Positions 1 to 64,000 of a stretch of DNA of 64,000 nt are shown here, in pieces. Both the position numbers and the translations under genes were made by a program. This DNA is from Candidatus Competibacteraceae bacterium (GTDB taxonomy: Bacteria; Pseudomonadota; Gammaproteobacteria; Competibacterales; Competibacteraceae): positions 1,186 to 65,185 of the forward strand of contig JAZBPA010000065.1 in the NCBI GenBank assembly GCA_036351435.1. Reading direction: 5' to 3'. The notes beneath the pieces were generated by a model. The model had not been told where the DNA came from and made no database searches. It worked only from the letters and a program-made list of their open reading frames with translations. Each line of letters starts with the position of its first letter. The stretch's first letter is position 1.

Positions 1-6
1 CAATTG

Positions 7-738
7 CTAGCGCCGTTGTCTCCGCTTACGCAAAAACTCCATCAGATCGAAGTTCAAAAAGAGCTTGATCTGCGGCTGCGGCATACCGGGCTTTAGATCG
101 ACATCGTATGATAGATTCATCCCGGGCAGAGCAAAAGGTGAAGTAATACCGCCTCCGGTCCGCCGCACCCGAAACGAGAGTCCCTCAATGCCGGGGACAG
201 GCAGATTTTTTCCCTCGATAAATGAAAAGGCTTTTTGCCGGGTATCCTGACGCGCCAGAATTCCTGCCACCACGCCCGATGCCAACAGGGTTGTATGGGT
301 GATTAACAATGCCTTTTCGCCCGTGTTCGCTCCATTCCAGATCGACTCGACGGTTTTCTTACCCTGTTCCTCAATATGCTTGACTCCATTCTTGACTACC
401 GGCAACTTGCCGACCGCTTTGACCAGGTCCGACACCTCACCTGCTCTAGGTTTATCGGGTCCTTTCGCCGGCGGCTTGGCGGGCGGCGACTGCGGTTGCG
501 GCGCCGTTAACATACGTTGAAAACGCCAATCCTGTTCCAGTTTGCTCCAATCGGGTTGTTCAAAAAGCATAAAGGGCTTTTTCTCAATGATGAGCAACCC
601 CAACGCTTCCATTTCCGCCCTAATTTGAGGATCCAGCTTCAGTTTAAATTCGGGATTCAATAAAGAGATGCTGCCCGCGTGCGGTGCGTTGATAACAGAA
701 GGTTTCTTCGGTGGGTTCAGATTATAGGGGCTGCCCAT
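7..738 (-). CDS. hypothetical protein with central Pro/Lys-rich linker, no recognisable family
   Basis: ORF 7..825. The internal ATG at 738 has GGAGG 5 nt upstream (rc of ctgcctccgg), so I prefer the shorter start. It has a PQPQSPPAKPPAKGPDKP linker, no signal peptide and no motif I recognise. Confidence 0.5.
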   Translation of the reverse strand: MGSPYNLNPPKKPSVINAPHAGSISLLNPEFKLKLDPQIRAEMEALGLLIIEKKPFMLFEQPDWSKLEQDWRFQRMLTAPQPQSPPAKPPAKGPDKPRAGEVSDLVKAVGKLPVVKNGVKHIEEQGKKTVESIWNGANTGEKALLITHTTLLASGVVAGILARQDTRQKAFSFIEGKNLPVPGIEGLSFRVRRTGGGITSPFALPGMNLSYDVDLKPGMPQPQIKLFLNFDLMEFLRKRRQRR

Positions 739-843
739 AGCTGCCTCCGGGTTTGCGAGTGGTAAAAAAAGTCTGGCAATCAATTGCTTCGCGATTTTTA
801 TATTCCCTTTCCGCCTAGCGGTCAATGGCTAGCAAGCACAAAT

Positions 844-866
844 CATAATTCTTCATAATTCTTCAT
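844..866. repeat. 2.3 tandem copies of the 10-mer cataattctt in a divergent intergenic region
   Basis: Direct reading gives cataattctt cataattctt cat, between the divergent ORFs ending at 738/825 and starting at 964. Confidence 0.8.
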
Positions 867-963
867 CCTGCGTCCTAAATCCTCCCGGTTTCTTGCCAGC
901 ACCATCAGCTCCACAACGTTAATCTAAGCTGGTTTTGATCATACCGAGCGGAGGAAAAAACCG

Positions 964-1632
964 ATGGCTTACCAAATCTGGCTGGGCAACCCTTACGAAC
1001 TCCATTACAACTGGAGCAAGCTGTGCGCTGAAGTGAAAAAGTTGTTCATACCCGTGATCAATAAATTCGACGAATCCCATAAGAATCACAAACTCAACAC
1101 AGTCAATTGCAACTCACGATTTGATAAGCCAGCAATTGGTCCCAATGATTTAGTCATCTACGTCGTTCCTGCACCGAACTTCGGATTTGTCGGTGTTGAT
1201 TTCGGCACCGGTGGACGAGCTCATGCTGCTGGACTGACAATGCAGTATGGTGGCCAGGTTTGCTCGGAAGTTTATGTCAGTGATGGGCAGATCAACGGCG
1301 AAGGCGTTAAACTGCGGGTTGATCGGATGTCTAACGAACCACCGGTAATCAACGTCAAAAACAAACGAGACCCGGAACTGCTAGCCAGAGTCATCTTCCA
1401 CGAAGCGTTGCATAACTTAACGGGTTTTGGCGATCACAAATTACATAATGCATCCGGGGTCGAAATCGGCCAAGCGTCTGTCAGCGCGGCGATGGAACCA
1501 TCACTAAAAGACAAACAACTGATGGCGAATAATCTGTTAAACAAGAAAGCCAATCAATGGAAAGGTGGTTGGGAAGCACTTAATGCACGTTGGGGAGAAA
1601 AAGTACGTCCATCTAAACCCCAGAATCCGTGA
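964..1632 (+). CDS. hypothetical protein with HExxH zinc-metallopeptidase-like motif
   Basis: 222-aa ORF with GAGGAAAAAACCG upstream of the ATG. The motif is VIFHEALHNLTGFGDHKLHN (HExxH plus downstream His residues). No signal peptide. Confidence 0.55.
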   Translation: MAYQIWLGNPYELHYNWSKLCAEVKKLFIPVINKFDESHKNHKLNTVNCNSRFDKPAIGPNDLVIYVVPAPNFGFVGVDFGTGGRAHAAGLTMQYGGQVCSEVYVSDGQINGEGVKLRVDRMSNEPPVINVKNKRDPELLARVIFHEALHNLTGFGDHKLHNASGVEIGQASVSAAMEPSLKDKQLMANNLLNKKANQWKGGWEALNARWGEKVRPSKPQNP

Positions 1633-1765
1633 TCCAGCGTTCGTAATCATAGCGTACTCAATTGATAATTTGGCAGTCGCTGCGTACCATCTCAAGCAAG
1701 GCCGTAGTATTCAGCTGTGGCCCCCACATTCAACCCTCCGATGATGAAGAAGAGATGATTATGCG

Positions 1766-2530
1766 ATGAACTATGCCCGCGCCGCTGCCGCTAGCCTGCG
1801 CACCTTGACGGAACATGCGCCGCGCGTGCACTGCATCACTAATTTAGCCGCATCCGCGTACACAGCGAACCTTCTGCTCGCTGTAGGCGCTATCCCGAGT
1901 TTATCGCTCTCTCCTACGGAACTGGCCAGCTTTGTGGGCAGGGCGGACGGTCTGTGCATCAACCTCGGCACATTGGACGAACAACGCCGACAAGCCATTG
2001 GGCTGGCCCTGGAAACCGCTGCCATTTACGGTAAACCCTGGGTGCTTGATCCGGTACTGGTGGATGTCTCCCCGGAACGGTGTCGTTACGCGCAAACCTT
2101 GCTGGCCCAAGGTCCCACAATCATTCGTGGCAATCGTGCTGAAATCGAAGCGCTGGCCGAACGGGAAGAGCAAGCCGCTGAACAATTGGCTATTAAATGC
2201 AACGCGGTTGTTGCGCAGACCGGATCGGTGGATTTGATTACCGACGGTTATCGCCGTATTGAGATCGCTAACGGCCATCCGCTAATGAGCCGGGTAACCG
2301 GCCTGGGATGCGCCGGTTCCGCTTTGATTGCGGCGTTTCTGGCCGTCGTCGAGGACGGGTACGCTGCCGCAACCCAGGCATTGCTCAGTTTGGGAGTGGC
2401 TGGCGAACAAGCGGCTCTGCAAGTAACCGGACCCGGCAGTTTTCAATGGGCTATTCTGGATGAACTGTACCGGCTTGACGAATCCCTGCTCGAACAACAA
2501 GGCAAAGTGCGCGAAATAGCGCTTGGCTGA
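1766..2530 (+). CDS. thiM: hydroxyethylthiazole kinase
   Basis: VHCITNxxxxxxTANLLLAVGAxP, INLGTL, PWVLDPV and IIRGNxxEIxALA blocks are collinear with E. coli ThiM. Confidence 0.9.
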   Translation: MNYARAAAASLRTLTEHAPRVHCITNLAASAYTANLLLAVGAIPSLSLSPTELASFVGRADGLCINLGTLDEQRRQAIGLALETAAIYGKPWVLDPVLVDVSPERCRYAQTLLAQGPTIIRGNRAEIEALAEREEQAAEQLAIKCNAVVAQTGSVDLITDGYRRIEIANGHPLMSRVTGLGCAGSALIAAFLAVVEDGYAAATQALLSLGVAGEQAALQVTGPGSFQWAILDELYRLDESLLEQQGKVREIALG

Positions 2531-2555
2531 TCTACCTACCTATCAGGCGAAATCA

Positions 2556-3638
2556 ATGACTGCTTATCCTATGAATCGGCGGGGCTTTATGGCTTTGACG
2601 GGAGCCTTGGTGGCGGCTCCGCTGACCACTGTAGCGGCTGAAAAGCCCGCCTTTGAATGGAAAATGGTCACTTCCTGGCCCAAAAACAGCCCTGGACCCG
2701 GTCTCACTGCTGAGCGACTGGCCCAGCGGATCAACATCATGAGCGGCGGACGGTTGCTGGTCAAAGTTTACGGTGCGGGTGAATTGGTGCCTGCATTGGA
2801 AGTGTTCGATGCCGTATCGCGCGGTACGGCGGAACTCGGCCATACCGCATCCTTCTTCTGGCGCGGCAAGATTCCGGCCAGTGTGTTTTTTACTACCGTA
2901 CCGTTTGGCTTGATTGCGGCTGAGCATGCCGCCTGGATTGATCACGGCGGTGGCCAAGCACTCTGGGAAGAATTGTACGGCGATTTCGGCCTGCTACCCT
3001 TCATGGCGGGTAATACCGGAATGGGAATGGGCGGTTGGTTCAAACGCGAGATCAACAGCCTAGCGGATTTAAAGGGACTCAAATATCGAATACCCGGTCT
3101 CGGCGGCGAGGTATTAAAACGCTTGGGGGCAACCACAGTTACCCTGCCCCCCGGTGAGATTTTCTCGGCGCTGCAAGCGGGCGTTGTGGATGGCGCCGAA
3201 TGGGTTGGTCCCTGGAGTGATATGGCGCTGGGTTTATATAAAGCTGCGCCTTACTACTACTGGCCTGGATTCCATGAACCCAACGGCACGGGGGAATGTT
3301 TAGTTCACCGCCAAAGTTGGGCGAAATTGCCTGCTGATTTACAGGCCATCGTCAGTAATGCTTGCGCCGTGGAACATGCCTATTCACTGGCGGAAGCCGA
3401 GTGGCAGAATGCGGAAGCCGTGGAACTGCTGGTACGTCAACACGGTGTTAAAATCCGCGCCTTTCCACAAGATGTCATCACTGCTGCTCTTAGTGCCGCC
3501 AGCGAGGTACTCGCTGAGTTCGGCCAGGGCGATGCCATTAGCCGCCGCATTTATCAATCCTATGAGGCGGCTCGGCAACGAGTTATAGGTTGGTCCCAAA
3601 TCTCCACGCTGGCTCTGTTGAAAGCACGTGCGGAGTAA
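2556..3638 (+). CDS. TRAP-type transporter periplasmic solute-binding protein (DctP family), Tat-type leader
   Basis: MNRRGFMALTGALVAAPL is a twin-arginine leader. The WKMVTSWPKNSPG..., GELVPALEVFDAVSxGTAE and FFTTVPFG blocks are typical of DctP/COG4663-type SBPs. The start is uncertain (TTG 2523, ATG 2556 or ATG 2571). Confidence 0.8.
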   Translation: MTAYPMNRRGFMALTGALVAAPLTTVAAEKPAFEWKMVTSWPKNSPGPGLTAERLAQRINIMSGGRLLVKVYGAGELVPALEVFDAVSRGTAELGHTASFFWRGKIPASVFFTTVPFGLIAAEHAAWIDHGGGQALWEELYGDFGLLPFMAGNTGMGMGGWFKREINSLADLKGLKYRIPGLGGEVLKRLGATTVTLPPGEIFSALQAGVVDGAEWVGPWSDMALGLYKAAPYYYWPGFHEPNGTGECLVHRQSWAKLPADLQAIVSNACAVEHAYSLAEAEWQNAEAVELLVRQHGVKIRAFPQDVITAALSAASEVLAEFGQGDAISRRIYQSYEAARQRVIGWSQISTLALLKARAE

Positions 3639-3876
3639 TTTCCGAGTTCATGGCAGGCGGTCAATTAACAGCTTGACCACCGATCACATTGGGAAACAAG
3701 GTATTCAGTGAAGAAATTGCCGAAGCCTGTTCCAGTCCCGTTATCTCATCCAAATCTGACTGTTTGGCAACCATTACCAGAATGACTATAATATTGGTCT
3801 TTAATTTGCCTAATGATTAATATGCCGGTCACTGAGCCTAATACCGGTAAGCTAGCCTTCAGACTGAATAGCAGAC

Positions 3877-4209
3877 ATGGCAAAACCGCGCACCTTTTCC
3901 AAATACGCCCAGGAAGCTGCCGTTCTGATGGGCAAGCAGATCAAGCTGGGGCGCAAGCAGCGTCAATGGACAGAGAAGAATCTCGCTGAACGCGCAGGAA
4001 TCTCCAGAGCCACACTGCAACAAATCGAAAATGGTGAGATGAGTTGCGCCATCGGCTTAGTCTTCGAAGTCGCCACTCTGGTCGGTGTCAACTTGTTTGA
4101 TCAGGACAAACTTCCTCTAGCAACACATATTGAGCAAACACGCGACAAAATTGCGTTGCTACCGCAACGTATCAAAACCAAGACAAAGGTGATTTACGAT
4201 GACTTCTAG
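3877..4209 (+). CDS. hipB: XRE-family HTH antitoxin, HipB-like
   Basis: 110 aa. The HTH is WTEKNLAERAGISRATLQQIENGE. It overlaps the downstream HipA-like ORF by 11 nt. Confidence 0.8.
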   Translation: MAKPRTFSKYAQEAAVLMGKQIKLGRKQRQWTEKNLAERAGISRATLQQIENGEMSCAIGLVFEVATLVGVNLFDQDKLPLATHIEQTRDKIALLPQRIKTKTKVIYDDF

Positions 4210-5458
4210 CCATTTCAAAGAAGCCTTTGTCTGGATATGGCTGCCGGATGAAATCGAGCCGGTCGTGGCTGGGAGGCTAGAAGCAGAAAACAACAATATC
4301 CTGTTTAACTACGGTAAGAGCTACCTCGAACGTAGCAGAGACATCAAGCCTGCGATGTCGATTTATGAGCCGGAATTGCCGTTGCAGGCTGGAGTCTTGC
4401 CTCTGCCCGAGGGCTTGAGTATGCCCGGTTGTATCCGCGATGCCGCGCCCGATGCGTGGGGACGACGCGTTATTATCAACAAAATGATAGGGCTCAAGGG
4501 CACAAGCACCGATACGGCCGAGCTGGATGAATTGACATACTTGCTGGAATCCGGTTCTGATCGTATTGGTGCGCTCGACTTTCAACGCTCACCATCCGAG
4601 TATGTACCCCGTGCCGTGAACAATGTAAGCATGGAGGAGCTGCTTGAATCCGCTGAACGGGTAGAGCAAGGTGTACCGCTCACGCCGGAACTGGATCAAG
4701 CATTATTCCATGGCAGTTCTATCGGCGGTGCGCGCCCCAAAGCCCTGATCGGAGATCAAGGCAAAAAGTACGTCGCCAAATTTTCCTCCAGCACTGACCT
4801 GTATAGCGTTGTCAAAGCCGAATTCATAGCCATGAAGCTGGCGGCTCTTGCAGGGCTAAACGTTGCACCTGTCGAACTGGCCAGGGTGGCTAATAAGGAT
4901 GTACTACTCATTGAGCGTTTTGACCGAATACCCACCGATCAGGGCTGGGCACGCAAAGCTATGGTCTCCGCGCTCACGCTATTTGGCCTGGATGACATGA
5001 TGGCGCGCTATGCGAGCTATGAAACATTTGCCGAGATTATCCGGCACCGTTTTGCTGATCCAAAAGCAACGCTTGAGGAAGTCTTTTCACGGCTCGTTTT
5101 TAATATTCTCTGCGGAAACACCGATGACCATGCCCGGAATCACGCGGCGTTCTGGGATGGTAAAGAACTGACGCTAACGCCAGCCTATGATATATGTCCG
5201 CAGGGCCGGACAGGCAATGAAGCATCACAGTCTATGCGGATATCCGGCGATAATAATCTCAGTCAGCTTAAATCTTGCCTGGATGCCGCCTATCACTTTC
5301 TGTTATCTGAGCAGGATGCCCGCGCTATTTTCGACAAGCTGATCCATGGCATTGAACAACACTGGGATTGGGTGTGCGAGGAAGCCCAACTGAGCAAAGT
5401 GGATAAAAAACTGTTGTGGGGGCGGCAGTTTTTAAACTCGTTTTCAATGATTGATTAG
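4199..5458 (+). CDS. hipA: HipA-family serine/threonine kinase toxin
   Basis: 419 aa. GSSIGGARPKALI and the catalytic-loop-like GNTDDHARNHAAF are HipA_C signatures. It is paired with the upstream HTH gene. Confidence 0.85.
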   Translation: MTSSHFKEAFVWIWLPDEIEPVVAGRLEAENNNILFNYGKSYLERSRDIKPAMSIYEPELPLQAGVLPLPEGLSMPGCIRDAAPDAWGRRVIINKMIGLKGTSTDTAELDELTYLLESGSDRIGALDFQRSPSEYVPRAVNNVSMEELLESAERVEQGVPLTPELDQALFHGSSIGGARPKALIGDQGKKYVAKFSSSTDLYSVVKAEFIAMKLAALAGLNVAPVELARVANKDVLLIERFDRIPTDQGWARKAMVSALTLFGLDDMMARYASYETFAEIIRHRFADPKATLEEVFSRLVFNILCGNTDDHARNHAAFWDGKELTLTPAYDICPQGRTGNEASQSMRISGDNNLSQLKSCLDAAYHFLLSEQDARAIFDKLIHGIEQHWDWVCEEAQLSKVDKKLLWGRQFLNSFSMID

Positions 5459-5673
5459 TATCCCGCTGACCGCCGTATCCGCCAATCACGCAAACGCCTA
5501 AATAACAGACACCCCAGCAGAATGACGGCGATGACTAATGTCAACCCTGCGGCCAAAGCCGGATTGGCGCCGAGGAACCCGATGCCTGCCACCAGCAGCA
5601 TTATCCCTAACCAACATACCAAGGCCGACTGCCTTATTCGGAATAATCGTGCGACGACTGCTTCGAGGTGCGA

Positions 5674-6486
5674 TTAGGCACCCAATCCGGTTCGGTCCCA
5701 GTGCCGTAATCGCCCTGCCAACAAACGAATGGCCGGATCGCCAGGAATATAGGTATTGGCCCAATAGCCGTTAGCTGGTTGGAAACTGAGATTTTCTAAC
5801 GATTCGCGTTGCGTTAGAAATCCTTGAGCGGCCAAGGCAGTTGATTCATGGGAATGGTATTCAGAGTGTATCGGTGATTCTTGCGACTTTCGGGTAGCTG
5901 TAATAACTGTTTCTCGTTGCGGTTTTCGGCTGTCTTCATCAACTTGAGATTGCCGTTCGGCTTTTGCCTCCAAACCGGCGCCCAATAATCGTATTTTGGC
6001 TTGCGCTTCGGGGGCGTCGGCTATTTGTTGATCACGTGGGTCACGGCGCCCGGATATAGGGCCATCAAGATCCTTGCCGATAGCTATCACTTCTTGCTCA
6101 GATATTTTCCGGGCAAAGCGTAGACCGTTGTCGGGCATCTCATCTCGAATCGGACGAGGGGCATTAATGTCGTGCCGACTGATCGGTTCCTCCGCAGAAT
6201 CAGCCAGTTCGAACTCATCGCCATGGGGCAGGTTGTCAGCTTCTGTCTTGATACGCGCAATGCGTTCCTCCGCATTCGCGAAACCCTGAACAAACTGAGA
6301 AGTATCCATCATGTCAGCGGCGGATCGTTGCTTTTTAGAGAACTCCTTGGTCGTTTCAACTGCTTGGAGTTCTGAACCCACAGTTTTCATGGACTTTGGA
6401 CCGGTCTGTCCTAGCGCTAGAACAGCTAATAGCACAAGAAGTACAGCAAAGATTAAGGCCATATGCTGCTGTTTGGCTTTTTGCAT
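5674..6486 (-). CDS. hypothetical secreted or membrane-anchored protein, highly charged and low-complexity
   Basis: 270 aa. The N-terminal hydrophobic segment is MALIFAVLLVLLAVLALG; the rest is rich in D/E/R/K/Q. No family recognised. Confidence 0.5.
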   Translation of the reverse strand: MQKAKQQHMALIFAVLLVLLAVLALGQTGPKSMKTVGSELQAVETTKEFSKKQRSAADMMDTSQFVQGFANAEERIARIKTEADNLPHGDEFELADSAEEPISRHDINAPRPIRDEMPDNGLRFARKISEQEVIAIGKDLDGPISGRRDPRDQQIADAPEAQAKIRLLGAGLEAKAERQSQVDEDSRKPQRETVITATRKSQESPIHSEYHSHESTALAAQGFLTQRESLENLSFQPANGYWANTYIPGDPAIRLLAGRLRHWDRTGLGA

Positions 6487-6598
6487 AGCAGAATTCCGCT
6501 AATATAGGTAATCAACACTGGTTTGCTTGAAATAAACGTCTTAACTTGGCATTCGGGGTTAAATCTTGTTCCCTTACTCAACATCTTCAAAATAAGGC

Positions 6599-7237
6599 AT
6601 GGATGAGCAAACACTTTCTCCAAATACTTTTAACATCGAACTGATCGATGATACCCGTCTAACTCCACTGATCGTTGATCTTGACGGGACCTTAACACCA
6701 ACAGATACTTTGGTTGAAAGTGTCATTGAACTGATCAGGCAATCCCCGTTCTACTTCATACGATTACCCCTATGGCTGCTGAAAGGTAGAGCCGGATTTA
6801 AGGAAGCTGTAGCTAATCGAGTGCGTATTGATGCGCAAAGCCTACCCTACAATATCCCATTATTGACTTATTTAGGGACCGAGAAGAGTAAAGGCCGCCA
6901 AATCGTTTTAGCCACGGCAGCGCACCATTCCATTGCCGCAGCTGTTGCAACCCATCTTGACCTGTTTGATGAAGTGATAGCGACTCAGCACCGCCAAAAT
7001 ATTAAAGGATGCGCTAAACTCGCGGCTATTCAACAGAAAGTCGGTGAGACATTTGTTTATGCCGGAGATAGCAAAGCTGACATTCCTATTTGGAGAGCTG
7101 CAGAAGGGGCTATATTAGTCGGCGTATCGAAACGTTTAGCGGATAAAATTCGCCGGGATCGTAGTATCTGGATTGAGCGAGAATTTGAAAGAGCGATAAA
7201 TCCACGCGGGAGTTGGTCACGTATTCTGTTGCGATAA
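6599..7237 (+). CDS. HAD-superfamily phosphatase-like protein
   Basis: HAD motif I is LIVDLDGTLTPTD, with a later AGDSKADIP (motif IV-like). It is often found fused or adjacent to UbiA-type prenyl-phosphate glycosyl carrier synthases. Confidence 0.7.
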   Translation: MDEQTLSPNTFNIELIDDTRLTPLIVDLDGTLTPTDTLVESVIELIRQSPFYFIRLPLWLLKGRAGFKEAVANRVRIDAQSLPYNIPLLTYLGTEKSKGRQIVLATAAHHSIAAAVATHLDLFDEVIATQHRQNIKGCAKLAAIQQKVGETFVYAGDSKADIPIWRAAEGAILVGVSKRLADKIRRDRSIWIEREFERAINPRGSWSRILLR

Positions 7238-7277
7238 CTTGCCAGGATGCAAAATAATAATATTTGAGTAGAATAAA

Positions 7278-9032
7278 ATGCTATTTAATCGTCTTCCTTT
7301 GTTTTTTCTTTTTTACTCTATACCATCTGTATTATTTCTTTGCTTTATTATTCCTCCAATGCAAGCTCCAGACGAATTTGCGCATTTTTTCCGTGCAGAG
7401 CAACTAAGTGCTGGTGAAATTATTGGGGTTAAACAAGAAATAAATGGCAGGATTGTAAGTGGCGGGTATGTTGACAGCAATCTATTTAAAGTAATCGGAC
7501 GGTTTACGTACCTCGTTCATGATCAGAGCATAAAAATATCCGACGAAGTCTTGCAAGGAGCAGGCACGTTGAGCTGGACCGATAGTCGGATATTGAATTT
7601 ATTCCCTAACACGGTTGTCTATCCACCCTTCTGCTACTCATCCCAAGTTGTGGGAATATGGATTGGAAAGTTTTTCAATCTAAGCATTCTTGATACGTAT
7701 TATCTTTGCCGAACGTTAACTGCATTAAGCTGTGTACTGATTTGCTTTTTGGCACTCCACTGGTGCCACCGTGGACGTATTGTAATGTTCACTGTGCTGC
7801 TATTCCCTATGACACTCTTTCTTTTTTCATCGTGCTCTCAAGATGCACTTCTAATCAGTTTGATCGTATTAATTATTGCTATTTTTTCACGGCTATCTGA
7901 AGCTAAACGGCAGACAACGGCGACGGAGTATCTACTGATTCTAATCGGGATGGCAGCTGTGCTCACAACGCGACCACCTTACATTGGTTTGATTATTCTA
8001 TTCTTCTGGGATTCTGTGAAATATCAGCTTCAACCAGTGCGGCGAAGTATCGGCACGACAGGAACCCGTAACATTGCCGTAATTTTTGTTTTATCGACTC
8101 TAGTTGGCTGGGCTACTCTGGTTTCCCATCTTGAAGTCACCATGATCCCAGGAGCATCTGTTTCCGGGCAGTTAACATATCTGATCAACAATCCAACCTC
8201 TATTTATTATACGGCAGTCAACACGATATCGGAACACACGATATCATACGTTATGGGTACTATCGGGGTTTTAGGATGGTTGGATACTTATTTTCCGATG
8301 TTTTATTATATCACTACTGTTGTTATTATTTTTATTGCTCTTATCGCGGAATCAATTACCTCAAACACGCTCAGCAGTCGTGCTAGAATTATTGCTTTAC
8401 TGGCTCTATTAACATGTATCCTTGGCGTTTTTGCTGCACTTTACTTAAGATGGTCGCCAGTAGGTTCTGAGATGGTTGATGGTGTTCAGGGACGTTATTT
8501 TATCCCGTTAATTCCATTATTAACGTTCTTAGTGCCTTCCGTTTCTGAGAGAGTGGCTACTAAAATAAAGATAACGCTTATTGTCGTCACTCTCTTTCCA
8601 TTAATGAGTACGGTTCTAATGAATATCTTAATTGTCGAACGTTATTATCTGTCGTTCCATATACCGAAATATCAATCCGTAATAGGCGACTGGGATAATG
8701 ACGGTTTTCTCGAAGTCGGCATTAAGCGTGGTAGCCAATGGTTTCTCGATAACGGTAATGGTGTTTGGGACGAGTGCGGCACCTTTCCTACTCACGATGT
8801 ATGTATTGCTAATTACGGGTCGGCCAGTGATCAGCCGGTAGCGGGCGACTGGAATAGCGATGGCTTCACCGAGATCGGCATCGCTCGTGGGACGCATTGG
8901 TTTCTCGATAACGGTAATGGTATCCGGGATAAATGCGGCGCGTTCCCTGATCATGACGTTTGTATCAATATGGGGCTGCGAGGATTTCCAATCAATAAAT
9001 CGAGAGCCCCCTTTAAGGCTGGAAAAAAATAG
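7278..9032 (+). CDS. polytopic membrane protein, DUF2142-like (putative GT-C type glycosyltransferase) with C-terminal FG-GAP/VCBS-like repeats
   Basis: 584 aa with at least 10 hydrophobic helices. The N-terminal PPMQAPDEFAHFFRAEQLSAGE resembles the DUF2142 signature as I recall it. The C-terminus carries two GDW(D/N)xDGFxE(V/I)GIxRGxxWFLDNGNG units. The DNA is visibly AT-rich. Confidence 0.7.
   Translation: MLFNRLPLFFLFYSIPSVLFLCFIIPPMQAPDEFAHFFRAEQLSAGEIIGVKQEINGRIVSGGYVDSNLFKVIGRFTYLVHDQSIKISDEVLQGAGTLSWTDSRILNLFPNTVVYPPFCYSSQVVGIWIGKFFNLSILDTYYLCRTLTALSCVLICFLALHWCHRGRIVMFTVLLFPMTLFLFSSCSQDALLISLIVLIIAIFSRLSEAKRQTTATEYLLILIGMAAVLTTRPPYIGLIILFFWDSVKYQLQPVRRSIGTTGTRNIAVIFVLSTLVGWATLVSHLEVTMIPGASVSGQLTYLINNPTSIYYTAVNTISEHTISYVMGTIGVLGWLDTYFPMFYYITTVVIIFIALIAESITSNTLSSRARIIALLALLTCILGVFAALYLRWSPVGSEMVDGVQGRYFIPLIPLLTFLVPSVSERVATKIKITLIVVTLFPLMSTVLMNILIVERYYLSFHIPKYQSVIGDWDNDGFLEVGIKRGSQWFLDNGNGVWDECGTFPTHDVCIANYGSASDQPVAGDWNSDGFTEIGIARGTHWFLDNGNGIRDKCGAFPDHDVCINMGLRGFPINKSRAPFKAGKK
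8685..8970 (+). repeat. tandem 159-nt (53-aa) coding repeat, FG-GAP-like
   Basis: ggcgactgg starts at 8685 and again at 8844. A 26-nt identical core (attggtttctcgataacggtaatggt) is present in both copies. Confidence 0.8.
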
Positions 9033-9064
9033 CACCGAACTTACAGCAGTCCTAACCGGTTGAG

Positions 9065-9451
9065 TTACTGGGCAAACGTGTAATGTTTGTTGATAACAAA
9101 GTTAAAAATGAACACCACTCCAGTCGCCACACCTTGCGCCATCAGATAAGGAATACCGGCAGGCCCTTCCAAACCCCAGAAAACCAGCGCGTTAACTCCC
9201 ATCATGAGCAACGTCACTGCGAGATAACGCGGGAAGCGCTTACTATGAGCATCTTCAGCACGGAAGGTCCAGTGATATTGGAGCAAGTAATTGACAACTA
9301 AACCAACGGCGAAGCCACAAGTCGTTGCTAGTGTCGGATCGGCTGCGAACAGCTCAACGAGTAGGATCAGGACCAGAAAGTGAACCCCGACCGCGGCTGA
9401 CCCAGCCACGAAGTAACGGCCAATAATCGCAAAGCCATGTTCGCCCTGCAC
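9065..9451 (-). CDS. GtrA-family membrane protein (polyprenyl-phospho-sugar handling/flippase-like)
   Basis: 128 aa, 4 TM, with VNYLLQYHWTF and FNFVINKHYTF GtrA-like blocks. The GTG start lies 1 nt after the upstream UbiA stop. Confidence 0.8.
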   Translation of the reverse strand: MQGEHGFAIIGRYFVAGSAAVGVHFLVLILLVELFAADPTLATTCGFAVGLVVNYLLQYHWTFRAEDAHSKRFPRYLAVTLLMMGVNALVFWGLEGPAGIPYLMAQGVATGVVFIFNFVINKHYTFAQ

Positions 9452-9452
9452 G

Positions 9453-10409
9453 TCAATAACTCAGGGGTTCTACAAGAATATTAAGCCAAGGAATATCTAT
9501 CACAAACAGGGCAACTACGATCAACCCCAACAGGAACACATAACCCACGAACACGGGCTCCTGATAAAGTCGTTCCGGGGCTTGGCTTGCTGAATGGCGC
9601 TTCATGGCGATGTGCAGATACCAGACATATAGCAGGGTGAAAAACGGCAGAGACAAGATGAACTCAATGCGGTACTTGATCAGAAAAATTCCTAAGAAGA
9701 ATGCGGATAAAATCGCATAGAAGAAAGAAGACAGCAGCAGTGTCTCCTCGGTGTAAAAACGGAACGAACGCCGATACAGCGCGGCACTCTCCGGGTTGTC
9801 AATGAATCGGTACTCCGCATAGCGTTTCATGGCCATGAGAAAGGCACCACCCATCCAGTAACTGAGGAGTATTGAGGACGGTGGTAAGCGACCGCTGATA
9901 ATGGCACTCCAGCCTAACAACAGGCGGATTGGGTTATTGACCGATTCGCTGATCACATCCAGCAATATGCGATCCTTGGTCCGGAAGGGACGCACGTTAT
10001 ACAACACGCCCATCATTAACAGGAGCCACGAAAAGAAAACAAACTCAGGATTTAACAGACTGGCTAGGCCCATACCCAGACCAACAAACAACAAATACTC
10101 AATAAAAACGTAGCGCCCTCGCACACTACCCGAAGCTGAAGGCCTATTTCGCTTGATAGGGTGGTGGCGATCAAACTCCGCGTCCAACCATTCGTTAATG
10201 ACGTAGTTAGCCGAGGCAATAAAACCGGTGCTAAGCAGCGCAATCAGAGCCGACGTTAAAATGCTTTCGGCTGGAACGTCTACCAACAGCCAAGCCAATG
10301 CGAGGCCGGGCAACATGAATACATTTTTGAACCAGTGGTCGAAACGCGCAATTCTGATATAAGGGTGTAACCTACCCCAAAGCCACATCTCCCGCTTGTT
10401 TGTTTCCAT
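9453..10409 (-). CDS. UbiA-family prenyltransferase, decaprenyl-phosphate phosphoribosyltransferase (DPPR synthase)-like
   Basis: 318 aa, polytopic. NYVINEWLDAEFDRHHPIKRNRPSASG matches the NxxxDxxxDRxHPxKRxRPxAxG block I recall from Rv3806c-type enzymes. Confidence 0.8.
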   Translation of the reverse strand: METNKREMWLWGRLHPYIRIARFDHWFKNVFMLPGLALAWLLVDVPAESILTSALIALLSTGFIASANYVINEWLDAEFDRHHPIKRNRPSASGSVRGRYVFIEYLLFVGLGMGLASLLNPEFVFFSWLLLMMGVLYNVRPFRTKDRILLDVISESVNNPIRLLLGWSAIISGRLPPSSILLSYWMGGAFLMAMKRYAEYRFIDNPESAALYRRSFRFYTEETLLLSSFFYAILSAFFLGIFLIKYRIEFILSLPFFTLLYVWYLHIAMKRHSASQAPERLYQEPVFVGYVFLLGLIVVALFVIDIPWLNILVEPLSY

Positions 10410-10488
10410 TGCGAAGTGTTTTTCTGTTGTTTTTATTGATTATTCGAATCCAGTCAGGCAAAAGTAATCCACCGGGCAAAAGTCTAGC

Positions 10489-11916
10489 CTAAGACGCTTG
10501 CAAAGTGGATAAGTAATGCGCGGCCAGCACTTGTGCCACACAACCGGTCAATTTCCGCGCTGTAGTGATATGCAAAAACTCATTGGGGCCATGAGCATTC
10601 GCACCCGGCCCTAAAACACCAGTAATCAAAAATTGAGCCTTGGGATACCGTAGTCCGAGCATATTCATAAATGGAATAGTGCCGCCTTCCCCCATATACA
10701 GGGCATCTCGCCCAAACCAAGAGTGCGAGGCCTGTTCCAAAGACTTTGCAAGCCATGGTTTCAAAGGGGGCGCATTCCAACCGGTGCCAGTTTGTTCAGG
10801 CTGGAAAGAGACGTGAGCCCCTTGCTGGGGATGATCTTCCAGCAGCGCCTTAACGGTTTGCATAGCCGCTTCGGCATTGCAGGTCGGCGGCAAGCGTAAA
10901 GACAGTCTGAGTGTTGTTGAAGGTCGGGCCACGTTGCCCGCATTCGTCAGTGGCGGCAGACCGGCAGCACCGGTAACTTCCAAGGCGCTGCGCCAAGTAC
11001 GGTTCAGCACTAGCTCTGTTGGGTCGCCGCGGACTGGGCGTACTCCAGATACAAAAGGGAAGCGTTGATACGCCTGTTCGCCTAAAACCTTTGCAGCACG
11101 GGCGGCCTGCATACGCCGCTCATCAGGTATCTCGTCGGCCAACGCCTCGGGCAATATCTCCCCGGTTTCCGCATCCTCCAGCCGATCCAGTAAATGGCGT
11201 GCTATTCGGAAACTGGACGGCACAATGCCCCCGGCATCCCCCGAATGCACGCCTTCTTCAAGCACAGTTACCGTTAAATCACCCGAGATTAAGCCGCGTA
11301 ACGAAGTAGTGCACCATAATTGTTCATAGTTGCCGCAACCGGAGTCCAGACAAATCACCAACGAAGGCGTACCGATTGTATCGGCCAATTCATCCATGTA
11401 AGCCGGCAGATCTGGACTGCCGCTTTCTTCGGATGCTTCGATCAGAACCACACAGCGGGCGTGAGGAACCCCTTGCGCCTGTAAAGCTCCGATTGCCGCC
11501 AGCGAAGCGAATATGGCATAACCGTCATCGGCTCCGCCGCGACCGTAGAGCCGATCATTTTCCAACACCGGCTTCCACGGCCCCAAATCATCTCGCCAAC
11601 CGTGCATCTCGGGTTGCTTGTCTAAATGCCCGTACAGCAATACCGTTTCCGCATTGGTATCTTGGCCGGGAATCTCAATACATAGTACCGGTGTGCGTCC
11701 AGCAAGCCGCACAGTGCGTATGGTCATATCTCTGATCGCCTGTTGCTGACACCAACTTTCCAACAACACGATAGCCTGCTCCATATAGCCATTAGCTTCC
11801 CAGTCTGCATCAAAAGCCGGGGACTTGTTAGGAATGCGGATATACTCAACTAAGGTGGGCAGGATAGAATCATGCCAAAGCTGGTCAATAAATGCGCGGG
11901 CGTGAGTGGTATCCAT
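10489..11916 (-). CDS. M20-family metallopeptidase (dipeptidase, CNDP/Dug1-like)
   Basis: 475 aa. LLYGHLDKQP, GRGGADDGY and EASEESGS metal-ligand blocks are typical of M20A dipeptidases. Confidence 0.85.
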   Translation of the reverse strand: MDTTHARAFIDQLWHDSILPTLVEYIRIPNKSPAFDADWEANGYMEQAIVLLESWCQQQAIRDMTIRTVRLAGRTPVLCIEIPGQDTNAETVLLYGHLDKQPEMHGWRDDLGPWKPVLENDRLYGRGGADDGYAIFASLAAIGALQAQGVPHARCVVLIEASEESGSPDLPAYMDELADTIGTPSLVICLDSGCGNYEQLWCTTSLRGLISGDLTVTVLEEGVHSGDAGGIVPSSFRIARHLLDRLEDAETGEILPEALADEIPDERRMQAARAAKVLGEQAYQRFPFVSGVRPVRGDPTELVLNRTWRSALEVTGAAGLPPLTNAGNVARPSTTLRLSLRLPPTCNAEAAMQTVKALLEDHPQQGAHVSFQPEQTGTGWNAPPLKPWLAKSLEQASHSWFGRDALYMGEGGTIPFMNMLGLRYPKAQFLITGVLGPGANAHGPNEFLHITTARKLTGCVAQVLAAHYLSTLQAS

Positions 11917-12011
11917 AGATGGACTCCGAGTTCATGGCTGAATAAAATTCGGGCTTATCGCGCTGCTGTGACTGGCGGCGCTGAATTATTGATTGTGGAG
12001 ATGAACAACCC

Positions 12012-12632
12012 ATGCCGATTCGAATAGCATTCATTCTATACCTTATGTTCATGGTTAGCCTTGTCAGCGCCACCGAATCCGTGTCGACTCAGAACGCTGG
12101 GGGTGAGGCCAAAGCGACCTTTGCCGGCGGGTGTTTTTGGTGCATGGAACCGCCGTTCGACAAACTGGAAGGAGTGATTTCAACCACTTCAGGCTATATC
12201 GGCGGACATAAAGACAACCCCACCTATAAAGAAGTTTCGGCTGGCGTTACCGGGCATACTGAAGCGGTGCAAGTGGTTTACGATCCCACCGTTATCAGCT
12301 ACGAAGAACTATTGAAAGTGTTTTGGCGAAATGTCGATCCATTGACCGCTAACCGCCAATTCTGTGATTCGGGTAGCCAATATCGAACCGGGATATTTTT
12401 TCACAATGAAACCCAGCAACGCTTGGCCGAGCAATCGAAACAGGTGTTAGAACAATCCGGTCGGTTTCAGCAACCGATTGTGACTGAGATTACTACAGCC
12501 ACCACGTTTTATCCGGCTGAGACATATCATCAGGATTACTATCAGAAAAACCCGTTGCGCTATAAGTTTTATCGTCATGGATGCGGTCGTGACCAGCGGC
12601 TTGAGGAGCTGTGGGGCAGTGCGACCAAGTGA
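12012..12632 (+). CDS. msrA: peptide-methionine (S)-S-oxide reductase with N-terminal signal peptide
   Basis: The GGCFWCMEPPF active-site motif and HTEAVQVVYDP are present. The N-terminus MPIRIAFILYLMFMVSLVSA looks like an export signal. Confidence 0.9.
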   Translation: MPIRIAFILYLMFMVSLVSATESVSTQNAGGEAKATFAGGCFWCMEPPFDKLEGVISTTSGYIGGHKDNPTYKEVSAGVTGHTEAVQVVYDPTVISYEELLKVFWRNVDPLTANRQFCDSGSQYRTGIFFHNETQQRLAEQSKQVLEQSGRFQQPIVTEITTATTFYPAETYHQDYYQKNPLRYKFYRHGCGRDQRLEELWGSATK

Positions 12633-13783
12633 TGTTTGATGACCAAGCGTTACTACCCGAACCGTTAGAACGGTTGCTGATTCCCGCAGAACTGGATGGT
12701 CGTCATGGGGGCAACCGGGCGCGCGGTGGGGTGTGTCAATTGGCTGCGGATAATGATATGCAGGCTATTCAGTCCTGGTTGGCAGAATTCAGCGATTCTC
12801 CGCAAACCTTGCGTCATTACCGCAAGGAAGCTGAACGTTTGCTACTTTGGGCGTTGTTGGAACGGCGTAAACCTTTATCTGGTCTGACCCGCGAAGATTG
12901 CTTGCTCTACGAGACATTTCTAGCCGATCCTCAACCCGACGAACGGTGGTGTGCGCCTAAAGCGCCCCGCTTCAGCTCGCGCTGGCGACCGTTTCAAGGA
13001 CCATTGAGCGCTGCCAGCCGCCGCACCGCACTATTGGTCATCAATTCCTTGCTTAGTTATTTGGTAAAAGCCGGTTATCTGGCCGGCAATCCTTTGGCTT
13101 TGATCAAGCGGAGGGTGCGGGAAGGCACAATCGCACAGCCCACGGTAGAACGGTATCTGGAAGGCGATCAATGGCAGGCATTGCTGGATACTGTAGCAGC
13201 CTTGCCGCAGGATACGGATAGACAACGACAATATTACGAAAGGGCACGGTTTTTGTTAGCTTTATTATATCTATTGGGACCACGGGTTAACGAAGTCGCT
13301 ACTCATACGATGGGCAGTTTTGTTCAGGTCCGCAGTCGTTGGTGGTGGGTCGTGACCGGCAAAGGTCGCAAAACCGCTCGGGTACCAGTTAATCGGGATA
13401 TGTTGCAGGCCCTTAGGGTATATCGCGCTTCGTTGGGCCTATCGCCCTTGCCGGAGCCGGGCGACGATACACCATTAATCATGAATCTGCGTGGCACCGG
13501 GGGTATCACCGATAATATGATTTACCGTATTGTTAAGGAGTTGGTTAACCAAGCCGCCGAACGCTTACAACACAATGATCCTTGGCAGGCAAATAAATTA
13601 CGGCGGGCATCAACCCATTGGCTTCGCCATACCAGTATTACCCATCAAGCGGATGCTGGTATTGAGCTAAATTATCTGCGCCGTAATGCTCGTCATGCCA
13701 AGTTAGATACCACGGGATTGTATTTACACGCTGAAGATGAGCAGTGGCATGATGCGATGGAGCAGCATCGTCTGAAAAAATAG
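12632..13783 (+). CDS. tyrosine site-specific recombinase/integrase
   Basis: Catalytic blocks are GPRVNEV (Arg I), HWLRHT (HxxR) and LDTTGLYLH (Tyr). The N-terminal AADNDMQAIQSWL...YRKEAERLLLWA is a SAM-like domain. ATG 12632 overlaps the msrA TGA (TGATG). An in-frame GTG at 12611 is an alternative start. Confidence 0.85.
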   Translation: MFDDQALLPEPLERLLIPAELDGRHGGNRARGGVCQLAADNDMQAIQSWLAEFSDSPQTLRHYRKEAERLLLWALLERRKPLSGLTREDCLLYETFLADPQPDERWCAPKAPRFSSRWRPFQGPLSAASRRTALLVINSLLSYLVKAGYLAGNPLALIKRRVREGTIAQPTVERYLEGDQWQALLDTVAALPQDTDRQRQYYERARFLLALLYLLGPRVNEVATHTMGSFVQVRSRWWWVVTGKGRKTARVPVNRDMLQALRVYRASLGLSPLPEPGDDTPLIMNLRGTGGITDNMIYRIVKELVNQAAERLQHNDPWQANKLRRASTHWLRHTSITHQADAGIELNYLRRNARHAKLDTTGLYLHAEDEQWHDAMEQHRLKK

Positions 13784-13827
13784 CCGGCTATCGACCCTGT
13801 CGAGCTATTCCATTAAACTCCTCGGCC

Positions 13828-14868
13828 ATGAGTGAAGTAATTGACTTGCTAGAACCAAATCCGGTTCGCCGCCAGAGCGTGTCCAACAAAACTAAGCTTG
13901 CAATAATTGCTGGAATATTTTTGCTATCCACAACAGCCGCTGTCGCCCAGCAGCCTCCACGCGGCACGTTTAATCTACTGATCGAGAACGATAAATTTAC
14001 CGGTACCGACCGCCATTACACTAATGGCGTGCAACTCAGTTATCTGTCCGGCAAAGACAGAGTACCTCGTTGGTTGCGTAACACTGCGCGCTATCTCCCC
14101 GGCATACAAACTACCGCCGCGCTCCGAACCGGATACGTATTGGGCCATAGTATTTTCACCCCAGATGATATTACCACGGCCGAACCATTACCGGATGAGC
14201 GTCCCTATGCCGGTTGGCTCTATGGCGGCGTCGCCTTAGTTGCGGAGACCGAGAACCGGCTTGACACCTGGGAACTGGACTTGGGTATTGTGGGCCCATC
14301 GGCGCGTGGTGAAGAAGTCCAAAATTCGTTTCACCGCTTAATAGGGGTCAATGAAGCCAACGGCTGGGACAATCAGCTTAAAGATGAGTTTGGTTATGCT
14401 CTGATCTATGAACGTAAGTGGCGTAACCTATGGGAACATCGTCGAACCGGTTTCGGCTTGGACTTGATTCCCCATATCGGAGGCAGCCTGGGCAATGTCG
14501 GGACTTATTTGGATTTAGGCGCAACCTTGCGTATCGGCAACGATTTGCCCAATGATTTTGGCGCGCCCCGCATCCGCCCCAGCCTGCCGGGATCGAACTT
14601 TTTCTTGCCACGGGATAACTTCGGCTGGTATTTGTTTGCGGGGGTCAGCGGCCGCGCTGTGGCGTACACGATTTTTCTCGATGGGAATACCATTAAAAAT
14701 AGCCTCAGCGTAGACAGAGAACCGCTGGTTGGCGATTTACAAGCTGGTCTGGTGACCAACCTCGGCTGGGCACGATTAGCCTACACCTATGTCTATCGCA
14801 CTCGGGAGTTTAAAGGCCAGGAAGAACCTGATCATTTTGGTTCTATTGGGCTATCGGTAAAATTCTAG
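13828..14868 (+). CDS. lpxR: lipid A 3'-O-deacylase LpxR-family outer-membrane protein (DUF2219)
   Basis: FNLLIENDKFTGTDRHYTNGVQLSY is the characteristic N-terminal block. It has a signal-like segment and ends in an aromatic residue (beta-barrel-like ...GLSVKF). Confidence 0.75.
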   Translation: MSEVIDLLEPNPVRRQSVSNKTKLAIIAGIFLLSTTAAVAQQPPRGTFNLLIENDKFTGTDRHYTNGVQLSYLSGKDRVPRWLRNTARYLPGIQTTAALRTGYVLGHSIFTPDDITTAEPLPDERPYAGWLYGGVALVAETENRLDTWELDLGIVGPSARGEEVQNSFHRLIGVNEANGWDNQLKDEFGYALIYERKWRNLWEHRRTGFGLDLIPHIGGSLGNVGTYLDLGATLRIGNDLPNDFGAPRIRPSLPGSNFFLPRDNFGWYLFAGVSGRAVAYTIFLDGNTIKNSLSVDREPLVGDLQAGLVTNLGWARLAYTYVYRTREFKGQEEPDHFGSIGLSVKF

Positions 14869-15030
14869 AACCTAGCCCATGCCCGCAACCATGATTAATC
14901 GCACCAATTTAGCGCATGATATTGGTATTCCAGGGTGGCGTTGCACCTAATTCCTAAGGTCTTTACGCAGAAACTGCACTCCGAAGGCGTTATAGGCCTG
15001 GCCCCAGTTTTGCTTGCTTTGGCATAATTC

Positions 15031-15057
15031 GGCGTTTGCAGACGCCCTGCTTTTTTT
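15031..15057 (+). terminator. weak intrinsic-terminator-like hairpin plus T7 tract
   Basis: ggcgt-ttgcag-acgcc is followed by ctgc and ttttttt. It lies about 160 nt downstream of the lpxR stop, inside the 298-nt spacer before gltB. The stem is only 5 bp. Confidence 0.35.
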
Positions 15058-15166
15058 GAGCATTGGCGCCCGGTGAACCATCCAGTGCGTTTATACCCGC
15101 CTTGCACCGATCAATATGATTGTGTTGAGGGTCTAGCCGCATGACCAATAAGAGGGCATACGCCTC

Positions 15167-18100
15167 ATGAGTGATTTAACAGGCAAACAAGGACTGTACG
15201 ATCCGCGTTACGAACACGACGCCTGCGGCATCGGTTTTGTCGCTAATATAAAAAACCGCCAAAGCCATGCGATTGTTCGGCAAGGTCTTCAGATTCTGAA
15301 CAATCTCAACCATCGCGGAGCGGTGGGTGCTGACCCGCTGGCTGGTGACGGGGCTGGCATCCAAATCCAGATTCCCGATAAGTTGTTGCGGGAAGAGTGC
15401 GCAACGCAGGGCATAACTTTACCCGACCTCGGACACTACGCTGTTGGCATGGTGTTTTTGCCGCGAACGCAAGACACGTTAAACAAATGCTATGAAGCAA
15501 TAAACCAGTACATTGAAGCTGAAGGTCAGACCCTGCTCGGCTGGCGTGATGTGCCTACTGACAATACCTGCTTGGGTGAGAGCGTCAAACCCCAAGAACC
15601 GTTGATCCGTCAAGTGCTGATCGGGCGAGGTGACAACTGTCCCGACGGCGACGTGTTCGAACGCAAGTTGTTGGTGATCCGCAAGCAAGCGCATCATTTC
15701 ATTTGGGACCCTGATTTGCCCGGTAAAGAGCACTTCTACATGCCGTCCCTGTCTGCCCGCACTTTGGTGTTCAAGGGCATGGTGTTGGCGAAACACCTGG
15801 ATACCTACTATCGCGATCTACAGGATCCGCGCACAGAGTCGGCACTGGCGCTGGTGCACCAGCGTTTCTCCACTAACACTTTTCCTTCTTGGAAGTTGGC
15901 CCAACCGTTCCGCTACCTCTGCCACAACGGCGAGATCAATACGCTGCGCGGCAATATCAATTGGATGTTAGCGCGCCGTCATACCATGTCTTCTCAGCTA
16001 TTGGATGACGATTTAGAAAAACTCTGGCCGCTGATCGGTGATGGCAGTTCTGACTCGGCGACTTTCGACAATGCCTTGGAACTGTTGGTGGCTGGTGGGT
16101 ATTCGCTGGTCCATGCCATGATGTTAATGATTCCAGAAGCCTGGACCGATAACCCGCTAATGGACGAACAACGCCGGGCTTTTTACGAATACCACGCGGC
16201 ATTGATGGAGCCCTGGGACGGACCAGCGGCAGTGGCGTTTACCGATGGACGGCAAATCGGGGCGACTTTGGATCGGAATGGATTAAGACCTGCGCGTTAT
16301 ATCGTGACCGATGATGATCGGGTCATCATGGCATCGGAAACCGGCGTACTGCCGGTACCGGAAGACCGCATTGTTAAGAAATGGCGGTTGCAGCCGGGTA
16401 AGATGTTTCTGATTGATCTGGAGCAGGGTCGTATCATTGACGATGCGGAAGTAAAAGCACAGCTGGCTTCCGCTCAGCCCTATCAAACATGGCTTAATAA
16501 AACCCAGATTCGCTTGGCGGATCTACCGACCGAGGTCGGTCCCATGCCTCCGGATGCGAAGACTTTATTGGATCGCCAGCAAGCCTTTGGCTATACCCAG
16601 GAAGACATCAAGTTTTTCCTGGTACCGATGGCCCTCACTGGGCAAGACCCGGTCGGCGCGATGGGACGCGACACACCGCAGGCCGTGCTTTCCCAACGGC
16701 CCAAGTTGCTATACGACTATTTTAAGCAGAACTTCGCTCAGGTTACCAATCCACCCATCGACTCCATTCGCGAAGAATTGGTGATGTCGCTGGTCTCCTT
16801 AATCGGCCCGCGCCCCAATTTGTTGGATCTGCACAGTGGCGGTACGCATAAACGACTGGAGGTGAACCAGCCGATTCTCGCCAATGTCGATTTGGAACGT
16901 ATCCGGCACATTGAGAATCATGTCGATCAGGTGTTCCGTACCTTTACCCTGGATATGGTGTGCCCGGCGGAACGCGGCGCAGCCGGCATGGACAACGCGC
17001 TGAGTGCGCTATGTCGGCAGGCGACCGAGGTAGTGCGCCAAGGCTATAACATCTTGATTTTGTCCGATCGGCGGGTCGATGCCGATCACATTCCTATCCC
17101 CTCGCTGTTGGCAACTGCCGCCGTGCATCATCATCTGATCCGGGAAGGCTTGCGTACCTCGGTGGGGTTGGTGGTGGAGACCGGCGAAGCGCGCCAAGTG
17201 CACGATTTTTGTCTATTAGCCGGCTATGGTGCCGAAGCGATTAATCCCTATCTGGCCTTTGACACGCTTTCCGCTTTAGCTCCCACTTTGGCAGAACCTC
17301 TGAGTGAATTCGAGGCTCACCAGCGTTATATCAAGGCTGTTGCCAAGGGCATTCTTAAAGTCATGGCCAAGATGGGCATTTCGACCTATCAGTCTTACTG
17401 TGGCGCACAGATTTTCGATGCGGTGGGGTTATCCACAACCTTTGTAAGCCAGTATTTCACCGGCACCAAAAGTTTAGTGGAAGGGGTTGGATTGCCTGAA
17501 ATCGCTGAAGAGGCCTTGCGTCGCCACCAAGCCGCTTATGGTGACGACCTGCTTTACCGTAACGCCCTGGATGTGGGCGGTGACCTGGCTTGGCGGATTC
17601 GTGGAGAAGAACACGTTTGGACCCCGGAAACCATCTCGGTACTACAGCATGCGGTGCGCAAAGGTGATTACGATCAATACAAAGTTTACTCCCGCCAAGT
17701 GGATGACCAAAGCGAACGGCTCACCACCTTGCGAGGGTTATTTGAGCTCAAAGCCGCTCCTACCCCGCTGCCTTTAGACGAAGTCGAACCGGCTTCCGCA
17801 ATCGTTAAGCGCTTTGCTTCCGGTGCGATGTCTTTTGGCGCGTTATCCTGGGAATCCCATGCTAATTTGGCTATTGCCATGAACCGCATCGGTGGATTTT
17901 CCAACACCGGTGAGGGTGGCGAAGATCCTGAACGTTATGTTCCGCTAGCCAATGGCGACTCCATGCGTTCGTCGATCAAACAGGTGGCCTCGGGTCGGTT
18001 TGGCGTGACAACCGAATATTTAGTCAACGCGGACGGGATACAGATCAAAATGGCGCAAGGCGCCAAACCCGGCGAAGGTGGCCAATTACCCGGCCATAAA

Positions 18101-19807
18101 GTCGATGATTGGATTGCCCGAGTTCGTCATTCCACTCCAGGAGTTGGATTGATTTCCCCGCCACCGCACCATGATATTTACTCGATTGAGGATCTGGCGC
18201 AACTGATTTACGATCTTAAAAGCGTCAATCCGGCTGCCAATATCAGCGTAAAGCTGGTTTCCGAAAGCGGTGTCGGTACCATTGCCGCTGGAGTGTCCAA
18301 AGCCCATGCCGATCAAGTCACCATTTCCGGCGATGACGGCGGCACCGGCGCCAGTCCACTGAGTTCCATTCATCATGCCGGCTGCCCCTGGGAATTGGGC
18401 TTGGCGGAAACTCATCAAACCTTGGTGATGAATCGATTGCGCGGGCGGATTGCCGTACAAGCAGACGGCGGCTTACGCACCGGTCGTGATGTGGTTATTG
18501 CCACATTGCTAGGGGCGGATCAATTCGCCTTCGGTACCGTAGCATTGATCGCCGAGGGCTGTTTGATGATGCGCAAATGCCACCTCAATACCTGCCCGGT
18601 GGGCATTGCCACCCAAGATCCTGAACTGCGCAAACTGTTTCCTGGAGAGCCGGAGCATGTCATTAATTACATGCTGTTCGTGGCCGAGGAAGTGCGCGAA
18701 CTGATGGCTAAGCTCGGATTCCGGACCATCAATGACATGATCGGCCGTACCGATCGCCTAGATATGCGCCGCGCCGTCCATCATTGGAAGGCCCGTGGCT
18801 TGGATTTCAGCCGCGTTTTACACCACGCCGAAGCCCCGCCTGGGGTCGCCGTTTACCATAGCGAGCAACAGGATCACGGTTTGGAAAGTGCGTTGGATCA
18901 TCAGTTGATTGAGGAGGCTCGACCGGCATTGGAACGCGGCACACCGGTGTTGATCGAAGCGGCTGTGCAGAATACCAACCGAACTGTCGGCGCGATGCTC
19001 TCAGGCCAGGTAGCTAAACGTTACGGTCATAAAGGGCTGCCGGATGACACCATCTATATCAAACTCAACGGGACAGCGGGACAGAGCTTCGGTGCATTCC
19101 TAGCGCATGGAGTCACCCTTGAGCTTGCCGGCGAAACCAACGACTACACCGGCAAGGGTCTGGCGGGTGGGCGACTGATTGTTGCGCCACCGGCGGAAGC
19201 CCGTTATGAGCCGCATGACAATATCATTATCGGCAATACCGTGTTGTATGGAGCGACCGGTGGCGAATGTTATTTCCGAGGGGTGGCCGGTGAACGGTTT
19301 GCCGTACGTAATTCGGGTGCCACTGCGGTGGTCGAAGGCGTAGGCGATCACGGTTGCGAGTATATGACCGGCGGAGTGGTGGTAGTGTTAGGCCAAACAG
19401 GTCGAAACTTCGCCGCTGCCATGAGCGGTGGTGTGGCCTACGTGCTGGATGAAGTCGGTGATTTTGAACGCCGGGTTAATCTGGCCATGGTGGAACTGGA
19501 ACCCATCGCTGCCGAAGATTTGGCGTTGGAACGTACCGAGAATCAAGGCGGTGACCTGCAAACTCATGGTCGGGTCGATGTTATGCGCGATATGACTCGT
19601 TTTGATGCCTTACGCCTGCAGAAATTGGTCGAACAGCATCACCGTTATACCGGCAGTCGCCGAGCTAAAGATATTCTCGACCACTGGCACGATTATCTGC
19701 CCAAGTTCGTCAAGGTCATGCCGGTCGAATACCGTCGAGCTTTGCAGGAGATGGAGGCGCAAGCCAAAGCAGCGCCACCGGAAGTTAGTCTGACAATGGG
19801 AGCATAA
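15167..19807 (+). CDS. gltB: glutamate synthase (NADPH) large subunit
   Basis: 1546 aa. It has the N-terminal amidotransferase Cys (EHDACGIGF), FMN and 3Fe-4S regions, and the C-terminal GXGXG beta-helix domain. Confidence 0.97.
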
Positions 19808-19811
19808 CTGA

Positions 19812-21254
19812 ATGGGCAAACCCACCGGTTTCTTAGAAATTCCCCGCCAGGATCGTAGCTATGCTCCGGTCACCGAGCGGGTCCGACACTTCCAGGAATT
19901 CGTAATCCCGTTGGCGGATGCCGAGGTGCGTCGTCAGGGTGCCCGCTGCATGGACTGCGGCATTCCCTATTGCCACCAAGGTTGTCCGATCAACAACATC
20001 ATCCCGGACTGGAATGATTTGGTGTACCGCGGTAACTGGCGCGAAGCGCTGGACGTTTTGCACTCCACCAATAACTTTCCCGAATTCACCGGTCGAGTTT
20101 GTCCGGCGCCCTGTGAGACGGCATGCACGCTTAACCTCACCGATACCCCAGTTACCATCAAGACGATTGAGTGTGCCATTATCGACAAGGGCTGGGAGAT
20201 GGGCTGGATTACCCCGCAGATCGCCTCCCATCGTACCGGTAAGCGTGTCGCCGTGATCGGTTCCGGTCCTGCGGGATTGTCTTGCGCTCAACAGTTAGCC
20301 CGTGCCGGACACAGCGTGGTGGTTTATGAGAAACATCCGCGGATCGGTGGGTTACTCGCCTATGGGATTCCGGATTTCAAACTCGGTAATCAGTTGATTG
20401 ATCAGCGTGTCGCGCAGATGTTAGCGGAAGGCGTGGAATTCCGACCCAATTGCCATGTCGGCTCCGGCCTGCCGACCGAAAAACTATTGGATGAATTTGA
20501 TGCTCTGGTTTTAGCGGGTGGCGCCGAGCATCCGCGCGACTTAAACCTACCAGGCAGAGATTATTTTGGCATCCATTTCGCGATGGATTATCTGATCCAG
20601 CAAAATCAGCGTGACGAAGGGCGAACCGTTTCCAAGGACGTCGAAATTCTCGCTCACGACAAGGACGTCGTGGTCATCGGCGGCGGTGATACCGGTTCTG
20701 ATTGCGTAGGCACTGCGGTTCGCCAAGGAGCGCGTTCGGTAATCCAATTGGAAATTATGCCCAAGCCCCCTGCACGGGAGAATAAATTGCTTACTTGGCC
20801 ACATTGGCCAATGAAAATGCGCACTTCCACTTCTCATGAAGAAGGTTGCGAGCGGGACTGGGCCGTGGGCACCAAGGCTTTCGAAGGCGAAAATGGCTGG
20901 GTCACCGCAGTACAGGGGATACGTCTGGAATGGCATCAACAGGCGGACGGTCAGTGGGTTACGCAGGAAGTAGTGGGTAGTGAATTCGCTATCAAAGCGG
21001 AACTGGTGCTGTTAGCCATGGGCTTTAGCCATCCGGTTCACGACGGGTTGCTCAGCGATTTAGGCGTCGCGTTAGACCCCGACAAAAATGTCCAGGCTAA
21101 CACCGAAAATTATCAAACCTCGCTCAATCGGGTATTTGCTGCGGGTGATATACGTCGCGGTCAATCTTTAGTCGTGTGGGCTATTCGTGAAGGGCGGCAA
21201 TGCGCACGTGCGGTTGATGAATATCTGATGGGCCAATCAGATTTACCTAATTAG
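19812..21254 (+). CDS. gltD: glutamate synthase small subunit
   Basis: GKPTGFLEI..., the Cys clusters ([18 protein letters not shown]) and the [11 protein letters not shown] Rossmann motif are present. Confidence 0.95.
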
Positions 21255-21274
21255 TGGCATTGCTTTTCATTCTC

Positions 21275-21318
21275 AACAGCGTTGCCGGCACGACGAATGC
21301 CGTGCCGGCAACGCTGTT
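21275..21318. terminator. perfect 18-bp stem / 8-nt loop hairpin between convergent genes (no U-tract)
   Basis: aacagcgttgccggcacg - acgaatgc - cgtgccggcaacgctgtt. It lies 21 nt after the gltD stop and 6 nt from the end of the minus-strand small ORF. Confidence 0.6.
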
Positions 21319-21323
21319 AGAAG

Positions 21324-21527
21324 CTAAACTTCCTCATCTACGTATTCGTCTATTTCCTCTGCTACTTGCCGATAGATGGAGTCCTCGATTGAGCACTCAT
21401 TTTTCACCATCTCATCGGTAATCACAATCTCCTGGCCGTTTTCCAATACTAGGGTGGAAATATATAATTCAGAGCTAACTGTATAAGCAGCTATGTACGT
21501 CGCAGTCAGTTCTTTTGATAATAACAT
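21324..21527 (-). CDS. small acidic hypothetical protein (67 aa)
   Basis: GAAAGGTG lies 3-4 nt upstream of the ATG. The C-terminal half is strongly acidic (EEIDEYVDEEV). The DNA is AT-rich. No family recognised. Confidence 0.4.
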   Translation of the reverse strand: MLLSKELTATYIAAYTVSSELYISTLVLENGQEIVITDEMVKNECSIEDSIYRQVAEEIDEYVDEEV

Positions 21528-21724
21528 GACACCTTTCGCCTTTTGGGTTATCTTAATAAATCAACTGGTTATATGATTTTTTAGGTTTCCGAAGAAGCGG
21601 CGGGCAATAATCCATTGAGCACCATTTCTTGTTGGGGTACCGTTATTATAGAACGGTCTATGACCGCACGTGCTTCCGCCCCCTCGCGATCAAAGGGCAG
21701 GGAAGGCCGTCTAGATAGGACTTT

Positions 21725-22498
21725 ATGATTCATCCAACCGCTATTGTTCATCCCGATGCTCGGCTAGGGAACCATGTCGGCATTGGTGCATACGCCGTCA
21801 TCGAAGCCGGAGTAGTTATTGGGGACGATTGTCATATCGGACACCACGCCGTCATCGAAGGTCCAACCCAACTGGGTCGTAATAACCACATCTCTCCTCA
21901 TGTCTGCATCGGAACAGCCCCGCAAGAACTCAATCCAGGCAAACGAGCTACCCAACTCGTAGTCGGCGACAACAACATCTTTCGGGAATTCGTCGCGATC
22001 CATCGAGGCAGCAGCAAAGCCCAGGGTATTACCCAAATTGGCAACAATAATTTCTTCATGACTTACACTCATGTCGGCCACGACTGCACGGTCGGCGACC
22101 ATGTGATTATGGCCAATGCCGCCGCGCTGGGTGGCCATGTGAGTGTGGACAATCACGTTAATATCGGCGGTTCATGCGCTGTCCATCAATTTACTCGCAT
22201 CGGTGCCTATGCCATGGTTGGGGGAGGCAGCATGGTTACTCTGGATATTCTGCCTTTTATGATGGCGGTCGGTGATCGCGTCAAGCTCCATGGGCTAAAT
22301 CGGGTAGGTTTAAAACGTCATGGCTTTAGTGCGACCACGTTACAACAGTTAAAACGAGCGTATAAGTTATTGTTTCGTTCCAATCTACGTTTAGAAGAAG
22401 CAATCACCGCTATTAATCAATCAGATTTGAGTGAGTGTTCGGAGGTCGCCCAGTTGCTTACTTTTATAGCTGAGTCCAAAAGAGGCATAGCCCGTTGA
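21725..22498 (+). CDS. lpxA: acyl-ACP--UDP-N-acetylglucosamine (or UDP-GlcNAc3N) O/N-acyltransferase
   Basis: It has N-terminal hexapeptide repeats (IHPTAIVHPDARLG...) and the C-terminal GLNRVGLKRHGFS and LKRAYKLLF blocks typical of LpxA. Confidence 0.9.
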   Translation: MIHPTAIVHPDARLGNHVGIGAYAVIEAGVVIGDDCHIGHHAVIEGPTQLGRNNHISPHVCIGTAPQELNPGKRATQLVVGDNNIFREFVAIHRGSSKAQGITQIGNNNFFMTYTHVGHDCTVGDHVIMANAAALGGHVSVDNHVNIGGSCAVHQFTRIGAYAMVGGGSMVTLDILPFMMAVGDRVKLHGLNRVGLKRHGFSATTLQQLKRAYKLLFRSNLRLEEAITAINQSDLSECSEVAQLLTFIAESKRGIAR

Positions 22499-23472
22499 CT
22501 GCGCTCAACTCACAAGAAAAGGTCCGCACCGCTGTAGTCGGTGTAGGCTATTTGGGCACGTTTCACGCAGAGAAATATGCGGCGTTACCGGACGCTGAAC
22601 TGTGCGCCGTAGTGGACACCAATCCCGACCAAGCTGCTGCCGTAGCGCAGCGTTTGGATGTTGCGGCGTTAACTGATTATCGTGCACTTTTGGGTCAGGT
22701 GGATGCCGTCAGCGTGGTGGTGCCCACGCAAAACCATTTCGAAGTCGCCAAATTCTTCCTAGAGCATAAGGTGCATGTACTCGTCGATAAACCGATGACC
22801 ACCACCGTTGTTCAAGCGAAACAACTGATAAATGCGGCTAAACAGAACGGCTGTTTGTTGCAGGTAGGCCACTTGGAGCGGTTTAATCCAGCCTTCACTG
22901 CAACCCGGCCTTTGCTGTATCAACCACGATTTATAGAGTCGCATCGCTTAGCGCCATTCAAGCCACGCGGTACCGATGTCAACGTGGTGCTTGATCTGAT
23001 GATTCACGATATTGATCTAGTGCTGAGCATAGTCAGCGCTCCCCTAAGCCAAATCAGCGCGATCGGTGTACCAGTGTTGACCGCTGGGGCGGATATTGCC
23101 AACGCGCGCCTTGAATTCACCAATGGTTGCGTTGCTAATCTCACTGCCAGCCGGGTCAGTAATAAAAGCGAACGCAAGTTGCGTATTTTCCAACCCAATG
23201 CCTATTTCAGCCTTGATTTGCAGGACAAAAGCATGACTGTGCACCGTAAACAAGGGAACGACGATGAATTGCAGATAACAGTGGAAACCCAGCATTATCC
23301 GCAAGCAGATGCGCTCTACCTGCAATTGCAAGCATTCTTACAGGCCGTGCAACAAGACTCTGCACCTGAAGTCACCGGGGAGGACGGTAAGCAAGCATTA
23401 GCAGCGGCAATGCAAATCACCACTGAAATCAAGCAACAGGCTAACTCGGTAGCGATTACGGGAGCACAATGA
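22495..23472 (+). CDS. Gfo/Idh/MocA-family oxidoreductase, GnnA-like (UDP-GlcNAc 3-dehydrogenase candidate)
   Basis: The Rossmann motif is AVVGVGYLGTFHAEKY. The TTG start overlaps the lpxA stop (TTGA). Its position between lpxA and a DegT aminotransferase matches the gnnA/gnnB arrangement. Confidence 0.7.
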   Translation: MTALNSQEKVRTAVVGVGYLGTFHAEKYAALPDAELCAVVDTNPDQAAAVAQRLDVAALTDYRALLGQVDAVSVVVPTQNHFEVAKFFLEHKVHVLVDKPMTTTVVQAKQLINAAKQNGCLLQVGHLERFNPAFTATRPLLYQPRFIESHRLAPFKPRGTDVNVVLDLMIHDIDLVLSIVSAPLSQISAIGVPVLTAGADIANARLEFTNGCVANLTASRVSNKSERKLRIFQPNAYFSLDLQDKSMTVHRKQGNDDELQITVETQHYPQADALYLQLQAFLQAVQQDSAPEVTGEDGKQALAAAMQITTEIKQQANSVAITGAQ

Positions 23473-24581
23473 ATAACCCGATTCCAATGGTGGATGTGAC
23501 GGCACAGTACGCCCGGCTGAAAGAGGAGTTAGATCAGGCTATCGCGGATGTATTATCCAGCGGGCGGTTTATTCTTGGTCCCCAAGTACACGCTTTCGAG
23601 CAAGAGACTGCAGACTATCTCGGTGTCAAACATGCGGTAGCTGTCGCTTCCGGCACCGATGCACTTCATCTGGCATTGGTCGCCGCAGGTTTAGGACCCG
23701 GCGATGAAGTCATCACCACCCCGTTTACCTTTATCGCAACAGCAGAAGCGATTCGCTACGTGGGTGCGCGGCCGGTATTTGTCGATATTGATCCGCGCAC
23801 CTTCAATATTGATCCGGCGGGTATCGAAGCAGCGCTAACCCCAGTCACTAAAGCGCTTCTGCCGGTACATTTATTCGGTCAGCCAGCGCAACTGGAGACA
23901 CTGACAGCGTTGTGCGAGCAACATCAATTAACCATGATTGAAGATTGTGCTCAGTCCTTTGGGGCTGAACGGCAGGGCCGCAAAACTGGTGGATGGGGGG
24001 ACTTGGGTTGCTTCAGTTTTTTTCCCAGTAAAAATTTAGGGGCCTTCGGTGACGGAGGATTAATCACTACAAATTCACCCCAGCAGGCGGAGCGGCTAAG
24101 AGCGCTGCGTAACCACGGCAGCCGCCAATACGCTCATCATGATGAACTCGGTTTCAACAGTCGCCTGGATGAGTTGCAAGCAGCAATCCTACGCGTCAAG
24201 CTAAAGTTAATTGATGATTTCAACGCTGGTCGCCGCCGTGTCGCAGAATCTTATGAACACCTGTTACAGAATTTGCCGCTTACGCTCCCCTATGAGACTC
24301 CGGCCGGTGAGCATGTTTATCACCAGTACACCGTCTTGTTCGGACCTCACCGCGATGCGGTTCAGGCGGCACTGCAGCAGGCCGGGATTGCCTCGGCAAT
24401 TTATTATCCATTGCCGTTACATCGACAAAAAGTCTTTGCCGAGGACTATGCCCAAGTTTCCTTGCCAGTTGCCGAATCGGTTGCCCGGCAGTGCCTCTCA
24501 TTACCGATCTATCCAGAGCTCAGTGATGCGGACATTGCACGGGTGACTGATATGGTTAGAACAGCTTTGGCTAGCGTTTAG
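23469..24581 (+). CDS. DegT/DnrJ/EryC1/StrS-family PLP aminotransferase, GnnB-like
   Basis: IPMVDVxAQY, ASGTDALHLAL and FSFFPSKNLGAFGDGG (PLP-Lys region) are present. Its start overlaps the upstream gene stop (ATGA). Confidence 0.7.
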   Translation: MNNPIPMVDVTAQYARLKEELDQAIADVLSSGRFILGPQVHAFEQETADYLGVKHAVAVASGTDALHLALVAAGLGPGDEVITTPFTFIATAEAIRYVGARPVFVDIDPRTFNIDPAGIEAALTPVTKALLPVHLFGQPAQLETLTALCEQHQLTMIEDCAQSFGAERQGRKTGGWGDLGCFSFFPSKNLGAFGDGGLITTNSPQQAERLRALRNHGSRQYAHHDELGFNSRLDELQAAILRVKLKLIDDFNAGRRRVAESYEHLLQNLPLTLPYETPAGEHVYHQYTVLFGPHRDAVQAALQQAGIASAIYYPLPLHRQKVFAEDYAQVSLPVAESVARQCLSLPIYPELSDADIARVTDMVRTALASV

Positions 24582-25225
24582 CCTGGTGCCGCGCCCATCC
24601 AGGCCTGCCGTTCCCAGGTAGTGTCGATGTCAGTCTCAACCGTCGGGAGCAACCCACATTTCTTGGCGAAATAGCGGTGGAATGCCAGACAGGACGTTAA
24701 TTCCGGATGAAAAACAGTAACTAATGTCTGTTCGTCTTCCGCAGCAGCGACATAGTCATTAATTCTGATCAGTTCACTGACACCGACACCAACGCGGGTA
24801 ATCTTGGGCGCACGAATGAAGGTCAACGGCACGGGGTCCGGCGAGACCCGCGGCACGTTAGCATGACATTGAAAACTGTCTAATTGGCTACCGAACGCAT
24901 TACGCTGCACGGCAATATCAATAAGTCCGAGATAAGCTGTGTCCCCACTATTTTCCTGCGCCAGCAAAATAGCACCAGCGCAGGTACCCCACAACTTTAA
25001 TCCTCGTTGGTACTCCCGCACGATCACGTCGTGTAAACTGAAAATTTTCAATAACCGAGCCAAGCAAGTGCTCTCACCCCCCGGAATAATGAGACCAGCC
25101 AGATGATTGAAATCGTCGACCTGCTTAACTGCTTTGCCGACAACACCGATACGGCGTAAATGATCGAGGTGTTCCTGTACGCCACCTTGCAGATCTAGAA
25201 CCCCGATGGCAGTCGGCTGCGTCAT
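24578..25225 (-). CDS. pdxT: pyridoxal 5'-phosphate synthase glutaminase subunit
   Basis: IGVLDLQGGVQEHLDHL and the GTCAG active-site Cys region are present. I prefer the ATG at 25225 (7 nt after the pdxS stop) over the extended ORF start at 25303. Confidence 0.9.
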   Translation of the reverse strand: MTQPTAIGVLDLQGGVQEHLDHLRRIGVVGKAVKQVDDFNHLAGLIIPGGESTCLARLLKIFSLHDVIVREYQRGLKLWGTCAGAILLAQENSGDTAYLGLIDIAVQRNAFGSQLDSFQCHANVPRVSPDPVPLTFIRAPKITRVGVGVSELIRINDYVAAAEDEQTLVTVFHPELTSCLAFHRYFAKKCGLLPTVETDIDTTWERQAWMGAAPG

Positions 25226-25232
25226 GCTTTGC

Positions 25233-26114
25233 TCACCACCCGCGTTCCGCAAACAATTCGGCTTTGGGGATCTGGCCGATTTCCAGACTCTGCATCGGTT
25301 CACCTAGGTTCATTGAAGCTTCCAACAGTTTATCTTTATCATTGTAATACGCGGTTGCCATCACAATGGCACGAGCGCGTTCAGCCGGATCAGTCGATTT
25401 AAAAATACCGGAGCCGACGAAGACCCCATCGCATCCCAACTGCATCATAAGCGCCGCATCAGCAGGTGTAGCAATGCCCCCAGCAGCGAAGTTGACCACT
25501 GGCAGGCGTCCGAGCCGTTTGACTTCCAAAGCCAATTCATAGGGGACACCGTGATTTTTAGCGAAGCTGATGACTTCTTCCTGAGGCAAGCCGACTAATT
25601 GACGGATCTCGCGGTTCATGGTGCGCATATGCCGAACGGCTTCGACCACATTGCCGGTGCCGGCTTCCCCTTTGGTGCGGATCATGGCAGCGCCTTCCGC
25701 AACCCGCCGCAATGCCTCGCCCAAATTACGCGCCCCGCAGACAAACGGCACACTGAACGGAGTTTTGTCGATATGACACTCTTCATCAGCCGGGGTAAGC
25801 ACTTCACTTTCGTCAATATAATCAATCGCGAGCGCTTCTAGGATTTGCGCTTCGACAAAATGGCCGATACGGGCCTTGGCCATTACCGGGATGGTGACTG
25901 ATTCTTTGATGCGCTTGACCAAGGCCGGATCCGCCATACGCGCCACACCGCCTTCCTTGCGAATATCAGCCGGTACCCGTTCCAACGCCATTACCGCTAC
26001 TGCACCAGCTTCCTGGGCGATAACGGCTTGTTCTGGATTCACCACATCCATGATCACGCCGCCCTTGAGCATCTGGGCCAATTGCGCGTTGAGTTGATAG
26101 CGATTCTCTGTCAT
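25233..26114 (-). CDS. pdxS: pyridoxal 5'-phosphate synthase lyase subunit
   Basis: [19 protein letters not shown]..., [10 protein letters not shown] and [11 protein letters not shown] are canonical PdxS blocks. Confidence 0.95.
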
Positions 26115-26198
26115 TTAGCTTCTCACTTAAAAAAATACTTAATCAGCAGACTGGGATAAATTGGTCTTGGAGCGTTTAACCCATCATATTCCCATTAT

Positions 26199-26954
26199 TC
26201 AGACCATCAGGAAAGACTCAGAATTCCATACTGTGATTCGTGGATGCTGTTGCGCCCTGAGTCTTTCCTCTTCAGTGTTGTAACCCCAACTTGCCAGGTA
26301 TAACTGTACTGCTGCCAGCCGGTCTCGTTCGACGACCCGCAATAGCGTCGCTAACCGGTCTTCCACAAAATGGAAACGAGCGCCGCTAAAGTTAGGATCA
26401 CGTAACCAATAGTCTAAGGTTACTTCTTTAGATTGGTTGCGTTCTAATCCGAAAATGCGTTCGCCAGGAACATTGATCCCTGCCTGAGACAACAACAACT
26501 GTGCGAATCGCTCTTGTTTAGTGGTCAGAATGAACCACTCTGTGTCAGGCGGCAGGTTCATCAGGTTGTCAAGAACATCAGGATAAAACCGTTGCCGGTC
26601 GAGCCATCCCGGTAAATCACGTTCGATCCACTCATCCCGAGCCGTGCCAAATATTTGCGCAAGATAAGCTGCCGGATAGTGAATTTCTTCGAGTAATTGT
26701 TCGCTTAGTTTATGGAATTGCCGACTGATTACTGCGTCGGAGTGGCCTAACGCGATCAAACGCAACAGTAACACTGTTTGATAACCGGTTTCGATCAACG
26801 ACCTAAGCGCTAAGAACCGATTAAAGTAGTCTGGCGGCGGCTCTAAACCGTGCCAATCCGGCCAGATCTGTGTCCCTGCGCGCCATGCGGTGACCACGCT
26901 CTCGGATGCACTGTCACACAGAACCCCATCAAAATCCAACGCAAAAATATGCAC
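26199..26954 (-). CDS. HAD-superfamily hydrolase, specificity unknown
   Basis: The motif I at the N-terminus is FALDFDGVLCDS. 251 aa. Confidence 0.6.
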   Translation of the reverse strand: MHIFALDFDGVLCDSASESVVTAWRAGTQIWPDWHGLEPPPDYFNRFLALRSLIETGYQTVLLLRLIALGHSDAVISRQFHKLSEQLLEEIHYPAAYLAQIFGTARDEWIERDLPGWLDRQRFYPDVLDNLMNLPPDTEWFILTTKQERFAQLLLSQAGINVPGERIFGLERNQSKEVTLDYWLRDPNFSGARFHFVEDRLATLLRVVERDRLAAVQLYLASWGYNTEEERLRAQQHPRITVWNSESFLMV

Positions 26955-27206
26955 TTATTTCACCTGCTTGCGGTATAAAAACCCAAGTTTTGGTGCAATG
27001 CGATAACTAGCATTCGAAGTGCACCCGTCAATCGGAGTATAATGCTAAGCGAATCATCGCAGCGATGCGTTACTAAGACATAATAAATAAATTGACAACC
27101 CTTTTATATCAGTTTTCAGCAGCTCGCTTTGACTGTACTTAACTGTATCAATCAAGCAGTTATTGAAGAGGGTGCGTGCTTTACAACTTCCTAGAGAGGT
27201 TTTCCT

Positions 27207-28475
27207 ATGAATCCGAACACACCTCGTTTTGTCAGCCGATTAACGCGAGAGACTCTGGCGTTGATTTTAGCGGGTGGACGGGGCAGTCGACTCAAACACC
27301 TGACCCAGTGGCGAGCAAAGCCTGCCACTCCGTTTGGGGGTAAATTTCGCATTATCGACTTTCCGTTATCTAATTGCATGAACTCGGATATTCGACGGAT
27401 GGCGGTATTGACGCAGTACAAGGCACATTCCTTGATCTTGCATACGCAAAAAGGCTGGGGGTTTTTGCGTGGCGAGTTCGGAGAATTCGTCGAACTGTGG
27501 CCTGCCCAGCAACGCCTAGCTTCTTCGTGGTATCAAGGGACGGCTGATGCGGTTTATCAAAACCTGGATATTATGCGCAGCCACGCGCCAGAATATGTAT
27601 TGATTCTGGCGGGTGATCATATCTATAAGATGGATTATGGTCCTATGATCGCCACCCACGTTGAGCAACAAGCTGATGTCACTGTGGGTTGTATTGAAGT
27701 GCCTCGGGCGCGGGCAGCCGGCGAATTTGGCATTATTACTGTGGACGATGAAGACCGGGTACTGCGCTTCACGGAAAAACCTGCCGATCCGGAACCGCTG
27801 CCGGGTAAAGAGGACACTACGCTGGCCTCAATGGGAATCTATGTCTTCAACGCAAAATTCCTGTATGAGCAACTCATTAAGGATGCCGACACATCAACCT
27901 CGAATCACGACTTTGGCAAAGACATTATCCCAGCGGCAATTGACCGTTACCGGGTATACGCTCACGCCTTCCGGGATGTGCAAACCGGCAAACAAAACTA
28001 TTGGCGTGATGTGGGTACGGTAGATGCGTTCTGGGAAGCGAATCTTGAACTAGCCGGAGTCAGCCCAGAACTGAATTTGTATGATGAGCAATGGCCGATT
28101 TGGACTTACCAGGCCCAATTACCGCCCGCCAAATTCGTGTTCGATGATGATAACCGTCGCGGCATGGCGGTCGATACTATGGTCTCCGGCGGTTGCCTGA
28201 TCAGCGGAGGTTACGTAAGCCGTTCAATATTATTCTCCAATGTAAAAGTCCATTCTTATGCCCATTTAGAGGATGCCGTCGTATTACCTGATGTGGATAT
28301 TGGTCGGCATTGCCGGCTCAAAAAAGTCATTATAGATGAAGGTTGTATCATCCCACCAGGCACGGTAATCGGTGAGAATCTCGCCGAAGATGCTAAGCGG
28401 TACTATGTATCAGAAGGTGGCGTGGTCTTGGTAACTCCTGAAATGCTGGGTCAGGAGTTGCATCAGGTTCGTTGA
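27207..28475 (+). CDS. glgC: glucose-1-phosphate adenylyltransferase
   Basis: [41 protein letters not shown] is the canonical GlgC N-terminus. Confidence 0.95.
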
Positions 28476-28505
28476 GTTGTTCACCCGCCGCCGGAAATAC
28501 TATCC

Positions 28506-29726
28506 ATGAAAATCCTTTTTTTGACCAATGAATACCCGCCGTACATCTACGGCGGCGCTGGAGTACATGTAGAGCACTTGGTGCCGGAGTTGGCGCAGCT
28601 GGATAATGGGGCCCATACGGTTCAGGTGCTCTGCTTCGGCGACCAACAGATACGGCAGGATAATTTCAATGTGCAGGGCATATCGGGTATCGAATCGGAA
28701 TTGCCTTACCAGGATCGCCGTCATCAAAAATATTTTGACACGCTAGTGCGGAATATTGTGATGGCCGGTTCCGTAGCGGAAGCGGATATTGTTCATTGTC
28801 ACACGTGGTACTCGCACTTAGCCGGTTGCCTGCTCAAATCATTAGTAGGCGCTAAGCTGGTACTCACCACGCATTCTCTGGAACCTCACCGGCCCTGGAA
28901 AGTGGAACAATTAGGTAGTGCTTATCAGGGCAGCACCTGGGTGGAAAAGACGGCTTATCAGAATGCCGATGGTGTGGTTGCCGTTTCTAACGCCATGAGT
29001 ACTGATGTTCAGACGTTATATGGCGTACCGCGTGAAAAAGTTCAGGTCATCCACAACGGTATTGACTTGAACCACTTTAAACCTACGCCTAACCCTGCGG
29101 TGCTGCAAACCTACGGAGTCGATCCTGACCGGTCTTACATTCTTTTTGTCGGGCGAATTACTCGGCAAAAAGGCATCATTCATTTGGTTAATGCGATTAA
29201 ATACGTGCATCCGGGTATTCAAATTGTGCTATGCGCCGGTACCCCTGATACGGTAGAAATCGGTCAGGAGATGGATGCTAAAGTAAGGGAGGCGCGCGCT
29301 GCCACGCCAAATGAGGTGATTTGGATTTCGCAGAATCTGAGCAAAGCGGACTTGGTTACTTTATATACCCACGCGACGTTATTTGTCTGTCCTTCTGTCT
29401 ATGAGCCGTTCGGCATCATTAATTTAGAGGCGATGGCTTGCGAAACTCCTGTAGTGGCCGCTGCCGTGGGCGGTATTCCAGAAGTTGTAGTGCCGGTAGA
29501 AACCGGCTTGCTGGTTCGTCTTGAGTCCGCTGGTCAGGGAGATTTTGAACCTTTGAATCCCGAGCTGTTCTCTCAGGATTTAGCGACTAGCATTAATTTG
29601 CTCCTGGATTCACCGGACACGTTGCAGGCTATGGGACGCAAGGCTCGAGAACGGGTGGAACGACACTTCAGTTGGACATACATCGCACAACAAACATTGG
29701 AGTTTTATAAAACTCTGCTAAGTTGA
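28506..29726 (+). CDS. GT4-family ADP-glucose-dependent alpha-glucan / maltose-1-phosphate synthase (actinobacterial GlgA/GlgM type)
   Basis: MKILFLTNEYPPYIYGGAGVHVEHL, HSLEPHRPWKVEQLG, FVGRITRQKG, FVCPSVYEPFGIINLEAMAC and GGIPEVV are collinear with the mycobacterial Rv1212c-type protein as I recall it. Confidence 0.8.
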   Translation: MKILFLTNEYPPYIYGGAGVHVEHLVPELAQLDNGAHTVQVLCFGDQQIRQDNFNVQGISGIESELPYQDRRHQKYFDTLVRNIVMAGSVAEADIVHCHTWYSHLAGCLLKSLVGAKLVLTTHSLEPHRPWKVEQLGSAYQGSTWVEKTAYQNADGVVAVSNAMSTDVQTLYGVPREKVQVIHNGIDLNHFKPTPNPAVLQTYGVDPDRSYILFVGRITRQKGIIHLVNAIKYVHPGIQIVLCAGTPDTVEIGQEMDAKVREARAATPNEVIWISQNLSKADLVTLYTHATLFVCPSVYEPFGIINLEAMACETPVVAAAVGGIPEVVVPVETGLLVRLESAGQGDFEPLNPELFSQDLATSINLLLDSPDTLQAMGRKARERVERHFSWTYIAQQTLEFYKTLLS

Positions 29727-29751
29727 GTTACGGTTGAACCCACTCTTCGTT

Positions 29752-29770
29752 GCTAGCCTCGCTGGCTAGC
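29752..29770 (+). terminator. 7-bp hairpin after the glucan synthase gene
   Basis: gctagcc-tcgct-ggctagc followed by gatttcc. The T tail is weak. Confidence 0.3.
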
Positions 29771-29800
29771 GATTTCCTAACGTATTACTAGGTGTTGAGA

Positions 29801-30313
29801 ATGATGCGCTTGCTGTTAATTGCAGCGTTATTTGTAGTGTTGAATCCGGTTTACGCGGAAAGAACCCAATCATTTGGATTGCACGCCGGAGTCTCTCTGA
29901 ACGAGAACAAGGAGTTTTATAGCGCGGTATTTTTTACCAGCCATCCGCTTTTTGAGCCTATGCAGACAGTAATTGGGAAAGTATATCCTCGGATTAATAC
30001 TGGTCTGGGGTTATTGTGGAACGATGAAAAAACAGGAGTTGTGGGTTCGTTGGGCCCAAGCGTTATATTTTTTGGGATGCAGGAAAGACTGAGGTTGGGG
30101 TTAGGGATCGATGTGGCCTTGCTGAGTCGTACTCAATTTGAAGAAACCGATTTCGGTAGCGCTTTGGAATTTATATCTTATGTCAATATTGCTTGGGGGA
30201 TTGTTGAAGGATTAACTGCAGGCTATCGCTTTCAACACATGTCTAATGCAGGTCTTAGCTCTATTAACCCCGGTCTAAACTTGCATGTATTATCACTTGA
30301 GTACTCTTACTGA
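29801..30313 (+). CDS. pagL: PagL-like lipid A 3-O-deacylase / acyloxyacyl hydrolase outer-membrane protein
   Basis: About 170 aa with a signal peptide (MMRLLLIAALFVVLNPVYA). The C-terminal FGSALEF...YRFQHMSNAGL...LSLEYSY parallels P. aeruginosa PagL LGSSLNF...IHYSNAGL...SLFYKIPI (catalytic His-x-Ser). Confidence 0.75.
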   Translation: MMRLLLIAALFVVLNPVYAERTQSFGLHAGVSLNENKEFYSAVFFTSHPLFEPMQTVIGKVYPRINTGLGLLWNDEKTGVVGSLGPSVIFFGMQERLRLGLGIDVALLSRTQFEETDFGSALEFISYVNIAWGIVEGLTAGYRFQHMSNAGLSSINPGLNLHVLSLEYSY

Positions 30314-30329
30314 TGGAGTTGGCAGCGTT

Positions 30330-31304
30330 GTGAAATTACAGCAACTTCGCTACTTAACAGCTATTGCCAAGAATAATCTAAATATCTCAGCAGCTGCTGA
30401 GGCGCTCTTTACTTCACAACCCGGGGTCAGTAAGCAGATTCGATTACTGGAAGATGAATTAGGCGTCGAGTTGTTCAACCGCAATGGCAAACATTTGACC
30501 CATATTACGCCGGTGGGACGACGCATTATCGAAAAAGCCGAACGGATTTTAGGAGAAGTACGCAACATTCAGACCCTGGCGGCGGAGTTCCGTGATGAGC
30601 AGCGGGGCAACTTGTCTATCGCCACCACTCATACTCAAGCGCGTTACGCCCTGCCGAGCGTTATCCAAACCTTTAGAGCTCGTTATCCGGCAGTCACTTT
30701 ACAATTGCACCAAGGTTCGCCTGCCCAGATTGCTGAGATGGCCTCGTCCGGCTTAGTGGATTTTGCGATCGCTACCGAAGCTTTAGAGTTGTTCGAAGAT
30801 CTGATAATGCTGCCTTGTTATCTTTGGCATCGGTGTATTTTAGTGCCTCATGGTCATCCACTTACCCAGTTAACCGAGTTGAGTTTGCAGGATGTCGCAG
30901 CTTATCCATTGGTGACTTATGTGTTTGGGTTCACCGGCCGATCTCAATTAGATGAAGCGTTTAAAGCCGCTCGATTAAAACCCACTGTTGCGTTTACGGC
31001 AACTGATGCTGATGTGCTAAAAACTTATGTCCGGCTTGGGCTGGGGGTTGGTATTATCGCTAGGATGGCACATGACCCTAAATTTGATCAGGATTTGGTT
31101 CCATTAGACGCTAGTCATTTGTTTGCTCCTAATACCACGATGATTGGATTTCGTCGCGGAACTTTTTTACGCAGCTATATGTATGATTTTATTTCGCTTT
31201 TTGCGCCTCACTTGACCTTGCAAGTGGTACAATCTGCAGAACGAAGTGACTCAGATGATGGCATTGATAATTTGTTCGAGTCGTTAGAGTTACCGATGCG
31301 GTAA
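30330..31304 (+). CDS. cysB: LysR-family transcriptional regulator CysB
   Basis: It is near-collinear with E. coli CysB: KLQQLRY, SQPGVSKQIRLLEDELG, ATTHTQARYALP, HQGSPxQIA, FAIATEAL, LVTYxFGFTGRSxLD, FTATDADVxKTYVRLGLGVG and GFRRGTFLRSYMYDFI. I infer a GTG start at 30330; the start is uncertain. Confidence 0.85.
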   Translation: MKLQQLRYLTAIAKNNLNISAAAEALFTSQPGVSKQIRLLEDELGVELFNRNGKHLTHITPVGRRIIEKAERILGEVRNIQTLAAEFRDEQRGNLSIATTHTQARYALPSVIQTFRARYPAVTLQLHQGSPAQIAEMASSGLVDFAIATEALELFEDLIMLPCYLWHRCILVPHGHPLTQLTELSLQDVAAYPLVTYVFGFTGRSQLDEAFKAARLKPTVAFTATDADVLKTYVRLGLGVGIIARMAHDPKFDQDLVPLDASHLFAPNTTMIGFRRGTFLRSYMYDFISLFAPHLTLQVVQSAERSDSDDGIDNLFESLELPMR

Positions 31305-31374
31305 TTAATCATCAGATGTTATTGTGTAGTGGTATTTATGTAAAGATGATGATATAAGAGCGATATTGAATCAT

Positions 31375-32268
31375 ATGAATAGCAACCCGGCCACCTTACG
31401 CATCGACCTTCTGGAAAATTTTCAACACCTGCTCAGCAGCCTGAATCAATTTTGCACTGCTTTACGCAACGACAATCGCTTACCCGCCTGGGTCTCGCGC
31501 ACTGAGCAGGAAATAAATGCCAGTCTTGCACCGCGCACCAAAGCCATTTCACTGTATCAGGCGTTATGGTATGAGGGTGATCAAGATGGCCGAGAAACGC
31601 TAACTTGCCCAGGTATCATCGGTGCCAGCCCGGCTACTCTGGAAGCTGCTCGCACCTGTAACACCAAGAAAGATAAATTTAAAGCGATTGTGCTCCAACT
31701 AAAAATCCTCAGCAAAGCTGAAGCCAGCCTAATAATGGCAGATCTGCACAGCCGTAACGAGGAAGTTGCAACGGCAATGAAACGTATGGGCGCAGCCCGA
31801 TTGAACCTGAAACAAGCGTATCGGCATATTCCGTTACTAGACCGTCGCCCATTAAAAATCGGCTTCACCTGGTCGAAACAAGGCCGTACTATTCAGCGTA
31901 CCAATGTCAGTGAAACCCGCCGACTGCTGGAACGCCGCAGGGAAACGCCTCAAATCAGGCAGGAACTGAACCAACTGAGCACACTGCCGGACAATGAGCA
32001 ACTCGCCCGAGTCCGCGGGGTTTGCCCCCATCTACGCGCCAATATAGTATTTGCTGAGGGCGGTAAGGCGTCGAATCGCAGACGGTTAATCCAAGCGCCC
32101 TTGCCCATTCTTGTCCCATTGCAAGGCAATGAAGCATTGCCGGATTTCGTACCGATTGAGACAGAACCTCAGGATAATCCAAGGCTCCGCCGTTCCGATG
32201 TTCGCATTGAAGACGATGTATTTCTTCCGTCTATCCGTGTTTACCGCTACCGAGAACCCTATCGATGA
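31375..32268 (+). CDS. Tus-like protein (candidate DNA replication terminus site-binding protein homologue)
   Basis: The by-eye alignment to E. coli Tus (recalled from memory) is collinear: CPGII/LPGVL, KDKFKAIV/KLKTTFEHIV, LKQAYRHI/LNAYRTL, KIGFTWSKQ/LRFGWANKH, LPDNEQLARVR..HLRANI/LPQNAKLKIKR..QPIARV, APLPILVPL/CPTPLIALI, FLPSIRVYRY/IIPRLHLYV. The length is similar (297 vs 309 aa). I take the ATG at 31375 (the ORF track starts at TTG 31366). Confidence 0.5.
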   Translation: MNSNPATLRIDLLENFQHLLSSLNQFCTALRNDNRLPAWVSRTEQEINASLAPRTKAISLYQALWYEGDQDGRETLTCPGIIGASPATLEAARTCNTKKDKFKAIVLQLKILSKAEASLIMADLHSRNEEVATAMKRMGAARLNLKQAYRHIPLLDRRPLKIGFTWSKQGRTIQRTNVSETRRLLERRRETPQIRQELNQLSTLPDNEQLARVRGVCPHLRANIVFAEGGKASNRRRLIQAPLPILVPLQGNEALPDFVPIETEPQDNPRLRRSDVRIEDDVFLPSIRVYRYREPYR

Positions 32269-35200
32269 ACCAGGGAAGCATGTTGTCGCCATCTAGCGAG
32301 GCGTTTTACCAACGCCATTGGCTGCTCATCGTCATCACCCTCTTGCTATTGTTCTGCCAACCCGCGTTTGCCAGTATGCCGTTGAACCGCGTTCCCATTC
32401 CCCTGCAACCTTGGGTGGATTGGGTGCTGTACGGGATCACTGAAACCCGCTGCCCTTTGGTATACAAGCAAACTGAGCAGTACCAATGCACTTGGCCATC
32501 CTCGCTAACGCTTAATGTTGGTCCACAAGGTGGGGAATTCGTGCAACGCTGGTGGATCGATACGGAAAGTTGGTTAACCTTGCCGGGCGATCTCAATCAT
32601 TGGCCGCAGCAGGTTCGTTTTGATGGTTATCCGACCATCGTCTTAGAACGAGATGGGCGCCCGGCGCTTAAGGCAGGAGTAGGCGCACATACTGTCAGTG
32701 GGCGCTTTATATGGCGTGAGTTACCGGATTCTCTAGCTGTTCCTTCCGATACGGCACTGTTATCTCTGACCTTAGCAGGTCGAGCGATTGCCGAACCCCG
32801 GTTAGAAAGAGACGGTCGAGTTCGCTTGCAACCGCAAGCCGTTGCCGCTGATTTGCAAAATCATCAGGAAATACGGGTTTTTCGCAAGATCATCGACGCT
32901 ATTCCTTTACTGCTGCACACTCGGGTAGAACTTCGCATCTCCGGGCAAGCACGAGAGGAATTATTAGGGAGAGCTTTGCCGTCAGGCTTCATCCCTCTTG
33001 AATTGAAGAGCCCATTGTCGGCTCGCTTAGAAGCCGACGGTCGCTTGCGGGTGCAAGTCAAACCCGGCACTTGGACGGTGCAATACAATGCCCGCCATAC
33101 CGGCCCGGTCAGCGAACTTTCCGCGCCAATCCCAGACGGACCTTGGGCCAAGCAGGAAATTTGGGTGTTTGAAGCACGACCTGCATTGCGGGTGGTTACG
33201 GTACAAGGTGCGCCTAGTTTGGACCCGGCGCAAACCAACTTGCCCGAGGACTGGCGACAGCTACCCGCTTATCTAATGCAACCTGGGCAGGAACTCACCT
33301 TAGTGACTCGAAAGCGCGGCGATGCCGATCCGGTTCCAGACCGGTTGCATTTGGAACGCACCTTGTGGCTCGATTTCGCCGGTAGGGGCTACACTGTACA
33401 GGATCGCTTGAACGGCACCATCTCCCGCAGCGCCCGACTGGAAGCAGCACCGCCTTTGTTGCTAGGCCAAGTGATGATCAATGGACAACCGCAGTTCATC
33501 ACCCGCCTACCTGACAGCGCCCTTGACGGTATTGAAGTTCGTCAAGGGCAGATTCAACTCACCGCGGACAGTCGCTTGGAACCGGCAAGAATTAATAGTT
33601 TACCGGCTGTCGGCTGGCAAATTGATCCTGCCAGTCTGCGCAATACTATCAATCTACCACCGGGATGGCGGCTATTGACCGCCCTGGGCACTGACCAAGC
33701 CTCAAAGACTTGGCTACAACGTTGGACCCTGCTGGACTTATTCGTTGTGCTGATTGCCGCGCTCAGTGTTGGCCGGTTATGGAGCTGGAACTATGGCGCT
33801 CTGGCGCTGGTCGGTCTGCTGCTCAGTTATCATGAGCCGAATGCCCCTCGGTTACTGTGGTTGAACGTATTAGCCGCCATCGCCCTGCTGCGGGTATTGC
33901 CGACGGGCCGGTTGTATGTACTCACTCAATGGTATTGGCGCGCATCCTGGCTAGCCCTGCTAGTCGTTACGCTGGCGTTTACCGTGCAACAAGTGCGCGG
34001 TGCGCTTTATTTGCAACTGTCTCAGTCTGCAGTAACCGACTTTAGCTTGTCAGACTTCGCCCCTATACCCTCTTCAACGCCGGCACCTGCCTTGGCGAAG
34101 CGTGCACCGGCGAGTTCACCGCCGGCCAGGGTTGCGGAAGAAGCCGTGAAACAGGACTATGACTCTACCATTCAGTTACAAACCGGTCCTGGTCTTCCTG
34201 ATTGGCGTTGGAATCAGGCCGTATTAAGTTGGAATGGACCGGTTGCTGCCGATCAACGGCTGCGACTCTGGTTCTCTCCACCCTGGGCGACCCGGTTATG
34301 GATGTTCATCAGCGCCGCATTGCTGCTTGCTTTACTCGTTAGAACAGCTCGGCCAGTCCGACCACCACCCAAATCAGAATCTGAGTTACTGCCAATCGCA
34401 CCGGCAGCCTCCCTGGTCCTCGCGCTACCTTTGTTGCTAACGACGTCTATCCTTCATGCCGAAACCTTACCTATGCCGTCTCTGGAACTGCTGGAAGAAT
34501 TGCGCGAGCGGCTGACCGAACCACCGGATTGCCAACCCCGCTGCACTCATCTGGCCACTCTGAACGTGTCTGCTACAGCGCAGGAACTACGACTCAAGCT
34601 GTTGTTGAACAGCCAAATCGATAGCGCTATCCCATTACCGTTACTGAGTGATCGAGCAATCCCGCTGAGTGCCAGTTTGGATGGACAACCATTTGCGCCA
34701 CTGTTTCGCGCATCGGATCATGGCCTGTGGGCAAGGGTACCCGCCGGCCAACACGAATTGGAGCTACGTGCGTTGCTACCGGCCGAGCTGCTCAGCTTTC
34801 AATTGCCTCTACCAATGAAACCCGGCTGGGTCAATGCTGAGATCACAGGTTGGGATATGGAAGGACTCTATGTCAGGGGCGAGATCGGCGATTCTATTCA
34901 GTTGACTCGCCAGCGTGGAGAGGGCTCAACAGTTGCGCTGCAACCCGGGGTAATACCACCATTTGTTATGCTGGAACGGGAATTAATTTTGGGCGTCGAT
35001 TGGCAAGTGCACTCTCGGGTGCGACGCATGAGCCAAGCAAACTCAGCCATCATACTGGCCGTCCCGCTGTTATCCGGAGAACGGGTCACAAGTCCGGGAG
35101 TTCGGGTACAAAACAATCAAGTATTGCTTAATTTGTCGCCATCCGAGTCTGCAACTGAGTGGACAGCAACCCTAGATAAGGCCTCGGAACTGACCTTAAA

Positions 35201-36317
35201 CGCTGCATTGACCCAGAGCTTCGTCGAGATCTGGCGACTTCGCGCCAGCCCGCTTTGGCACATCGAAGCCGCCGGCTTACCCATCATTCATCGACATGAC
35301 AGCAGTGGCCAATGGTTACCGGAGTGGCGTCCCTGGCCCGGAGAATCGTTGCAACTTACCATCAGCCGCCCGGCGGGGATCGCGGGTAAGACCGTAACCA
35401 TTGACTCCGCTCACTTGACTGTCGTACCCGGTCAACGGGCTACCGCCACGACGCTAGCACTATCCGTCCGTAGCAGTCGGGGCAGCGAACAAACGTTAAC
35501 CCTACCTGCAGGTGCTGAATTATCCGGCTTTGCAGTAAACGGCGTTTCGCAACCCTTACGATTGCAAAACCAGCGTTTAACTCTCGCGCTTAATCCCGGC
35601 GAGCAGCGGGTAACTGTGGATTGGCGTATTGAACAAGGCATATCAACACGTTACTTTACCCCCACCGTCGATTTAGGTTCGGATAGCGTGAATACTCGCA
35701 TCGTGCTTAAGCCACCCAACGACCGTTGGATACTCTTCACAGCAGGGCCACAGCTAGGACCAGCAGTATTGTTTTGGGGTATGTTAGTCGTCATTGCTTG
35801 TGGTGCACTGGCCTTAGGACGCTATGGGCAAACTCCATTATCGACCGGCCAGTGGTTCTTACTAGGCATCGGGCTGAGTCAGGCGGGCATTGCAGCAACG
35901 GTGTTGGTCATTGGCTGGCTGCTGTTGCTAGGTCGGCGTAAAGTGGCCGGCGAAACCTGGAATAAATGGTCATTCAATCTGCTGCAAATTGGCTTAGGGT
36001 TGCTCACCCTAGCCGCCTTAGTTGCTCTGTTATATGCCATCAATCAAGGTTTGCTGGGACCGCCAACCATGCAAATCGCTGGTAATGGCTCCAGTGCTTA
36101 CCAATTGCAATGGTATCAAGACCGATCAGCGGCGCAATTGCCTCAGGCTTGGGTGCTTTCCGTACCATTGATTGTGTATCGCGGTCTGATGTTGGCATGG
36201 GCGTTGTGGTTGGCTTTTGCCCTGTTACGCTGGCTAAACTGGGGTTGGCAATGCTTCAGCAGTGGCGGAATTTGGCGGCAGCTGCGTGCACAGCAAACCG
36301 ATCCGGTAGAAGGCTGA
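32265..36317 (+). CDS. 1350-aa polytopic membrane protein of unknown function, internally duplicated (leader helix, ~430-aa exported domain and 4 TM, twice)
   Basis: It is an uninterrupted ORF whose ATG overlaps the upstream stop (ATGA). Hydrophobic segments lie at about aa 19-36, 487-575 (x4), 677-692, 712-732 and 1155-1323 (x4). The two soluble regions share ordered motifs (see findings). Confidence 0.8.
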   Translation: MNQGSMLSPSSEAFYQRHWLLIVITLLLLFCQPAFASMPLNRVPIPLQPWVDWVLYGITETRCPLVYKQTEQYQCTWPSSLTLNVGPQGGEFVQRWWIDTESWLTLPGDLNHWPQQVRFDGYPTIVLERDGRPALKAGVGAHTVSGRFIWRELPDSLAVPSDTALLSLTLAGRAIAEPRLERDGRVRLQPQAVAADLQNHQEIRVFRKIIDAIPLLLHTRVELRISGQAREELLGRALPSGFIPLELKSPLSARLEADGRLRVQVKPGTWTVQYNARHTGPVSELSAPIPDGPWAKQEIWVFEARPALRVVTVQGAPSLDPAQTNLPEDWRQLPAYLMQPGQELTLVTRKRGDADPVPDRLHLERTLWLDFAGRGYTVQDRLNGTISRSARLEAAPPLLLGQVMINGQPQFITRLPDSALDGIEVRQGQIQLTADSRLEPARINSLPAVGWQIDPASLRNTINLPPGWRLLTALGTDQASKTWLQRWTLLDLFVVLIAALSVGRLWSWNYGALALVGLLLSYHEPNAPRLLWLNVLAAIALLRVLPTGRLYVLTQWYWRASWLALLVVTLAFTVQQVRGALYLQLSQSAVTDFSLSDFAPIPSSTPAPALAKRAPASSPPARVAEEAVKQDYDSTIQLQTGPGLPDWRWNQAVLSWNGPVAADQRLRLWFSPPWATRLWMFISAALLLALLVRTARPVRPPPKSESELLPIAPAASLVLALPLLLTTSILHAETLPMPSLELLEELRERLTEPPDCQPRCTHLATLNVSATAQELRLKLLLNSQIDSAIPLPLLSDRAIPLSASLDGQPFAPLFRASDHGLWARVPAGQHELELRALLPAELLSFQLPLPMKPGWVNAEITGWDMEGLYVRGEIGDSIQLTRQRGEGSTVALQPGVIPPFVMLERELILGVDWQVHSRVRRMSQANSAIILAVPLLSGERVTSPGVRVQNNQVLLNLSPSESATEWTATLDKASELTLNAALTQSFVEIWRLRASPLWHIEAAGLPIIHRHDSSGQWLPEWRPWPGESLQLTISRPAGIAGKTVTIDSAHLTVVPGQRATATTLALSVRSSRGSEQTLTLPAGAELSGFAVNGVSQPLRLQNQRLTLALNPGEQRVTVDWRIEQGISTRYFTPTVDLGSDSVNTRIVLKPPNDRWILFTAGPQLGPAVLFWGMLVVIACGALALGRYGQTPLSTGQWFLLGIGLSQAGIAATVLVIGWLLLLGRRKVAGETWNKWSFNLLQIGLGLLTLAALVALLYAINQGLLGPPTMQIAGNGSSAYQLQWYQDRSAAQLPQAWVLSVPLIVYRGLMLAWALWLAFALLRWLNWGWQCFSSGGIWRQLRAQQTDPVEG

Positions 36318-36351
36318 TTCGTTTGGGTTTAAACAATACGGAGAAATAAAT

Positions 36352-37581
36352 ATGTCCACTTCAGAACGGGTCACTTTCCCCGGATTTCAGGGCGATTTAC
36401 TCGCTGCACGATTAGATCACCCCGCTGGGGAATGTCGTGGTTATGCTTTATTTGCGCATTGTTTCAGTTGTTCTAAAGAAGTGCTGACCGCAGTACGCAT
36501 CAGTCGGGCTTTGGCTGAACGCGGCATTGCCGTCTTGCGCTTCGACTTTACTGGATTGGGCAGTAGCGGCGGGGAATTTGCCAATACAAATTTCTCCTCT
36601 AACGTGCAGGATTTAATACAAGCAGCCCAGTTTTTACGGGAGCATTATCAAGCGCCTGCGATTATGATTGGCCATAGCTTAGGCGGCGCGGCTGTATTAG
36701 CAGCAGCCGGATCGATTCCCGAAGTTCGTGCGGTTACCACCCTTAACGCACCCAGCGATGTCGCTCACGTGAGTCATTTTTTCGCCGCCGCCATCCCTGC
36801 GATTCAAACCCAAGGTGAAATGGAGGTCACCCTGGTTGGGCGCAAGTTCCGCATCAAGAAACAATTCTTAGACGACATCACAGAGCAAAATTTGCTCCAG
36901 CAAGTTGCTGAGCTACGTAAACCGTTATTGATCTTTCATTCCCCTGTCGACGAAGTGGTGGGCGTTGATCATGCGGCGCGGCTTTATGGTGCCGCCAAAC
37001 ACCCGAAAAGCTTTATTTCTTTGGACGATGCTGATCACATGGTATCGCGGGTTAGCGATGCGGATTTCGTTGCCAATGTACTGACAGCTTGGGCTAGCCG
37101 TTACCTCACAGTCGCAGCGCAACCCGAAGTCATTGAGACAGCACCCAATTCTGTGCAGGTGAGAGAAACCTTGCAAAGCCCTCTGGCGCAGGAAATCAAG
37201 GTCGGCTCTCACACCTTTCCGGCCGACGAGCCGGTCTCTTTAGGCGGCAAAGACTCTGGGCCTAATCCCTATGATTATTTGCTAGCCGCATTGGGCGCTT
37301 GCACGAATATGACCCTACGCATGTATGCCCAGCATAAGGGATTACCCGTGCAGCGGATCAGTGCCGAACTGAAGCACGATAAAATACATGCCAAGGATTG
37401 TGCGTATTGCGCAACCAAGACCGGCAAAATTGATCGGATTGAGCGCACGATCACTATCGAAGGCGATTTAAACGAAGAGCAACGAGCCCGGCTATTGGAG
37501 ATAGCTGACCGTTGCCCGGTACATCGCACCCTACACTCGGAAGTGCTGATTGAAACCCGTTCGAAACCTACAGCAACGTAA
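36352..37581 (+). CDS. bifunctional alpha/beta-hydrolase / OsmC-family protein
   Basis: The N-terminal half has the nucleophile elbow GHSLGG. The C-terminal ~140 aa (GPNPYDYLLAALGACTNMTLRMYA...CPVHRTL) is an OsmC/Ohr-type fold signature. GGAGAAATAAAT precedes the ATG, 34 nt after the giant ORF. Confidence 0.8.
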   Translation: MSTSERVTFPGFQGDLLAARLDHPAGECRGYALFAHCFSCSKEVLTAVRISRALAERGIAVLRFDFTGLGSSGGEFANTNFSSNVQDLIQAAQFLREHYQAPAIMIGHSLGGAAVLAAAGSIPEVRAVTTLNAPSDVAHVSHFFAAAIPAIQTQGEMEVTLVGRKFRIKKQFLDDITEQNLLQQVAELRKPLLIFHSPVDEVVGVDHAARLYGAAKHPKSFISLDDADHMVSRVSDADFVANVLTAWASRYLTVAAQPEVIETAPNSVQVRETLQSPLAQEIKVGSHTFPADEPVSLGGKDSGPNPYDYLLAALGACTNMTLRMYAQHKGLPVQRISAELKHDKIHAKDCAYCATKTGKIDRIERTITIEGDLNEEQRARLLEIADRCPVHRTLHSEVLIETRSKPTAT

Positions 37582-37585
37582 TCAA

Positions 37586-37885
37586 TCAGCCAGCGAACTG
37601 CTGGGCTGCGGTATTGTTGCTGGCAATCTGCGCGATAAACGCAGCATGGGCTTGGCTGTCAGATTCCTTTAACTCTTGCAAAGCGGTTCTGAAACGCTGT
37701 ACTTGAGCATCATGTGCTTGTAGTAGCTCGTTTAATTGAGTCGCTTCCTCGGTATTGGGCTGGCCATATTTTTGGTATTTGTCAGTCAGCTGCTGCATAT
37801 AAGCGAAATGGGCTTGCTTGGTCAGTTTCATTTGCTCATAAGCCGAGCAGGCTGATTGCGCCGCCATTGGTAAATCGTCATTCAT
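37586..37885 (-). CDS. small hypothetical helical protein (99 aa)
   Basis: The ORF has a Q/A/E-rich predicted-helical sequence. It is convergent with the previous gene. No family recognised. Confidence 0.4.
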   Translation of the reverse strand: MNDDLPMAAQSACSAYEQMKLTKQAHFAYMQQLTDKYQKYGQPNTEEATQLNELLQAHDAQVQRFRTALQELKESDSQAHAAFIAQIASNNTAAQQFAG

Positions 37886-37961
37886 TGCTAATCCTCACAG
37901 TGGTCACTGATCTGCCTCAACCACCTTCGATGCTATCTTATCAAGCGCTGCGACTATCATC

Positions 37962-39308
37962 ATGCCTTTGACATCCAGTCGGGTTATCGCGGAAATCCTG
38001 GCATTGCTGCGCTTGGGTGGTCCGCTTATGGTAGCCCAGATTTCTTATATGTTAATGGGTTTTGCCGATACCGTAATGGTGGGTAAAGTCGGCGCCTTGG
38101 AGTTAGCTGCTGTCGCGATTGGTACCAGTTTCTGGCATCCCCTGTATTTATTGAATTTGGGGATATTGATGGCGACCAGTCCTTCTGTTGCGCATCTGTA
38201 TGGGGCCGGCAAACCATTGGAAATCGGTGGCTTAGTTCGTCAGGGCTTGTGGTTAAGCCTGTTGTTGAGCATACCGGCTTTCTTGTTGCTGCGAAGCACA
38301 ACTGGATTTATGCATTGGCTAGCGGTCGACCCGCCCATCATCCCGGTAACTGATGACTATCTTGAAGCACTGTCCTGGGGGATTCCCGCTGTATTCGCGT
38401 ATACCGTGTTGCGTTTTCTGAGCGAGGGCATTGGTTTTACCCGCCCTATCATGGTCATTGGTTTTATTGGATTGTTGATTAACGTAGCTCTTAATTACCT
38501 TCTCATCTATGGCAAATGGGGATTACCGGCGTTAGGGGCAACAGGATGTGGTTTGGCGACTGCGTTGACGCTGTGGATCATGTTGGCTTGTATGCTGGCG
38601 CTAAATATGCGGCATTACCGTTATCACACGTTTGCCTGTTTTGCTAGTTGGGATTGGCCCCATTGGCAAGAACTACGACCTTTGTTAGCTCTGGGGCTAC
38701 CGATCGGGTTCAGTATTTTCGCAGAATCCAGCATTTTTGCTGCTGTCGCGTTAGCTTTAGGCTTCTTGGGAGCTACTGTAGTTGCAGGCCATCAGATCGC
38801 GTTGAATGTGGCTGGGATGAGTTTTATGTTACCACTCAGCTTGGCGATGGCGATTACTGTCCGAGTTGGGCAAGCGATGGGACGCGGTTCACCGATTGAG
38901 GCCCGATTTAGCGGTGCTATCGGCATCATGCTGGGTGGCGTGATTATGGCTGTCATGGCGGTGCTTATATTCACACTCGCTGAGCCGATTAGTAGCATTT
39001 ATACCGAGGATGTTGAAGTGCTTGCCATCGCGACTCATTTGCTGCTATTCGCGGCGCTTTTTCAAATTTCAGATGGCTTGCAAGTTTCAGCTAATGGTGC
39101 CCTGCGTGGCTTTAAAGACACCCGTATTCCGTTCTTGGTGACTGTGTTGGCTTACTGGATAGTGGGATTTCCTACCGGTTATATTCTGGGCGTTATGCTA
39201 ATGATGGGAGCTTCAGGGATGTGGCTAGGTTTGCTTGCCGGTTTGTCAGTTGCCGCAGTTTTATTGAATGTCCGTTTTTGGTTGATCTCCAAAAAGATGA
39301 TGGTATAA
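37962..39308 (+). CDS. norM: MATE-family multidrug efflux transporter (NorM-like)
   Basis: 448 aa, 12 TM. The LLRLGGPLMVAQISYMLMGFADTVMVG N-terminus and the GALRGFKDTRIP motif are present. Confidence 0.9.
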   Translation: MPLTSSRVIAEILALLRLGGPLMVAQISYMLMGFADTVMVGKVGALELAAVAIGTSFWHPLYLLNLGILMATSPSVAHLYGAGKPLEIGGLVRQGLWLSLLLSIPAFLLLRSTTGFMHWLAVDPPIIPVTDDYLEALSWGIPAVFAYTVLRFLSEGIGFTRPIMVIGFIGLLINVALNYLLIYGKWGLPALGATGCGLATALTLWIMLACMLALNMRHYRYHTFACFASWDWPHWQELRPLLALGLPIGFSIFAESSIFAAVALALGFLGATVVAGHQIALNVAGMSFMLPLSLAMAITVRVGQAMGRGSPIEARFSGAIGIMLGGVIMAVMAVLIFTLAEPISSIYTEDVEVLAIATHLLLFAALFQISDGLQVSANGALRGFKDTRIPFLVTVLAYWIVGFPTGYILGVMLMMGASGMWLGLLAGLSVAAVLLNVRFWLISKKMMV

Positions 39309-39378
39309 GAACAAACTAATCACAGCACAAAAAAACATAAAAACCCCGCACCCATATTCTCTGATGATGGTATAAGAA
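39296..39378. repeat. 16-bp direct repeat (gatgatggtataagaa) duplicating the MATE gene 3' end, copies 67 nt apart
   Basis: Copy 1 is at 39296-39311 (last codons plus stop of norM). Copy 2 is at 39363-39378. The spacer contains an A-rich tract and aaaacccc...ggggtt. Confidence 0.7.
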
Positions 39379-39410
39379 GGGGTTATTTATAGGCCGCCTA
39401 TCGACAACTG

Positions 39411-40415
39411 CTACCGCCGGTCTCCGCTGATTAAATCGCCCAACCCTCCTAGCACGGAACCTTCGCCCTGCCTTCGGTTACCTGATTGTGGCGAACAGGC
39501 CAGCATACGGCCTGCTAGGCGGGAGAACGGCAAGGATTGCAACCATACATGGCCCGGCCCACGCAGATTCGCGAAAAACAGCCCCTCACCACCAAACAGA
39601 CCCGTTTTAATTCCACCCACCTGCTGGATGTCGAACGCTACGCTCTCCTGAAAAGCGACAACACAACCGGTATCGACGTGTAATTCTTCACCAGAAGCTA
39701 ACTGTTTCTCGTGAATGGTGCCGCCAGCATGAACGAACACCATACCGTCACCTTCTAGTTTCTGCATGATAAATCCTTCACCGCCAAACAACCCGGTCAG
39801 AATTTTACGTTGAAAGTGAATGCCGATACTGACGCCACGTGCGGCCGCCAGAAAACTATCCTTCTGGCAGATCAACCGCCCGCCCAGCTTTTCTAAAGAC
39901 AATGCCAGGATATTCCCCGGAAAAGGCGCAGCGAACGCAACATGTGCTTTGCCGTGATTACCAGCATGAGTAAACACAGTGATGAACAGACTTTCCCCGG
40001 TCAGCAGCCGCTTACCCGCGCCGAGCAATTTACCCATGAAACCGGTATTCGCAGCTTCTTGAGAACCGTCCCCAAAGATACTTTGCATCTGTATACAAGT
40101 ATCCTTGTACATCATTGCACCGGCTTCAGACACTGCACTTTCGCCGGGATCCAGTTCTACTTCCACGAACTGCATCTCGTGACCGTGAATCACATAATCA
40201 ATTTCATCGTTACGCAGTGTGGATGAGGGCGGGCTGGGGACGGCGGGTGAATTAGCCTGGGTCAAGTCGGCCACCTCGTTTATCGGTAGCCAACCGGACA
40301 AACCATCGTGCCAAGCATGACCCTGGGGATTAGCTGAAGCTTGGGAGCGGGCCTGCTCAAGTGTCATCGGACCGGTCTGTTGACCGTTATAGCTGAGGTA
40401 CCATTGCTGCGCCAT
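39411..40415 (-). CDS. GYF_2 (DUF4339) domain fused to AIM24/TIGR00266-family protein
   Basis: The N-terminal WYLSYNGQQTGPMTLEQ...HAWHDGLSGWLPI is a GYF_2-like block. The C-terminal ~240 aa has the GGEGLF/GGEGFIMQKLEGDG repeats typical of AIM24/DUF124. I prefer the ATG at 40415 over the TTG at 40421. Confidence 0.75.
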   Translation of the reverse strand: MAQQWYLSYNGQQTGPMTLEQARSQASANPQGHAWHDGLSGWLPINEVADLTQANSPAVPSPPSSTLRNDEIDYVIHGHEMQFVEVELDPGESAVSEAGAMMYKDTCIQMQSIFGDGSQEAANTGFMGKLLGAGKRLLTGESLFITVFTHAGNHGKAHVAFAAPFPGNILALSLEKLGGRLICQKDSFLAAARGVSIGIHFQRKILTGLFGGEGFIMQKLEGDGMVFVHAGGTIHEKQLASGEELHVDTGCVVAFQESVAFDIQQVGGIKTGLFGGEGLFFANLRGPGHVWLQSLPFSRLAGRMLACSPQSGNRRQGEGSVLGGLGDLISGDRR

Positions 40416-40532
40416 CAACAACCCCTTTCAACGAAATCACACCAATAAAATGGACTTTGGTTTTATTTGAATTTTTGCGAATTTGCACCAGGCTTGCAAA
40501 CCTGCCTCTAAACATAGAGCCCAACACTGGGT

Positions 40533-41336
40533 TTAATTAGCCAACGCAGGAGTCAGATGCGGCTTTATTGTTTGCAGCAAAACTTTGAATAGTTTTGCAT
40601 TACCCGCGACAATGTTGCCATTTTTTAGGAAATTATGACCGCCACTGAAATCACTCACCAATCCGCCCGCTTCTTGTACCAACAGAGCACCTGCCCCAAT
40701 ATCCCAAGCGTTGAGGCCGATCTCCCAAAATCCATCCAAGCGCCCTGCCGCTACATATGACAAATCCAAGGCTGCTGCACCGGCTCGCCGCAACTCGCCA
40801 CAGCGCGTGAATAGGCTTCCGAACATATTAAGATAAGCGGGGATATGCTCGGGTTGACGAAGCGGAAATCCTGTACCTAACAGCGCTGATTCTAAATTCG
40901 GCACAGCTTTAACCCGAATTCGCCGATCATTTAGGCGTGCTCCATTACCGCGTGCGGCAGTGAACATTTCCTGTCTGAGAGGATCATAAACCACGCCTAT
41001 TTCCAATCGCCCTTTGAAGCGCAAGGCAATGGATACAGCGAAGTGGGGAAATCCATGGATAAAATTGGTGGTGCCATCCAAAGGATCAATCAGCCACTGA
41101 TATTCGTCATCAGTGCCTTGTGTATTGCCCCGTTCCTCAGCCAGGATGCTGTGGCTAGGAAAGGCCTTGCGCAGGACATAAATAATCTCTTGTTCCGCTT
41201 GAACATCGGCTTCGGTGACAAAATCATTGCGTTGCTTGACATTAACGGTAAGTCTGTCTAACCGTTCCCAATAGCGCAGTATAACCTTGCCCGCATTGAG
41301 CGCAGCACGTTGGGCAATAGTAACCGTAGGATGCAT
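40533..41336 (-). CDS. suhB: inositol monophosphatase family protein
   Basis: The ILAEERG, WLIDPLDGTTNF and WDIGAGALLVQEAGG motifs are present. Confidence 0.9.
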   Translation of the reverse strand: MHPTVTIAQRAALNAGKVILRYWERLDRLTVNVKQRNDFVTEADVQAEQEIIYVLRKAFPSHSILAEERGNTQGTDDEYQWLIDPLDGTTNFIHGFPHFAVSIALRFKGRLEIGVVYDPLRQEMFTAARGNGARLNDRRIRVKAVPNLESALLGTGFPLRQPEHIPAYLNMFGSLFTRCGELRRAGAAALDLSYVAAGRLDGFWEIGLNAWDIGAGALLVQEAGGLVSDFSGGHNFLKNGNIVAGNAKLFKVLLQTIKPHLTPALAN

Positions 41337-41387
41337 ATTAATTCAGTTTGCAAAGACCAACATGATAGCAGAATCCTATATTTCAAA

Positions 41388-42119
41388 ATGAATTTACAGC
41401 GCGTGCGCATCATTCTGGTGGAAACCTCTCACCCCGGTAACATCGGGGCTGTAGCCCGGTCCATGAAAACCATGGGTTTGGAACGTCTCGTTTTGGTCGA
41501 TCCAGTACACTTCCCTCACAGCGAAGCAATTGCACGATCTACCGGGGCCATTGATGTATTGGAACGAGCGCAGGTGGTCAGTAGCCTTACAGAAGCACTG
41601 GCGGGTTGTCAGCTAGTGATCGGCACCACGGCTCGTCAACGGGGCATGTCGGTGCCGGTGTTGGAACCGCGCGAGTGCGCAGCACTGGCCAGTTCACAAG
41701 GAGGAGCAGTTGAGGTCGCTGTGGTATTCGGCAGGGAACGTTCCGGCTTGCACAACGAGGAGACAGATCAATGCAACTTTTTGGTGCGCATTCCGACTAA
41801 TCCAGCATTCAGTTCGTTAAATTTAGCGGCGGCGGTGCAAGTGCTGGCTTACGAACTACATTTAGCAGCCCGCTCGGCTCAGCCTAGCCCAGCCCAGCAC
41901 GATGCTGAACTGCTGGCACCTGCTGATGAAATGGCACGCTTTTATCATCATTTAGAGCAAGTTTTGCTAACAACCGGATTTCTGGACCCCACCAACCCCC
42001 GCCTGATTATGCGCCGTCTACGACGCTTGTTTAACCGAACGCAACCGGACCAGCGTGAGGTTAACATATTGCGCGGCATTCTGACCTCGGTACAACAGGC
42101 GCTAAAGCATCCTTCGTGA
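41388..42119 (+). CDS. trmJ: tRNA (cytidine/uridine-2'-O)-methyltransferase, SpoU class
   Basis: RIILVETSHPGNIGAVARSMKTMGL and the C-terminal SLNLAAAVQVLAYE are present. It is divergent from suhB as in E. coli. I prefer the ATG at 41388 over the upstream extension. Confidence 0.85.
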   Translation: MNLQRVRIILVETSHPGNIGAVARSMKTMGLERLVLVDPVHFPHSEAIARSTGAIDVLERAQVVSSLTEALAGCQLVIGTTARQRGMSVPVLEPRECAALASSQGGAVEVAVVFGRERSGLHNEETDQCNFLVRIPTNPAFSSLNLAAAVQVLAYELHLAARSAQPSPAQHDAELLAPADEMARFYHHLEQVLLTTGFLDPTNPRLIMRRLRRLFNRTQPDQREVNILRGILTSVQQALKHPS

Positions 42120-42240
42120 AGCTGCGCACAGGCTTGGCTTACTTGGCCCTGCTTACTAACTCTCCACTGGCAAACCAAGGTCAGCCAATACTCCGACAGC
42201 CACTGCCGGGATTAAAATAATGCAACTTACTTAAACGAAC

Positions 42241-42257
42241 TTGGTCCGTTAATTGCT
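42241..42257 (+). promoter_or_regulatory. candidate sigma-54 (-24/-12) promoter upstream of prkA
   Basis: TTGGTCCGTTAATTGCT has GG and GC separated by 10 nt, resembling TGGCACG-N4-TTGC. It lies about 62 nt before the prkA ATG. Confidence 0.35.
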
Positions 42258-42318
42258 GAGACACAGCGTTATATGCACTCTGACAGTGCGCTTATAGCCA
42301 TCTTGAGGTGACCCAATT

Positions 42319-44241
42319 ATGAGCATATTCAGCCGTTACCAATCGCGCTATGAAAAGGCCCGTGAAGAGGTTTATACCATCCAAGAATATTTAGAGATCT
42401 GTAAAAACGATCCCAGTGCTTATGCAACGTCTGCCGAGCGCCTGCTAATGGCAATCGGCGAACCTGAGTTAGTTGATACCCGTCTGGATCCCCGTTTAAG
42501 TCGAATTTTTTCCAACAAAGTGGTCAAAAAATACCCGGCTTTCGAGGAGTTTTATGGCATGGAAGAAGCCATTGAACAAATCGTTTCTTACTTGAAACAC
42601 GCCGCCCAAGGTTTGGAAGAGAAGAAACAGATCCTGTATTTGTTGGGCCCGGTGGGTGGCGGTAAATCATCACTGGCTGAGCGCCTCAAAGCGCTGATGG
42701 AAAAAGTACCTTTCTATGCTATTCAGGATTCGCCGGTGTTCGAATCTCCGCTAAGTCTGTTCTCTCCTGAGGAAGATGGCCCCATTCTGGAAGAAGATTA
42801 CGGTATTCCGCGTCGCTATCTGAAAAACATCATGTCGCCCTGGGCAGTAAAACGCTTGCATGAATTCAACGGCGACATCACCCAATTCAAGGTTGTTAAA
42901 CACTACCCGTCTATTTTGAATTTAATTGCCATCGCGAAAACCGAGCCGGGCGATGAAAACAACCAAGATATTTCCGCATTAGTGGGCAAGGTGGATATCC
43001 GACAGTTAGAGCACTACGCTCAGAACGACCCCGATGCTTATAGCTATTCGGGCGCCCTATGTCGTGCTAATCGGGGCATGATGGAATTTGTGGAGATGTT
43101 TAAAGCGCCTATCAAAGTCTTGCATCCCCTACTGACTGCAACGCAGGAAGGCAATTACAACGGTACCGAAGGCTTATCAGGCTTACCTTTTGACGGCATC
43201 ATTCTGGCGCACTCCAATGAATCGGAATGGCAAACCTTCAAGAACAACAAAAACAACGAGGCGTTCATTGACCGCGTTTATATCGTTAAGGTGCCCTACT
43301 GCTTGCGCGTTTCGGAAGAGGTGCGGATCTATGAAAAATTACTTTGGGAAAGCTCTCTAAATGATGCCCCTTGCGCACCCGGCACCTTGGAAATGCTGGC
43401 ACAGTTCACTATTCTGTCGCGCCTGAAGGAACCCGACAACTCCAGTATTTTCTCCAAGATGCGCGTGTATGACGGAGAGAACCTCAAAGACACCGATCCC
43501 AAAGCCAAATCTATGCAGGAATACCGTGACTACGCCGGCGTAGACGAAGGCATGGCCGGCATTTCAACTCGGTTTGCCTTCAAAATTCTGTCCCAGGTCT
43601 TCAACTTCGATAATAGCGAAGTGGCTGCTAATCCGGTGCATCTGCTCTACATCCTAGAGCGACAAATAGAGCGCGAACAGTTCCCGCCGGAAATAGAGGA
43701 AAAACATCTGGGTTTCCTCAAGGGTTATCTTGCCCCGCGGTATGCTGAATTTATCGGCAAGGAGTTGCAAACGGCTTATCTGGAATCTTATGCCGAATAC
43801 GGTCAGAATATCTTTGATCGCTATGTCACGTATGCGGACTATTGGATTCAAGATCAAGAGTTTCGCGACCCGGATACCGGCGAGATCTTCGACCGTGCTT
43901 CACTGAACACTGAGTTGGAGAAAATCGAGAAACCGGCAGGTATCAGCAATCCAAAGGATTTTCGCAACGAAATCGTCAACTTCGTGTTGCGGGCACGGGC
44001 CAATAACAACGGCCGGAACCCGAACTGGACCAGCTACGAGAAGTTACGCACCGTTATTGAGAAGAAAATGTTCTCCAATACGGAAGAGTTGCTGCCGGTG
44101 ATCTCGTTCAACACCAAAGCCTCTACTGAGGATCAGAAGAAGCATGAAGAGTTCGTCAACCGCATGGTGACTAAAGGGTACACGCCAAAGCAAGTGCGCC
44201 TGTTGTCAGAATGGTATCTGCGAGTACGTAAAGCTTCCTGA
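42319..44241 (+). CDS. yeaG: PrkA-family serine protein kinase (YeaG)
   Basis: 640 aa. The Walker A is [17 protein letters not shown]. The overall blocks are collinear with E. coli YeaG/B. subtilis PrkA. Confidence 0.92.
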
Positions 44242-44252
44242 GGGTATTCGGC

Positions 44253-45521
44253 ATGCCAACCGTTATTGACAGACGTCTGGACGGAAAAAACAAGAGCGCC
44301 GTCAATCGGCAGCGTTTCATTCGCCGCTTCAAGCATCAGCTCAAAAGAGCGGTAAATGACGCGATGAACGGCCGCTCTATCACCGATATGAATAGCGGTG
44401 AGAAAGTCAGCATTCCGACTCGCGATATTTCCGAACCGGTTTTTCACCATGGTCCGGGAGGACGCCGTGAAATCGTTCATCCCGGCAACAAGGAGTTCGT
44501 AACCGGTGACCGTGTCCCCCGGCCACGAGGGGGCCGCGGTGGCGGCGGTGGTAGCGGCCAGGCGAGCAATAGCGGTGCAGGCGAAGATGAGTTCGTGTTC
44601 CAGCTGTCCCGGGAAGAATTCCTGGAATTGTTTTTCGAGGATCTGGAACTGCCTAACTTAGTCAAAACTCAGTTGGCCAAAGCGCAAGAATTCAAACCGA
44701 TACGCGCCGGGTTTTCCACAGCCGGCATTCCACCTAATATTCATATCGTGCGTTCGTTGAAAAGCGCCCTGGCACGCCGTATAGCACTCTCGGCTCCTCA
44801 TAGCGGACGGTTAAAAGAGAAAGAACACGAATTGGAGTTGCTGCTGGCAGATACGGAAGAATCCGATCCTCGCGTGCTGGCCTTACGCGAAGAAATCAGC
44901 CGGTTGAAAACGCGCATTCGCGCTATTCCGTTTATCGATACTTTCGATTTACGTTACGCCAATCGAGTTTTGCAACCTCAACCTACCACCCAGGCAGTGA
45001 TGTTTTGCCTGATGGATGTCTCCGGTTCCATGGACAAAACCCGTAAGGATTTGGCCAAACGTTTCTTTACCCTGTTGTACCTATTTCTGAAGCGCAACTA
45101 TGAGCGTATCGATGTCGTTTTCATCCGTCATCACACAGTAGCCAAAGAGGTTGACGAAGAAGAGTTTTTCTATTCCCGGGAAACGGGCGGCACCGTGGTT
45201 TCCAGTGCGTTGATTCTGATGCGTGAAATTATTCGCGAACGCTACCCGGTCGCCAGTTGGAACATCTACGCAGCGCAAGCGTCGGATGGTGACAACTGGC
45301 ATCATGACTCGCCGAGTTGCCGCGACCTATTGCTGACTCACATTATCCCGCTGGTGCGCTATTTCGCCTATATTGAAATCACCCCGGATCGGCATCAAAG
45401 CCTCTGGGAAGTCTACGAGGAAGTGAAAAATACTTATCCCCAGTTCGCCATGCGACAAATCGACGGTCCCTCGGATATTTACCCGGTTTTCCGAGACTTA
45501 TTCAAGAGGCGTGTAGCATGA
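44253..45521 (+). CDS. yeaH: YeaH/YhbH family protein (DUF444, vWA-like)
   Basis: It has a Gly-rich [14 protein letters not shown] tract, the MIDAS-like LMDVSGSM, and the conserved position after prkA. Confidence 0.9.
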
Positions 45522-47017
45522 CTCATCGCGTGATCTCTGATTCTTCGGAATGGACCTTCCCTTTGCTGGAACGTTACGACCGGGAAATCGGGCGTATTGC
45601 CGCAGATTTCGGACTTGATACTTACCCCAATCAGATTGAGATCATCACCGCCGAGCAGATGATGGACGCTTATTCGTCGGTTGGCATGCCGATCGGCTAT
45701 CACCATTGGTCTTATGGCAAGCAATTCTTGCAAGTCGAACAGGATTACAAACGAGGTCAGATGGGCCTCGCTTATGAAATCGTCATTAATTCCGATCCCT
45801 GCATTGCTTATCTGATGGAAGAAAACACCATGGCCATGCAGGCTTTGGTCATCGCCCATGCCAATTACGGTCACAATTCACTGTTTAAGGGCAATTACCT
45901 GTTCCGCACCTGGACTAGCGCCGATGCCATTATTGATTATTTGGTTTTTGCCAGAAACTACATCGCTGAATGCGAAGAACGGTATGGTGCGGAAGAAGTT
46001 GAACTGCTACTGGATTCTTGTCATACGCTAATGAACTACGGCGTGGACCGTTATAAACGCCCCTCTCCGCTATCTATTGAGGAGGAAAAACGGCGCCAGC
46101 ATGAACGGGAGGAGTATCTGCAATTCCAGATCAACGACCTGTGGCGCACCATTCCTTCGAAGGAGAACCTAGCTGGCGCTGCGCAATACAGCCAGCGGTT
46201 TCCTGAGGAGCCTCAGGAGAATTTACTGTATTTTATTGAGAAAAATGCGCCTTTGTTGGAGCCCTGGCAACGCGAAGTGGTGCGTATTGTCCGTAAGATT
46301 GCGCAGTATTTCTATCCCCAACGTCAGACTCAAGTCATGAATGAAGGCTGGGCCACGTTCTGGCACTACACCTTGCTTAATGCGCTATACGATCAAGGGT
46401 TCGTCACCGACGGCTTCATGATCGAATTTCTTCAGTCTCACACCAGTGTGGTTTATCAACCCACGTTCGATAGCCCGTACTATTCAGGCATGAATCCTTA
46501 TGCATTGGGTTTCGCGATGATGAGCGACATCCGGCGTATCTGCGAACAACCGACGGCTGAAGATCGCTATTGGTTCCCGGATATCGCCGGCGGAGATTGG
46601 TTGAAAGTGATGGATTTTGCGATGCGGAATTTTAAGGATGAAAGTTTTGTTGCCCAATTCTTATCGCCCAAAATCATTCGTGATTTCAAACTATTCACAG
46701 TATTAGACGATGATACCGACGAAAAACTAGAGATTGCCGCTATCCACGACGATACCGGTTATCGTTATGTTCGCCAAGCGCTGGCTGATCAATATAATCT
46801 GGGCAGCCGGGAACCAAATATTCAGATATACAATGTCGATCACCGTGGTGATCGTTCGCTGACATTATTACATACTCGGTATAACCGTAAACCGCTTAGC
46901 GATAACACCTATGAGGTGTTAAAACATTTACATCGGCTATGGGGTTTTACAGTGCGCTTGGAAGCCATCGACGACCATGGTATGCATGAATTGATTGCGG
47001 AATGCCCGGAGCGCTAA
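45518..47017 (+). CDS. ycgB: SpoVR-family protein (YcgB)
   Basis: 499 aa. It has the [11 protein letters not shown]-type block and [10 protein letters not shown]. Its start overlaps the yeaH stop (ATGA). Confidence 0.9.
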
Positions 47018-47028
47018 CTGCTAAACTC

Positions 47029-47502
47029 TCAGCTATGCTGAATCAACGGCACCAAGGTCGTTCCGATGGCAGGCAGATCGGGAACAATTGTCAACTTTCG
47101 ATTAATGACCGCCCAGCCCAGCACTCCCTTATTGGGTTCATCCTTTTCGAGCATTTCAAGCGGTGTCTCACCGGTTGTGATTTGGGAACGGTCTAGATTG
47201 AGCAGGCGGGGCGCATCAGTACCCAATAGCCCCAGATAAGGCAATGCTTGATGGCCACTCAGCGCATTCACCATGACAATTCGGGAATGTGCTTCCATAT
47301 CCGGGTCAGCGCCATAAATCAAACCCCCGAGATCCACCAACGGCACATTGAACGCGCGCCATAACATGGCACCTACAACCCAGCCCGGGGCCGCGTCAAT
47401 TGTTAGTGGATTTGCGAAGGGCAACACTTCAATCATAGAACTACCGGGTAATATCCCCTGTCCGCCCCGAAAGGAAATCAGAAAGCTACGTAATGACTGC
47501 AT
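47029..47502 (-). CDS. CheW-domain protein (ChpC-like)
   Basis: 157 aa. It is the last gene of the chp operon, with a CheW-like beta-rich sequence. The assignment rests partly on position. Confidence 0.65.
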   Translation of the reverse strand: MQSLRSFLISFRGGQGILPGSSMIEVLPFANPLTIDAAPGWVVGAMLWRAFNVPLVDLGGLIYGADPDMEAHSRIVMVNALSGHQALPYLGLLGTDAPRLLNLDRSQITTGETPLEMLEKDEPNKGVLGWAVINRKLTIVPDLPAIGTTLVPLIQHS

Positions 47503-47544
47503 AGTATCTCACTCGGTATAGTTCCTCATCCTCAACATGGCAGC

Positions 47545-50500
47545 TTAACTGATTGCCAGATCCGAAACTGACCAGTCACTACCTTGTTTATCCAATATGC
47601 GCCGAATGGATTGAATCATCTGCTCTTCCTGGTACGGTTTGGTCAGATAATCATTGACGCCCAGCTTAGCGGCACGAGCGCGATGCTTTTCTCCACCACG
47701 CGAAGTCACCATAATAATTGGGATATGGTGTAAATGAGCCTGATTCCGAATGTGTGCAGCCACCTCAAAACCATCCATACGAGGCATTTCAATATCCAGG
47801 ATCACAAGGTCTGGAACTTGCTCTTCCAGTTTCGCCAACGCATCGACCCCATCTTTGGCAGTCGCGACACTCAAATTGTGGCGTTCCAGAAAACGGGCCG
47901 TCACCTTGCGCATGGTAATGGAATCGTCAATGACTAACACTTTAATGAGTTCCCGCCGAGTTGCTTCCTGACGCGCCATGCTTAGGGCGCGTGCTTCTTC
48001 CTGTTTATGGGATTGGCTGGCTAGATTGCGCACTAAAGCGGCTAATTCCAACACCACCACAACACGCCCGTCACCCAACACGGTGGCACCGGATATCCCA
48101 TTCAGAGTCTGAAACTGTGGTCCAACCGGTTTAACGATTACTTCCTGATTACCCAGCACCGCATCGACCTGTAGAGCAGCACTGGCCTCGGCACTACGGA
48201 ACATGAGTACCGGCGGACGTTTATCTTCGGCTTTGTCGAACGAAGTTGCTGCACTCTCCACACCGAACAGAATACCGAGGCTGTGTACCGGATAATCATG
48301 GCCGCGATGCTCATATTCTGCCGGCCGGCCTTCTAAGTAGTCTTTATACTGGGCTTCCCCTAACCGGGCCACAGAATTGATACTAAGCAACGGAATCGCG
48401 TAGATGTCATCACCAGCCCTAATTAACAGCGCTTGGGTTATCGCCAGCGAGAACGGCAACCGAATCATAAAGTTGGTGCCTTGCCCAGGTTGGGATTGGA
48501 TCAGCAACGCACCACGCATTTCCTTGATTGCGTTATTTAAGACGTCCATGCCGACCCCACGGCCGGAAATCTGCGTGACCTGGGTAGCGGTCGAAAAACC
48601 AGGTCGCAGTAACAAAGCGATGAGTTCATCTTCGCTCGCAGGTTGCCCCGGCTTTAATAGGCCTTGGGCCTCACCCTTGGCACGAATTCTTTCATAATCC
48701 AAACCAGCGCCATCGTCTTGAAGGTCCAAAACCAACTCTGCACCTTCTCGACGGATGGACAACACGATGTTGCCGATTTCAGATTTACCTTTTGCGACCC
48801 GTTGCTGCGGTTCTTCGATCCCATGGGAAATGGAATTGCGCAACATGTGTTCCAGGGGCGCTACCATGTTATCTAACACAGCACGGTCTATTTCAGCTTC
48901 CGACCCTTCGAAAACTAACTCCGCTTTTTTGCCCAATTCTTGGGCGACTTGTCGAACTACCCGGCGTAATCGAGGAGCAGCGCTGTTAAACCGCACCATC
49001 CGGGTCCGCATCAAACCCTGCTGCACCTCTTTATTGACCTTAGCCTGCTGGTCCAGTAAAAACCCCATCTCCTGGGTTTGATCATCCAAGGCGGTTTGAA
49101 TGTTGGCTAGATCATCAACGATTTCAATGAGCGAGCGCGAAAGCTGCTGTAACTCGGAAAATCGATCAAGCTCCAACGGATCGAAATCCTCTTGCGATCC
49201 TTTTCCTTCTTCGTAACGGAATAAAATTTGCGCTTCGGTTTCGATCTCCAATCGGCGAAGTTGTTGCCGTAATCGGTGTACGGTCTGTTCCAACTCAGAG
49301 AGATTAAACCGTAGGGTACTAACCCCTTGATCTACCCGGGCTCGGTAAATACTGCTTTCGCCCATTTCGTTGACCAGATCGTTCAACAAGGCGGCACTGA
49401 CCCGAATCGTATCCTCACTGGTCGGCGTTTCAAGCTTTTCAATCGACTGAAGTTGCGGTGTGGGTGCTGCAGCAACCGGTTTGGCAGCTTCACGCGGCTT
49501 CTCGCCAAGCAAGCCACGCAACTCGGCTAGCAACTCGTCTGCTGGGAACAGCTCAGCGCCACTTCGAACCCGGCCCAACATATCATGGAGTTTATCCAAC
49601 GCCAGTTGTAAGGCATTGACGATATCCGGCGTAGGCTGCAGGTTGCGCTTGCCAATGGCATCCAACAAGGATTCCATGGCATGAGCAAGATCGCCTATAA
49701 CCATAAAGCCGGTCATACGCGAACTGCCCTTAAGGGTATGCATCTCCCGACGCAAGTCGTTCAACAACTCCAAGTCAGATAAATTGGCTCCCCAGCGTTG
49801 AAGCGTAACCTCGCTACTGTCGAGGAGTTCAGCAGCCTCATACTGAAATGCCGCAACCAACTCCTGATCCAATTCTGTTAGTTCGCCTCGAACCGCCTTA
49901 GAGGTATCTGCATTAGCGACAGCCTCGCCAGGTTCAGGAACAGCGTTTAGCTCTTGCTCCATCTCTACGGTGTCCTGCGCGGTCCTTTCTTCTTCCTCAG
50001 TGGTTTCTTCAAACATTGCCAAAGGTTTGCCGGTAATTGGCATTGCGCCAACCAGCTGTTTAAGCTCTGTAATTAAGTCGTCCGCCGCCGCTGGCTGCGC
50101 ACCCTGACGAGCCGCTGCGACCATGTTATTGAGTCGATCTAAGGACTGCTGTATGACGTTAGTCATGGCAGCTCTGCTCTTGGGTTCGACGTCTGACGAC
50201 AATACATTCAGCACAGACTCTATTGAATGAGCTAAATCACCGATCGCCATAAAACCGGTCATCCGAGAACTGCCCTTGAGGGTATGCATCTCTCGGCGAA
50301 AATCAGTTAACAGGTCATTGTTGTCCTGCTCCAAGCGCCAGCGTTCCAAGATTGTGTCGCTCGCATCAAGAATCTCAGCGGCTTCATAAAGAAAAATCTC
50401 GACTAATTCAGGATCTGTTCCGGTAACCGCATCACTGGCGTCAGCGGGCACCGGTTCGGCGGTTGCTAATGGTTCAGGCGTGGATGAAACAGGTGAGGTA

Positions 50501-52806
50501 AGATCGGCGGTTGTTAATGGTGCGGACTCAGCAGGCGGATGCTGTTCAAGAGCGTGCAGGAGTTCAACAGGATCGCCGCGCAGCAGGGCCTCGGCACGTT
50601 GCGTCAGTGCGTCCAGAGACGCCGTTCTTTCGCTTGGGTTGGCCGTGCCATTGACCAGCGGGATTAAAGCCGCTTGTGCAGCATCAACTGCTTCCACAAT
50701 CACCGACGATGGAGCTAGGGTACTGTCTAAAATCCGATTCAACAACTGCTCATACTGCCAAGCAAACTCGCCAATCGCAACCAAACCCACCATACGACCA
50801 CTCCCTTTAAGGGTATGGAACGAGCGTCGGATCGTGCTCAATGCCTCTTGATCTTGTAAATTTTCTCGCCATGCAGGCAATTGCTCGCGAATACTCTCCA
50901 GTTCCCCTTGCGCTTCCTCAAGAAACACTTCAAGAAATTCAGGGTCTATGTCATCCACCTTTGGCACGGCAGCACTGGGAGCCGGAGGGGGCGCTTCCTG
51001 TAAGGAGGTCGTAGTGGTGGTGTTCGTCGGTTCCATCAGCTGTTGCGATTGTGGGGCTGCAGAAGTGATGAATGCTTCAAGTTGGCCTGCCAACTCATTT
51101 TCTTCAGCAATCGTTATATCAAGCGGAATAGCGCTAAGGCCTTCCAGGAGGGTTATTTGTCGTTCGGCATAATCCAGTATCCCTTCATCAGGTTGTGCTC
51201 CCCCATCAGTCAGGCGGAGATAATATTCCAACGTAGCCACAAACTCGCTGAAAGCATCCATAACCAAAGATTTCTCTTCGACTTTTTCAGATGCTAAAGC
51301 TCGGACGACGCGCTGCAGGCGGCTCAGTAAAACAACGGCCCGCTCATGGCCAAGCAATTGCAATAATGCATGGACCTCATGCAAGCCCGCCAATGCCAAG
51401 CGCCACGCCTCCATTTCGTCGGAACTGTCTAGGCTGGTACCGGCCAGTTCCCGAGCCCGTCTTAGTTGATTCACTAGTTCCCGAACGATCAGTTTCAAAT
51501 TCCATTGATACTGATGTCGTTCTAATACTGCTTTTATTCCATCTCCTGACGCCGGTGTAGCTAATTGCTGACCGTAAGCAAATTCGTTCACGCCGTTCAG
51601 ACTGTCTTCGACCAACACCAGTGAATCGGCAAACTGAGCGATACGCTCAGCCTTGCTATTGGGATCTGTTTCAGTAGACCACTGTTGCAAGACTTCTCCC
51701 TGGCGATCAAGTAAAGCGGCCGGTGCATCCATGTTTAATAACATCAGTACATTGGCTATCCCATGCAACGAGAATCGTTGTTCCTCAACGTCACCACCGT
51801 CCGCTGTGCCCTCACTCACCATCCCGGAGACACGGTCTTTGACTATCGCTAATGCTTCTTTCAATAAATCAGCGATCTGAAGCAGCGTCTCTACATCAGG
51901 CAGGCCTGCCGCTTTGAGCATACTCCGGGAAGCCGCTGTCAAATCTGTGTGGGGAGGATTATAGTTAGTGCGTTCCTTTAAACGCACTAGGCCGCCTTCG
52001 CAGTTGGTCAGTTGATCAATAAACCGCTGGCTGAAGGCCCGAGCGGCATCAGCATCATCAAATAAATCACCCGTTTCGATCAGATGCTTGATCCGGACAT
52101 CAATATCACGCAGCAGCAAATTGATGTTCTGGTCTAATGGTATACCGCCTTTGGAAACTTCTAACAGTAGGCTTTCCGCTAACCATAAAAACCGATACGA
52201 ACGTTCTTCACTAGTCGCTTCTTTCAGTTGCGAGAATAGGGTGATAATTTGTTCTAGATTCTCAGCCTGCTCCTTGTCCCTCAGCAAACTGAGTAAGGCA
52301 TTTTGCAGGAGTGGGCGAACCTGCGTCGCTAGTTCTGGCAAATCGGTCGCTGTCGCAGGTGCGGTTGGTTTAGCTCCGTAAGCAGGAAAATTTAATTCAG
52401 CCTTGTCTAGCGGGTTCGATCCTCGAATTGATCGAATGTGATTAATGAGGGGCAGCAAATCGAAGCCTTGCTGCCAGCTATCGCGCTGAAGCCACTCCAA
52501 ATATTGGGTAATCTTGAGCACAGCTTGTAGCAAGGCATCACTACCGAGATTCCAAGCGATCTGCCCACCGGCCAAGCCGTGAACCAACCCAGCCATTTCT
52601 TGAGCAAGCGTCGCCGCTTCTACCTTATCCAAGCGGGTGAACGCTTGCCGAATGCGTTCGATACTCCCCTCCAGAGCCTTGAGCGCTGCCTTGTCAGATG
52701 GGTTTTCTAAATGAGCCTCCAACTCAGCCTGCAACCGCCTGACCAGCAATTCCAACTCATCCTTAAGCAATTGTTTAGCATCGTCCGCTTTATGGCTGCT
52801 GCTCAT
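47545..52806 (-). CDS. chpA: hybrid CheA-type histidine kinase with multiple Hpt domains and C-terminal receiver (ChpA/PilL)
   Basis: 1753 aa with at least 3 Hpt motifs (FHTLKGSGRMVG, and MHTLKGSSRMTGF twice). It has an HATPase region (GRGVGMDV), a CheW-like domain and a receiver domain (VLVIDDSITMRK...DIEMPRMDG). Confidence 0.9.
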   Translation of the reverse strand: MSSSHKADDAKQLLKDELELLVRRLQAELEAHLENPSDKAALKALEGSIERIRQAFTRLDKVEAATLAQEMAGLVHGLAGGQIAWNLGSDALLQAVLKITQYLEWLQRDSWQQGFDLLPLINHIRSIRGSNPLDKAELNFPAYGAKPTAPATATDLPELATQVRPLLQNALLSLLRDKEQAENLEQIITLFSQLKEATSEERSYRFLWLAESLLLEVSKGGIPLDQNINLLLRDIDVRIKHLIETGDLFDDADAARAFSQRFIDQLTNCEGGLVRLKERTNYNPPHTDLTAASRSMLKAAGLPDVETLLQIADLLKEALAIVKDRVSGMVSEGTADGGDVEEQRFSLHGIANVLMLLNMDAPAALLDRQGEVLQQWSTETDPNSKAERIAQFADSLVLVEDSLNGVNEFAYGQQLATPASGDGIKAVLERHQYQWNLKLIVRELVNQLRRARELAGTSLDSSDEMEAWRLALAGLHEVHALLQLLGHERAVVLLSRLQRVVRALASEKVEEKSLVMDAFSEFVATLEYYLRLTDGGAQPDEGILDYAERQITLLEGLSAIPLDITIAEENELAGQLEAFITSAAPQSQQLMEPTNTTTTTSLQEAPPPAPSAAVPKVDDIDPEFLEVFLEEAQGELESIREQLPAWRENLQDQEALSTIRRSFHTLKGSGRMVGLVAIGEFAWQYEQLLNRILDSTLAPSSVIVEAVDAAQAALIPLVNGTANPSERTASLDALTQRAEALLRGDPVELLHALEQHPPAESAPLTTADLTSPVSSTPEPLATAEPVPADASDAVTGTDPELVEIFLYEAAEILDASDTILERWRLEQDNNDLLTDFRREMHTLKGSSRMTGFMAIGDLAHSIESVLNVLSSDVEPKSRAAMTNVIQQSLDRLNNMVAAARQGAQPAAADDLITELKQLVGAMPITGKPLAMFEETTEEEERTAQDTVEMEQELNAVPEPGEAVANADTSKAVRGELTELDQELVAAFQYEAAELLDSSEVTLQRWGANLSDLELLNDLRREMHTLKGSSRMTGFMVIGDLAHAMESLLDAIGKRNLQPTPDIVNALQLALDKLHDMLGRVRSGAELFPADELLAELRGLLGEKPREAAKPVAAAPTPQLQSIEKLETPTSEDTIRVSAALLNDLVNEMGESSIYRARVDQGVSTLRFNLSELEQTVHRLRQQLRRLEIETEAQILFRYEEGKGSQEDFDPLELDRFSELQQLSRSLIEIVDDLANIQTALDDQTQEMGFLLDQQAKVNKEVQQGLMRTRMVRFNSAAPRLRRVVRQVAQELGKKAELVFEGSEAEIDRAVLDNMVAPLEHMLRNSISHGIEEPQQRVAKGKSEIGNIVLSIRREGAELVLDLQDDGAGLDYERIRAKGEAQGLLKPGQPASEDELIALLLRPGFSTATQVTQISGRGVGMDVLNNAIKEMRGALLIQSQPGQGTNFMIRLPFSLAITQALLIRAGDDIYAIPLLSINSVARLGEAQYKDYLEGRPAEYEHRGHDYPVHSLGILFGVESAATSFDKAEDKRPPVLMFRSAEASAALQVDAVLGNQEVIVKPVGPQFQTLNGISGATVLGDGRVVVVLELAALVRNLASQSHKQEEARALSMARQEATRRELIKVLVIDDSITMRKVTARFLERHNLSVATAKDGVDALAKLEEQVPDLVILDIEMPRMDGFEVAAHIRNQAHLHHIPIIMVTSRGGEKHRARAAKLGVNDYLTKPYQEEQMIQSIRRILDKQGSDWSVSDLAIS

Positions 52807-52865
52807 GTCGTTTCTCCGAGAAACCGGCCAACGCGCTGCAGGTAAAATAACAACTCAACGCTTAA

Positions 52866-54950
52866 TCATTCATTAGTCGCCATGACTTGTTCCGGCAAGC
52901 GGAATCCAGCCACCGACTGTTGTAGCTCTTGAGCTAATTGATTGAGCTTACCGATGGAAGACGCGGTAGCGACACTGCTTTCAGAAGTCTGTGCTGTGAT
53001 TTCATTAATCGAGGTCATGGCGGTGGAAACCCGAGAGGTCATCTCAGTGACTTGCCCCGCGGCCTTGGATACGTCATTGATCAATGCAGCAAGCTTGGCC
53101 GATACAGTTTCAATCTCTTCCAGCGCCTCACCGGCTTTTTCAGCAAGATCAGCGCCATTGACCACCTCGGTGGTGCTCTTCTCCATAGAGATAATGGCTT
53201 CGTTGGTATCAGCTTGAATGGTTTTAACCAAGGTCTCAATGCGCTTGGTCGCATTGCCGGAGCGTTCCGCTAAACGCTGCACTTCGTCTGCGACCACCCC
53301 AAAACCACGACCCGCTTCGCCGGCTGATGACGCCTGAATTGCTGCATTGAGCGCTAAAATATTGGTTTGATCAGAAATATCGTTAATTAAGGCAACAATA
53401 TCACCGATTTCTTGGGAACTCTCGCCTAAGCGTTTAATGCGCTTAGATGTCTCCTGAATATGTTCGCGAATCACATCCATACCCTGAATAGTGCGGCGTA
53501 CACGCTCACCACCTTCATGGGCAATTGCTACTGACTTGTCAGCTTCATCCGCCGATGCTGCCGTCTTCCCTGAGACCTCATTCATTGAGTGCGCCATTTG
53601 GGTCATTGTGGAACTGGCGGACTCAATTTGCCTCGCCTGCACCTCGCTGGCTCGAGCTAAGCGATCAGCCACTGAACGCGTCTCCTGGGCCGCCGAAGCC
53701 ATTAATTCAGATGTATAGTTAATGGTGGAAACCAAGTCCCGCAAAGCTTCAATTGCATAGTTGACCGAATCAGCAATCGCGCCGGTAATATCCTCAGTTA
53801 CCGTTGCCTGCACGGTTAGATCACCCTCAGCCAAATCGCCCAGTTCATCCAACAAACGTAAGATGGCCTCTTGGTTGCGTCGATTTTGCTCTTCGGTATC
53901 CCTTTTGCGCAGCTCGCTTTCCCACAAGCGTAACCGAGTATCTCGGTTAGTCTGCAGGACAGACAAAGCTAATAGAATCAGCGCTAGCACCCCGATCCCC
54001 AAAACCAAGCGACTATTGACCGGCAACCCCATAATACTGGGCCCACCGCTCATCGTTCCGTATTGCTCCTGCAGCGTACCAATGGCTCCTAGCAATGCGC
54101 CGCCTTGATCAGCAATCGCCTGAGCGGCACTTTGTGCCTGAAATAATTCAGGCGCCTCAGCCAGAATCTGATCGGCTGCTACTTTGACCGACTGAAAATC
54201 ATCACTTAACTCCGCAACCTTAGCGACCGCCGGCCCTCCAGTAATGCGCTGGATTCCAAGTCGGGAATCCCCCGCCGACATGCCTTGTAAAACTCGGTCA
54301 AACAATTTGATGTCGCGATCAAAATTATCCAACGCAGCAGCAGTATTCGCACCACCTTCCAGCAAAGTGTTAAAGTAGCTATTGATGCGTTGCGCCAACC
54401 AGGGTTGTCTAGTCACCCGATACACTTGACCAACTGAAGCACCGCTTTCGGCCAGGATTTTAGCAATCTCGTCCGAGGTGTTCTCCAATTGCGGCATCAC
54501 CCCCTCCAGTAGCGGTACAAAATTCCTGATTGAAAGCACTGCATCGCGACTTTCCAGCACGGTGTTCAAACCAGCCTGTACAGGTTGCCACTGCCTGTCA
54601 ACTTCTTCGAATTCAGGGGATAACGCTGTCGGTAATGCTGACAAACCGGTATCAGCATCTCCCTCCTTTTGGGTGAGTAGTATGTCGTCGAAGCGACTGC
54701 GGGCTCTTTCAAGTGAAGCAAAAGCCGACTCATTGCCATTGGCCGCTTCGCGCGCCTGTAGTACCAATTCACGGGACAACAACCCTTGTTCAGAAATTAG
54801 CTGCCCGTGAACCTGATAATCGACGTCATATTGACCGATCCAAAAGGAAAAAAGGCCCATCACGATAATCGACATCACCAGACAGGCGATGAGTATGATG
54901 TATTTCAGCGAACCACCCTGGGTCGAGGATTCACTTGGGGATTCATGCAT
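52866..54950 (-). CDS. pilJ: methyl-accepting chemotaxis protein PilJ
   Basis: 694 aa with an N-terminal TM, a large periplasmic domain, HAMP, and the highly conserved MCP signalling hairpin ([46 protein letters not shown]). Confidence 0.85.
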
Positions 54951-55016
54951 TTACTTGTCTCCTCAGCCACTTATATCGTTTTACTTCCCTGCACGCACCC
55001 GAACAGTAAATCACCT

Positions 55017-55565
55017 TCAAATCGCTGCATCCAGGAATTTTGAGTCATTGAGCAGACGATCGATATCAAAAACAAACCACTGTCGGTTCTCACCCTCGAA
55101 TCCCTCAACGCAATAGGGCGTAAAATTGATATTTTTATCTGTTGCAATATCAGGTAATCGGCTTTGCTCACCGAACTGCCGCATCCCAATGACCTCATGA
55201 ATCAGCAACCCGTATTCCCACTCTCCAGCGCGAACGATGACAAGCCGGCTATTAGGTGTAGGTGTGCTGGGCTCACCACCCAAAAATTCTTGCAAATCCA
55301 CCACAGATAAAATCGTACCCCGCAAGTTCGCAATACCTAACAACCAAGTTGCAACACCCGGAATACGGGTAATGCGAGGAATCGGGACGATTTCAGCAAC
55401 ATCGTCCATAGACAACAGTAGATTCCAAGAACCCAAGCGCACAGCCAACCGCCCTTCTTGGCCAGCAGGTTTTGCCTGGGCCGAAGTATCCGTAGTTAAC
55501 GCTTGGTTGCGTTTATCGATGTCCAGCAGTAGGTCGAACGGGTGAATGACAGCTTGCCCAGTCAC
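55017..55565 (-). CDS. pilI: CheW-like coupling protein PilI
   Basis: 182 aa with a CheW-domain pattern (VPIPRITRIPGVATWLLGIANLRG). It lies between pilG and pilJ. Confidence 0.75.
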   Translation of the reverse strand: MTGQAVIHPFDLLLDIDKRNQALTTDTSAQAKPAGQEGRLAVRLGSWNLLLSMDDVAEIVPIPRITRIPGVATWLLGIANLRGTILSVVDLQEFLGGEPSTPTPNSRLVIVRAGEWEYGLLIHEVIGMRQFGEQSRLPDIATDKNINFTPYCVEGFEGENRQWFVFDIDRLLNDSKFLDAAI

Positions 55566-55605
55566 AACAACTCGCTCCTATCCAACATTGGCTATCCAGA
55601 GATGT

Positions 55606-56031
55606 TTAGGACAGTGGGACATAGCGTCGGATACTTTCCAGCAAATCTTTGCGCGTAAAGGGCTTACTGATGAACTGCTCAGCACCAACTAACCGGCCTC
55701 GCGCTTTATCGAACAAGCCATCCTTACTGGATAACATAACGACCGGGGTCTTCCGAAATAGTCGGCTGTTTTTGATAACGGAACAGGCTTGATAACCATT
55801 AAGCCGTGGCATACCCACATCCATGAAGACAATGTCGGGTTGGCTGTCAACCATTTTAGCCAAGGCTTGAAAACCATCCTCTGAGGTGAGGACGGCAAAT
55901 CCTTCACTGGTCAGTAAGTCTTCTGCAGTGCGCCGTATCGTCGCACTATCATCCACCACCATCACTTTAACTGGACGTTCCTTACCTTGGTCGAACTCGG
56001 ATTCCTTACCTGCTTCAAACTCCACAACCAT
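55606..56031 (-). CDS. pilG: CheY-like response regulator PilG
   Basis: VMVVDDSATIRRTAEDLL...MPRLNGYQACSVIKN...TPVVMLSSKDGLFDKARGRLVGAEQFISKPF is near-collinear with P. aeruginosa PilG as recalled. Confidence 0.85.
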   Translation of the reverse strand: MVVEFEAGKESEFDQGKERPVKVMVVDDSATIRRTAEDLLTSEGFAVLTSEDGFQALAKMVDSQPDIVFMDVGMPRLNGYQACSVIKNSRLFRKTPVVMLSSKDGLFDKARGRLVGAEQFISKPFTRKDLLESIRRYVPLS

Positions 56032-56341
56032 CCCCTTTCATTGCACACCCCCACTATCGCTGCACTCAGGCTAGCTAATGATGCATGTTTAACACATCAC
56101 GGTATATCACACCAAGCATGAAATGTTAATTTTATTGCTCAGCAAGTCGAATATTATGTCTGCTGAACGCCCCCGATGTGCCCACTTAAAGAGAAGCCGC
56201 AGCGACATTTCTTAGTCTTTGCAAGTAATAGTAGTATCATTTCACTACTTATGCTGAGATGCGAATGGACTCGCCCCCGGCCTTCAAAACAGCTCAACAG
56301 ACCAACAAAATATTGTTTTAAAGAGAGAAACCCAAAAAAAC

Positions 56342-57292
56342 ATGTCGGTTAGAATCGGTATAGTGATGGACTCTATTGCGTCCATTAACATAAAAAAAGA
56401 TACTACTTTTGCTCTGTTACTGGCTGCTCAGCAACGCGGCTGGCAGTTGCATTATTTCGAGCAACGAGATCTTTACATGCAAGCTGATCAAGCCTACGGG
56501 CGGGCTCGTTTGCTTTCAGTCCAAGACGATAAAAGTAATTGGTTCAGTTTTCAGAAAGAACTGGAGCTACCGCTAGGCACGTTGGATGCGATCCTCATGC
56601 GCAAGGATCCACCATTCGACATGGAGTACATTTACACGACTTATTTGCTGGAAAGAGCTGAAACAACCGGCACTCTAGTGGTCAACCGTCCTCAAAGCTT
56701 GCGCAACGCCAATGAAAAATTATTCGCGTTATCTTTTCCCCAGTGCTGCCCACCAACCCTGGTCAGTCGTGAAGCAGCGCGGTTTCGAGACTTTTTAAAA
56801 CAACAAGACGACATCATTGCAAAACCGCTGGACGGCATGGGCGGTGCCTCTATTTTCCGCTTAAGGCGTGACGATCCAAACACCAATGTGATCTTAGAAA
56901 CTTTGACAAACCATAATCAGCGATTATCCCTGGCTCAGCGTTTTATTCCAGAAATCATCCTAACCGGCGATAAACGTATCCTGTTAATTGATGGTGAACC
57001 GATACCTTATGCCTTTGCGCGCCACCCCGCTTCTGGTGAGACTCGCGCCAATCTAGCTGCAGGAGGACGCGGCGAGGGCGTACCACTGAGTGAACGTGAT
57101 AGGTGGATCTGTGCCCAAGTAGCCCCCAAACTCCGCGAAATGGGCTTGTTATTCGTTGGCTTGGATGTGATCGGTGACTATTTAACCGAGATCAATGTGA
57201 CCAGCCCCACCTGTGCCCGCGAGTTGAATGCCCAATTTGGGTTAGACATTGGCGCTCAGTTGATGGAATCCATCGCTGCACGTATCGTCTGA
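56342..57292 (+). CDS. gshB: glutathione synthetase
   Basis: IGIVMDSIASINIKKDTTFALLLAAQQRGW and the ATP-grasp C-terminus (EINVTSPTC) are present. Confidence 0.93.
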   Translation: MSVRIGIVMDSIASINIKKDTTFALLLAAQQRGWQLHYFEQRDLYMQADQAYGRARLLSVQDDKSNWFSFQKELELPLGTLDAILMRKDPPFDMEYIYTTYLLERAETTGTLVVNRPQSLRNANEKLFALSFPQCCPPTLVSREAARFRDFLKQQDDIIAKPLDGMGGASIFRLRRDDPNTNVILETLTNHNQRLSLAQRFIPEIILTGDKRILLIDGEPIPYAFARHPASGETRANLAAGGRGEGVPLSERDRWICAQVAPKLREMGLLFVGLDVIGDYLTEINVTSPTCARELNAQFGLDIGAQLMESIAARIV

Positions 57293-57300
57293 GGAAAACG

Positions 57301-58134
57301 ATGACGCTGGTAGTGATCCTTCGCAACGAAGAACAGCGACTAGGTTTGGCATTAACACTAGCCATTGCCTTCCATCTGTTGATTCTATTGGGCGTCAGCT
57401 TCACTATCTTGCCGGAAAAAACTCAGCAGGCTGCGTTGAGTTTGCAAATCACTTTGCAAGAAGAGGTCGGTGGGGAACCCGACCTTTCCACGGGGACTGA
57501 GCCCAATCAACCCACCGCAGTAGAACCACAACCACCGCAACCATCCCCACAACCCCCCGCAGAACAACCTTCAGCGACTCCGGCAGCGACCGTTACTCCT
57601 ACGCCGCCGCCCCCCTCTGAACCTAAAGTAGCAACAGCCACACCTACAAAACCGCAGCCCACCCAACCAGCGCCTCCCCGTCAGCCACAGGCCCCGCGAA
57701 CATTAACTGGGACTGACCTACGCAAGCTCGGCTTGCAAATGGCCCGCTTGAAATCACCGCCTCAACAAAACACCAGCAACTCCCGAGAGAAACACCTCAA
57801 CCCACGTTCCATGACAACTTTGGAGAAGTTTTACGAGGAAAGCTGGGTACGCAAAGTCGAGCAAGTGGGGAACCTGAATTTTCCAGAAGAAGCACGCCGT
57901 CGCAATTTAACTGCAGGACCAATATTGGAGGTTGCTGTTCTTGCAGACGGCAGTGTAGACAGTATCCGTATACTGCGTTCTTCGGGGCATGTTTCGTTGG
58001 ATGAAGCTGCCAAGCAAATTGTCAGCTTAGCCGCTCCCTATCCTGCTTTTCCCCCGGAGCTACGCCGACAGTATGATATTCTATATATCAAACGCCAGTG
58101 GAAATTCGAACAAGGCAAGCTATCCGGCCGTTGA
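57301..58134 (+). CDS. TonB-family energy transducer
   Basis: It has an N-terminal TM, a long Pro-rich spacer (EPQPPQPSPQPP...) and a C-terminal TonB domain (GSVDSIRILRSSGHVSLDEAA). Confidence 0.75.
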   Translation: MTLVVILRNEEQRLGLALTLAIAFHLLILLGVSFTILPEKTQQAALSLQITLQEEVGGEPDLSTGTEPNQPTAVEPQPPQPSPQPPAEQPSATPAATVTPTPPPPSEPKVATATPTKPQPTQPAPPRQPQAPRTLTGTDLRKLGLQMARLKSPPQQNTSNSREKHLNPRSMTTLEKFYEESWVRKVEQVGNLNFPEEARRRNLTAGPILEVAVLADGSVDSIRILRSSGHVSLDEAAKQIVSLAAPYPAFPPELRRQYDILYIKRQWKFEQGKLSGR

Positions 58135-58189
58135 GGAAATAGCTTGACTGAGCAACATCAACCGCAGGCACGGAGGTTCATTAGTCGTC

Positions 58190-58753
58190 ATGCACGAACC
58201 GACCTACCTCAGCAATCAGCTGCTAATTGCCATGCCGAGTTTGATGGACCCTAATTTCTATCAAACCGTCACTTATCTCAGCGAACATAACGCCGATGGA
58301 GCGTTAGGGATTGTCATCAATCGCCCATTGGAGTTGTCGTTGGGTGAGCTATTGGAACATTTGAACGTTCCGATCACCCAACCTTCCATTGCAACGATGC
58401 CCGTGCACTACGGCGGCCCCGTGCAACCCCAACAAGGTTTTGTTGTGCACACCCCGGTGGGCGATTGGGGATCAACGCTCAAAGTAACGGACACCATCGG
58501 CATCACCACCTCGCGGGATATTCTGCAATCGCTGGCCTGTGGCGAACAGCCTGAGCATGCCTTAGTTGCATTAGGTTATGCGGGTTGGGGGCCGGGCCAG
58601 TTGGAACAAGAGTTGGCGGAAAATGCCTGGCTATCCGGCCCCGCTGACCCCGCTATTTTGTTTAATACGCCCGCCGAACACCGCTGGTCTGCCGCTGCGG
58701 CGTTACTCGGGGTGGATCTTAACTTGCTATCTAGCGATGCCGGACATGCCTAA
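58190..58753 (+). CDS. yqgE: YqgE/AlgH-family protein
   Basis: LLIAMPSLMDPNFYQTVTYLSEHNADGALGIVINRP is the family signature. Confidence 0.85.
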   Translation: MHEPTYLSNQLLIAMPSLMDPNFYQTVTYLSEHNADGALGIVINRPLELSLGELLEHLNVPITQPSIATMPVHYGGPVQPQQGFVVHTPVGDWGSTLKVTDTIGITTSRDILQSLACGEQPEHALVALGYAGWGPGQLEQELAENAWLSGPADPAILFNTPAEHRWSAAAALLGVDLNLLSSDAGHA

Positions 58754-58774
58754 GTCTCGAGGCGTTAAGTTATC

Positions 58775-59215
58775 TTGAAGCGTTCTCGCACAATCATTGC
58801 TTTCGACTTCGGGTTAGCTCGTATCGGTGTAGCAGTAGGTCAAGAACTCATCAATTCGGCTCGACCATTAACTATATTGAGAAATAAACGCCAGCAACCC
58901 GATTGGGATGCCATCGGTCGCTTGTTGGCTGAGTGGCAAGCTGATCTAATTATTATCGGATTACCCTGTCATGCTGATAACAGTCCTACAGCGCTGACCG
59001 ATACGGCTGCCCGCTTCGGCCGTCAATTGCAAGGCCGTTACGGCTTACCCGTTGAAACTATTGATGAGCGCCTCTCGTCCTGGGAAGCGGATTCATACCA
59101 AGCGTCCGGAGGAAAATCTCCCCAGGGCGGCCACGACGACGCGCTCGCAGCAGCCCTGATCTTGGAAAGCTGGTTCAATCACAGGCTTGCCGCCACGCAA
59201 ACCAGTGAACAGTGA
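58775..59215 (+). CDS. ruvX: Holliday junction resolvase-like putative pre-16S rRNA nuclease
   Basis: It has the IIAFDFGLARIGVAVG N-terminus (YqgF fold). The start is TTG. Confidence 0.85.
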   Translation: MKRSRTIIAFDFGLARIGVAVGQELINSARPLTILRNKRQQPDWDAIGRLLAEWQADLIIIGLPCHADNSPTALTDTAARFGRQLQGRYGLPVETIDERLSSWEADSYQASGGKSPQGGHDDALAAALILESWFNHRLAATQTSEQ

Positions 59216-59239
59216 TCTGCCCGCTCACTTTGTCAGCTG

Positions 59240-60289
59240 TTAAGCCGCCTTAAAACTATCTGGATTCTTGGCCTTAGTCATAGCATCGTGACGACTGATC
59301 TTGCCCGCTCTTACCAAATCCAACAGATGTTGATCCAGCGTCTGCATACCGAAGCCTTTGCCGGTCTGGATCGACGAATACATTTGCGCGACCTTATCTT
59401 CGCGGATCAGATTGCGCACGGCTGAAGTACCGATCATGATTTCCCACGCTGCGGTTCGTCCGCCACCTATTTTTTTCATCAGGGTTTGTGAAATGACGGC
59501 TTGTATGGATTCGGATAACATTGAGCGTACCAGCGGTTTCTCGCCGGCTGGAAATACGTCGATTACCCGATCTATGGTCTTAGGAGCGGAAGTGGTATGG
59601 AGCGTACCGAATACTAAATGGCCAGTCTCTGCAGCGGTTAATGCCAATCGAATGGTCTCTAGATCGCGCAACTCGCCAACCAAAATCGTATCGGGATCTT
59701 CCCGCAATGCTGACCGCAGCGCCTCATTGAAGCCCAGCGTATCACGATGCACTTCACGCTGATTAATCAAACATTTCTTGCTTTGATGAACAAATTCAAT
59801 GGGATCTTCAATCGTTAAAATATGGCCGTATTCACTATCGTTCTTGTAATCCACCATGGCCGCTAATGTGGTCGATTTGCCAGAACCCGTGGGACCGGTC
59901 ACCAACACAAGACCACGGGGCTTCAAAGTAATATCTCTAAATACTTGGGGACAGCCCAAATCCTCTAGCGACAAGATTTTAGTGGGAATTGTCCGAAAAA
60001 CCGCCCCCGCACCTCGGTCCTGATTAAAGGCGTTGACCCGGAACCGGGCTAACTTAGGCACTTCGAAGGAAAAGTCACACTCCAGGAACTCGTCGTAATC
60101 CTTGCGTTGCTTATCATTCATAATGTCGTAGATTAGGCCGTGTGCCTCCTTATGCTCCAGCACCGGCAAATTGATTCGGCGGATGTCGCCATCGACCCGA
60201 ATCATGGGAGGTAATCCAGCCGATAAGTGCAAATCGGAAGCACCATTTTTGACTGAAAAGGTCAAAAGATCATCAAGTGTAGGCGTCAT
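59240..60289 (-). CDS. pilT: type IV pilus retraction ATPase PilT
   Basis: It is near-identical in blocks to P. aeruginosa PilT (ASDLHLSAGLPPMIRVDGD, GPTGSGKSTTLAAM, AHEIMIG-type). I chose the ATG at 60289, which has GAGGA 7 nt upstream. The 62-codon upstream extension of the ORF has no PilT counterpart. Confidence 0.93.
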   Translation of the reverse strand: MTPTLDDLLTFSVKNGASDLHLSAGLPPMIRVDGDIRRINLPVLEHKEAHGLIYDIMNDKQRKDYDEFLECDFSFEVPKLARFRVNAFNQDRGAGAVFRTIPTKILSLEDLGCPQVFRDITLKPRGLVLVTGPTGSGKSTTLAAMVDYKNDSEYGHILTIEDPIEFVHQSKKCLINQREVHRDTLGFNEALRSALREDPDTILVGELRDLETIRLALTAAETGHLVFGTLHTTSAPKTIDRVIDVFPAGEKPLVRSMLSESIQAVISQTLMKKIGGGRTAAWEIMIGTSAVRNLIREDKVAQMYSSIQTGKGFGMQTLDQHLLDLVRAGKISRHDAMTKAKNPDSFKAA

Positions 60290-60365
60290 AAAAGTTTCCT
60301 CTATAATATCCTCAGTCTTACAATAACAAAGCGTGAGTAAATTAGTACCGGTTGGACTCAGAACT

Positions 60366-61130
60366 ATGGAAATCGCTAAGAGTATATATAACAGTTCGTG
60401 CCAACCCCAACAGATCGAGTCAGGGGAAGAGATAAATCCCGTAGCGACTAATTTGGCTGCTGTGCGCGCCCGCATCAGATCAGCAGAACGTCGTTTTCAC
60501 CGCTCAGCAGGCTCGGTAACTCTGCTGGCGGTCAGTAAAGCTAAACCGATTTCACTGATTGCCGCAGCCGCCGCGGCGGGTCAACGTTGCTTCGGGGAAA
60601 GCTATCTCCAAGAAGCTGTGGAGAAAATAGCCGAATTACCAGGTTACGCCTTGGAGTGGCATTTTATTGGTCCTATCCAATCCAATAAAACTCGCAGAAT
60701 TGCTGAGTCCTTCGCTTGGGTACACAGTGTCGACCGCCTGAAAACAGCTGAGCGCCTCAATAGCCAACGTCCTGCACACCTCCCCCCACTCAATATCTGC
60801 TTGCAGGTTAACATCAGCGAAGAACCTAGCAAACAGGGGATTGATGTTGCTCATCTTGAAGCTTTGGCACACACCGTTGCAACCTTGCCTCGCTTGCATT
60901 TGCGTGGCTTAATGGCGGTGCCCGCCCCGCAGCAAGAATTCTCCGCGCAACGAAGGGCGTTCGCTACATTACGGAACTTACAACAATCCCTCAACGCTGG
61001 AGGTCTTGCTTTGGACACGCTATCAATGGGCATGTCCGGTGATCTGGAAGCCGCGATTGCCGAGGGCAGCACTTTAGTCCGAGTAGGCACCGCCCTATTC
61101 GGGGAGCGTGTTGCCCGGTCCGAGATATGA
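60366..61130 (+). CDS. yggS: YggS-family pyridoxal-phosphate homeostasis protein
   Basis: LLAVSKAKP (PLP Lys), WHFIGPIQSNK and the LSMGMSGDLEAAI blocks are present. The start is uncertain (ATG 60366 preferred over GTG 60333). Confidence 0.85.
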   Translation: MEIAKSIYNSSCQPQQIESGEEINPVATNLAAVRARIRSAERRFHRSAGSVTLLAVSKAKPISLIAAAAAAGQRCFGESYLQEAVEKIAELPGYALEWHFIGPIQSNKTRRIAESFAWVHSVDRLKTAERLNSQRPAHLPPLNICLQVNISEEPSKQGIDVAHLEALAHTVATLPRLHLRGLMAVPAPQQEFSAQRRAFATLRNLQQSLNAGGLALDTLSMGMSGDLEAAIAEGSTLVRVGTALFGERVARSEI

Positions 61131-61208
61131 AATCCAGCGCCAACCTTTCAGCGAATCTGTCGATTACTAGGCAATACCAACCAGCGATTATGGACTACCG
61201 CTAATCCC

Positions 61209-61598
61209 ATGCATGCTCAACTAATGTCAATATTGCGCCATCTAGGTTATCCACTGTTCGGATCGGTGTTCCTGTGCTCGTTCGGACATGCCGCTAACGA
61301 TACCGATTATCTGCGGCAAATCGAAGAGGCGGCAAAACTTCAAGCGATCACACCAATTATCAATTCCACACAGCCGGCAAACCGTGAACCCGCTGAGAAC
61401 AACCGGATACCGGCAGGACTGCCCTCATTGGAAGAATTCGAAAAGGCTTTACGCCAGCAATTTGCCGGTACCTATGCCTTTTATCAGCGGCTCAACGCCG
61501 CAGGAAAACAGCAAATTTTCACCCTTTATCAGCAAGACAATCGCGTTAGCACCATCCGCGCACAAACTTTACAGCTGCTTGCAGGCAATTCACGTTAA
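61209..61598 (+). CDS. hypothetical exported protein
   Basis: 129 aa with a signal-like LGYPLFGSVFLCSFGHA. No family recognised. An overlapping alternative-frame ORF (61288..61692) is judged spurious. Confidence 0.45.
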   Translation: MHAQLMSILRHLGYPLFGSVFLCSFGHAANDTDYLRQIEEAAKLQAITPIINSTQPANREPAENNRIPAGLPSLEEFEKALRQQFAGTYAFYQRLNAAGKQQIFTLYQQDNRVSTIRAQTLQLLAGNSR

Positions 61599-61688
61599 AA
61601 CGCATGACTCCAGAGTCTTAACCATCGCTGGGAGAGATCCAAGGAATTATTTCCTAGCGCCCTTTAAATATCCGAGGCAAAGCGCTCA

Positions 61689-62519
61689 ATGAACACTCTG
61701 CATGCTGCCTTTATTGGCGGCGGGAACATGGCCCGTAGTTTGATCGGCGGTTTGCTCGCCGATGGTTGCGATCCTGACACACTGTGGGTCGCCGATCCCA
61801 GTGAGCCACAGCGAGAACTGCTGCGCAGCCACTTCAAGGTGCATGTCACCGCTGACACTGGTGAAGCCGCAAGCCAAGCCTCAGTTGTGGTACTAGCTGT
61901 CAAACCTCAGACTGTTCAGGCGGTGGCAGCGCCGCTCGCACCTATAGTACGCAACACCAATCCTTTGGTACTGTCGATTGCTGCCGGCGTGCGCCTAGCA
62001 GACATACGTCGTTGGCTAGGTGGGCATGACGCGCTGGTGCGAGCTATGCCCAATACACCAGCGCTGGTGCGCAGCGGAGCCAGCGCACTCTATGCCAGTG
62101 CCGCCACCTCGACCGAACAACGACAATTAGCCGAATCCATTCTGCGCGCTGTGGGACTGACCGTTTGGGTAGACCAGGAAACCCTGCTGGATAGTGTCAC
62201 AGCCCTATCCGGTAGCGGGCCGGCCTATTTCTTTATGGTCATGGAGTCCTTGGAGAAAGCCGGTATCAGCTTGGGCTTGACCCCGACTCAAGCCCGATTA
62301 TTAACCCTGCAAACTGCGTTCGGGGCGACAAAAATGGCTTTAGAAAGCGCTGAAGACGTTGCCACCCTGCGAGCTCGGGTCACGTCGCCGGGCGGAACAA
62401 CGGAACGCGCCATCGCTGTGCTACAAGCTGGAGAACTGGACACGTTATTTGATAAAGCGCTGCAGGCTGCTCATGAACGTGCCCGAGAACTGGGTGATTG
62501 GCTGGGGGGGTCCGCATGA
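61689..62519 (+). CDS. proC: pyrroline-5-carboxylate reductase
   Basis: FIGGGNMARSLIGGL, AVKPQ and the SPGGTTE motifs are present. Confidence 0.92.
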   Translation: MNTLHAAFIGGGNMARSLIGGLLADGCDPDTLWVADPSEPQRELLRSHFKVHVTADTGEAASQASVVVLAVKPQTVQAVAAPLAPIVRNTNPLVLSIAAGVRLADIRRWLGGHDALVRAMPNTPALVRSGASALYASAATSTEQRQLAESILRAVGLTVWVDQETLLDSVTALSGSGPAYFFMVMESLEKAGISLGLTPTQARLLTLQTAFGATKMALESAEDVATLRARVTSPGGTTERAIAVLQAGELDTLFDKALQAAHERARELGDWLGGSA

Positions 62520-63070
62520 CCGCCGCATTATTTTTAATTCAAACCCTCTTTGGGTTTTACATCCTGGCGGTTCTTTTGCGGTTCTTATTACAGTGGGTAC
62601 GCGCTGATTTCTATAATCCCTTAGTGCAATTCTTAGTCAAATTGACCAATCCACCACTGATTCCGCTACGTCGTATTATTCCCGGTTTTATGGGACTGGA
62701 TATAGCCGCCGTGGTGTTGATGATCGGACTAAAGATTGCTGAACTGCTGCTCGTGCTGAGTGTGCTTGGCCAAAACCTGGACTTCGTCAATCTAATTCTG
62801 CTGGCGATCATTGAGCTGGCATACTTGCTGATCAATATTTATATCTGGGCGGTTATCATTCAAGCCATACTCAGCTGGGTCAATATTGACTACCGTCATC
62901 CTGCCATTTCCCTACTCTACCAGTTGACTGCCCCAGTGTTGCGCCCCGTCCAGCGTCTATTGCCGCCCATGAGTGGACTGGATCTATCGCCGATGGTGGT
63001 TATCATCGCTTTGATCTTTCTACGCTTACTGATCAGCGACTTATTGAGTCTAGGCGGCCTGGCCTACTAA
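62516..63070 (+). CDS. yggT: YggT-family membrane protein
   Basis: ATG 62516 overlaps the proC stop (ATGA). It has two YGGT repeats (NPLVQFLVKLTNPPLIPLRRIIP / LTAPVLRPVQRLLPP). Confidence 0.85.
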   Translation: MTAALFLIQTLFGFYILAVLLRFLLQWVRADFYNPLVQFLVKLTNPPLIPLRRIIPGFMGLDIAAVVLMIGLKIAELLLVLSVLGQNLDFVNLILLAIIELAYLLINIYIWAVIIQAILSWVNIDYRHPAISLLYQLTAPVLRPVQRLLPPMSGLDLSPMVVIIALIFLRLLISDLLSLGGLAY

Positions 63071-63087
63071 ATGATCCTGTTCCAGCG

Positions 63088-63381
63088 ATGAACAGTTACC
63101 ATTGGGAGGGCGATGACTTAATCCTGCGAGTACGCATTCAACCGCGCGCAGCTCGGGATGAATGGATCGGGCTGCGAGATGAACACTTCCGCTTGCGCAT
63201 CGGTGCACCACCGGTAGCAGGCCAAGCGAATAAGCGTTCCCGTGAGTTTCTCGCCAAAACGTTTCAGGTGCCGCCATCCCAGGTCGTGCTGGTTATCGGG
63301 GAAACCAGCCGTAACAAACGGTTCCGAATTCATGCGCCACGCCGTCTGCCACCGGATATCACTCCGGCTCCAAGCACCTGA
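63088..63381 (+). CDS. yggU: DUF167 (YggU) family protein
   Basis: 97 aa with the RVRIQPRAARDE...APPVAGQANK... pattern. It holds the conserved position after yggT. Confidence 0.8.
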   Translation: MNSYHWEGDDLILRVRIQPRAARDEWIGLRDEHFRLRIGAPPVAGQANKRSREFLAKTFQVPPSQVVLVIGETSRNKRFRIHAPRRLPPDITPAPST

Positions 63382-63444
63382 GGTTGCCCGAAGTCAGGTC
63401 TGCCAGTAGACTGATGCAGTTTCATTAGGCCTTCTAAACTAATC

Positions 63445-64000
63445 ATGGCAGACGTCCCTCCTTCCAAGTCCGTGGGCTTGGTAACGCCCCTAACATTGAA
63501 TTTCAACGAGCCGCTGGCGCTGGACTGCGGGCGCATGTTGTCTCAATACACATTGGTTTACGAAACCTATGGCGAATTGAATGCGACGTGCAGCAACGCC
63601 ATTTTGATTTGCCATGCGTTGTCTGGAGATCATCATGCCGCGGGTTATCATGACGCGGAACAACGTAAACCCGGCTGGTGGGATTCCAGTATCGGTCCCG
63701 GCAAACCCATCGACACCCGTCACTTTTTCGTCGTTTGTTGCAACAACCTCGGTGGTTGCAGTGGCTCTACAGGGCCAACCTCAATCAATCCCGGCACTGG
63801 CCAACCGTTTGGACCGGATTTCCCTATTGTCACCGTAAAAGACTGGGTGCGCAGCCAAGCCTGCTTGGCGGATCGCCTGGGTATCGTTACCTGGGCAGCA
63901 GTCATTGGTGGCAGCCTAGGCGGTATGCAGGCACTGCAGTGGTCAATTGATTATCCCGAACGAGTGCGTCACGCTGTTGCCATTGCTGCGGCTCCCAGAC
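63445..64000 (+). CDS. metX: homoserine O-acyltransferase MetX (5' partial, runs off the window)
   Basis: This frame is not in the ORF track because it is open-ended. ATG 63445 gives [13 protein letters not shown]...[19 protein letters not shown]...GWWD...[18 protein letters not shown]...[12 protein letters not shown], the canonical MetX N-terminal half. Confidence 0.88.

Follow-up and report, generated by a model that had tools for sequence, protein, structure and literature searches.

The mycobacterial decaprenyl-phospho-arabinose pathway comprises the DPPR synthase (DPPRS) Rv3806c, the phosphatase Rv3807c, DprE1/DprE2, the GtrA-like protein Rv3789 and GT-C transferases of the Emb/Aft type. 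Pentofuranose systems are already known in Gram-negative bacteria as well (PMC11127046 and the Pseudomonas aeruginosa pathway cited there). In the three-component system of Citrobacter youngae O1/O2, ORF15 is a PRP–PPPRS protein, ORF14 a transporter and ORF12, listed as EpsG family in Table S1, a GT-C transferase (GT136; Kelly et al., PNAS 2024, PMC11127046). The same paper already mentions variants in which PRP is split and variants that have another, second class of transporter, labelled 'SMR'-type, under which it places GtrA and Rv3789. The P. aeruginosa pathway, as cited in PMC11127046 and bioRxiv 10.1101/2020.04.19.049825, D-arabinofuranosylates group IV pilin and involves PsPA7_6246–6249 and TfpW. 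DUF2142 proteins occur in lactococcal and streptococcal cell-wall polysaccharide loci (WpsI/WpsJ-like, PMC12599335).

Here, we describe a four-gene cassette in a 64,000-nucleotide stretch of DNA (the window) from a Candidatus Competibacteraceae bacterium, which most likely builds ribose on a membrane lipid, flips it to the periplasm and attaches it to a surface molecule. Since this type of pathway has been known since 2024, the cassette is a re-wired example and its mechanism is not new. What differs is the chimeric nature of the cassette, its DUF2142-type transferase, and two FG-GAP lectin-like repeats that are common to about 12 other ORFs.

Organization and origin of the locus

The first-pass annotation had placed four ORFs in two convergent units, and all four are found at those positions and on those strands (Table 1), each of them intact. 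Pfam searches assign the four proteins to the proposed families with E-values far beyond chance. The stops of the two units are 32 nt apart. The HAD gene is separated from the DUF2142 gene by 40 nt, and this pair is described as co-transcribed. In the other unit, the stop of UbiA is followed, after the single nucleotide that had been reported, by the start of GtrA, a GTG, as seen in the minus-strand junction ...AGT TAT TGA C GTG CAG...

Table 1. Features of the cassette (positions within the window)
Feature	Position	Strand	Length and evidence
HAD-IB phosphatase, stand-alone, PRP type	6599-7237	+	212 aa; Pfam HAD, 1.3e-10
DUF2142 polytopic protein	7278-9032	+	584 aa; PF09913, 1e-58
DUF2142 GT-C membrane domain (predicted), residues 1-455	7278-8642	+	PF09913, AF2
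C-terminal extension of the DUF2142 protein, two FG-GAP-like repeats	8643-9032	+	direct repeat, AF2
GtrA small membrane protein	9065-9451	-	128 aa; PF04138 (GtrA_DPMS_TM), 5.7e-25
DPPRS-like UbiA-family enzyme	9453-10409	-	318 aa; PF01040, 5.5e-25

The neighbours of the cassette are hipBA, an uncharacterised charged protein, an M20 peptidase, msrA, a tyrosine recombinase and LpxR. No glycan assembly genes adjoin the cassette, which lies outside any glycan biosynthesis locus, and there is no pilin gene near it. The 3–15 kb part of the window contains no GT2 ORF (a GtrB-like polyprenyl-phosphate hexose synthase). The genome, which is 97% complete, carries a single copy each of a PRP-type HAD, a DPPRS-like UbiA, GtrA and DUF2142, all within the cassette.

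We regard the cassette as a chimera, in which UbiA–GtrA comes from a widespread stand-alone clade while the low-GC HAD and GT-C genes were acquired separately. The two units differ by ~8–10 GC points and belong to different lineages. The HAD gene has a GC content of 45.5% (GC3 38.5%) compared to the genome value of 52.9%, and the DUF2142 membrane domain, at 40.4%, ranks among the lowest 0.5% of all 1-kb windows of the genome; the C-terminal extension has 48.5%. In 80 genomes with UbiA enzymes of the same clade, the partners are HAD phosphatases (37), GtrA (25, all within 4 kb of UbiA and 22 of them directly downstream), PMT_2 GT-Cs (8) and NAD-epimerases (5), and the flanks carry methyltransferases (12) and radical SAM enzymes (8). 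The characterised system of PMC11127046 follows the same logic. DUF2142 is found near the UbiA clade in only one of the 80 genomes, and the HAD–DUF2142 adjacency is absent from every other locus examined.

Predicted synthesis and flipping of the lipid-linked sugar

The motif DRHHPIKRNRPSASG, which had been read as a DPPRS signature, is present at residues 80–94 of the UbiA translation, and the DPPRS-like assignment agrees with the structure search: the only PDB sequence match at E≤1 is the M. tuberculosis DPPR synthase (8J8J, E=4e-12). In this alignment, N72-E73-x-x-D76-x-x-x-D80-R-x-H-P-x-K-R-x-R-P is matched with the NDxxDxxxD block of DPPRS, with Glu instead of Asp as the second residue, and R196/E199 align with K-R-Y-A-E. 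The top NCBIfam models are the HAD–UbiA fusion (NF006088, PRK08238; 82 bits) and the DPPRS equivalogs NF008976, NF008977 and NF008978 (81.7, 66 and 58 bits, all below the curated cut-offs of 234, 207 and 474), whereas the ubiA and cyoE models give at most 45 bits. Identity to the UbiA domain of the fusion type is 34% over 145 aa. In the tree, the enzyme is on the DPPRS/PPPRS side, as a sister clade and not inside, with long branches; two other UbiA-superfamily paralogues of the same genome, probably the quinone and heme-O enzymes, form the outgroup away from it. The structure match, the NCBIfam scores and the tree reject UbiA as a quinone or heme prenyltransferase. From its sequence, it is predicted to be a polyprenyl-phosphate 5-phosphoribosyltransferase. 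The use of PRPP is an extrapolation because the scores are under all DPPRS cut-offs and the clade is a sister one with long branches.

The stand-alone UbiA clade is very widespread, with >6000 homologues and >50% identity across >10 phyla. There is no curated family model for the stand-alone UbiA–GtrA–HAD clade, and the public labels of its members, 'UbiA prenyltransferase' and even '4-hydroxybenzoate polyprenyltransferase', are probably wrong. The cassette draws attention to a clade of DPPRS-like enzymes that is very large, highly conserved and uncurated.

The HAD protein turns out to be of the phosphoribose-phosphatase (PRP) type. It matches positions 9–180 of NF006088, in the N-terminal half of the model, with 199 bits, and it is 51% identical (E=3e-62) to the N-terminal PRP domain of a Burkholderia multivorans HAD–UbiA fusion, which itself scores 633 bits. 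The cut-off of this model, 351 bits, applies to one polypeptide with both domains, whereas HAD and UbiA are here separate genes on opposite strands, each scoring below it. The DLDGT (nucleophile motif D27-L-D29-G-T) and GDSKAD motifs are kept. Seven of the ten closest metagenomic relatives are N-terminal domains of HAD–UbiA fusions, and in three stand-alone relatives the very next gene encodes a UbiA protein, so this type of HAD is a dedicated PPPRS partner. It is predicted to strip polyprenyl-P-5-phosphoribose of its 5-phosphate. A phosphatase of the PRP type implies that the intermediate is a 5-phosphoribosyl one (PMC11127046). GtrA is predicted to be the flippase for the polyprenyl-P-sugar.

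The lack of DprE1/DprE2, noted earlier for the locus, extends to the entire genome, where the best matches have 85 bits for each, compared to cut-offs of 500 (DprE1, NF053785) and 250 (DprE2, NF053786). The closest DprE1-like match is a generic FAD oxidase located beside rimP–nusA with no SDR partner, and no epimerase is found in or beside the cassette. The sugar therefore probably stays ribofuranose, in keeping with the donor proposed in the first-pass annotation.

The putative DUF2142 transferase and its C-terminal repeats

The polytopic protein has a GT-C fold, as had been suggested: the AF2 model (pLDDT >90 for residues 1–460, pTM 0.80) finds ALG12, ArnT, ALG9, Pmt4 and AglB as its best Foldseek PDB matches (probability 0.85–1.0). 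In 54 homologues, D32, which sits after TM1, and Q404-G405-R406-Y407 are invariant, while E33, H36 and R39 are nearly invariant. One public gene call begins at Met28 (557 aa), but the 584-aa ORF is preferred because homologues have the first TM helix before the invariant Asp32 and AlphaFold makes residues 3–24 a helix with pLDDT >90. The nearest homologues are located with GT2 and GtrA and should therefore use polyprenyl-P-monosaccharide donors. The membrane domain is predicted to be a periplasmic transferase using a lipid-linked sugar. In the Pfam search, the protein matches DUF2142 and not EpsG, and BLAST detects no similarity between it and the GT-C encoded in the Rhizobium CCGE531 locus that PMC11127046 lists; this GT-C has no Pfam match. 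We do not assign it to GT136, from which it is set apart by the description of ORF12 as EpsG-like. Some lactococcal DUF2142 proteins have been proposed to be polymerases or ligases, not monosaccharide transferases (PMC12599335), an observation that we count against our main reading.

The C-terminus of the protein consists of two FG-GAP-like repeats of ~53 aa each, encoded by a DNA direct repeat (8671–8806 and 8830–8965, 136 nt, 72% identity). Pfam gives a weak FG-GAP_3 match, and AF2 with an alignment of paralogues produces two four-stranded blades with pLDDT ~90. In fold, these come closest to PAL, a propeller lectin that binds GlcNAc (probability 0.98, although E is 0.06). Arrays of this module are also present at the C-terminal end of ~12 other ORFs of the genome, two of which are PhoPQ-related, one CARDB, one PD40-repeat and the rest uncharacterised; several have export-associated domains. 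The repeats are a candidate acceptor-binding, lectin-like module.

A proposed pathway and its relation to known systems

The four genes probably constitute one periplasmic pentofuranose glycosylation system to which two lineages have contributed parts. Neither unit has the components that the other provides, and this complementarity supports a single system. We infer the enzymatic steps, lipid carrier, sugar and acceptor from families, folds, motifs, copy number and neighbourhoods. On the cytoplasmic face, the UbiA enzyme would transfer 5-phosphoribose from PRPP to undecaprenyl phosphate, and the stand-alone HAD would strip the 5-phosphate to give undecaprenyl-P-ribofuranose. GtrA would flip this lipid to the periplasm, where the DUF2142 GT-C would pass the ribofuranose to an acceptor by means of the Asp32/Glu33 loop, which is invariant and follows TM1, and of its Q-G-R-Y motif. 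The paired FG-GAP, lectin-like repeats may aid acceptor binding. A glycan acceptor is slightly favoured by analogy to the CBM of C. youngae ORF12, which binds O antigen; pilin is conceivable because the genome has the type IV pilus signalling genes PilJ/ChpA. For this organism, ribofuranose is predicted on LPS, pili or exported proteins. The position outside any glycan biosynthesis locus, the HAD–DUF2142 adjacency seen nowhere else among the loci examined, the single DUF2142 near UbiA in 80 genomes, the UbiA scores under the DPPRS cut-offs and Glu as the second motif residue all weigh against this reading. The units are also convergent and differ in GC and lineage, and their co-regulation is presumed, which we count against a single system.

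The convergence and the differences in GC and lineage, together with the pairing of the closest DUF2142 homologues with GT2 and GtrA and a gene combination seen in no other examined locus, would fit two unrelated neighbours: a UbiA–GtrA remnant of the widespread UbiA–GtrA–HAD module, which either has its partners elsewhere or does not work, and a separately acquired HAD–DUF2142 fragment, whose transferase takes a hexose donor (e.g. Und-P-Glc) from a GT2 elsewhere, like its closest homologues. We consider this improbable. The HAD beside DUF2142 is of the PPPRS-specific PRP type and would be substrate-less without the adjacent UbiA, the only DPPRS-like gene of the genome; UbiA–GtrA, with the sole GtrA of the genome, would in turn be left without the phosphatase that 37 of the 80 related loci have, and all four ORFs are intact. 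It is still less credible, indeed very improbable, that UbiA belongs to the aromatic prenyltransferases, of the ubiquinone, menaquinone, heme O or chlorophyll type, and that the cassette is unrelated to glycosylation. Pfam gives only 'UbiA family', and some pipelines use the 4-hydroxybenzoate label, but no such structure is matched at E≤1, the ubiA/cyoE scores are at most about half of the DPPRS scores, the separate paralogues are the tree outgroup, and the conserved partners of the clade are GtrA and phosphatases.

The architecture may also be as proposed but the sugar other than ribofuranose, owing to an unlinked or unrecognised epimerase (Araf, Xylf) or a phospho-sugar donor other than PRPP. 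The sister position and long branches of the UbiA clade, its frequent methyltransferase, radical SAM and NAD-epimerase neighbours, the use of both Ribf and Xylf donors by the C. youngae GT-C, and the weakly DprE1-like FAD oxidase all leave some room for this. It nonetheless seems unlikely given that the DprE1/DprE2 matches are far under the cut-offs, the oxidase has no SDR partner, cassette and flanks have no epimerase, and the phosphatase is of the PRP type.

If the single ribofuranose system is active, the 2024 pentofuranose pathway is modular: its donor module (synthase, phosphatase and flippase) can pair with a GT-C family that normally uses hexoses and with a host-specific binding domain, so that gene shuffling would create new surface epitopes. 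A more far-reaching and rather doubtful idea is that the FG-GAP pair is a genome-specific surface-targeting tag. A horizontally acquired hexose-type DUF2142 GT-C would then have been re-tooled in this lineage, by fusion to the native tag and by pairing with the ribose-donor module, to ribosylate a tag-recognised envelope polymer or tagged proteins, and the UbiA–GtrA–HAD clade would in parallel make up a major, so far unrecognised branch of the synthases of lipid-linked pentofuranose donors.

Compared to known systems, the cassette shares GtrA and a polytopic GT-C acting outside the cytoplasm with the GtrA/GtrB/GtrV hexose systems and with the lactococcal and streptococcal DUF2142 loci (PMC12599335). 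The nearest homologues of its DUF2142 protein lie in GT2 and GtrA loci of this type. Unlike the GtrA/GtrB/GtrV systems, it has no GtrB-like GT2; UbiA and HAD fill the donor-synthesis slot. With the P. aeruginosa pathway, as cited, it has in common a Gram-negative DPPRS homologue from which a periplasmic GT-C receives its pentofuranose in lipid-linked form, but that pathway has DprE1/E2 homologues and adjoins the pilin gene, and here there is neither. The mycobacterial pathway shares the DPPRS-like UbiA with its N-x-x-x-D-x-x-x-D-R-x-HP-x-KR-x-RP block, a GtrA-family partner and a GT-C using polyprenyl-P-pentofuranose; here, DprE1/DprE2 are missing, the phosphatase is HAD instead of PAP2, and the GT-C is of another family. 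The host is a diderm that produces LPS (the window encodes LpxR, LpxA and PagL), so the carrier is presumably undecaprenyl and not decaprenyl phosphate.

The system of C. youngae and the cassette differ as follows. In the latter, PRP and synthase are encoded separately, on opposite strands, the synthase is from another, stand-alone UbiA clade, the flippase is GtrA instead of the EmrE/ArnE-like ORF14, the GT-C belongs to DUF2142 while CDD classes ORF12 as EpsG-like, the extra domain is FG-GAP-like and not an Ig-like CBM, and the genes lie outside any O-antigen locus. That the cassette lacks an epimerase agrees with the Ribf (O1) rule. All four predicted activities recur in both systems: a polyprenyl-P phosphoribosyltransferase of the UbiA family, a phosphoribose phosphatase of the HAD family, a small flippase, and a GT-C to whose C-terminus a β-rich periplasmic domain is added.

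Gene layout and setting

The cassette consists of two converging units: a gene for a HAD phosphatase followed, 40 nt downstream, by that of a polytopic DUF2142 protein and, facing them, a UbiA-family gene followed by gtrA. The ORF positions in the first-pass annotation match ours exactly for all four genes. Its convergent arrangement also stands, with a stop-to-stop gap of 32 nt, as does the single nucleotide between the UbiA stop and the GTG start of GtrA, and Pfam returns the four expected families (HAD, DUF2142, UbiA and, for GtrA, GtrA_DPMS_TM). Promoter and terminator scans performed no better than on shuffled sequence.

The cassette is surrounded by hipBA, a tyrosine recombinase and further accessory genes. 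The whole accessory-looking block also encodes a 270-residue highly charged exported protein, an M20 peptidase, LpxR and an MsrA with a signal peptide, the gene of which overlaps that of the recombinase. Among relatives, UbiA and DUF2142 are each found in only 1 of 40. One public annotation starts the DUF2142 protein at Met28 (557 residues) and would thereby drop the first transmembrane helix, which precedes the invariant and predicted catalytic Asp32; the 584-residue ORF agrees better with the homologues and the AF2 model.

Coordinates of the cassette genes, the repeat module and the loci compared with them (C-numbers are contigs of the same genome)
Feature	Position	Strand	Match or content
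HAD, 212 aa	6599-7237	+	Pfam HAD 1.3e-10
Polytopic protein, 584 aa	7278-9032	+	Pfam DUF2142 1e-58 (residues 20-415); weak FG-GAP_3 match (residues 471-533)
Segment affected by the Met28 gene call	7278-7358
Repeat module, residues 456-584	8643-9032		two repeat copies
GtrA, 128 aa	9065-9451	-	Pfam GtrA_DPMS_TM 5.7e-25
UbiA-family protein, 318 aa	9453-10409	-	Pfam UbiA 5.5e-25
Accessory-looking block	3877-14868		includes the cassette
Module-bearing ORFs	C425:2050-4344, C260:11858-12805, C278:1226-3559
Module-bearing ORFs	C76:6217-7521, C76:7558-8739, C76:38531-41017
Module-bearing ORFs	C247:17353-19476, C16:4307-5500, C318:342-2516, C91:3392-5518
Split FAD-linked oxidase	C342:7004-8224 / C126:3-494		FAD_binding_4, ALO-like C-terminus
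L089, JAOQIA010004595.1	1062-6848		closest DUF2142 homologue
L090, JGI Ga0224555_1004569	5057-10082		DUF2142 GT-C, GT2, GtrA-methyltransferase fusion
L092, Rhizobium johnstonii 3841 pRL10	326170-327156		UbiA-clade locus
L137, ERZ25039531 contig_116958	7001-9592		split HAD and UbiA, GT2-GtrA fusion

The UbiA protein and its candidate phosphatase

Among all PDB chain sequences, the sole match to the UbiA protein at E<=1 is the decaprenyl-phosphate phosphoribosyltransferase (DPPRS) of M. tuberculosis (8J8J, E 4e-12). The segment N72-E73-W-L-D76-A-E-F-D80-R-H-H-P-I-K-R-N-R-P aligns with N-D-V-R-D-V-E-A-D-R-E-H-P-T-K-R-F-R-P of 8J8J, and K195-R-Y-A-E199 with its K-R-Y-A-E; the corresponding residues of loops II and IV were mutated in ORF15 of Citrobacter youngae (PMC11127046). 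The top NCBIfam models are NF006088, a HAD-UbiA fusion family, and three DPPRS models (58-82 bits), while the ubiA, cyoE and chlorophyll-synthase models give at most 45 bits; every one of these scores is below its curated cut-off. The maximum-likelihood tree has long branches and a small outgroup sample, made up of the other two members of the UbiA superfamily in this genome, which are probably the quinone and heme-O enzymes. In this tree, UbiA lies within its own well-populated clade, sister to one that holds the M. tuberculosis DPPRS, one Bacteroidota DPPRS encoded beside DprE1/DprE2 homologues, and fused or split polyprenyl-phosphate phosphoribosyltransferases (PPPRS). By PDB match, NCBIfam ranking and tree, the protein groups apart from the quinone and heme prenyltransferases; grouping with them was the outcome that the first-pass annotation had named as refuting its own assignment. 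It thus appears DPPRS-like on every sequence criterion, yet lies outside the curated DPPRS equivalogs.

The UbiA clade is large, and its sequences are conserved to an unusual degree. A search at E<=1e-10 matches over 6000 proteins; the nearest relatives come from Chromatiaceae and Methylococcales MAGs, and identity is 60-80% in these and other gammaproteobacterial MAGs. Identity above 50% persists in Alphaproteobacteria, Desulfobacterota, Planctomycetota, Bacteroidota, Lachnospiraceae, Cyanobacteriota, Melainabacteria and CPR genomes; a tblastn search of a phage collection gave no match. This stand-alone clade, with >50% identity over >10 phyla, has no curated NCBIfam model, and its members are often mislabelled 4-hydroxybenzoate polyprenyltransferase. 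Within 4 kb of the UbiA-clade gene in 80 genomes, GtrA is encoded in 25 (directly downstream of UbiA in 22). HAD phosphatases of the IA type occur there in 20 genomes and of the IB type in 17, methyltransferases in 12, radical-SAM proteins and PMT_2-type GT-Cs in 8 each, GT2 in 6 and NAD-epimerases in 5. On plasmid pRL10 of R. johnstonii 3841, UbiA, HAD and GtrA form a single operon. Synthase, phosphatase and GtrA, at times with a GT-C and an epimerase, repeat the logic of the characterised pentofuranose system.

The HAD of the cassette differs from the phosphatase that usually accompanies this clade: BLAST shows no similarity between it and the pRL10 HAD, and it shares only 24% identity with its counterpart in a gammaproteobacterial relative. 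Its match is to the N-terminal half of NF006088 (199 bits), and it has 51% identity (E 3e-62) with the N-terminal domain of a HAD-UbiA fusion from Burkholderia multivorans, which itself scores 633 bits on that model. With the corresponding domain at the CCGE531 locus of Rhizobium, one of those named by Kelly et al., identity is 41%. Seven of its 10 closest metagenomic relatives are N-terminal domains of HAD-UbiA fusions, and three stand-alone relatives have a fusion-type UbiA gene directly downstream. The cassette HAD is of the phosphoribose-phosphatase (PRP) domain type, the only known role of which is removal of the 5-phosphate after PRPP-dependent ribosyl transfer (PMC11127046). Searches of PDB sequences with the HAD and with GtrA gave nothing significant. 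Another wiring of the donor module is seen at locus L137, where a split PRP-type HAD and fusion-type UbiA precede a GT2-GtrA fusion protein within a Wzx/GT4 polysaccharide locus.

The predicted DUF2142 transferase and its repeat module

The closest homologues of the DUF2142 protein among 5.8 billion proteins are 30-36% identical, over the membrane domain only, and the PDB sequences contain no match at all. In an alignment of 54 homologues, D32, P177 and Q404-G405-R406-Y407 are invariant and E33, H36 and R39 nearly so, a pattern that resembles the essential D31/E34 and R349/Y350 of the C. youngae GT-C ORF12 (PMC11127046). AlphaFold models residues 1-460 with pLDDT >90 (pTM 0.80). The top Foldseek matches in the PDB (ALG12, ArnT, ALG9, Pmt4, AglB; probability 0.85-1.0, with modest TM-scores of 0.32-0.47) are all lipid-phosphate-sugar-dependent GT-C enzymes. 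Assignment to GT136, the family of ORF12, was rejected: ORF12, compared by its Table S1 description, is EpsG-like by CDD, and the window protein has no EpsG match. Nor does the latter have any similarity to the GT-C encoded at the Rhizobium CCGE531 locus.

The nearest DUF2142 relatives are accompanied by GT2 and GtrA, the classical hexose three-component systems, and others lie within polysaccharide loci. At L090 such a set, with GtrA fused to a methyltransferase, directly follows a Flp-family pilin gene, lies near a secretin and could be a Tad/Flp pilin glycosylation system. The homologue at L089 (36% identity) is flanked by separate FG-GAP/UnbV_ASPIC and FG-GAP proteins, so the DUF2142/FG-GAP association recurs elsewhere as separate genes.

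In the window protein, the membrane domain is followed by two FG-GAP-like repeats of ~53 residues each (DNA repeat 136 nt, 72% identity) with the consensus GDWNxDGxxEIGVxRGxxWFLDxNGNGxWDxCGxFPxxDxC. About 12 other, otherwise unrelated ORFs of the genome carry this module, always as C-terminal arrays (45-66% identity); of 10 scanned with Pfam, two are PhoPQ-related, one matches CARDB, one PD40 repeats and six nothing. Modelled with paralogues, the repeats form two four-stranded blades (pLDDT ~90), closest in fold to the GlcNAc-binding FG-GAP propeller lectins PAL, PVL and AAL-2 (probability 0.98, 23% identity, E only 0.06). Each repeat contains a conserved Cys pair, which fits an extracytoplasmic location. 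From these pairs, the exported paralogue carriers and the 11-TMH prediction reported for the lactococcal DUF2142 protein WpsI (PMC12599335), we infer a periplasmic C-terminal domain. The repeat has the look of a tag specific to this lineage, for surface anchoring or as a lectin, and by analogy with the CBM of ORF12 it may serve as an acceptor-binding module.

Origin, sugar and acceptor

Whether the converging units form one system has to be weighed from gene content and composition. The PRP-type HAD, the DPPRS-like UbiA, GtrA and DUF2142 each occur once in the 97%-complete genome, all within the cassette, which favours one system. So do the complementary gaps: UbiA-GtrA lacks a phosphatase and a transferase, and HAD-DUF2142 a synthase and a flippase. 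Against it stand the convergence itself and the contrast in GC content. The HAD (GC 45.5%, GC3 38.5%) and the DUF2142 membrane domain (40.4%, the lowest 0.5% of genome windows) look foreign by composition, whereas UbiA (48.7%, GC3 59%), GtrA (51.4%) and the C-terminal module (48.5%) are nearer the genome mean of 52.9%. Also against it are the presence in few relatives and the uniqueness of the combination: no other occurrence of the exact four genes was found, and of the 80 genomes with a UbiA-clade gene just one, a cyanobacterial MAG, has DUF2142 close to it. Our reading is of an accessory, chimeric cassette. In a native-like UbiA-GtrA pair, the usual phosphatase would have been functionally replaced by an incoming PRP-type HAD; the latter would have come together with the GT-C, which may later have acquired its host-specific C-terminal module.

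In the known pathways, the sugar is Ribf without an epimerase, Xylf with an ORF13-like SDR and Araf with DprE1/E2 (PMC11127046). The cassette and its immediate neighbours include no epimerase. Across the whole genome, the curated models for DprE1 and DprE2 reach at best 85 bits, under their cut-offs of 500 and 250, in agreement with the absence noted in the first-pass annotation. A PF04030 (ALO) match at a contig edge was rejected as a DprE1 candidate: it is the 3' end of an FAD-oxidase gene beside rimP-nusA-infB, the similarity of which is generic, with L-galactonolactone dehydrogenase and cytokinin oxidase outscoring DprE1. Together, these results make ribofuranose the most likely transferred sugar and support the donor first suggested. 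The rejected FAD-oxidase gene is itself divided between contigs C342 and C126 by a break in the assembly; their ends share ~70 residues that differ at a single position (G/R), a sign of either strain heterogeneity or an assembly artefact.

The organism is a diderm that makes LPS, and the window carries LpxR (370 bits), LpxA, GnnA/B-like enzymes and PagL. For type IV pilus signalling, the organism has PilJ and ChpA. LPS, pilin or another envelope glycan may be the acceptor, as may the exported proteins that bear the FG-GAP tag; the lectin-like module tips the balance slightly towards a glycan.

This kind of pathway has been proven biochemically for C. youngae by Kelly et al. 2024, who list variants in which the PRP is split, transporters fall into two classes (MATE-type and 'SMR'-type, the second being what they call GtrA and Rv3789) and the GT-Cs carry no annotation; pilin arabinosylation in P. 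aeruginosa is an older Gram-negative example (PMC11127046). Judged from sequence and models, the cassette appears to belong to this known kind. What is new is its part list and probable chimeric origin: UbiA comes from a stand-alone clade, the PRP is a separate protein, and these are combined with GtrA and with a GT-C of the DUF2142 type that bears FG-GAP repeats.

What the first reader, a model, noticed from the sequence alone, without database searches (positions are those of the whole stretch)
31375..36317. Tus-like gene translationally coupled to a giant duplicated membrane protein: candidate undescribed two-gene module
At the window centre, a 297-aa ORF aligns collinearly by eye with E. 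coli Tus across at least seven ordered blocks and has near-identical length. Its stop codon overlaps the ATG of a 1350-aa polytopic membrane protein (cgATGAacc). The E. coli tus is a stand-alone autoregulated gene, as I recall, and Tus-Ter fork traps are reported essentially only from Enterobacterales and a few neighbouring orders. The rest of this window (Pil-Chp cluster, PdxST, GnnAB) looks non-enteric. A Tus-fold DNA-binding protein co-translated with an envelope-spanning protein does not match any described system I know of. Speculative possibilities are membrane tethering of a specific DNA site (terminus or other), or a Tus-fold regulator of an envelope machine.
Basis: partly seen in the sequence, partly recalled or inferred. 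Interest (0 to 1): 0.85.

Follow-up and report, generated by a model that had tools for sequence, protein, structure and literature searches.

The report
Divergent Tus gene with polar DNA sites
The small gene is a real but very distant relative of the E. coli replication-terminator protein Tus; its pairing with the huge membrane protein is a local gene-order accident, but the gene is flanked by conserved one-directional 16-base DNA sites that look like an undescribed replication fork barrier outside the enteric bacteria.

Summary
Both ORFs and their ATGA overlap are real. The window comes from a Candidatus Competibacteraceae genome.

The 297-aa protein is a genuine, very divergent Tus-family member. 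It passes the Pfam Ter cutoff, the only significant PDB hits by profile and by fold are E. coli Tus, and the alignment is collinear over the full length. NCBI already gives it that name.

The proposed two-gene module is not supported:
- The 1350-aa membrane protein lies next to a Tus-like gene in only 2 of 89 related loci, plus the window.
- The stop/start overlap is absent in one of those (L013).
- The large protein occurs alone in Desulfuromonas, Sulfuriflexus and elsewhere.

What travels with the gene is a 16-nt asymmetric site, AGATGATGRTATAANA. It occurs 129 times in 1.26 Mb of Competibacteraceae loci, against about 1 expected. Typical positions are just upstream of the gene, just downstream, and 2-13 kb further on in convergent gene gaps. 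All these copies are on the gene's strand. Opposite-strand clusters lie 3-5 kb upstream in four lineages, and dif lies 7-8 kb upstream in two.

I infer a resident Tus-Ter-type polar barrier with autoregulation, in which the large gene is cargo. DNA binding and fork arrest are untested.

The parts
30285..31304 (+). cysB (LysR-type regulator). It is the conserved upstream neighbour of the Tus-like gene. The true start is probably near Met16.
   Evidence: NCBIfam CysB equivalog, 528.9 bits against a cutoff of 436, with the alignment starting at residue 16. A cysB-like gene lies directly upstream of the Tus-like gene in 55 related loci.
31344..31359 (+). Proximal copy of the 16-nt asymmetric site (AGATGATGATATAAGA), ending 15 nt before the ATG. 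It is a candidate Ter-like operator that overlaps an extended -10-like element (TGaTATAAg).
   Evidence: A copy in this position is present in 42 of 66 Competibacteraceae loci. The logo shows conservation beyond the searched core.
31375..32268 (+). Divergent Tus-family gene (297 aa), encoding a predicted site-specific, monomeric DNA-binding protein.
32265..36317 (+). Large (1350 aa) envelope protein. It contains two copies of a unit made of a signal-like or TM segment, an all-beta ectodomain of about 430 aa, and a TM bundle. In this reading it is cargo, not a partner of the Tus-like protein.
   Evidence: TM clusters. Internal duplication of the ectodomains. AF2 model with pLDDT 80 and ribophorin I/Ost1-like beta-sandwich matches. 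1774 homologues in many lineages with no Pfam family. Variable neighbourhoods.
36352..37581 (+). Alpha/beta-hydrolase-OsmC fusion gene, part of the variable + strand cargo block.
   Evidence: Pfam OsmC, Hydrolase_4 and Abhydrolase families.
37962..39308 (+). MatE-family transporter gene, the last + strand gene of the block. Its last codons and stop lie inside the next site.
   Evidence: ORF. MatE assignment from the orthologous gene in L007. Sequence ...AAG ATG ATG GTA TAA.
39295..39310 (+). Distal site copy 1 (AGATGATGGTATAAGA), overlapping the MatE stop codon.
39362..39377 (+). Distal site copy 2 (TGATGATGGTATAAGA). It lies in the roughly 100-nt gap between convergent genes, where there is no downstream gene for a promoter to drive.
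   Evidence: In L007 and L094 a DJC28_CD gene lies between or near the equivalent copies.
39411..40421 (-). AIM24/GYF-like gene on the opposite strand. It is the syntenic right-hand boundary, where gene orientation flips.
   Evidence: ORF. The orthologous AIM24 gene occupies the same position in L007 and L094.

Best explanation
The 297-aa ORF encodes a resident, highly divergent member of the Tus (Ter-binding) family in Competibacteraceae.

Proposed mechanism (inferred). Like E. coli Tus, the protein binds as a monomer to an asymmetric site of about 16 bp, here AGATGATGRTATAANA. The copies are arranged in one orientation.
- One copy overlaps the gene's own extended -10 promoter and would give autoregulation, as TerB does for tus.
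- One copy lies just after the gene.
- One or two copies lie 2-13 kb downstream, at the point where gene orientation flips.

Together these would form one arm of a polar barrier to replication forks, and probably also to RNA polymerase. The opposite arm is visible 3-5 kb upstream in some lineages, and dif lies close by in others.

The 1350-aa membrane protein is one of several variable cargo genes in the + strand block between the proximal and distal sites. In the window's sublineage, loss of the intervening genes (glgX and cysTWA in relatives) brought it against the Tus-like gene, so the two are probably co-transcribed here without being functionally linked.

Shown: family and fold membership, lack of conserved linkage to the large gene, and the existence, polarity and gene association of the sites.

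Inferred: that the Tus-like protein binds these sites, and that the complexes arrest forks.
For: Family and fold.
- Pfam Ter is above its cutoff, and 57 of 91 diverse members hit Pfam Ter individually.
- The family profile hits only Tus in the PDB.
- hhalign gives 93 % probability over the full length.
- Foldseek hits Tus alone, E = 1e-14.
- DNA-recognition core residues map to conserved family positions: W172 to W (86/91), A173 to A/S, H176 to R/K, K89 to R/K, R288 to R (83/91).
- The family is large: 908 representatives of 50 % identity clusters.

Residency. The cysB to tus-like synteny holds in 55 species-level loci.

Sites.
- 129 copies in 1.26 Mb, against 0-2 in shuffles.
- Flanking positions -1 and +14 are conserved although they were not searched for, while the surrounding sequence is unconserved.
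- Strand: 117 (+) to 8 (-), with all (-) copies upstream of the gene.
- 31 of the 41 distal copies face an opposite-strand gene.
- There are no copies in 42.6 kb of Competibacteraceae control loci, and none in the 56 kb of the window outside 31.3-39.4 kb.
- Opposed clusters are present in L064, L067, L068 and L072.

Terminus indications.
- A perfect or 1-mismatch dif core lies 7-8 kb upstream in L059 and L016.
- Same-orientation genes shift in GC skew across the window.

E. coli analogy. TerB lies on the tus coding strand, 11 nt before the ATG (PMC8707476).

Linkage to the large gene is refuted.
Against: - No binding or arrest data exist.
- The core of the site doubles as an extended -10 (TGnTATAA), and two of its three usual positions are promoter-like.
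- Copies in different species are inherited, so the counts are not independent events.
- The window shows only one arm: there is no opposite-strand copy and no dif within 64 kb.
- The compact loci with both arms contain no dif between the arms.
- The residues of the E. coli cytosine-lock pocket do not appear conserved: F140 and H144 map to variable positions, G149 maps to R, and E49 and R198 fall in Tus-only insertions. This rests on a low-identity alignment. Any arrest would need a different lock.
- Distant family members (Piscirickettsia, Berkiella, Legionellales) show no comparable sites.
- In P. salmonis there is no GC-skew switch within 10 kb of the gene.
- The motif is of fairly low complexity and occurs as mini-satellites in unrelated AT-rich DNA.
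Confidence: 0.58

Rival explanations
1. The Tus-fold protein is a site-specific transcription factor or insulator. The 16-nt sites are operators or roadblocks that regulate the gene block they bracket, and they have no role in replication termination.
For: - The proximal site overlaps a -10-like element.
- Sites bracket genes in the direction of transcription, including a TraB/GumN-family gene in L067 and L064.
- The lock-pocket residues are not conserved.
- The window has no dif and no opposite arm.
Against: - The bracketed cargo genes vary freely between lineages (glgX, cysTWA, the large gene, MatE, serS) while the sites persist.
- Opposed clusters and dif proximity fit a fork trap better.
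- Every characterised member of the fold is a replication terminator.
Confidence: 0.22
2. The motif is simply a strong lineage-specific extended -10 promoter. It is not bound by the Tus-like protein, and its association with the gene is inherited synteny.
For: - TGnTATAA core.
- 40 of 42 proximal copies and 27 of 32 just-downstream copies precede a same-strand gene.
Against: - 31 of 41 distal copies lie in convergent gaps with no gene to drive.
- Six conserved positions lie upstream of the TG, and there is a conserved A at +14.
- The motif is virtually absent from about 600 kb of upstream flanks that hold many genes, and absent from control loci.
- In the window both distal copies are retained although the gene that lies between them in relatives is gone.
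Confidence: 0.1
3. One reading: a functional two-gene module in which a Tus-fold DNA binder works with, or is tethered by, the large envelope protein.
For: - 4-nt stop/start overlap in the window and a possible GTGA overlap in L007.
- No terminator between the genes.
Against: - The adjacency occurs in 3 of about 90 lineages, and in L013 a 59-nt spacer separates the genes.
- The large gene is about 7 kb away in L094 and elsewhere in the genome in L093 and L095.
- The large protein's family is widespread without Tus-like neighbours.
- The large protein has no DNA-related or cytoplasmic interaction domain; it consists of beta-sandwich ectodomains plus TM bundles.
Confidence: 0.03
4. The gene and its sites are a remnant of an integrated plasmid or chromid replication-termination system and have no current chromosomal role.
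For: - Family members occur on 25 plasmids and megaplasmids, mostly non-mobilizable.
- Tus is thought to derive from plasmids (PMC6549158).
- Integrase and IS elements lie between the arms in L067 and L072.
Against: - Conserved synteny with cysB across 55 species, and a full-length protein with 19 invariant or nearly invariant columns across 27-86 % identity.
- The sites are maintained while the flanking DNA is unconserved, which indicates purifying selection.
Confidence: 0.05

Closest known systems
E. coli Tus-Ter (type II replication fork trap; PDB 1ECR, 2I06, 4XR0)
   Same: - Same fold and family, about the same length, collinear alignment.
- An asymmetric site on the coding strand just upstream of the gene, next to or overlapping the -10.
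- Further same-orientation sites beyond the gene, an opposite-orientation cluster on the other side, and dif on the upstream side.
   Different: - Only 15-19 % identity.
- The site sequence (AGATGATGRTATAANA) is not Ter (AGNATGTTGTAACTAA).
- Sites are packed within 1-13 kb instead of hundreds of kb.
- An extra site lies immediately after the gene.
- The cytosine-lock pocket and the E49 and R198 regions appear not to be conserved.
- The host is Competibacteraceae, not Enterobacterales.
Type I (ancestral) fork traps of non-Enterobacteriaceae Enterobacterales such as Edwardsiella tarda and Dickeya paradisiaca (Toft et al. 2021, PMC8707476)
   Same: - The innermost site is vicinal to tus and presumably autoregulatory.
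- The trap is narrow and has few sites.
   Different: - Those Tus proteins are at least 48 % identical to E. coli Tus, keep the lock pocket and use canonical Ter sequences.
- Here the arms are only 3-5 kb apart in the compact lineages, against 18 kb for the narrowest one reported.
- Function is unproven here.
Mobile or plasmid-borne tus and the tus of Pseudoalteromonas chromosome 2 (Galli et al. 2019, PMC6549158)
   Same: Members of the same divergent family lie on large plasmids of Halomonas, Methylophaga, Vibrio and Pseudomonas. This is compatible with repeated domestication from plasmids.
   Different: The Competibacteraceae gene meets the 'resident' criterion of conserved chromosomal context, and it lies near dif rather than near an origin in the two loci where a landmark is visible.
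Bacillus subtilis RTP-Ter
   Same: It has the same proposed job, a polar fork barrier made of protein-bound asymmetric sites arranged in opposed clusters.
   Different: The fold is unrelated (a winged-helix dimer) and the sites are bipartite. There is no homology.
Ribophorin I/Ost1 luminal domain (PDB 6S7O_E, 6EZN_A), for the large protein only
   Same: Tandem beta-sandwich ectodomain anchored by TM helices (Foldseek probability 1.0, E = 5e-6).
   Different: - Identity is 8-10 %.
- The protein is bacterial, duplicated, and polytopic with about 10 TM helices.
- No oligosaccharyltransferase partner is evident.
- This is a resemblance of fold only.

Membership tests
Tus / Pfam PF05472 (DNA replication terminus site-binding protein) | Sequence match to the family HMM above the curated threshold | tested here: met
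   25.9 bits against a gathering cutoff of 22, E = 6e-6, but covering residues 143-270 only. 57 of 91 diverse relatives match individually, best E = 7e-11.
Tus / Pfam PF05472 (DNA replication terminus site-binding protein) | Tus fold (two alpha/beta domains with a central interdomain beta-sheet cleft) | tested here: met
   AF2 model with pLDDT 93.9. Foldseek against the PDB returns only Tus chains as significant hits: E = 1e-14 to 1e-13, probability 1.0, TM 0.57-0.61. The next hit has E = 0.1.
Tus / Pfam PF05472 (DNA replication terminus site-binding protein) | Full-length collinearity and size (about 300 aa, single domain architecture) | tested here: met
   hhalign of the family profile against E. 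coli Tus aligns residues 3-295 with 1-309: 268 columns, 93 % probability, E = 5e-8. hmmsearch aligns profile positions 8-262 with Tus 6-277.
Tus / Pfam PF05472 (DNA replication terminus site-binding protein) | Conservation of DNA-recognition core residues (K89, W172/A173, H176, Q250, R288 of E. coli Tus; the residue list is from my own knowledge of the Tus-Ter structures) | tested here: inconclusive
   These residues map to conserved family positions: R/K, W 86/91, A/S, R/K, R 76/91 and R 83/91. The alignment is at 15-19 % identity, and no structure-based residue mapping was available.
Tus-Ter replication fork trap (the system) | Cognate asymmetric DNA site next to the tus gene (autoregulatory Ter) | tested here: met
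   A 16-nt asymmetric site lies 22-48 nt upstream of the start codon in 42 of 66 Competibacteraceae loci, and at 31344-31359 in the window. That it is the cognate site is inferred from association, not from binding.
Tus-Ter replication fork trap (the system) | Multiple sites in two opposed orientation clusters | tested here: inconclusive
   One arm, in which every copy is on the gene's strand, is seen in nearly all loci. The opposite arm is seen within 10 kb only in L064, L067, L068 and L072. It is not present in the window's 64 kb. Whole genomes could not be scanned.
Tus-Ter replication fork trap (the system) | Location at the replication terminus (near dif and the GC-skew switch) | tested here: inconclusive
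   The dif core lies 7-8 kb upstream in L016 and L059. No dif is present in the window. The skew shift across the window is weak. In P. salmonis the gene is near the midpoint of the record, but there is no skew switch within 10 kb.
Tus-Ter replication fork trap (the system) | Cytosine-specific lock pocket (I79, F140, H144, G149) with E49 and R198, and a G-C(6) pair in the site | tested here: not met
   I79 maps to Y, F140 and H144 map to variable positions, and G149 maps to R (88/91). E49 and R198 fall in insertions that the family lacks. This is a low-identity alignment, so the result is provisional. The role of the pocket and of R198 is described in PMC8707476.
Tus-Ter replication fork trap (the system) | Protein binds the sites and arrests forks in a polar manner | not testable with these tools
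   This needs EMSA, DAP-seq or ChIP-seq, and 2D-gel or marker-frequency analysis.
Conserved two-gene operon (Tus-like plus large membrane protein) | Adjacency conserved across related genomes | tested here: not met
   2 of 89 Tus-like loci, plus the window. The downstream neighbours elsewhere are isoamylase, serS or PPK2.
Conserved two-gene operon (Tus-like plus large membrane protein) | Phyletic co-occurrence of the two families | tested here: not met
   The large-protein family occurs in Desulfuromonas, Sulfuriflexus and Thioalkalivibrio without a Tus-like neighbour. Tus-like loci of Piscirickettsia, Berkiella and others lack the large gene.
Conserved two-gene operon (Tus-like plus large membrane protein) | Conserved stop/start overlap (translational coupling) | tested here: not met
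   ATGA in the window. GTGA is possible in L007, although the gene caller puts a 41-nt gap there. L013 has a 59-nt spacer.

The most novel reading that the evidence does not exclude
Competibacteraceae carry a resident, functional replication fork trap built from a Tus homologue only about 15 % identical to E. coli Tus. It would use a new 16-bp polar site unrelated to enterobacterial Ter, with the two arms as little as 3-5 kb apart and without the cytosine-lock pocket. That would mean a different arrest mechanism on the same fold. It would also mean that Tus-type fork traps, and the 900-plus cluster family found here on chromosomes and megaplasmids, are far more widespread in Gammaproteobacteria than the three clades currently recognised.
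Probability: 0.4. Interest if true: 0.75.

Novelty: new variant of a known kind. Interest (0 to 1): 0.55.

Why it matters
Current reviews treat fork traps as a speciality of a few clades: Tus in Enterobacterales, Aeromonadales and Pseudoalteromonas, and RTP in some Bacillales. Debate continues over whether the trap or the cytosine 'mousetrap' lock is essential.

A resident, very divergent Tus with its own polar sites in an environmentally dominant wastewater lineage would contribute in three ways:
- It would extend the known distribution of the system.
- It would offer a natural test of whether polar arrest needs the C(6) lock.
- It would provide an orthogonal protein-DNA barrier pair for replication and transcription roadblock tools.

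It also shows that the eye-catching pairing with a large membrane protein is a gene-order accident, which saves effort on a false lead.

Tried and rejected
- Single-sequence phmmer, and a profile built only from Competibacteraceae sequences, against the PDB did not reach Tus. A 91-sequence diverse profile was needed.
- NCBIfam has no model that matches either protein.
- A dif search in the window found nothing.
- GC skew over 64 kb is dominated by gene orientation, and only a weak same-orientation shift remains.
- Rfam and tRNA scans of the window found nothing. The stretch after the 39.36 kb site therefore matches no known RNA family.
It was repeated with A4.
- De novo and upstream-seeded searches for analogous sites in Piscirickettsia, Berkiella and Legionellales loci gave only background.
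- The metagenome scan for tandem site pairs returned 64 loci. Almost all are AT-rich mini-satellites unrelated to Competibacteraceae and none has a Tus-like gene, so it was uninformative. It does show that the motif is of fairly low complexity.
- The last homology search, with E. coli Tus, listed only relatives at 81 % identity or more. It did not improve the residue mapping of the lock pocket.
- The sequence resemblance between the new site and E. coli Ter (ATG.TG..A...AA, about 10 of 17 positions by eye) was considered too weak to use as evidence.
- Lookups of residue names in PMC4499146 found nothing.
Full report
**Observation**

The two ORFs exist as described. The small ORF runs 31366/31375..32268 (+) and is 300 aa from the TTG or 297 aa from the ATG. 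The large ORF runs 32265..36317 (+) and is 1350 aa. The junction reads cgATGAacc.

The identical proteins are on record from a Candidatus Competibacteraceae MAG. NCBI names the small one 'DNA replication terminus site-binding protein' and starts the large one at Met6 (1345 aa), which would remove the overlap. In the nearest relative, L007, the junction is cgGTGAacc, and the residues encoded before that Met are conserved. The overlapping start is therefore plausible in this sublineage.

**Is the small protein Tus-like?**

Yes, although it is remote.
- Pfam Ter (PF05472) scores 25.9 bits against a cutoff of 22, over residues 143-270 only.
- Single-sequence and shallow-profile searches of the PDB miss Tus.
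- An exhaustive profile search showed that the family is large: 908 representatives of 50 % identity clusters at E ≤ 1e-3, almost all 280-310 aa.
- With a 91-sequence alignment, the only significant PDB hits are the E. coli Tus chains, at E = 8e-6 and near full length.
- 57 of the 91 members match Pfam Ter on their own.
- hhalign to E. coli Tus, whose sequence was taken from MG1655, gives 93 % probability over 268 columns that span both proteins.
- An AlphaFold2 model (pLDDT 93.9, pTM 0.88) matches only the Tus-DNA complexes in the PDB: E = 1e-14, probability 1.0, TM 0.57-0.61, 15 % identity. The next hit has E = 0.1.

Residues of the central DNA-recognition region map to conserved family positions: W172, A173, H176, K89 and R288. 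The cytosine-lock pocket does not appear conserved. I79, F140, H144 and G149 are not matched by similar residues, and E49 and R198 fall in Tus-only insertions. This mapping is provisional because identity is so low.

**Is there a two-gene module?**

No.
- In a closed 3.6 Mb Competibacteraceae genome and in Ca. Contendobacter, the gene order is cysB, tus-like, isoamylase.
- Elsewhere the downstream neighbour is serS or PPK2, in convergent orientation.
- The genome-collection scan brought the session total to 89 loci with a Tus-like gene. The large gene lies beside it in only two of them, L007 and L013. In L013 a 59-nt spacer separates the genes.
- cysB lies directly upstream in 55 loci.
- In L094 the order is tus-like, glgX, a sulfate ABC transporter, the large gene, DJC28_CD, DUF3422, and then convergent genes. 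The large gene is therefore about 7 kb away. The window's adjacency is most simply explained by loss of the intervening genes.
- In other Competibacteraceae the large gene lies elsewhere in the genome. In Sulfuriflexus and Desulfuromonas it stands alone.

**What is the large protein?**

- It has 1774 or more homologues across several phyla and matches no Pfam or NCBIfam family.
- It begins with a signal-like segment. The TM clusters lie at about 484-581, 674-735 and 1167-1320.
- Its two soluble regions of about 430 aa are homologous to each other at the profile level: 92 % probability, E = 7e-7, 304 columns.
- A model of residues 1-1200 (pLDDT 80) shows all-beta ectodomains. The best structural matches are the ribophorin I/Ost1 luminal domain and generic Ig/MG-type arrays.
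- Nothing links it to DNA. Its function remains unknown; it is most likely a periplasm-facing scaffold or binding protein.

**What does travel with the Tus-like gene?**

Comparing upstream regions revealed a conserved element. Searched as GATGATGRTATAA with at most one mismatch, it occurs 129 times in 1.26 Mb of Competibacteraceae loci, against 0-2 in shuffles. In the window there are 3 copies against 0.5 expected.

*Extent of the site.* The logo extends to A at position -1 and A at +14. Neither position was part of the search, and the flanks beyond them are unconserved. This defines a 16-nt asymmetric site, AGATGATGRTATAANA.

*Positions.*
- 42 copies lie up to 60 nt upstream of the start codon.
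- 32 copies lie at or just after the stop codon.
- 41 copies lie further downstream (2.4-7.4 kb in the surveyed loci). Of these, 31 face an opposite-strand gene, meaning they sit in convergent gaps.

*Polarity.* 117 copies are on the gene's strand and 8 are on the other strand. All 8 lie upstream of the gene and form opposed clusters 3-5 kb from the proximal site in L064, L067, L068 and L072.

*Controls.* Control Competibacteraceae loci without the gene have no copies in 42.6 kb. The window has none outside 31.3-39.4 kb.

*In the window.* The copies are at 31344, 39295 (overlapping the MatE stop codon) and 39362 (in the convergent gap before an AIM24-like gene). Relatives carry a DJC28_CD gene between the two distal copies.

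*Landmarks nearby.* A dif core with no mismatch (L059) or one mismatch (L016) lies 7-8 kb upstream. The right-hand neighbours in the compact loci are serS, rarA, lolA and a probable ftsK. Integrase and IS genes lie between the arms.

**Interpretation**

The geometry parallels E. coli. There, TerB lies on the tus coding strand 11 nt before the ATG (PMC8707476), further same-orientation sites lie beyond it, and the opposite cluster lies across dif. It is closest to the 'type I' traps, in which the innermost Ter is vicinal to tus (PMC8707476). I therefore infer that the protein binds these sites, represses its own promoter, and forms a polar barrier.

This is inference. The core of the site is also an extended -10. 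Copies are inherited rather than independent. The window shows one arm only and no dif. The GC-skew evidence is weak. Distant family members show no comparable sites. The lock pocket seems absent.

**Relation to what is known**

Reviews restrict Tus homologues to Enterobacterales, Pseudoalteromonas and Aeromonadales, plus mobile copies (PMC6549158, PMC10331603). No held paper links Tus to Competibacter, Piscirickettsia or Legionellales.

The family found here also occurs in Piscirickettsia salmonis, Legionellales, Ca. Berkiella, Thalassolituus and Amphritea. It is present on 25 large plasmids and absent from phages.

**Verdict**

The 'module' interpretation is rejected. What is really there is a new, divergent variant of a known kind of system, with candidate cognate sites that make it directly testable.

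Noticed in passing
L016 2994-3016 (+) and L059 2050-2072 (+): Sequences matching the E. coli-type dif core GCATAATGTATATTATGTTAAAT, with 1 mismatch in L016 and none in L059, lie 7-8 kb upstream of the Tus-like gene in two Competibacteraceae MAGs. No dif-like sequence occurs in the 64-kb window.
   Followed up: partly
window 39295-39377; L007 6873 and 7275; L094 15802: The two distal site copies in the window are 67 nt apart. In L007 a DJC28_CD gene lies between the equivalent copies. The gene has been lost in the window but both sites are retained.
   Followed up: partly
L083 11254-11880; L081 11253-11450: In Piscirickettsia salmonis an array of a 15-nt tandem repeat (GTTTCACCTTCTGGS-like) starts about 400 nt downstream of the Tus-like gene. 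It has more than 40 copies in one strain and fewer in the other. It is probably a coding pentapeptide repeat of variable length.
   Followed up: no
L083 (NZ_CP181382.1, 1,519,254-1,540,105 of 3,076,404): The P. salmonis Tus-like gene lies within about 9 kb of the midpoint of the chromosome record. GC skew is uniformly negative across the 20-kb locus, so no skew switch is visible there. Whether the record starts at oriC was not checked.
   Followed up: partly
window 29792-30313 and 30285-31304: A PagL-like lipid A deacylase ORF appears to overlap cysB by 29 nt. The CysB model aligns only from residue 16, so the overlap is probably an artefact of taking the first start codon.
   Followed up: no
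window 36352-37581; L006 7141-7914: An alpha/beta-hydrolase (Hydrolase_4)-OsmC fusion gene follows the large gene in the window. In Desulfuromonas a Hydrolase_4 gene immediately precedes the large gene's homologue. This may be a weak recurring association.
   Followed up: no
L028; proteins P0163 and P0170: A contig labelled Synechococcaceae cyanobacterium carries the Competibacteraceae-type cysB to tus-like arrangement. Homologues of the large protein at 48-51 % identity are labelled Phycisphaerales and Anaerolineae, the latter as 'YkgJ family cysteine cluster protein'. These are probably mis-binned contigs or mis-annotations.
   Followed up: no
L067 387-1611 and L064 1671-2897: In the compact loci the opposite-strand site copies bracket a TraB/PrgY/GumN-family gene, in the same 'site, gene, site' manner as the Tus-like gene is bracketed.
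   Followed up: partly
plasmid hits H8-H15 (Vibrio and Pseudomonas megaplasmids, 0.88-0.97 Mb): Divergent Tus-like genes at 28-31 % identity lie on very large non-mobilizable replicons, mostly annotated as hypothetical. Their position relative to the plasmid origin or terminus was not examined.
   Followed up: no

Follow-up and report, generated by a model that had tools for sequence, protein, structure and literature searches.

A large unannotated family of bacterial membrane proteins built from two anciently duplicated modules, with a predicted signal-peptidase site between them

The window (the whole stretch of 64,000 nucleotides analysed, from a Candidatus Competibacteraceae bacterium) carries a complete open reading frame (ORF) for a 1350-residue protein, whose features are collected in Table 1. 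The product belongs to a large family of proteins of about 1340-1430 aa, represented by about 2,760 clusters at 50% identity and found in at least 550 species, among them methanotrophs, sulfur oxidisers, glycogen accumulators, Myxococcota, Desulfobacterota and others; carriers include Methylobacter luteus, Oceanisphaera marina and Sulfuriflexus mobilis (WP_126454981.1), and every member is named "hypothetical" in the source annotations. Searches of Pfam, NCBIfam and PADLOC, and of PDB sequences with both the single sequence and a profile, gave no family match. These searches, together with one of 34 members against Pfam at E<=1, returned nothing beyond a meaningless DUF3098 match at E 0.008-0.2. 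With respect to anti-phage defence, no PADLOC model matched, and with respect to the FtsX/MacB/LolCE group (Type VII ABC permeases) neither a Pfam FtsX match nor a conserved ATPase neighbour was found.

The gene stands alone, without a partner gene. Across 85 loci, no neighbour family was common to more than 13, and six individually inspected contexts had no common neighbour except for a Ter-like ORF in the closest relative. A conserved operon was rejected: the upstream Ter/Tus-like ORF is kept only by that closest relative, and the downstream hydrolase-OsmC gene is not conserved. The suggestion of a chromosome-segregation phenotype in the sequence-only reading found no support; any role tied to replication termination or to the segregation of chromosomes was rejected.

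Table 1. Features of the gene and its product; nucleotide positions are those of the window.
Feature	Position	Strand	Basis
Complete ORF	32265..36317	+	ATG start, 1350 aa + stop
Sec-type signal peptide at the N-terminus (aa 17-36; cut predicted after A36, AFA|S)	32313..32372	+	Sequence reading, hydropathy
Cys pair 1 (C63 and C75), invariant, presumed to form a disulfide in the periplasm	32451..32489	+	116/117 conserved
Module 1 periplasmic all-beta region, aa 76-475	32490..33689	+	AF2 (pLDDT mostly >90); Foldseek; conservation
Module 1 TM1-TM4 (489-506, 508-521, 529-544, 549-581)	33720..34019	+	AF2, conservation, charge counts
Disordered Pro/Ala/Ser-rich periplasmic linker, aa 586-637	34020..34175	+	pLDDT <50, low conservation
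Module 1 periplasmic beta-hairpin, aa 638-672, and TM5, 673-694	34176..34346	+	AF2, invariant residues
Arg/Lys-rich cytoplasmic loop, 695-711, and internal signal-peptide-like leader, 712-732	34347..34460	+	Positive-inside counts; family motif
Predicted mature module 2 start: helix with the conserved pattern PxxELLxELRxRL, and Cys pair 2 (C756 and C760), invariant	34476..34544	+	AF2, conservation
Module 2 periplasmic all-beta region, aa 761-1160	34545..35744	+	hhalign homology to aa 76-475; AF2; Foldseek
Module 2 TM1'-TM4' (1169-1187, 1194-1204, 1209-1228, 1234-1264)	35757..36056	+	AF2, conservation, charge counts
Module 2 periplasmic hairpin, 1265-1301, TM5', 1302-1332, and short basic cytoplasmic tail	36057..36314	+	AF2, conservation, charges

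A hydropathy scan of the protein gave a leader helix at residues 17-41, as had been read from the translation for the start of module 1. Helices followed at 484-581, 673-698 and 706-735, and the region 1160-1321 held four strong transmembrane (TM) segments. Two AF2 models (mean pLDDT 82.9 and 83.1) showed an identical order of elements. In each modelled module, a signal-peptide-like leader and an invariant Cys pair precede an all-beta stretch of about 400 aa made of sandwich domains; four helices come next, then a beta-hairpin on the periplasmic side and one more TM helix, the fifth, so that the two halves recognised earlier share one common architecture. The four-helix bundle described after each soluble region was recovered, but the total of four per module was not, as the post-hairpin helix of the models makes five. 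The module 1 hairpin carries the conserved motif QTGPGLPxWxW...WNGPV, and that of module 2 the motif GLLGxPxMQIxGNGSS...WYQDR. Topology was assigned from the models together with the positive-inside rule; over 116 homologues, the predicted cytoplasmic loops held 17.7 Lys and Arg residues as against 3.0 in the predicted periplasmic segments. Both large domains are accordingly modelled on the periplasmic side, with next to nothing in the cytoplasm.

The Pro/Ala/Ser-rich linker between the modules was seen as described (pLDDT <50 at residues 600-629) and is variable in length or gapped across the family. The second module had been taken to begin with two helices, at 677-692 and 712-732. The latter does belong to module 2, but as a conserved signal-peptide-like element, whereas the former corresponds to the helix at 673-694, which is part of module 1. 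This hairpin and helix reached a pLDDT of 94-97 when modelled with module 1 and only 54-77 without it; because the segments 650-671 and 673-694 are confident only in the company of module 1, the module boundary is placed by the models at about aa 700-710 and not at 677.

The two halves descend from an ancient duplication of a single membrane-anchored module. BLASTP of aa 1-640 against aa 641-1350 was not significant (best E 0.27), and pairwise comparison alone thus misses the duplication; at the profile level it is highly significant. By using hhalign with 117-sequence family profiles, aa 73-585 were aligned with aa 758-1269 over 460 columns with a probability of 97.9% and an E value of 5.9e-13; global mode gave 99.0%, E values across the module comparisons ranged from 6e-13 to 5e-17, and reversed-column controls gave probabilities of 0.2% and 0.7%. 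An HMM of module 2 only found two to three matching stretches in many family members, and its matches included roughly 1,000 weak ones (E 1e-30 to 1e-3). The motif pairs picked out by eye in the two soluble regions were all aligned by hhalign: YQC with PRC, SSLTLNV with HLATLNV, VRFDGYPTIV..GAHTV with ASLDGQPFAP..GQHEL, and the closing pair LPPGWRLLTALG with KPPNDRWILFTAGPQLG. The opening Cys pairs, C63/C75 and C756/C760, were invariant in 116-117 of the 117 homologues, and C75 was aligned with C760. Comparison by hhalign of the TM bundles only, or of hairpin plus TM5 only, was not significant; because the sequence profiles of the latter gave no significant match, the equivalence of hairpin and TM5 in the two modules rests on the order of elements in the models. 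The view of the protein as a fused tandem duplication from an uncharacterised envelope family is supported by the profile significance, by the shared models and top structural neighbours of the two modules, and by the lack of a match to a characterised family in the searches above.

Each module was submitted to Foldseek independently, and each returned Ost1/RPN1 as its top match (E 5.6e-7 to 2.5e-6, probability 1.00). The ribophorin I/Ost1 structures matched were PDB 6ezn_A, 6c26_1, 7oci_A, 6s7t_E and 8b6l_O, with 370-530 aligned columns, 7-10% identity and TM-scores of 0.14-0.29, which are low because the domains differ in orientation. The next matches, again for both modules, were the N-domains of M1 aminopeptidases and LTA4H (e.g., 3chq, 6ifg, 2gtq), over a single domain of 150-180 residues with an rmsd of 3.8-6 A and a probability of 1.00. 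The beta-sandwich is a promiscuous fold, and the resemblance of the models to Ost1 and to the M1 N-domain is one of fold level only. Ost1 has one TM helix and acts, without catalytic function, within the multi-subunit oligosaccharyltransferase (OST); the M1 aminopeptidase N-domain is likewise non-catalytic. Like Ost1, the present protein places beta-sandwich domains in tandem outside the cytoplasm and ahead of a membrane anchor; it differs from Ost1 in having five helices and a hairpin per module, in being duplicated and bacterial, and in lacking an OST-type partner nearby. The Ribophorin_I profile (PF04597) matched neither this protein at E<=10 nor 34 family members at E<=1, and the 85 loci held no conserved neighbour gene of any kind that could point to an OST link. 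Unlike M1 aminopeptidases, the protein has no catalytic thermolysin-like domain; a regex scan found neither the HEXXH-(18X)-E zinc site nor GXMEN, and there was no Pfam Peptidase_M1 match. A literature search for a link between the Ost1 and LTA4H folds, or for bacterial ribophorin homologues, gave nothing usable.

The internal leader was then compared across the family. An [AV]xA motif lies within 12 aa of the module 2 start in 101 of 116 members (87%), as against a background of 11.9%, and controls at the other four periplasm-facing helix exits gave 0-33%. In 93 of the 101 motif-bearing leaders Pro or Gly is found at -4 to -7, and in 81 the +1 residue is D, E or Q; the predicted cut falls two to three residues before a conserved Pro in 89 of the 116 members. 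The h-region, by contrast, shows a mere 20% identity from one member to another. What is found family-wide is therefore a positionally conserved internal n-h-c leader with small residues at -3 and -1 and a helix breaker, the pattern of a signal-peptidase-I polyprotein, and the new feature here is that the signal-peptidase-I motif of this putative leader stays at one position while the hydrophobic core changes from member to member. The N-terminal leader, for comparison, is poorly conserved and of low pLDDT, with AxA in 65% of the family. The internal site of the present protein, LHA|E, with a predicted cut after A732, has Leu at -3 and lies five residues ahead of the conserved Pro; most members have a more canonical site.

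In an exhaustive representative search for single-module relatives, the best 150 matches were saturated by the same family. Of the single-module homologues that the sequence-only reading proposed to look for, one convincing protein, P0225, was found among the matches listed. P0225 opens with a true signal peptide, and in the alignment the VWA|EF site of this peptide lies opposite the internal site of the two-module proteins. The 1433-aa neighbour of P0225 is unrelated. A further candidate, P0234, was rejected as a contig-end fragment. Genes split within the linker were found at three of the 85 loci and were rejected as natural two-gene versions, L007 and L044 being frameshifts and L060 carrying an in-frame stop.

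An A-x-A motif is no proof of cleavage. Because the motif is fixed within a drifting leader, and because P0225 has a signal peptide at the same position, the pattern suggests that signal peptidase cuts the polyprotein into two matching subunits, which would form a pseudo-heterodimer. A precedent for a polyprotein processed by signal peptidase is the Bradyrhizobium FbcH cytochrome b-c1 precursor. Viral envelope polyproteins offer another (PMC7601889, PMC7926653). As in FbcH and the viral polyproteins, two membrane-protein units of one ORF would be separated by an internal signal peptide that bears a site of the A-x-A type; unlike in those systems, the two predicted products are homologous to each other, and cleavage is deduced from motif conservation only. 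The main competing explanation, to which we give a chance somewhat short of even, is that no cleavage takes place and the internal leader acts as a signal-anchor that returns the chain to the periplasm, leaving a single 12-TM polypeptide. The sub-optimal LHA|E site of this protein would fit such an anchor, as would the retention of the fusion in nearly all members and the virtual absence of genuine two-gene versions, two of the three split loci being frameshifts. However, an uncleaved anchor would not need Pro at -4 to -7, small residues at -3 and -1 or an acidic residue at +1, nor a constant spacing between these and the mature domain, yet 87% of members keep them although the remaining helix is only 20% identical, and the control helix exits do not share the pattern (0-33%).

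We judge it slightly better than an even bet that the protein is a duplicated-module inner-membrane protein that is cut into a pseudo-heterodimer and provides a non-enzymatic periplasmic binding or scaffold platform. In the first step of this scheme, the leader of module 2 would be a functional signal peptide, cut by signal peptidase I, and the two homologous subunits would assemble in a fixed 1:1 ratio. In the second and weakest step, the complex would bind an extended envelope ligand, either a polypeptide or a glycan chain, with the binding site in the better-conserved module 1 and with module 2 as a degenerate structural partner. The binding or scaffold role is argued from the class of the modelled fold and from the lack of catalytic signatures; the failure of the sequence-only reading to recognise an enzymatic motif was confirmed by a motif scan, in which HEXXH, GXMEN, Walker A, GXSXG and CXXC were all absent. 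The all-beta region of module 1, with about three beta-sandwich domains (roughly 76-187, 200-314 and 335-474), is the more constrained of the two copies: near-invariant positions make up 20% of its soluble region (25 polar or charged) as against 12% (13) in module 2. Its invariant acidic residues (D211, E231, E256, D258, E298, D320, D370, D380 and E424) could equally mark an active or metal site.

A transporter is less likely than a binding or scaffold platform. As an unlikely alternative, the protein would be a PMF-driven secondary exporter or flippase of RND/SecDF-like blueprint, with 6+6 helices arisen by duplication, in which conserved charges within the membrane would relay protons, and a hydrophobic or polymeric substrate of the envelope would be taken up or passed on by the beta-sandwich arms. 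It shares with RND/SecDF proteins the tandem duplication and a large periplasmic domain (about 400-450 aa) after the first helix of each six-helix repeat, which gives a pseudo-twofold arrangement of 12 helices only if the two leaders are counted, and since there is no cytoplasmic domain any energy coupling would be through the membrane. The TM1-TM4 bundles contain invariant residues (D491, R543 and R578 in module 1; Q1206, R1225 and Q1241 in module 2), of which the first three could mark a proton or ion path and would favour transport. Against this, no ACR_tran, MMPL, SecD_SecF, Patched or other transporter match was obtained for 34 members at E<=1, RND/SecDF structures were absent from the top 50 Foldseek matches of either module, and the periplasmic domains are all-beta and not alpha/beta porter-like. 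Two helices are very short (11-14 residues), and in the 85 loci no nearby gene for an adaptor, an outer-membrane factor or an ATPase is conserved. The first helix of each repeat, moreover, resembles a cleavable signal peptide, and the 6+6 symmetry would be lost if both leaders were cleaved. A membrane-anchored periplasmic enzyme (acting, for example, on peptidoglycan, polysaccharide or lipoprotein), with its catalytic site in module 1 and module 2 as a degenerate pseudo-enzyme partner, would account for the roughly twofold excess of invariant polar or charged residues in module 1, nine of them acidic, an asymmetry typical of active/inactive duplicated pairs, but is very improbable given that no catalytic motif or enzyme-family match was found, that the structural neighbours (Ost1, M1 peptidase N-domain) are non-catalytic and that the 85 loci offer no conserved pathway context.

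This is a very large family of proteins of about 1,350 residues without a description in Pfam, NCBIfam or the literature. A duplication-built pseudo-heterodimer with an internal signal-peptidase site and an Ost1-like fold is a concrete and testable model for it. A broader reading, which we put forward tentatively and regard as rather doubtful, is that the family comprises bacterial polyproteins cut by signal peptidase I into homologous subunits that form an unrecognised class of inner-membrane envelope machine with Ost1-fold arms, a bacterial counterpart of the Ost1 fold that possibly has a related part in handling polypeptide or glycan chains at the membrane. If cleavage does take place, the family would be a rare bacterial case of polyprotein processing by signal peptidase that fixes subunit stoichiometry; if the resemblance to Ost1 reflects common ancestry, it would bear on how the eukaryotic oligosaccharyltransferase came by its accessory subunits.

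The open reading frame (ORF) at 32265-36317 (+) is genuine (ATG start, 1350 codons, stop); its first 4 nt also form the end, stop included, of a 300-aa ORF upstream. The product is 100% identical to a database protein (P0001, hypothetical) from a Candidatus Competibacteraceae MAG, and the helices listed in the sequence-only reading were recovered by a hydropathy scan.

Modelling was carried out with AlphaFold2 on aa 1-740 and aa 631-1350 by using a 60-sequence alignment for each (mean pLDDT 82.9 and 83.1, respectively); both halves were found to have one architecture, with an identical order of elements (see table). Five membrane helices per module follow the soluble region in these models, instead of the four first read. 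A disordered Pro/Ala/Ser linker (586-637) separates TM4 from the hairpin in module 1 only. Hairpin 1 and its following helix (TM5) reached pLDDT 94-97 when modelled with module 1, and about 54-77, with loss of the strands, when modelled without it; they therefore belong to module 1, and the module boundary, originally placed at 677, shifts to about 700-710. Lys and Arg in 116 homologues total 17.7 in the predicted cytoplasmic loops versus 3.0 in the short predicted periplasmic segments, and on this distribution the beta region and hairpin of each module, together with the linker, were assigned to the periplasm. The predicted cytoplasmic face consists only of short basic loops and a ~20-residue tail. 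The Cys pairs of both modules are invariant among homologues and would be compatible with periplasmic disulfides.

Elements of the 1350-aa protein (residue numbers) and neighbouring genes (window positions)
Feature	Position	Strand	Basis
Element 1, each module: leader helix			AlphaFold2
Element 2, each module: short helix or loop with Cys pair			AlphaFold2
Element 3, each module: pure beta, roughly three sandwich domains	~400 residues		AlphaFold2
Four helices, module 1	489-506, 508-521, 529-544, 549-581		AlphaFold2
Four helices, module 2	1169-1187, 1194-1204, 1209-1228, 1234-1264		AlphaFold2
Conserved beta-hairpin	650-671 (module 1); 1280-1301 (module 2)		AlphaFold2
Final TM helix (TM5)	673-694 (module 1); 1302-1332 (module 2)		AlphaFold2
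glgC (glucose-1-phosphate adenylyltransferase), then glycogen synthase	window 27207-29726	+	
PagL-like lipid A 3-O-deacylase ORF	window 29792-30313	+	
CysB	window 30285-31304	+	profile match from residue 16
Ter-like 300-aa ORF, TTG start	window 31366-32268	+	Pfam Ter (Tus, DNA replication terminus-binding protein)
Alpha/beta-hydrolase (aa about 33-250) and C-terminal OsmC-like (aa 299-402) fusion	window 36352-37581	+	
N-terminal GYF_2 and AIM24/TIGR00266 domain protein	window 39411-40421	-	

Internal duplication is familiar among polytopic membrane proteins. Aligned pairwise by BLASTP, aa 1-640 and aa 641-1350 showed no significant match (best E 0.27), so that by the refutation criterion of the sequence-only reading a naive self-alignment would have counted against the proposed duplication; family profiles recovered it. 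An alignment of 117 full-length homologues was split into halves and compared by hhalign, which paired aa 73-585 with 758-1269 over 460 columns (probability 97.9%, E 5.9e-13) and, in global mode with the halves cut at 705/706, gave probability 99.0% (E 5e-17). The signal was gone with either half column-reversed (probability 0.2% and 0.7%), and every motif pair first picked out by eye falls in aligned columns. An HMM of module 2 only matched two to three stretches per protein in many of the members listed (1.84 billion representatives searched); HMMER therefore detects module 1 too. With a profile identity of ~20% between modules, the duplication is ancient but secure. For the hairpin and TM5 elements alone, hhalign gave no significant equivalence, and their correspondence is suggested by the models. 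A secondary hhalign match, not significant (probability 15-20%), pairs aa 101-151 (sandwich 1, module 1) with 1075-1122 (sandwich 3, module 2), which have in common the pattern '(D/N)G-x-P ... PG-x-H/Q'; this hints that the sandwiches within one module may themselves be older repeats.

Foldseek searches against the PDB, run independently for the two modules, returned identical top neighbours, which adds a second and independent line of evidence for homology of the halves. The best match was Ost1/ribophorin I from the oligosaccharyltransferase of yeast and human, at E 2.5e-6 with module 1 and 5.6e-7 with module 2; the next was the N-terminal sandwich, itself non-catalytic, that is found in LTA4 hydrolase and M1 aminopeptidases. 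Identities to these neighbours are 7-15% and whole-chain TM-scores 0.14-0.29, and the likeness is therefore one of fold class. Searches of Pfam, NCBIfam and PADLOC with the protein, of PDB sequences with single sequence and profile, and of Pfam with 34 family members (E≤1) gave no match, and source annotations throughout the family read "hypothetical protein". A scan for HEXXH, GXMEN, Walker A, GXSXG and CXXC was negative, in line with the earlier statement that no enzymatic motif was recognised. Profiles, reversed controls and common fold neighbours thus uphold the sequence-only reading of a fused tandem duplication of an undescribed family.

Helix 712-732, where module 2 starts, falls within the region of lowest conservation in the protein. 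Across the family it nevertheless resembles a cleavable Sec signal peptide, with a basic n-region, hydrophobic core, Pro and A-x-A directly before the conserved "FPSPELL" of module 2. The last 12 residues of this internal leader contain [AV]xA in 101/116 members (87%; background 11.9% per window), versus 33, 1, 0 and 0% at the other four periplasm-facing helix exits. Among these 101, Pro/Gly stands at -4 to -7 in 93, the h-region is strong in 99 and the +1 residue is D/E/Q in 81; the predicted cut precedes a conserved Pro column by exactly two residues in 77 members and by three in 12. Identity between members is 20% in the h-region versus 58% in the first 20 mature residues; a drifting core with a fixed c-region is the evolutionary pattern of truly cleaved signal peptides. 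P0225, a genuine 649-aa single-module (module-2-type) protein found on two contigs (L088, 4090-6039; L089, 2334-4283), carries an N-terminal signal peptide with a VWA/EF site (cut at the slash) aligned with the internal site of the fusion. Its gene adjoins a HigB/HigA-like pair, with no module-1 gene nearby; a single module can thus occur by itself, possibly as a homodimer. On motif conservation and the P0225 signal peptide, cleavage of the fusion by signal peptidase I into two homologous subunits is proposed as a well-supported hypothesis. The site in the Competibacteraceae protein itself is weaker (L-H-A/E, Pro five residues away). The Bradyrhizobium FbcH cytochrome b-c1 precursor is one polyprotein precedent. 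Viral envelope polyproteins are further precedents (PMC7601889, PMC7926653).

At E≤1e-3 the module-2 profile matched 2,763 clusters (50% identity), of which 1,695 reached E≤1e-30, and a pattern scan of species-representative genomes found at least 550 relatives. Carriers among the matches listed include Competibacteraceae, Methylococcales, Thiotrichales, Ectothiorhodospiraceae, Oceanisphaera, Mariprofundaceae, Myxococcales, Desulfobacterales, Syntrophobacterales and Binatia. This is a genuine and large protein family that lacks a description. Across 85 loci a single ORF of 1266-1591 aa almost always encodes the protein. In three of them the gene is interrupted within the low-complexity linker: by frameshifts, possibly assembly errors, in L007 and L044, and in L060 (parts 58-1785 and 1822-4092) by an in-frame stop with an ATG 36 nt on, which may be a natural split that falls in the linker and not at the module boundary. 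Clustering of flanking ORFs within 5 kb yielded no neighbour family in more than 13/85 loci; the recurrent mpl, apaG/apaH, rpe and trpE/G reflect Methylococcales synteny. Six contexts inspected singly had no common neighbour, except that the closest relative (L086) also has the Ter-like ORF. On this evidence the protein appears to be self-sufficient.

In the window, the Ter-like ORF matched Pfam Ter at 25.8 bits (cut-off 22 bits; E 6.7e-6), with no match in NCBIfam or PDB sequences; its upstream position recurs in L086 and is absent in other homologues. The GYF_2/AIM24 gene is also syntenic in L086; the hydrolase/OsmC-like gene, directly downstream here, is missing at that position there. The glycogen synthase is of the 'glgA_Coryne' GT4 subtype (TIGR02149), not classical GT5 GlgA, and together with glgC fits a glycogen-accumulating Competibacter-type organism. 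The PagL-like ORF overlaps the annotated cysB start by 29 nt; with a profile match only from residue 16 on, cysB probably starts further downstream than annotated.

Duplication and topology are solid. The best-supported reading is that the fusion halves would form a pseudo-heterodimeric inner-membrane complex, with two Ost1-like periplasmic arms that may bind, or act as a scaffold for, an extended envelope ligand. The case for this is that the structures closest in fold are binding domains without catalytic activity and that the protein has no catalytic motif, cytoplasmic domain or partner gene; confidence in this last step is low. The main rival, a PMF-driven exporter on an RND/SecDF-like blueprint, is supported by the topology (6+6) and by D491/R543/R578 and Q1206/R1225/Q1241, all invariant and intramembrane, but draws no support from homology, and two of the helices are very short. 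The third possibility is a cryptic enzyme. Near-invariant positions make up 20% of the module 1 periplasmic region (25 polar/charged, nine acidic) and 12% of that of module 2 (13 polar/charged), an asymmetry typical of duplicated pairs in which the functional site is kept in one copy; in the pseudo-heterodimeric complex, module 1 would be the functional copy.
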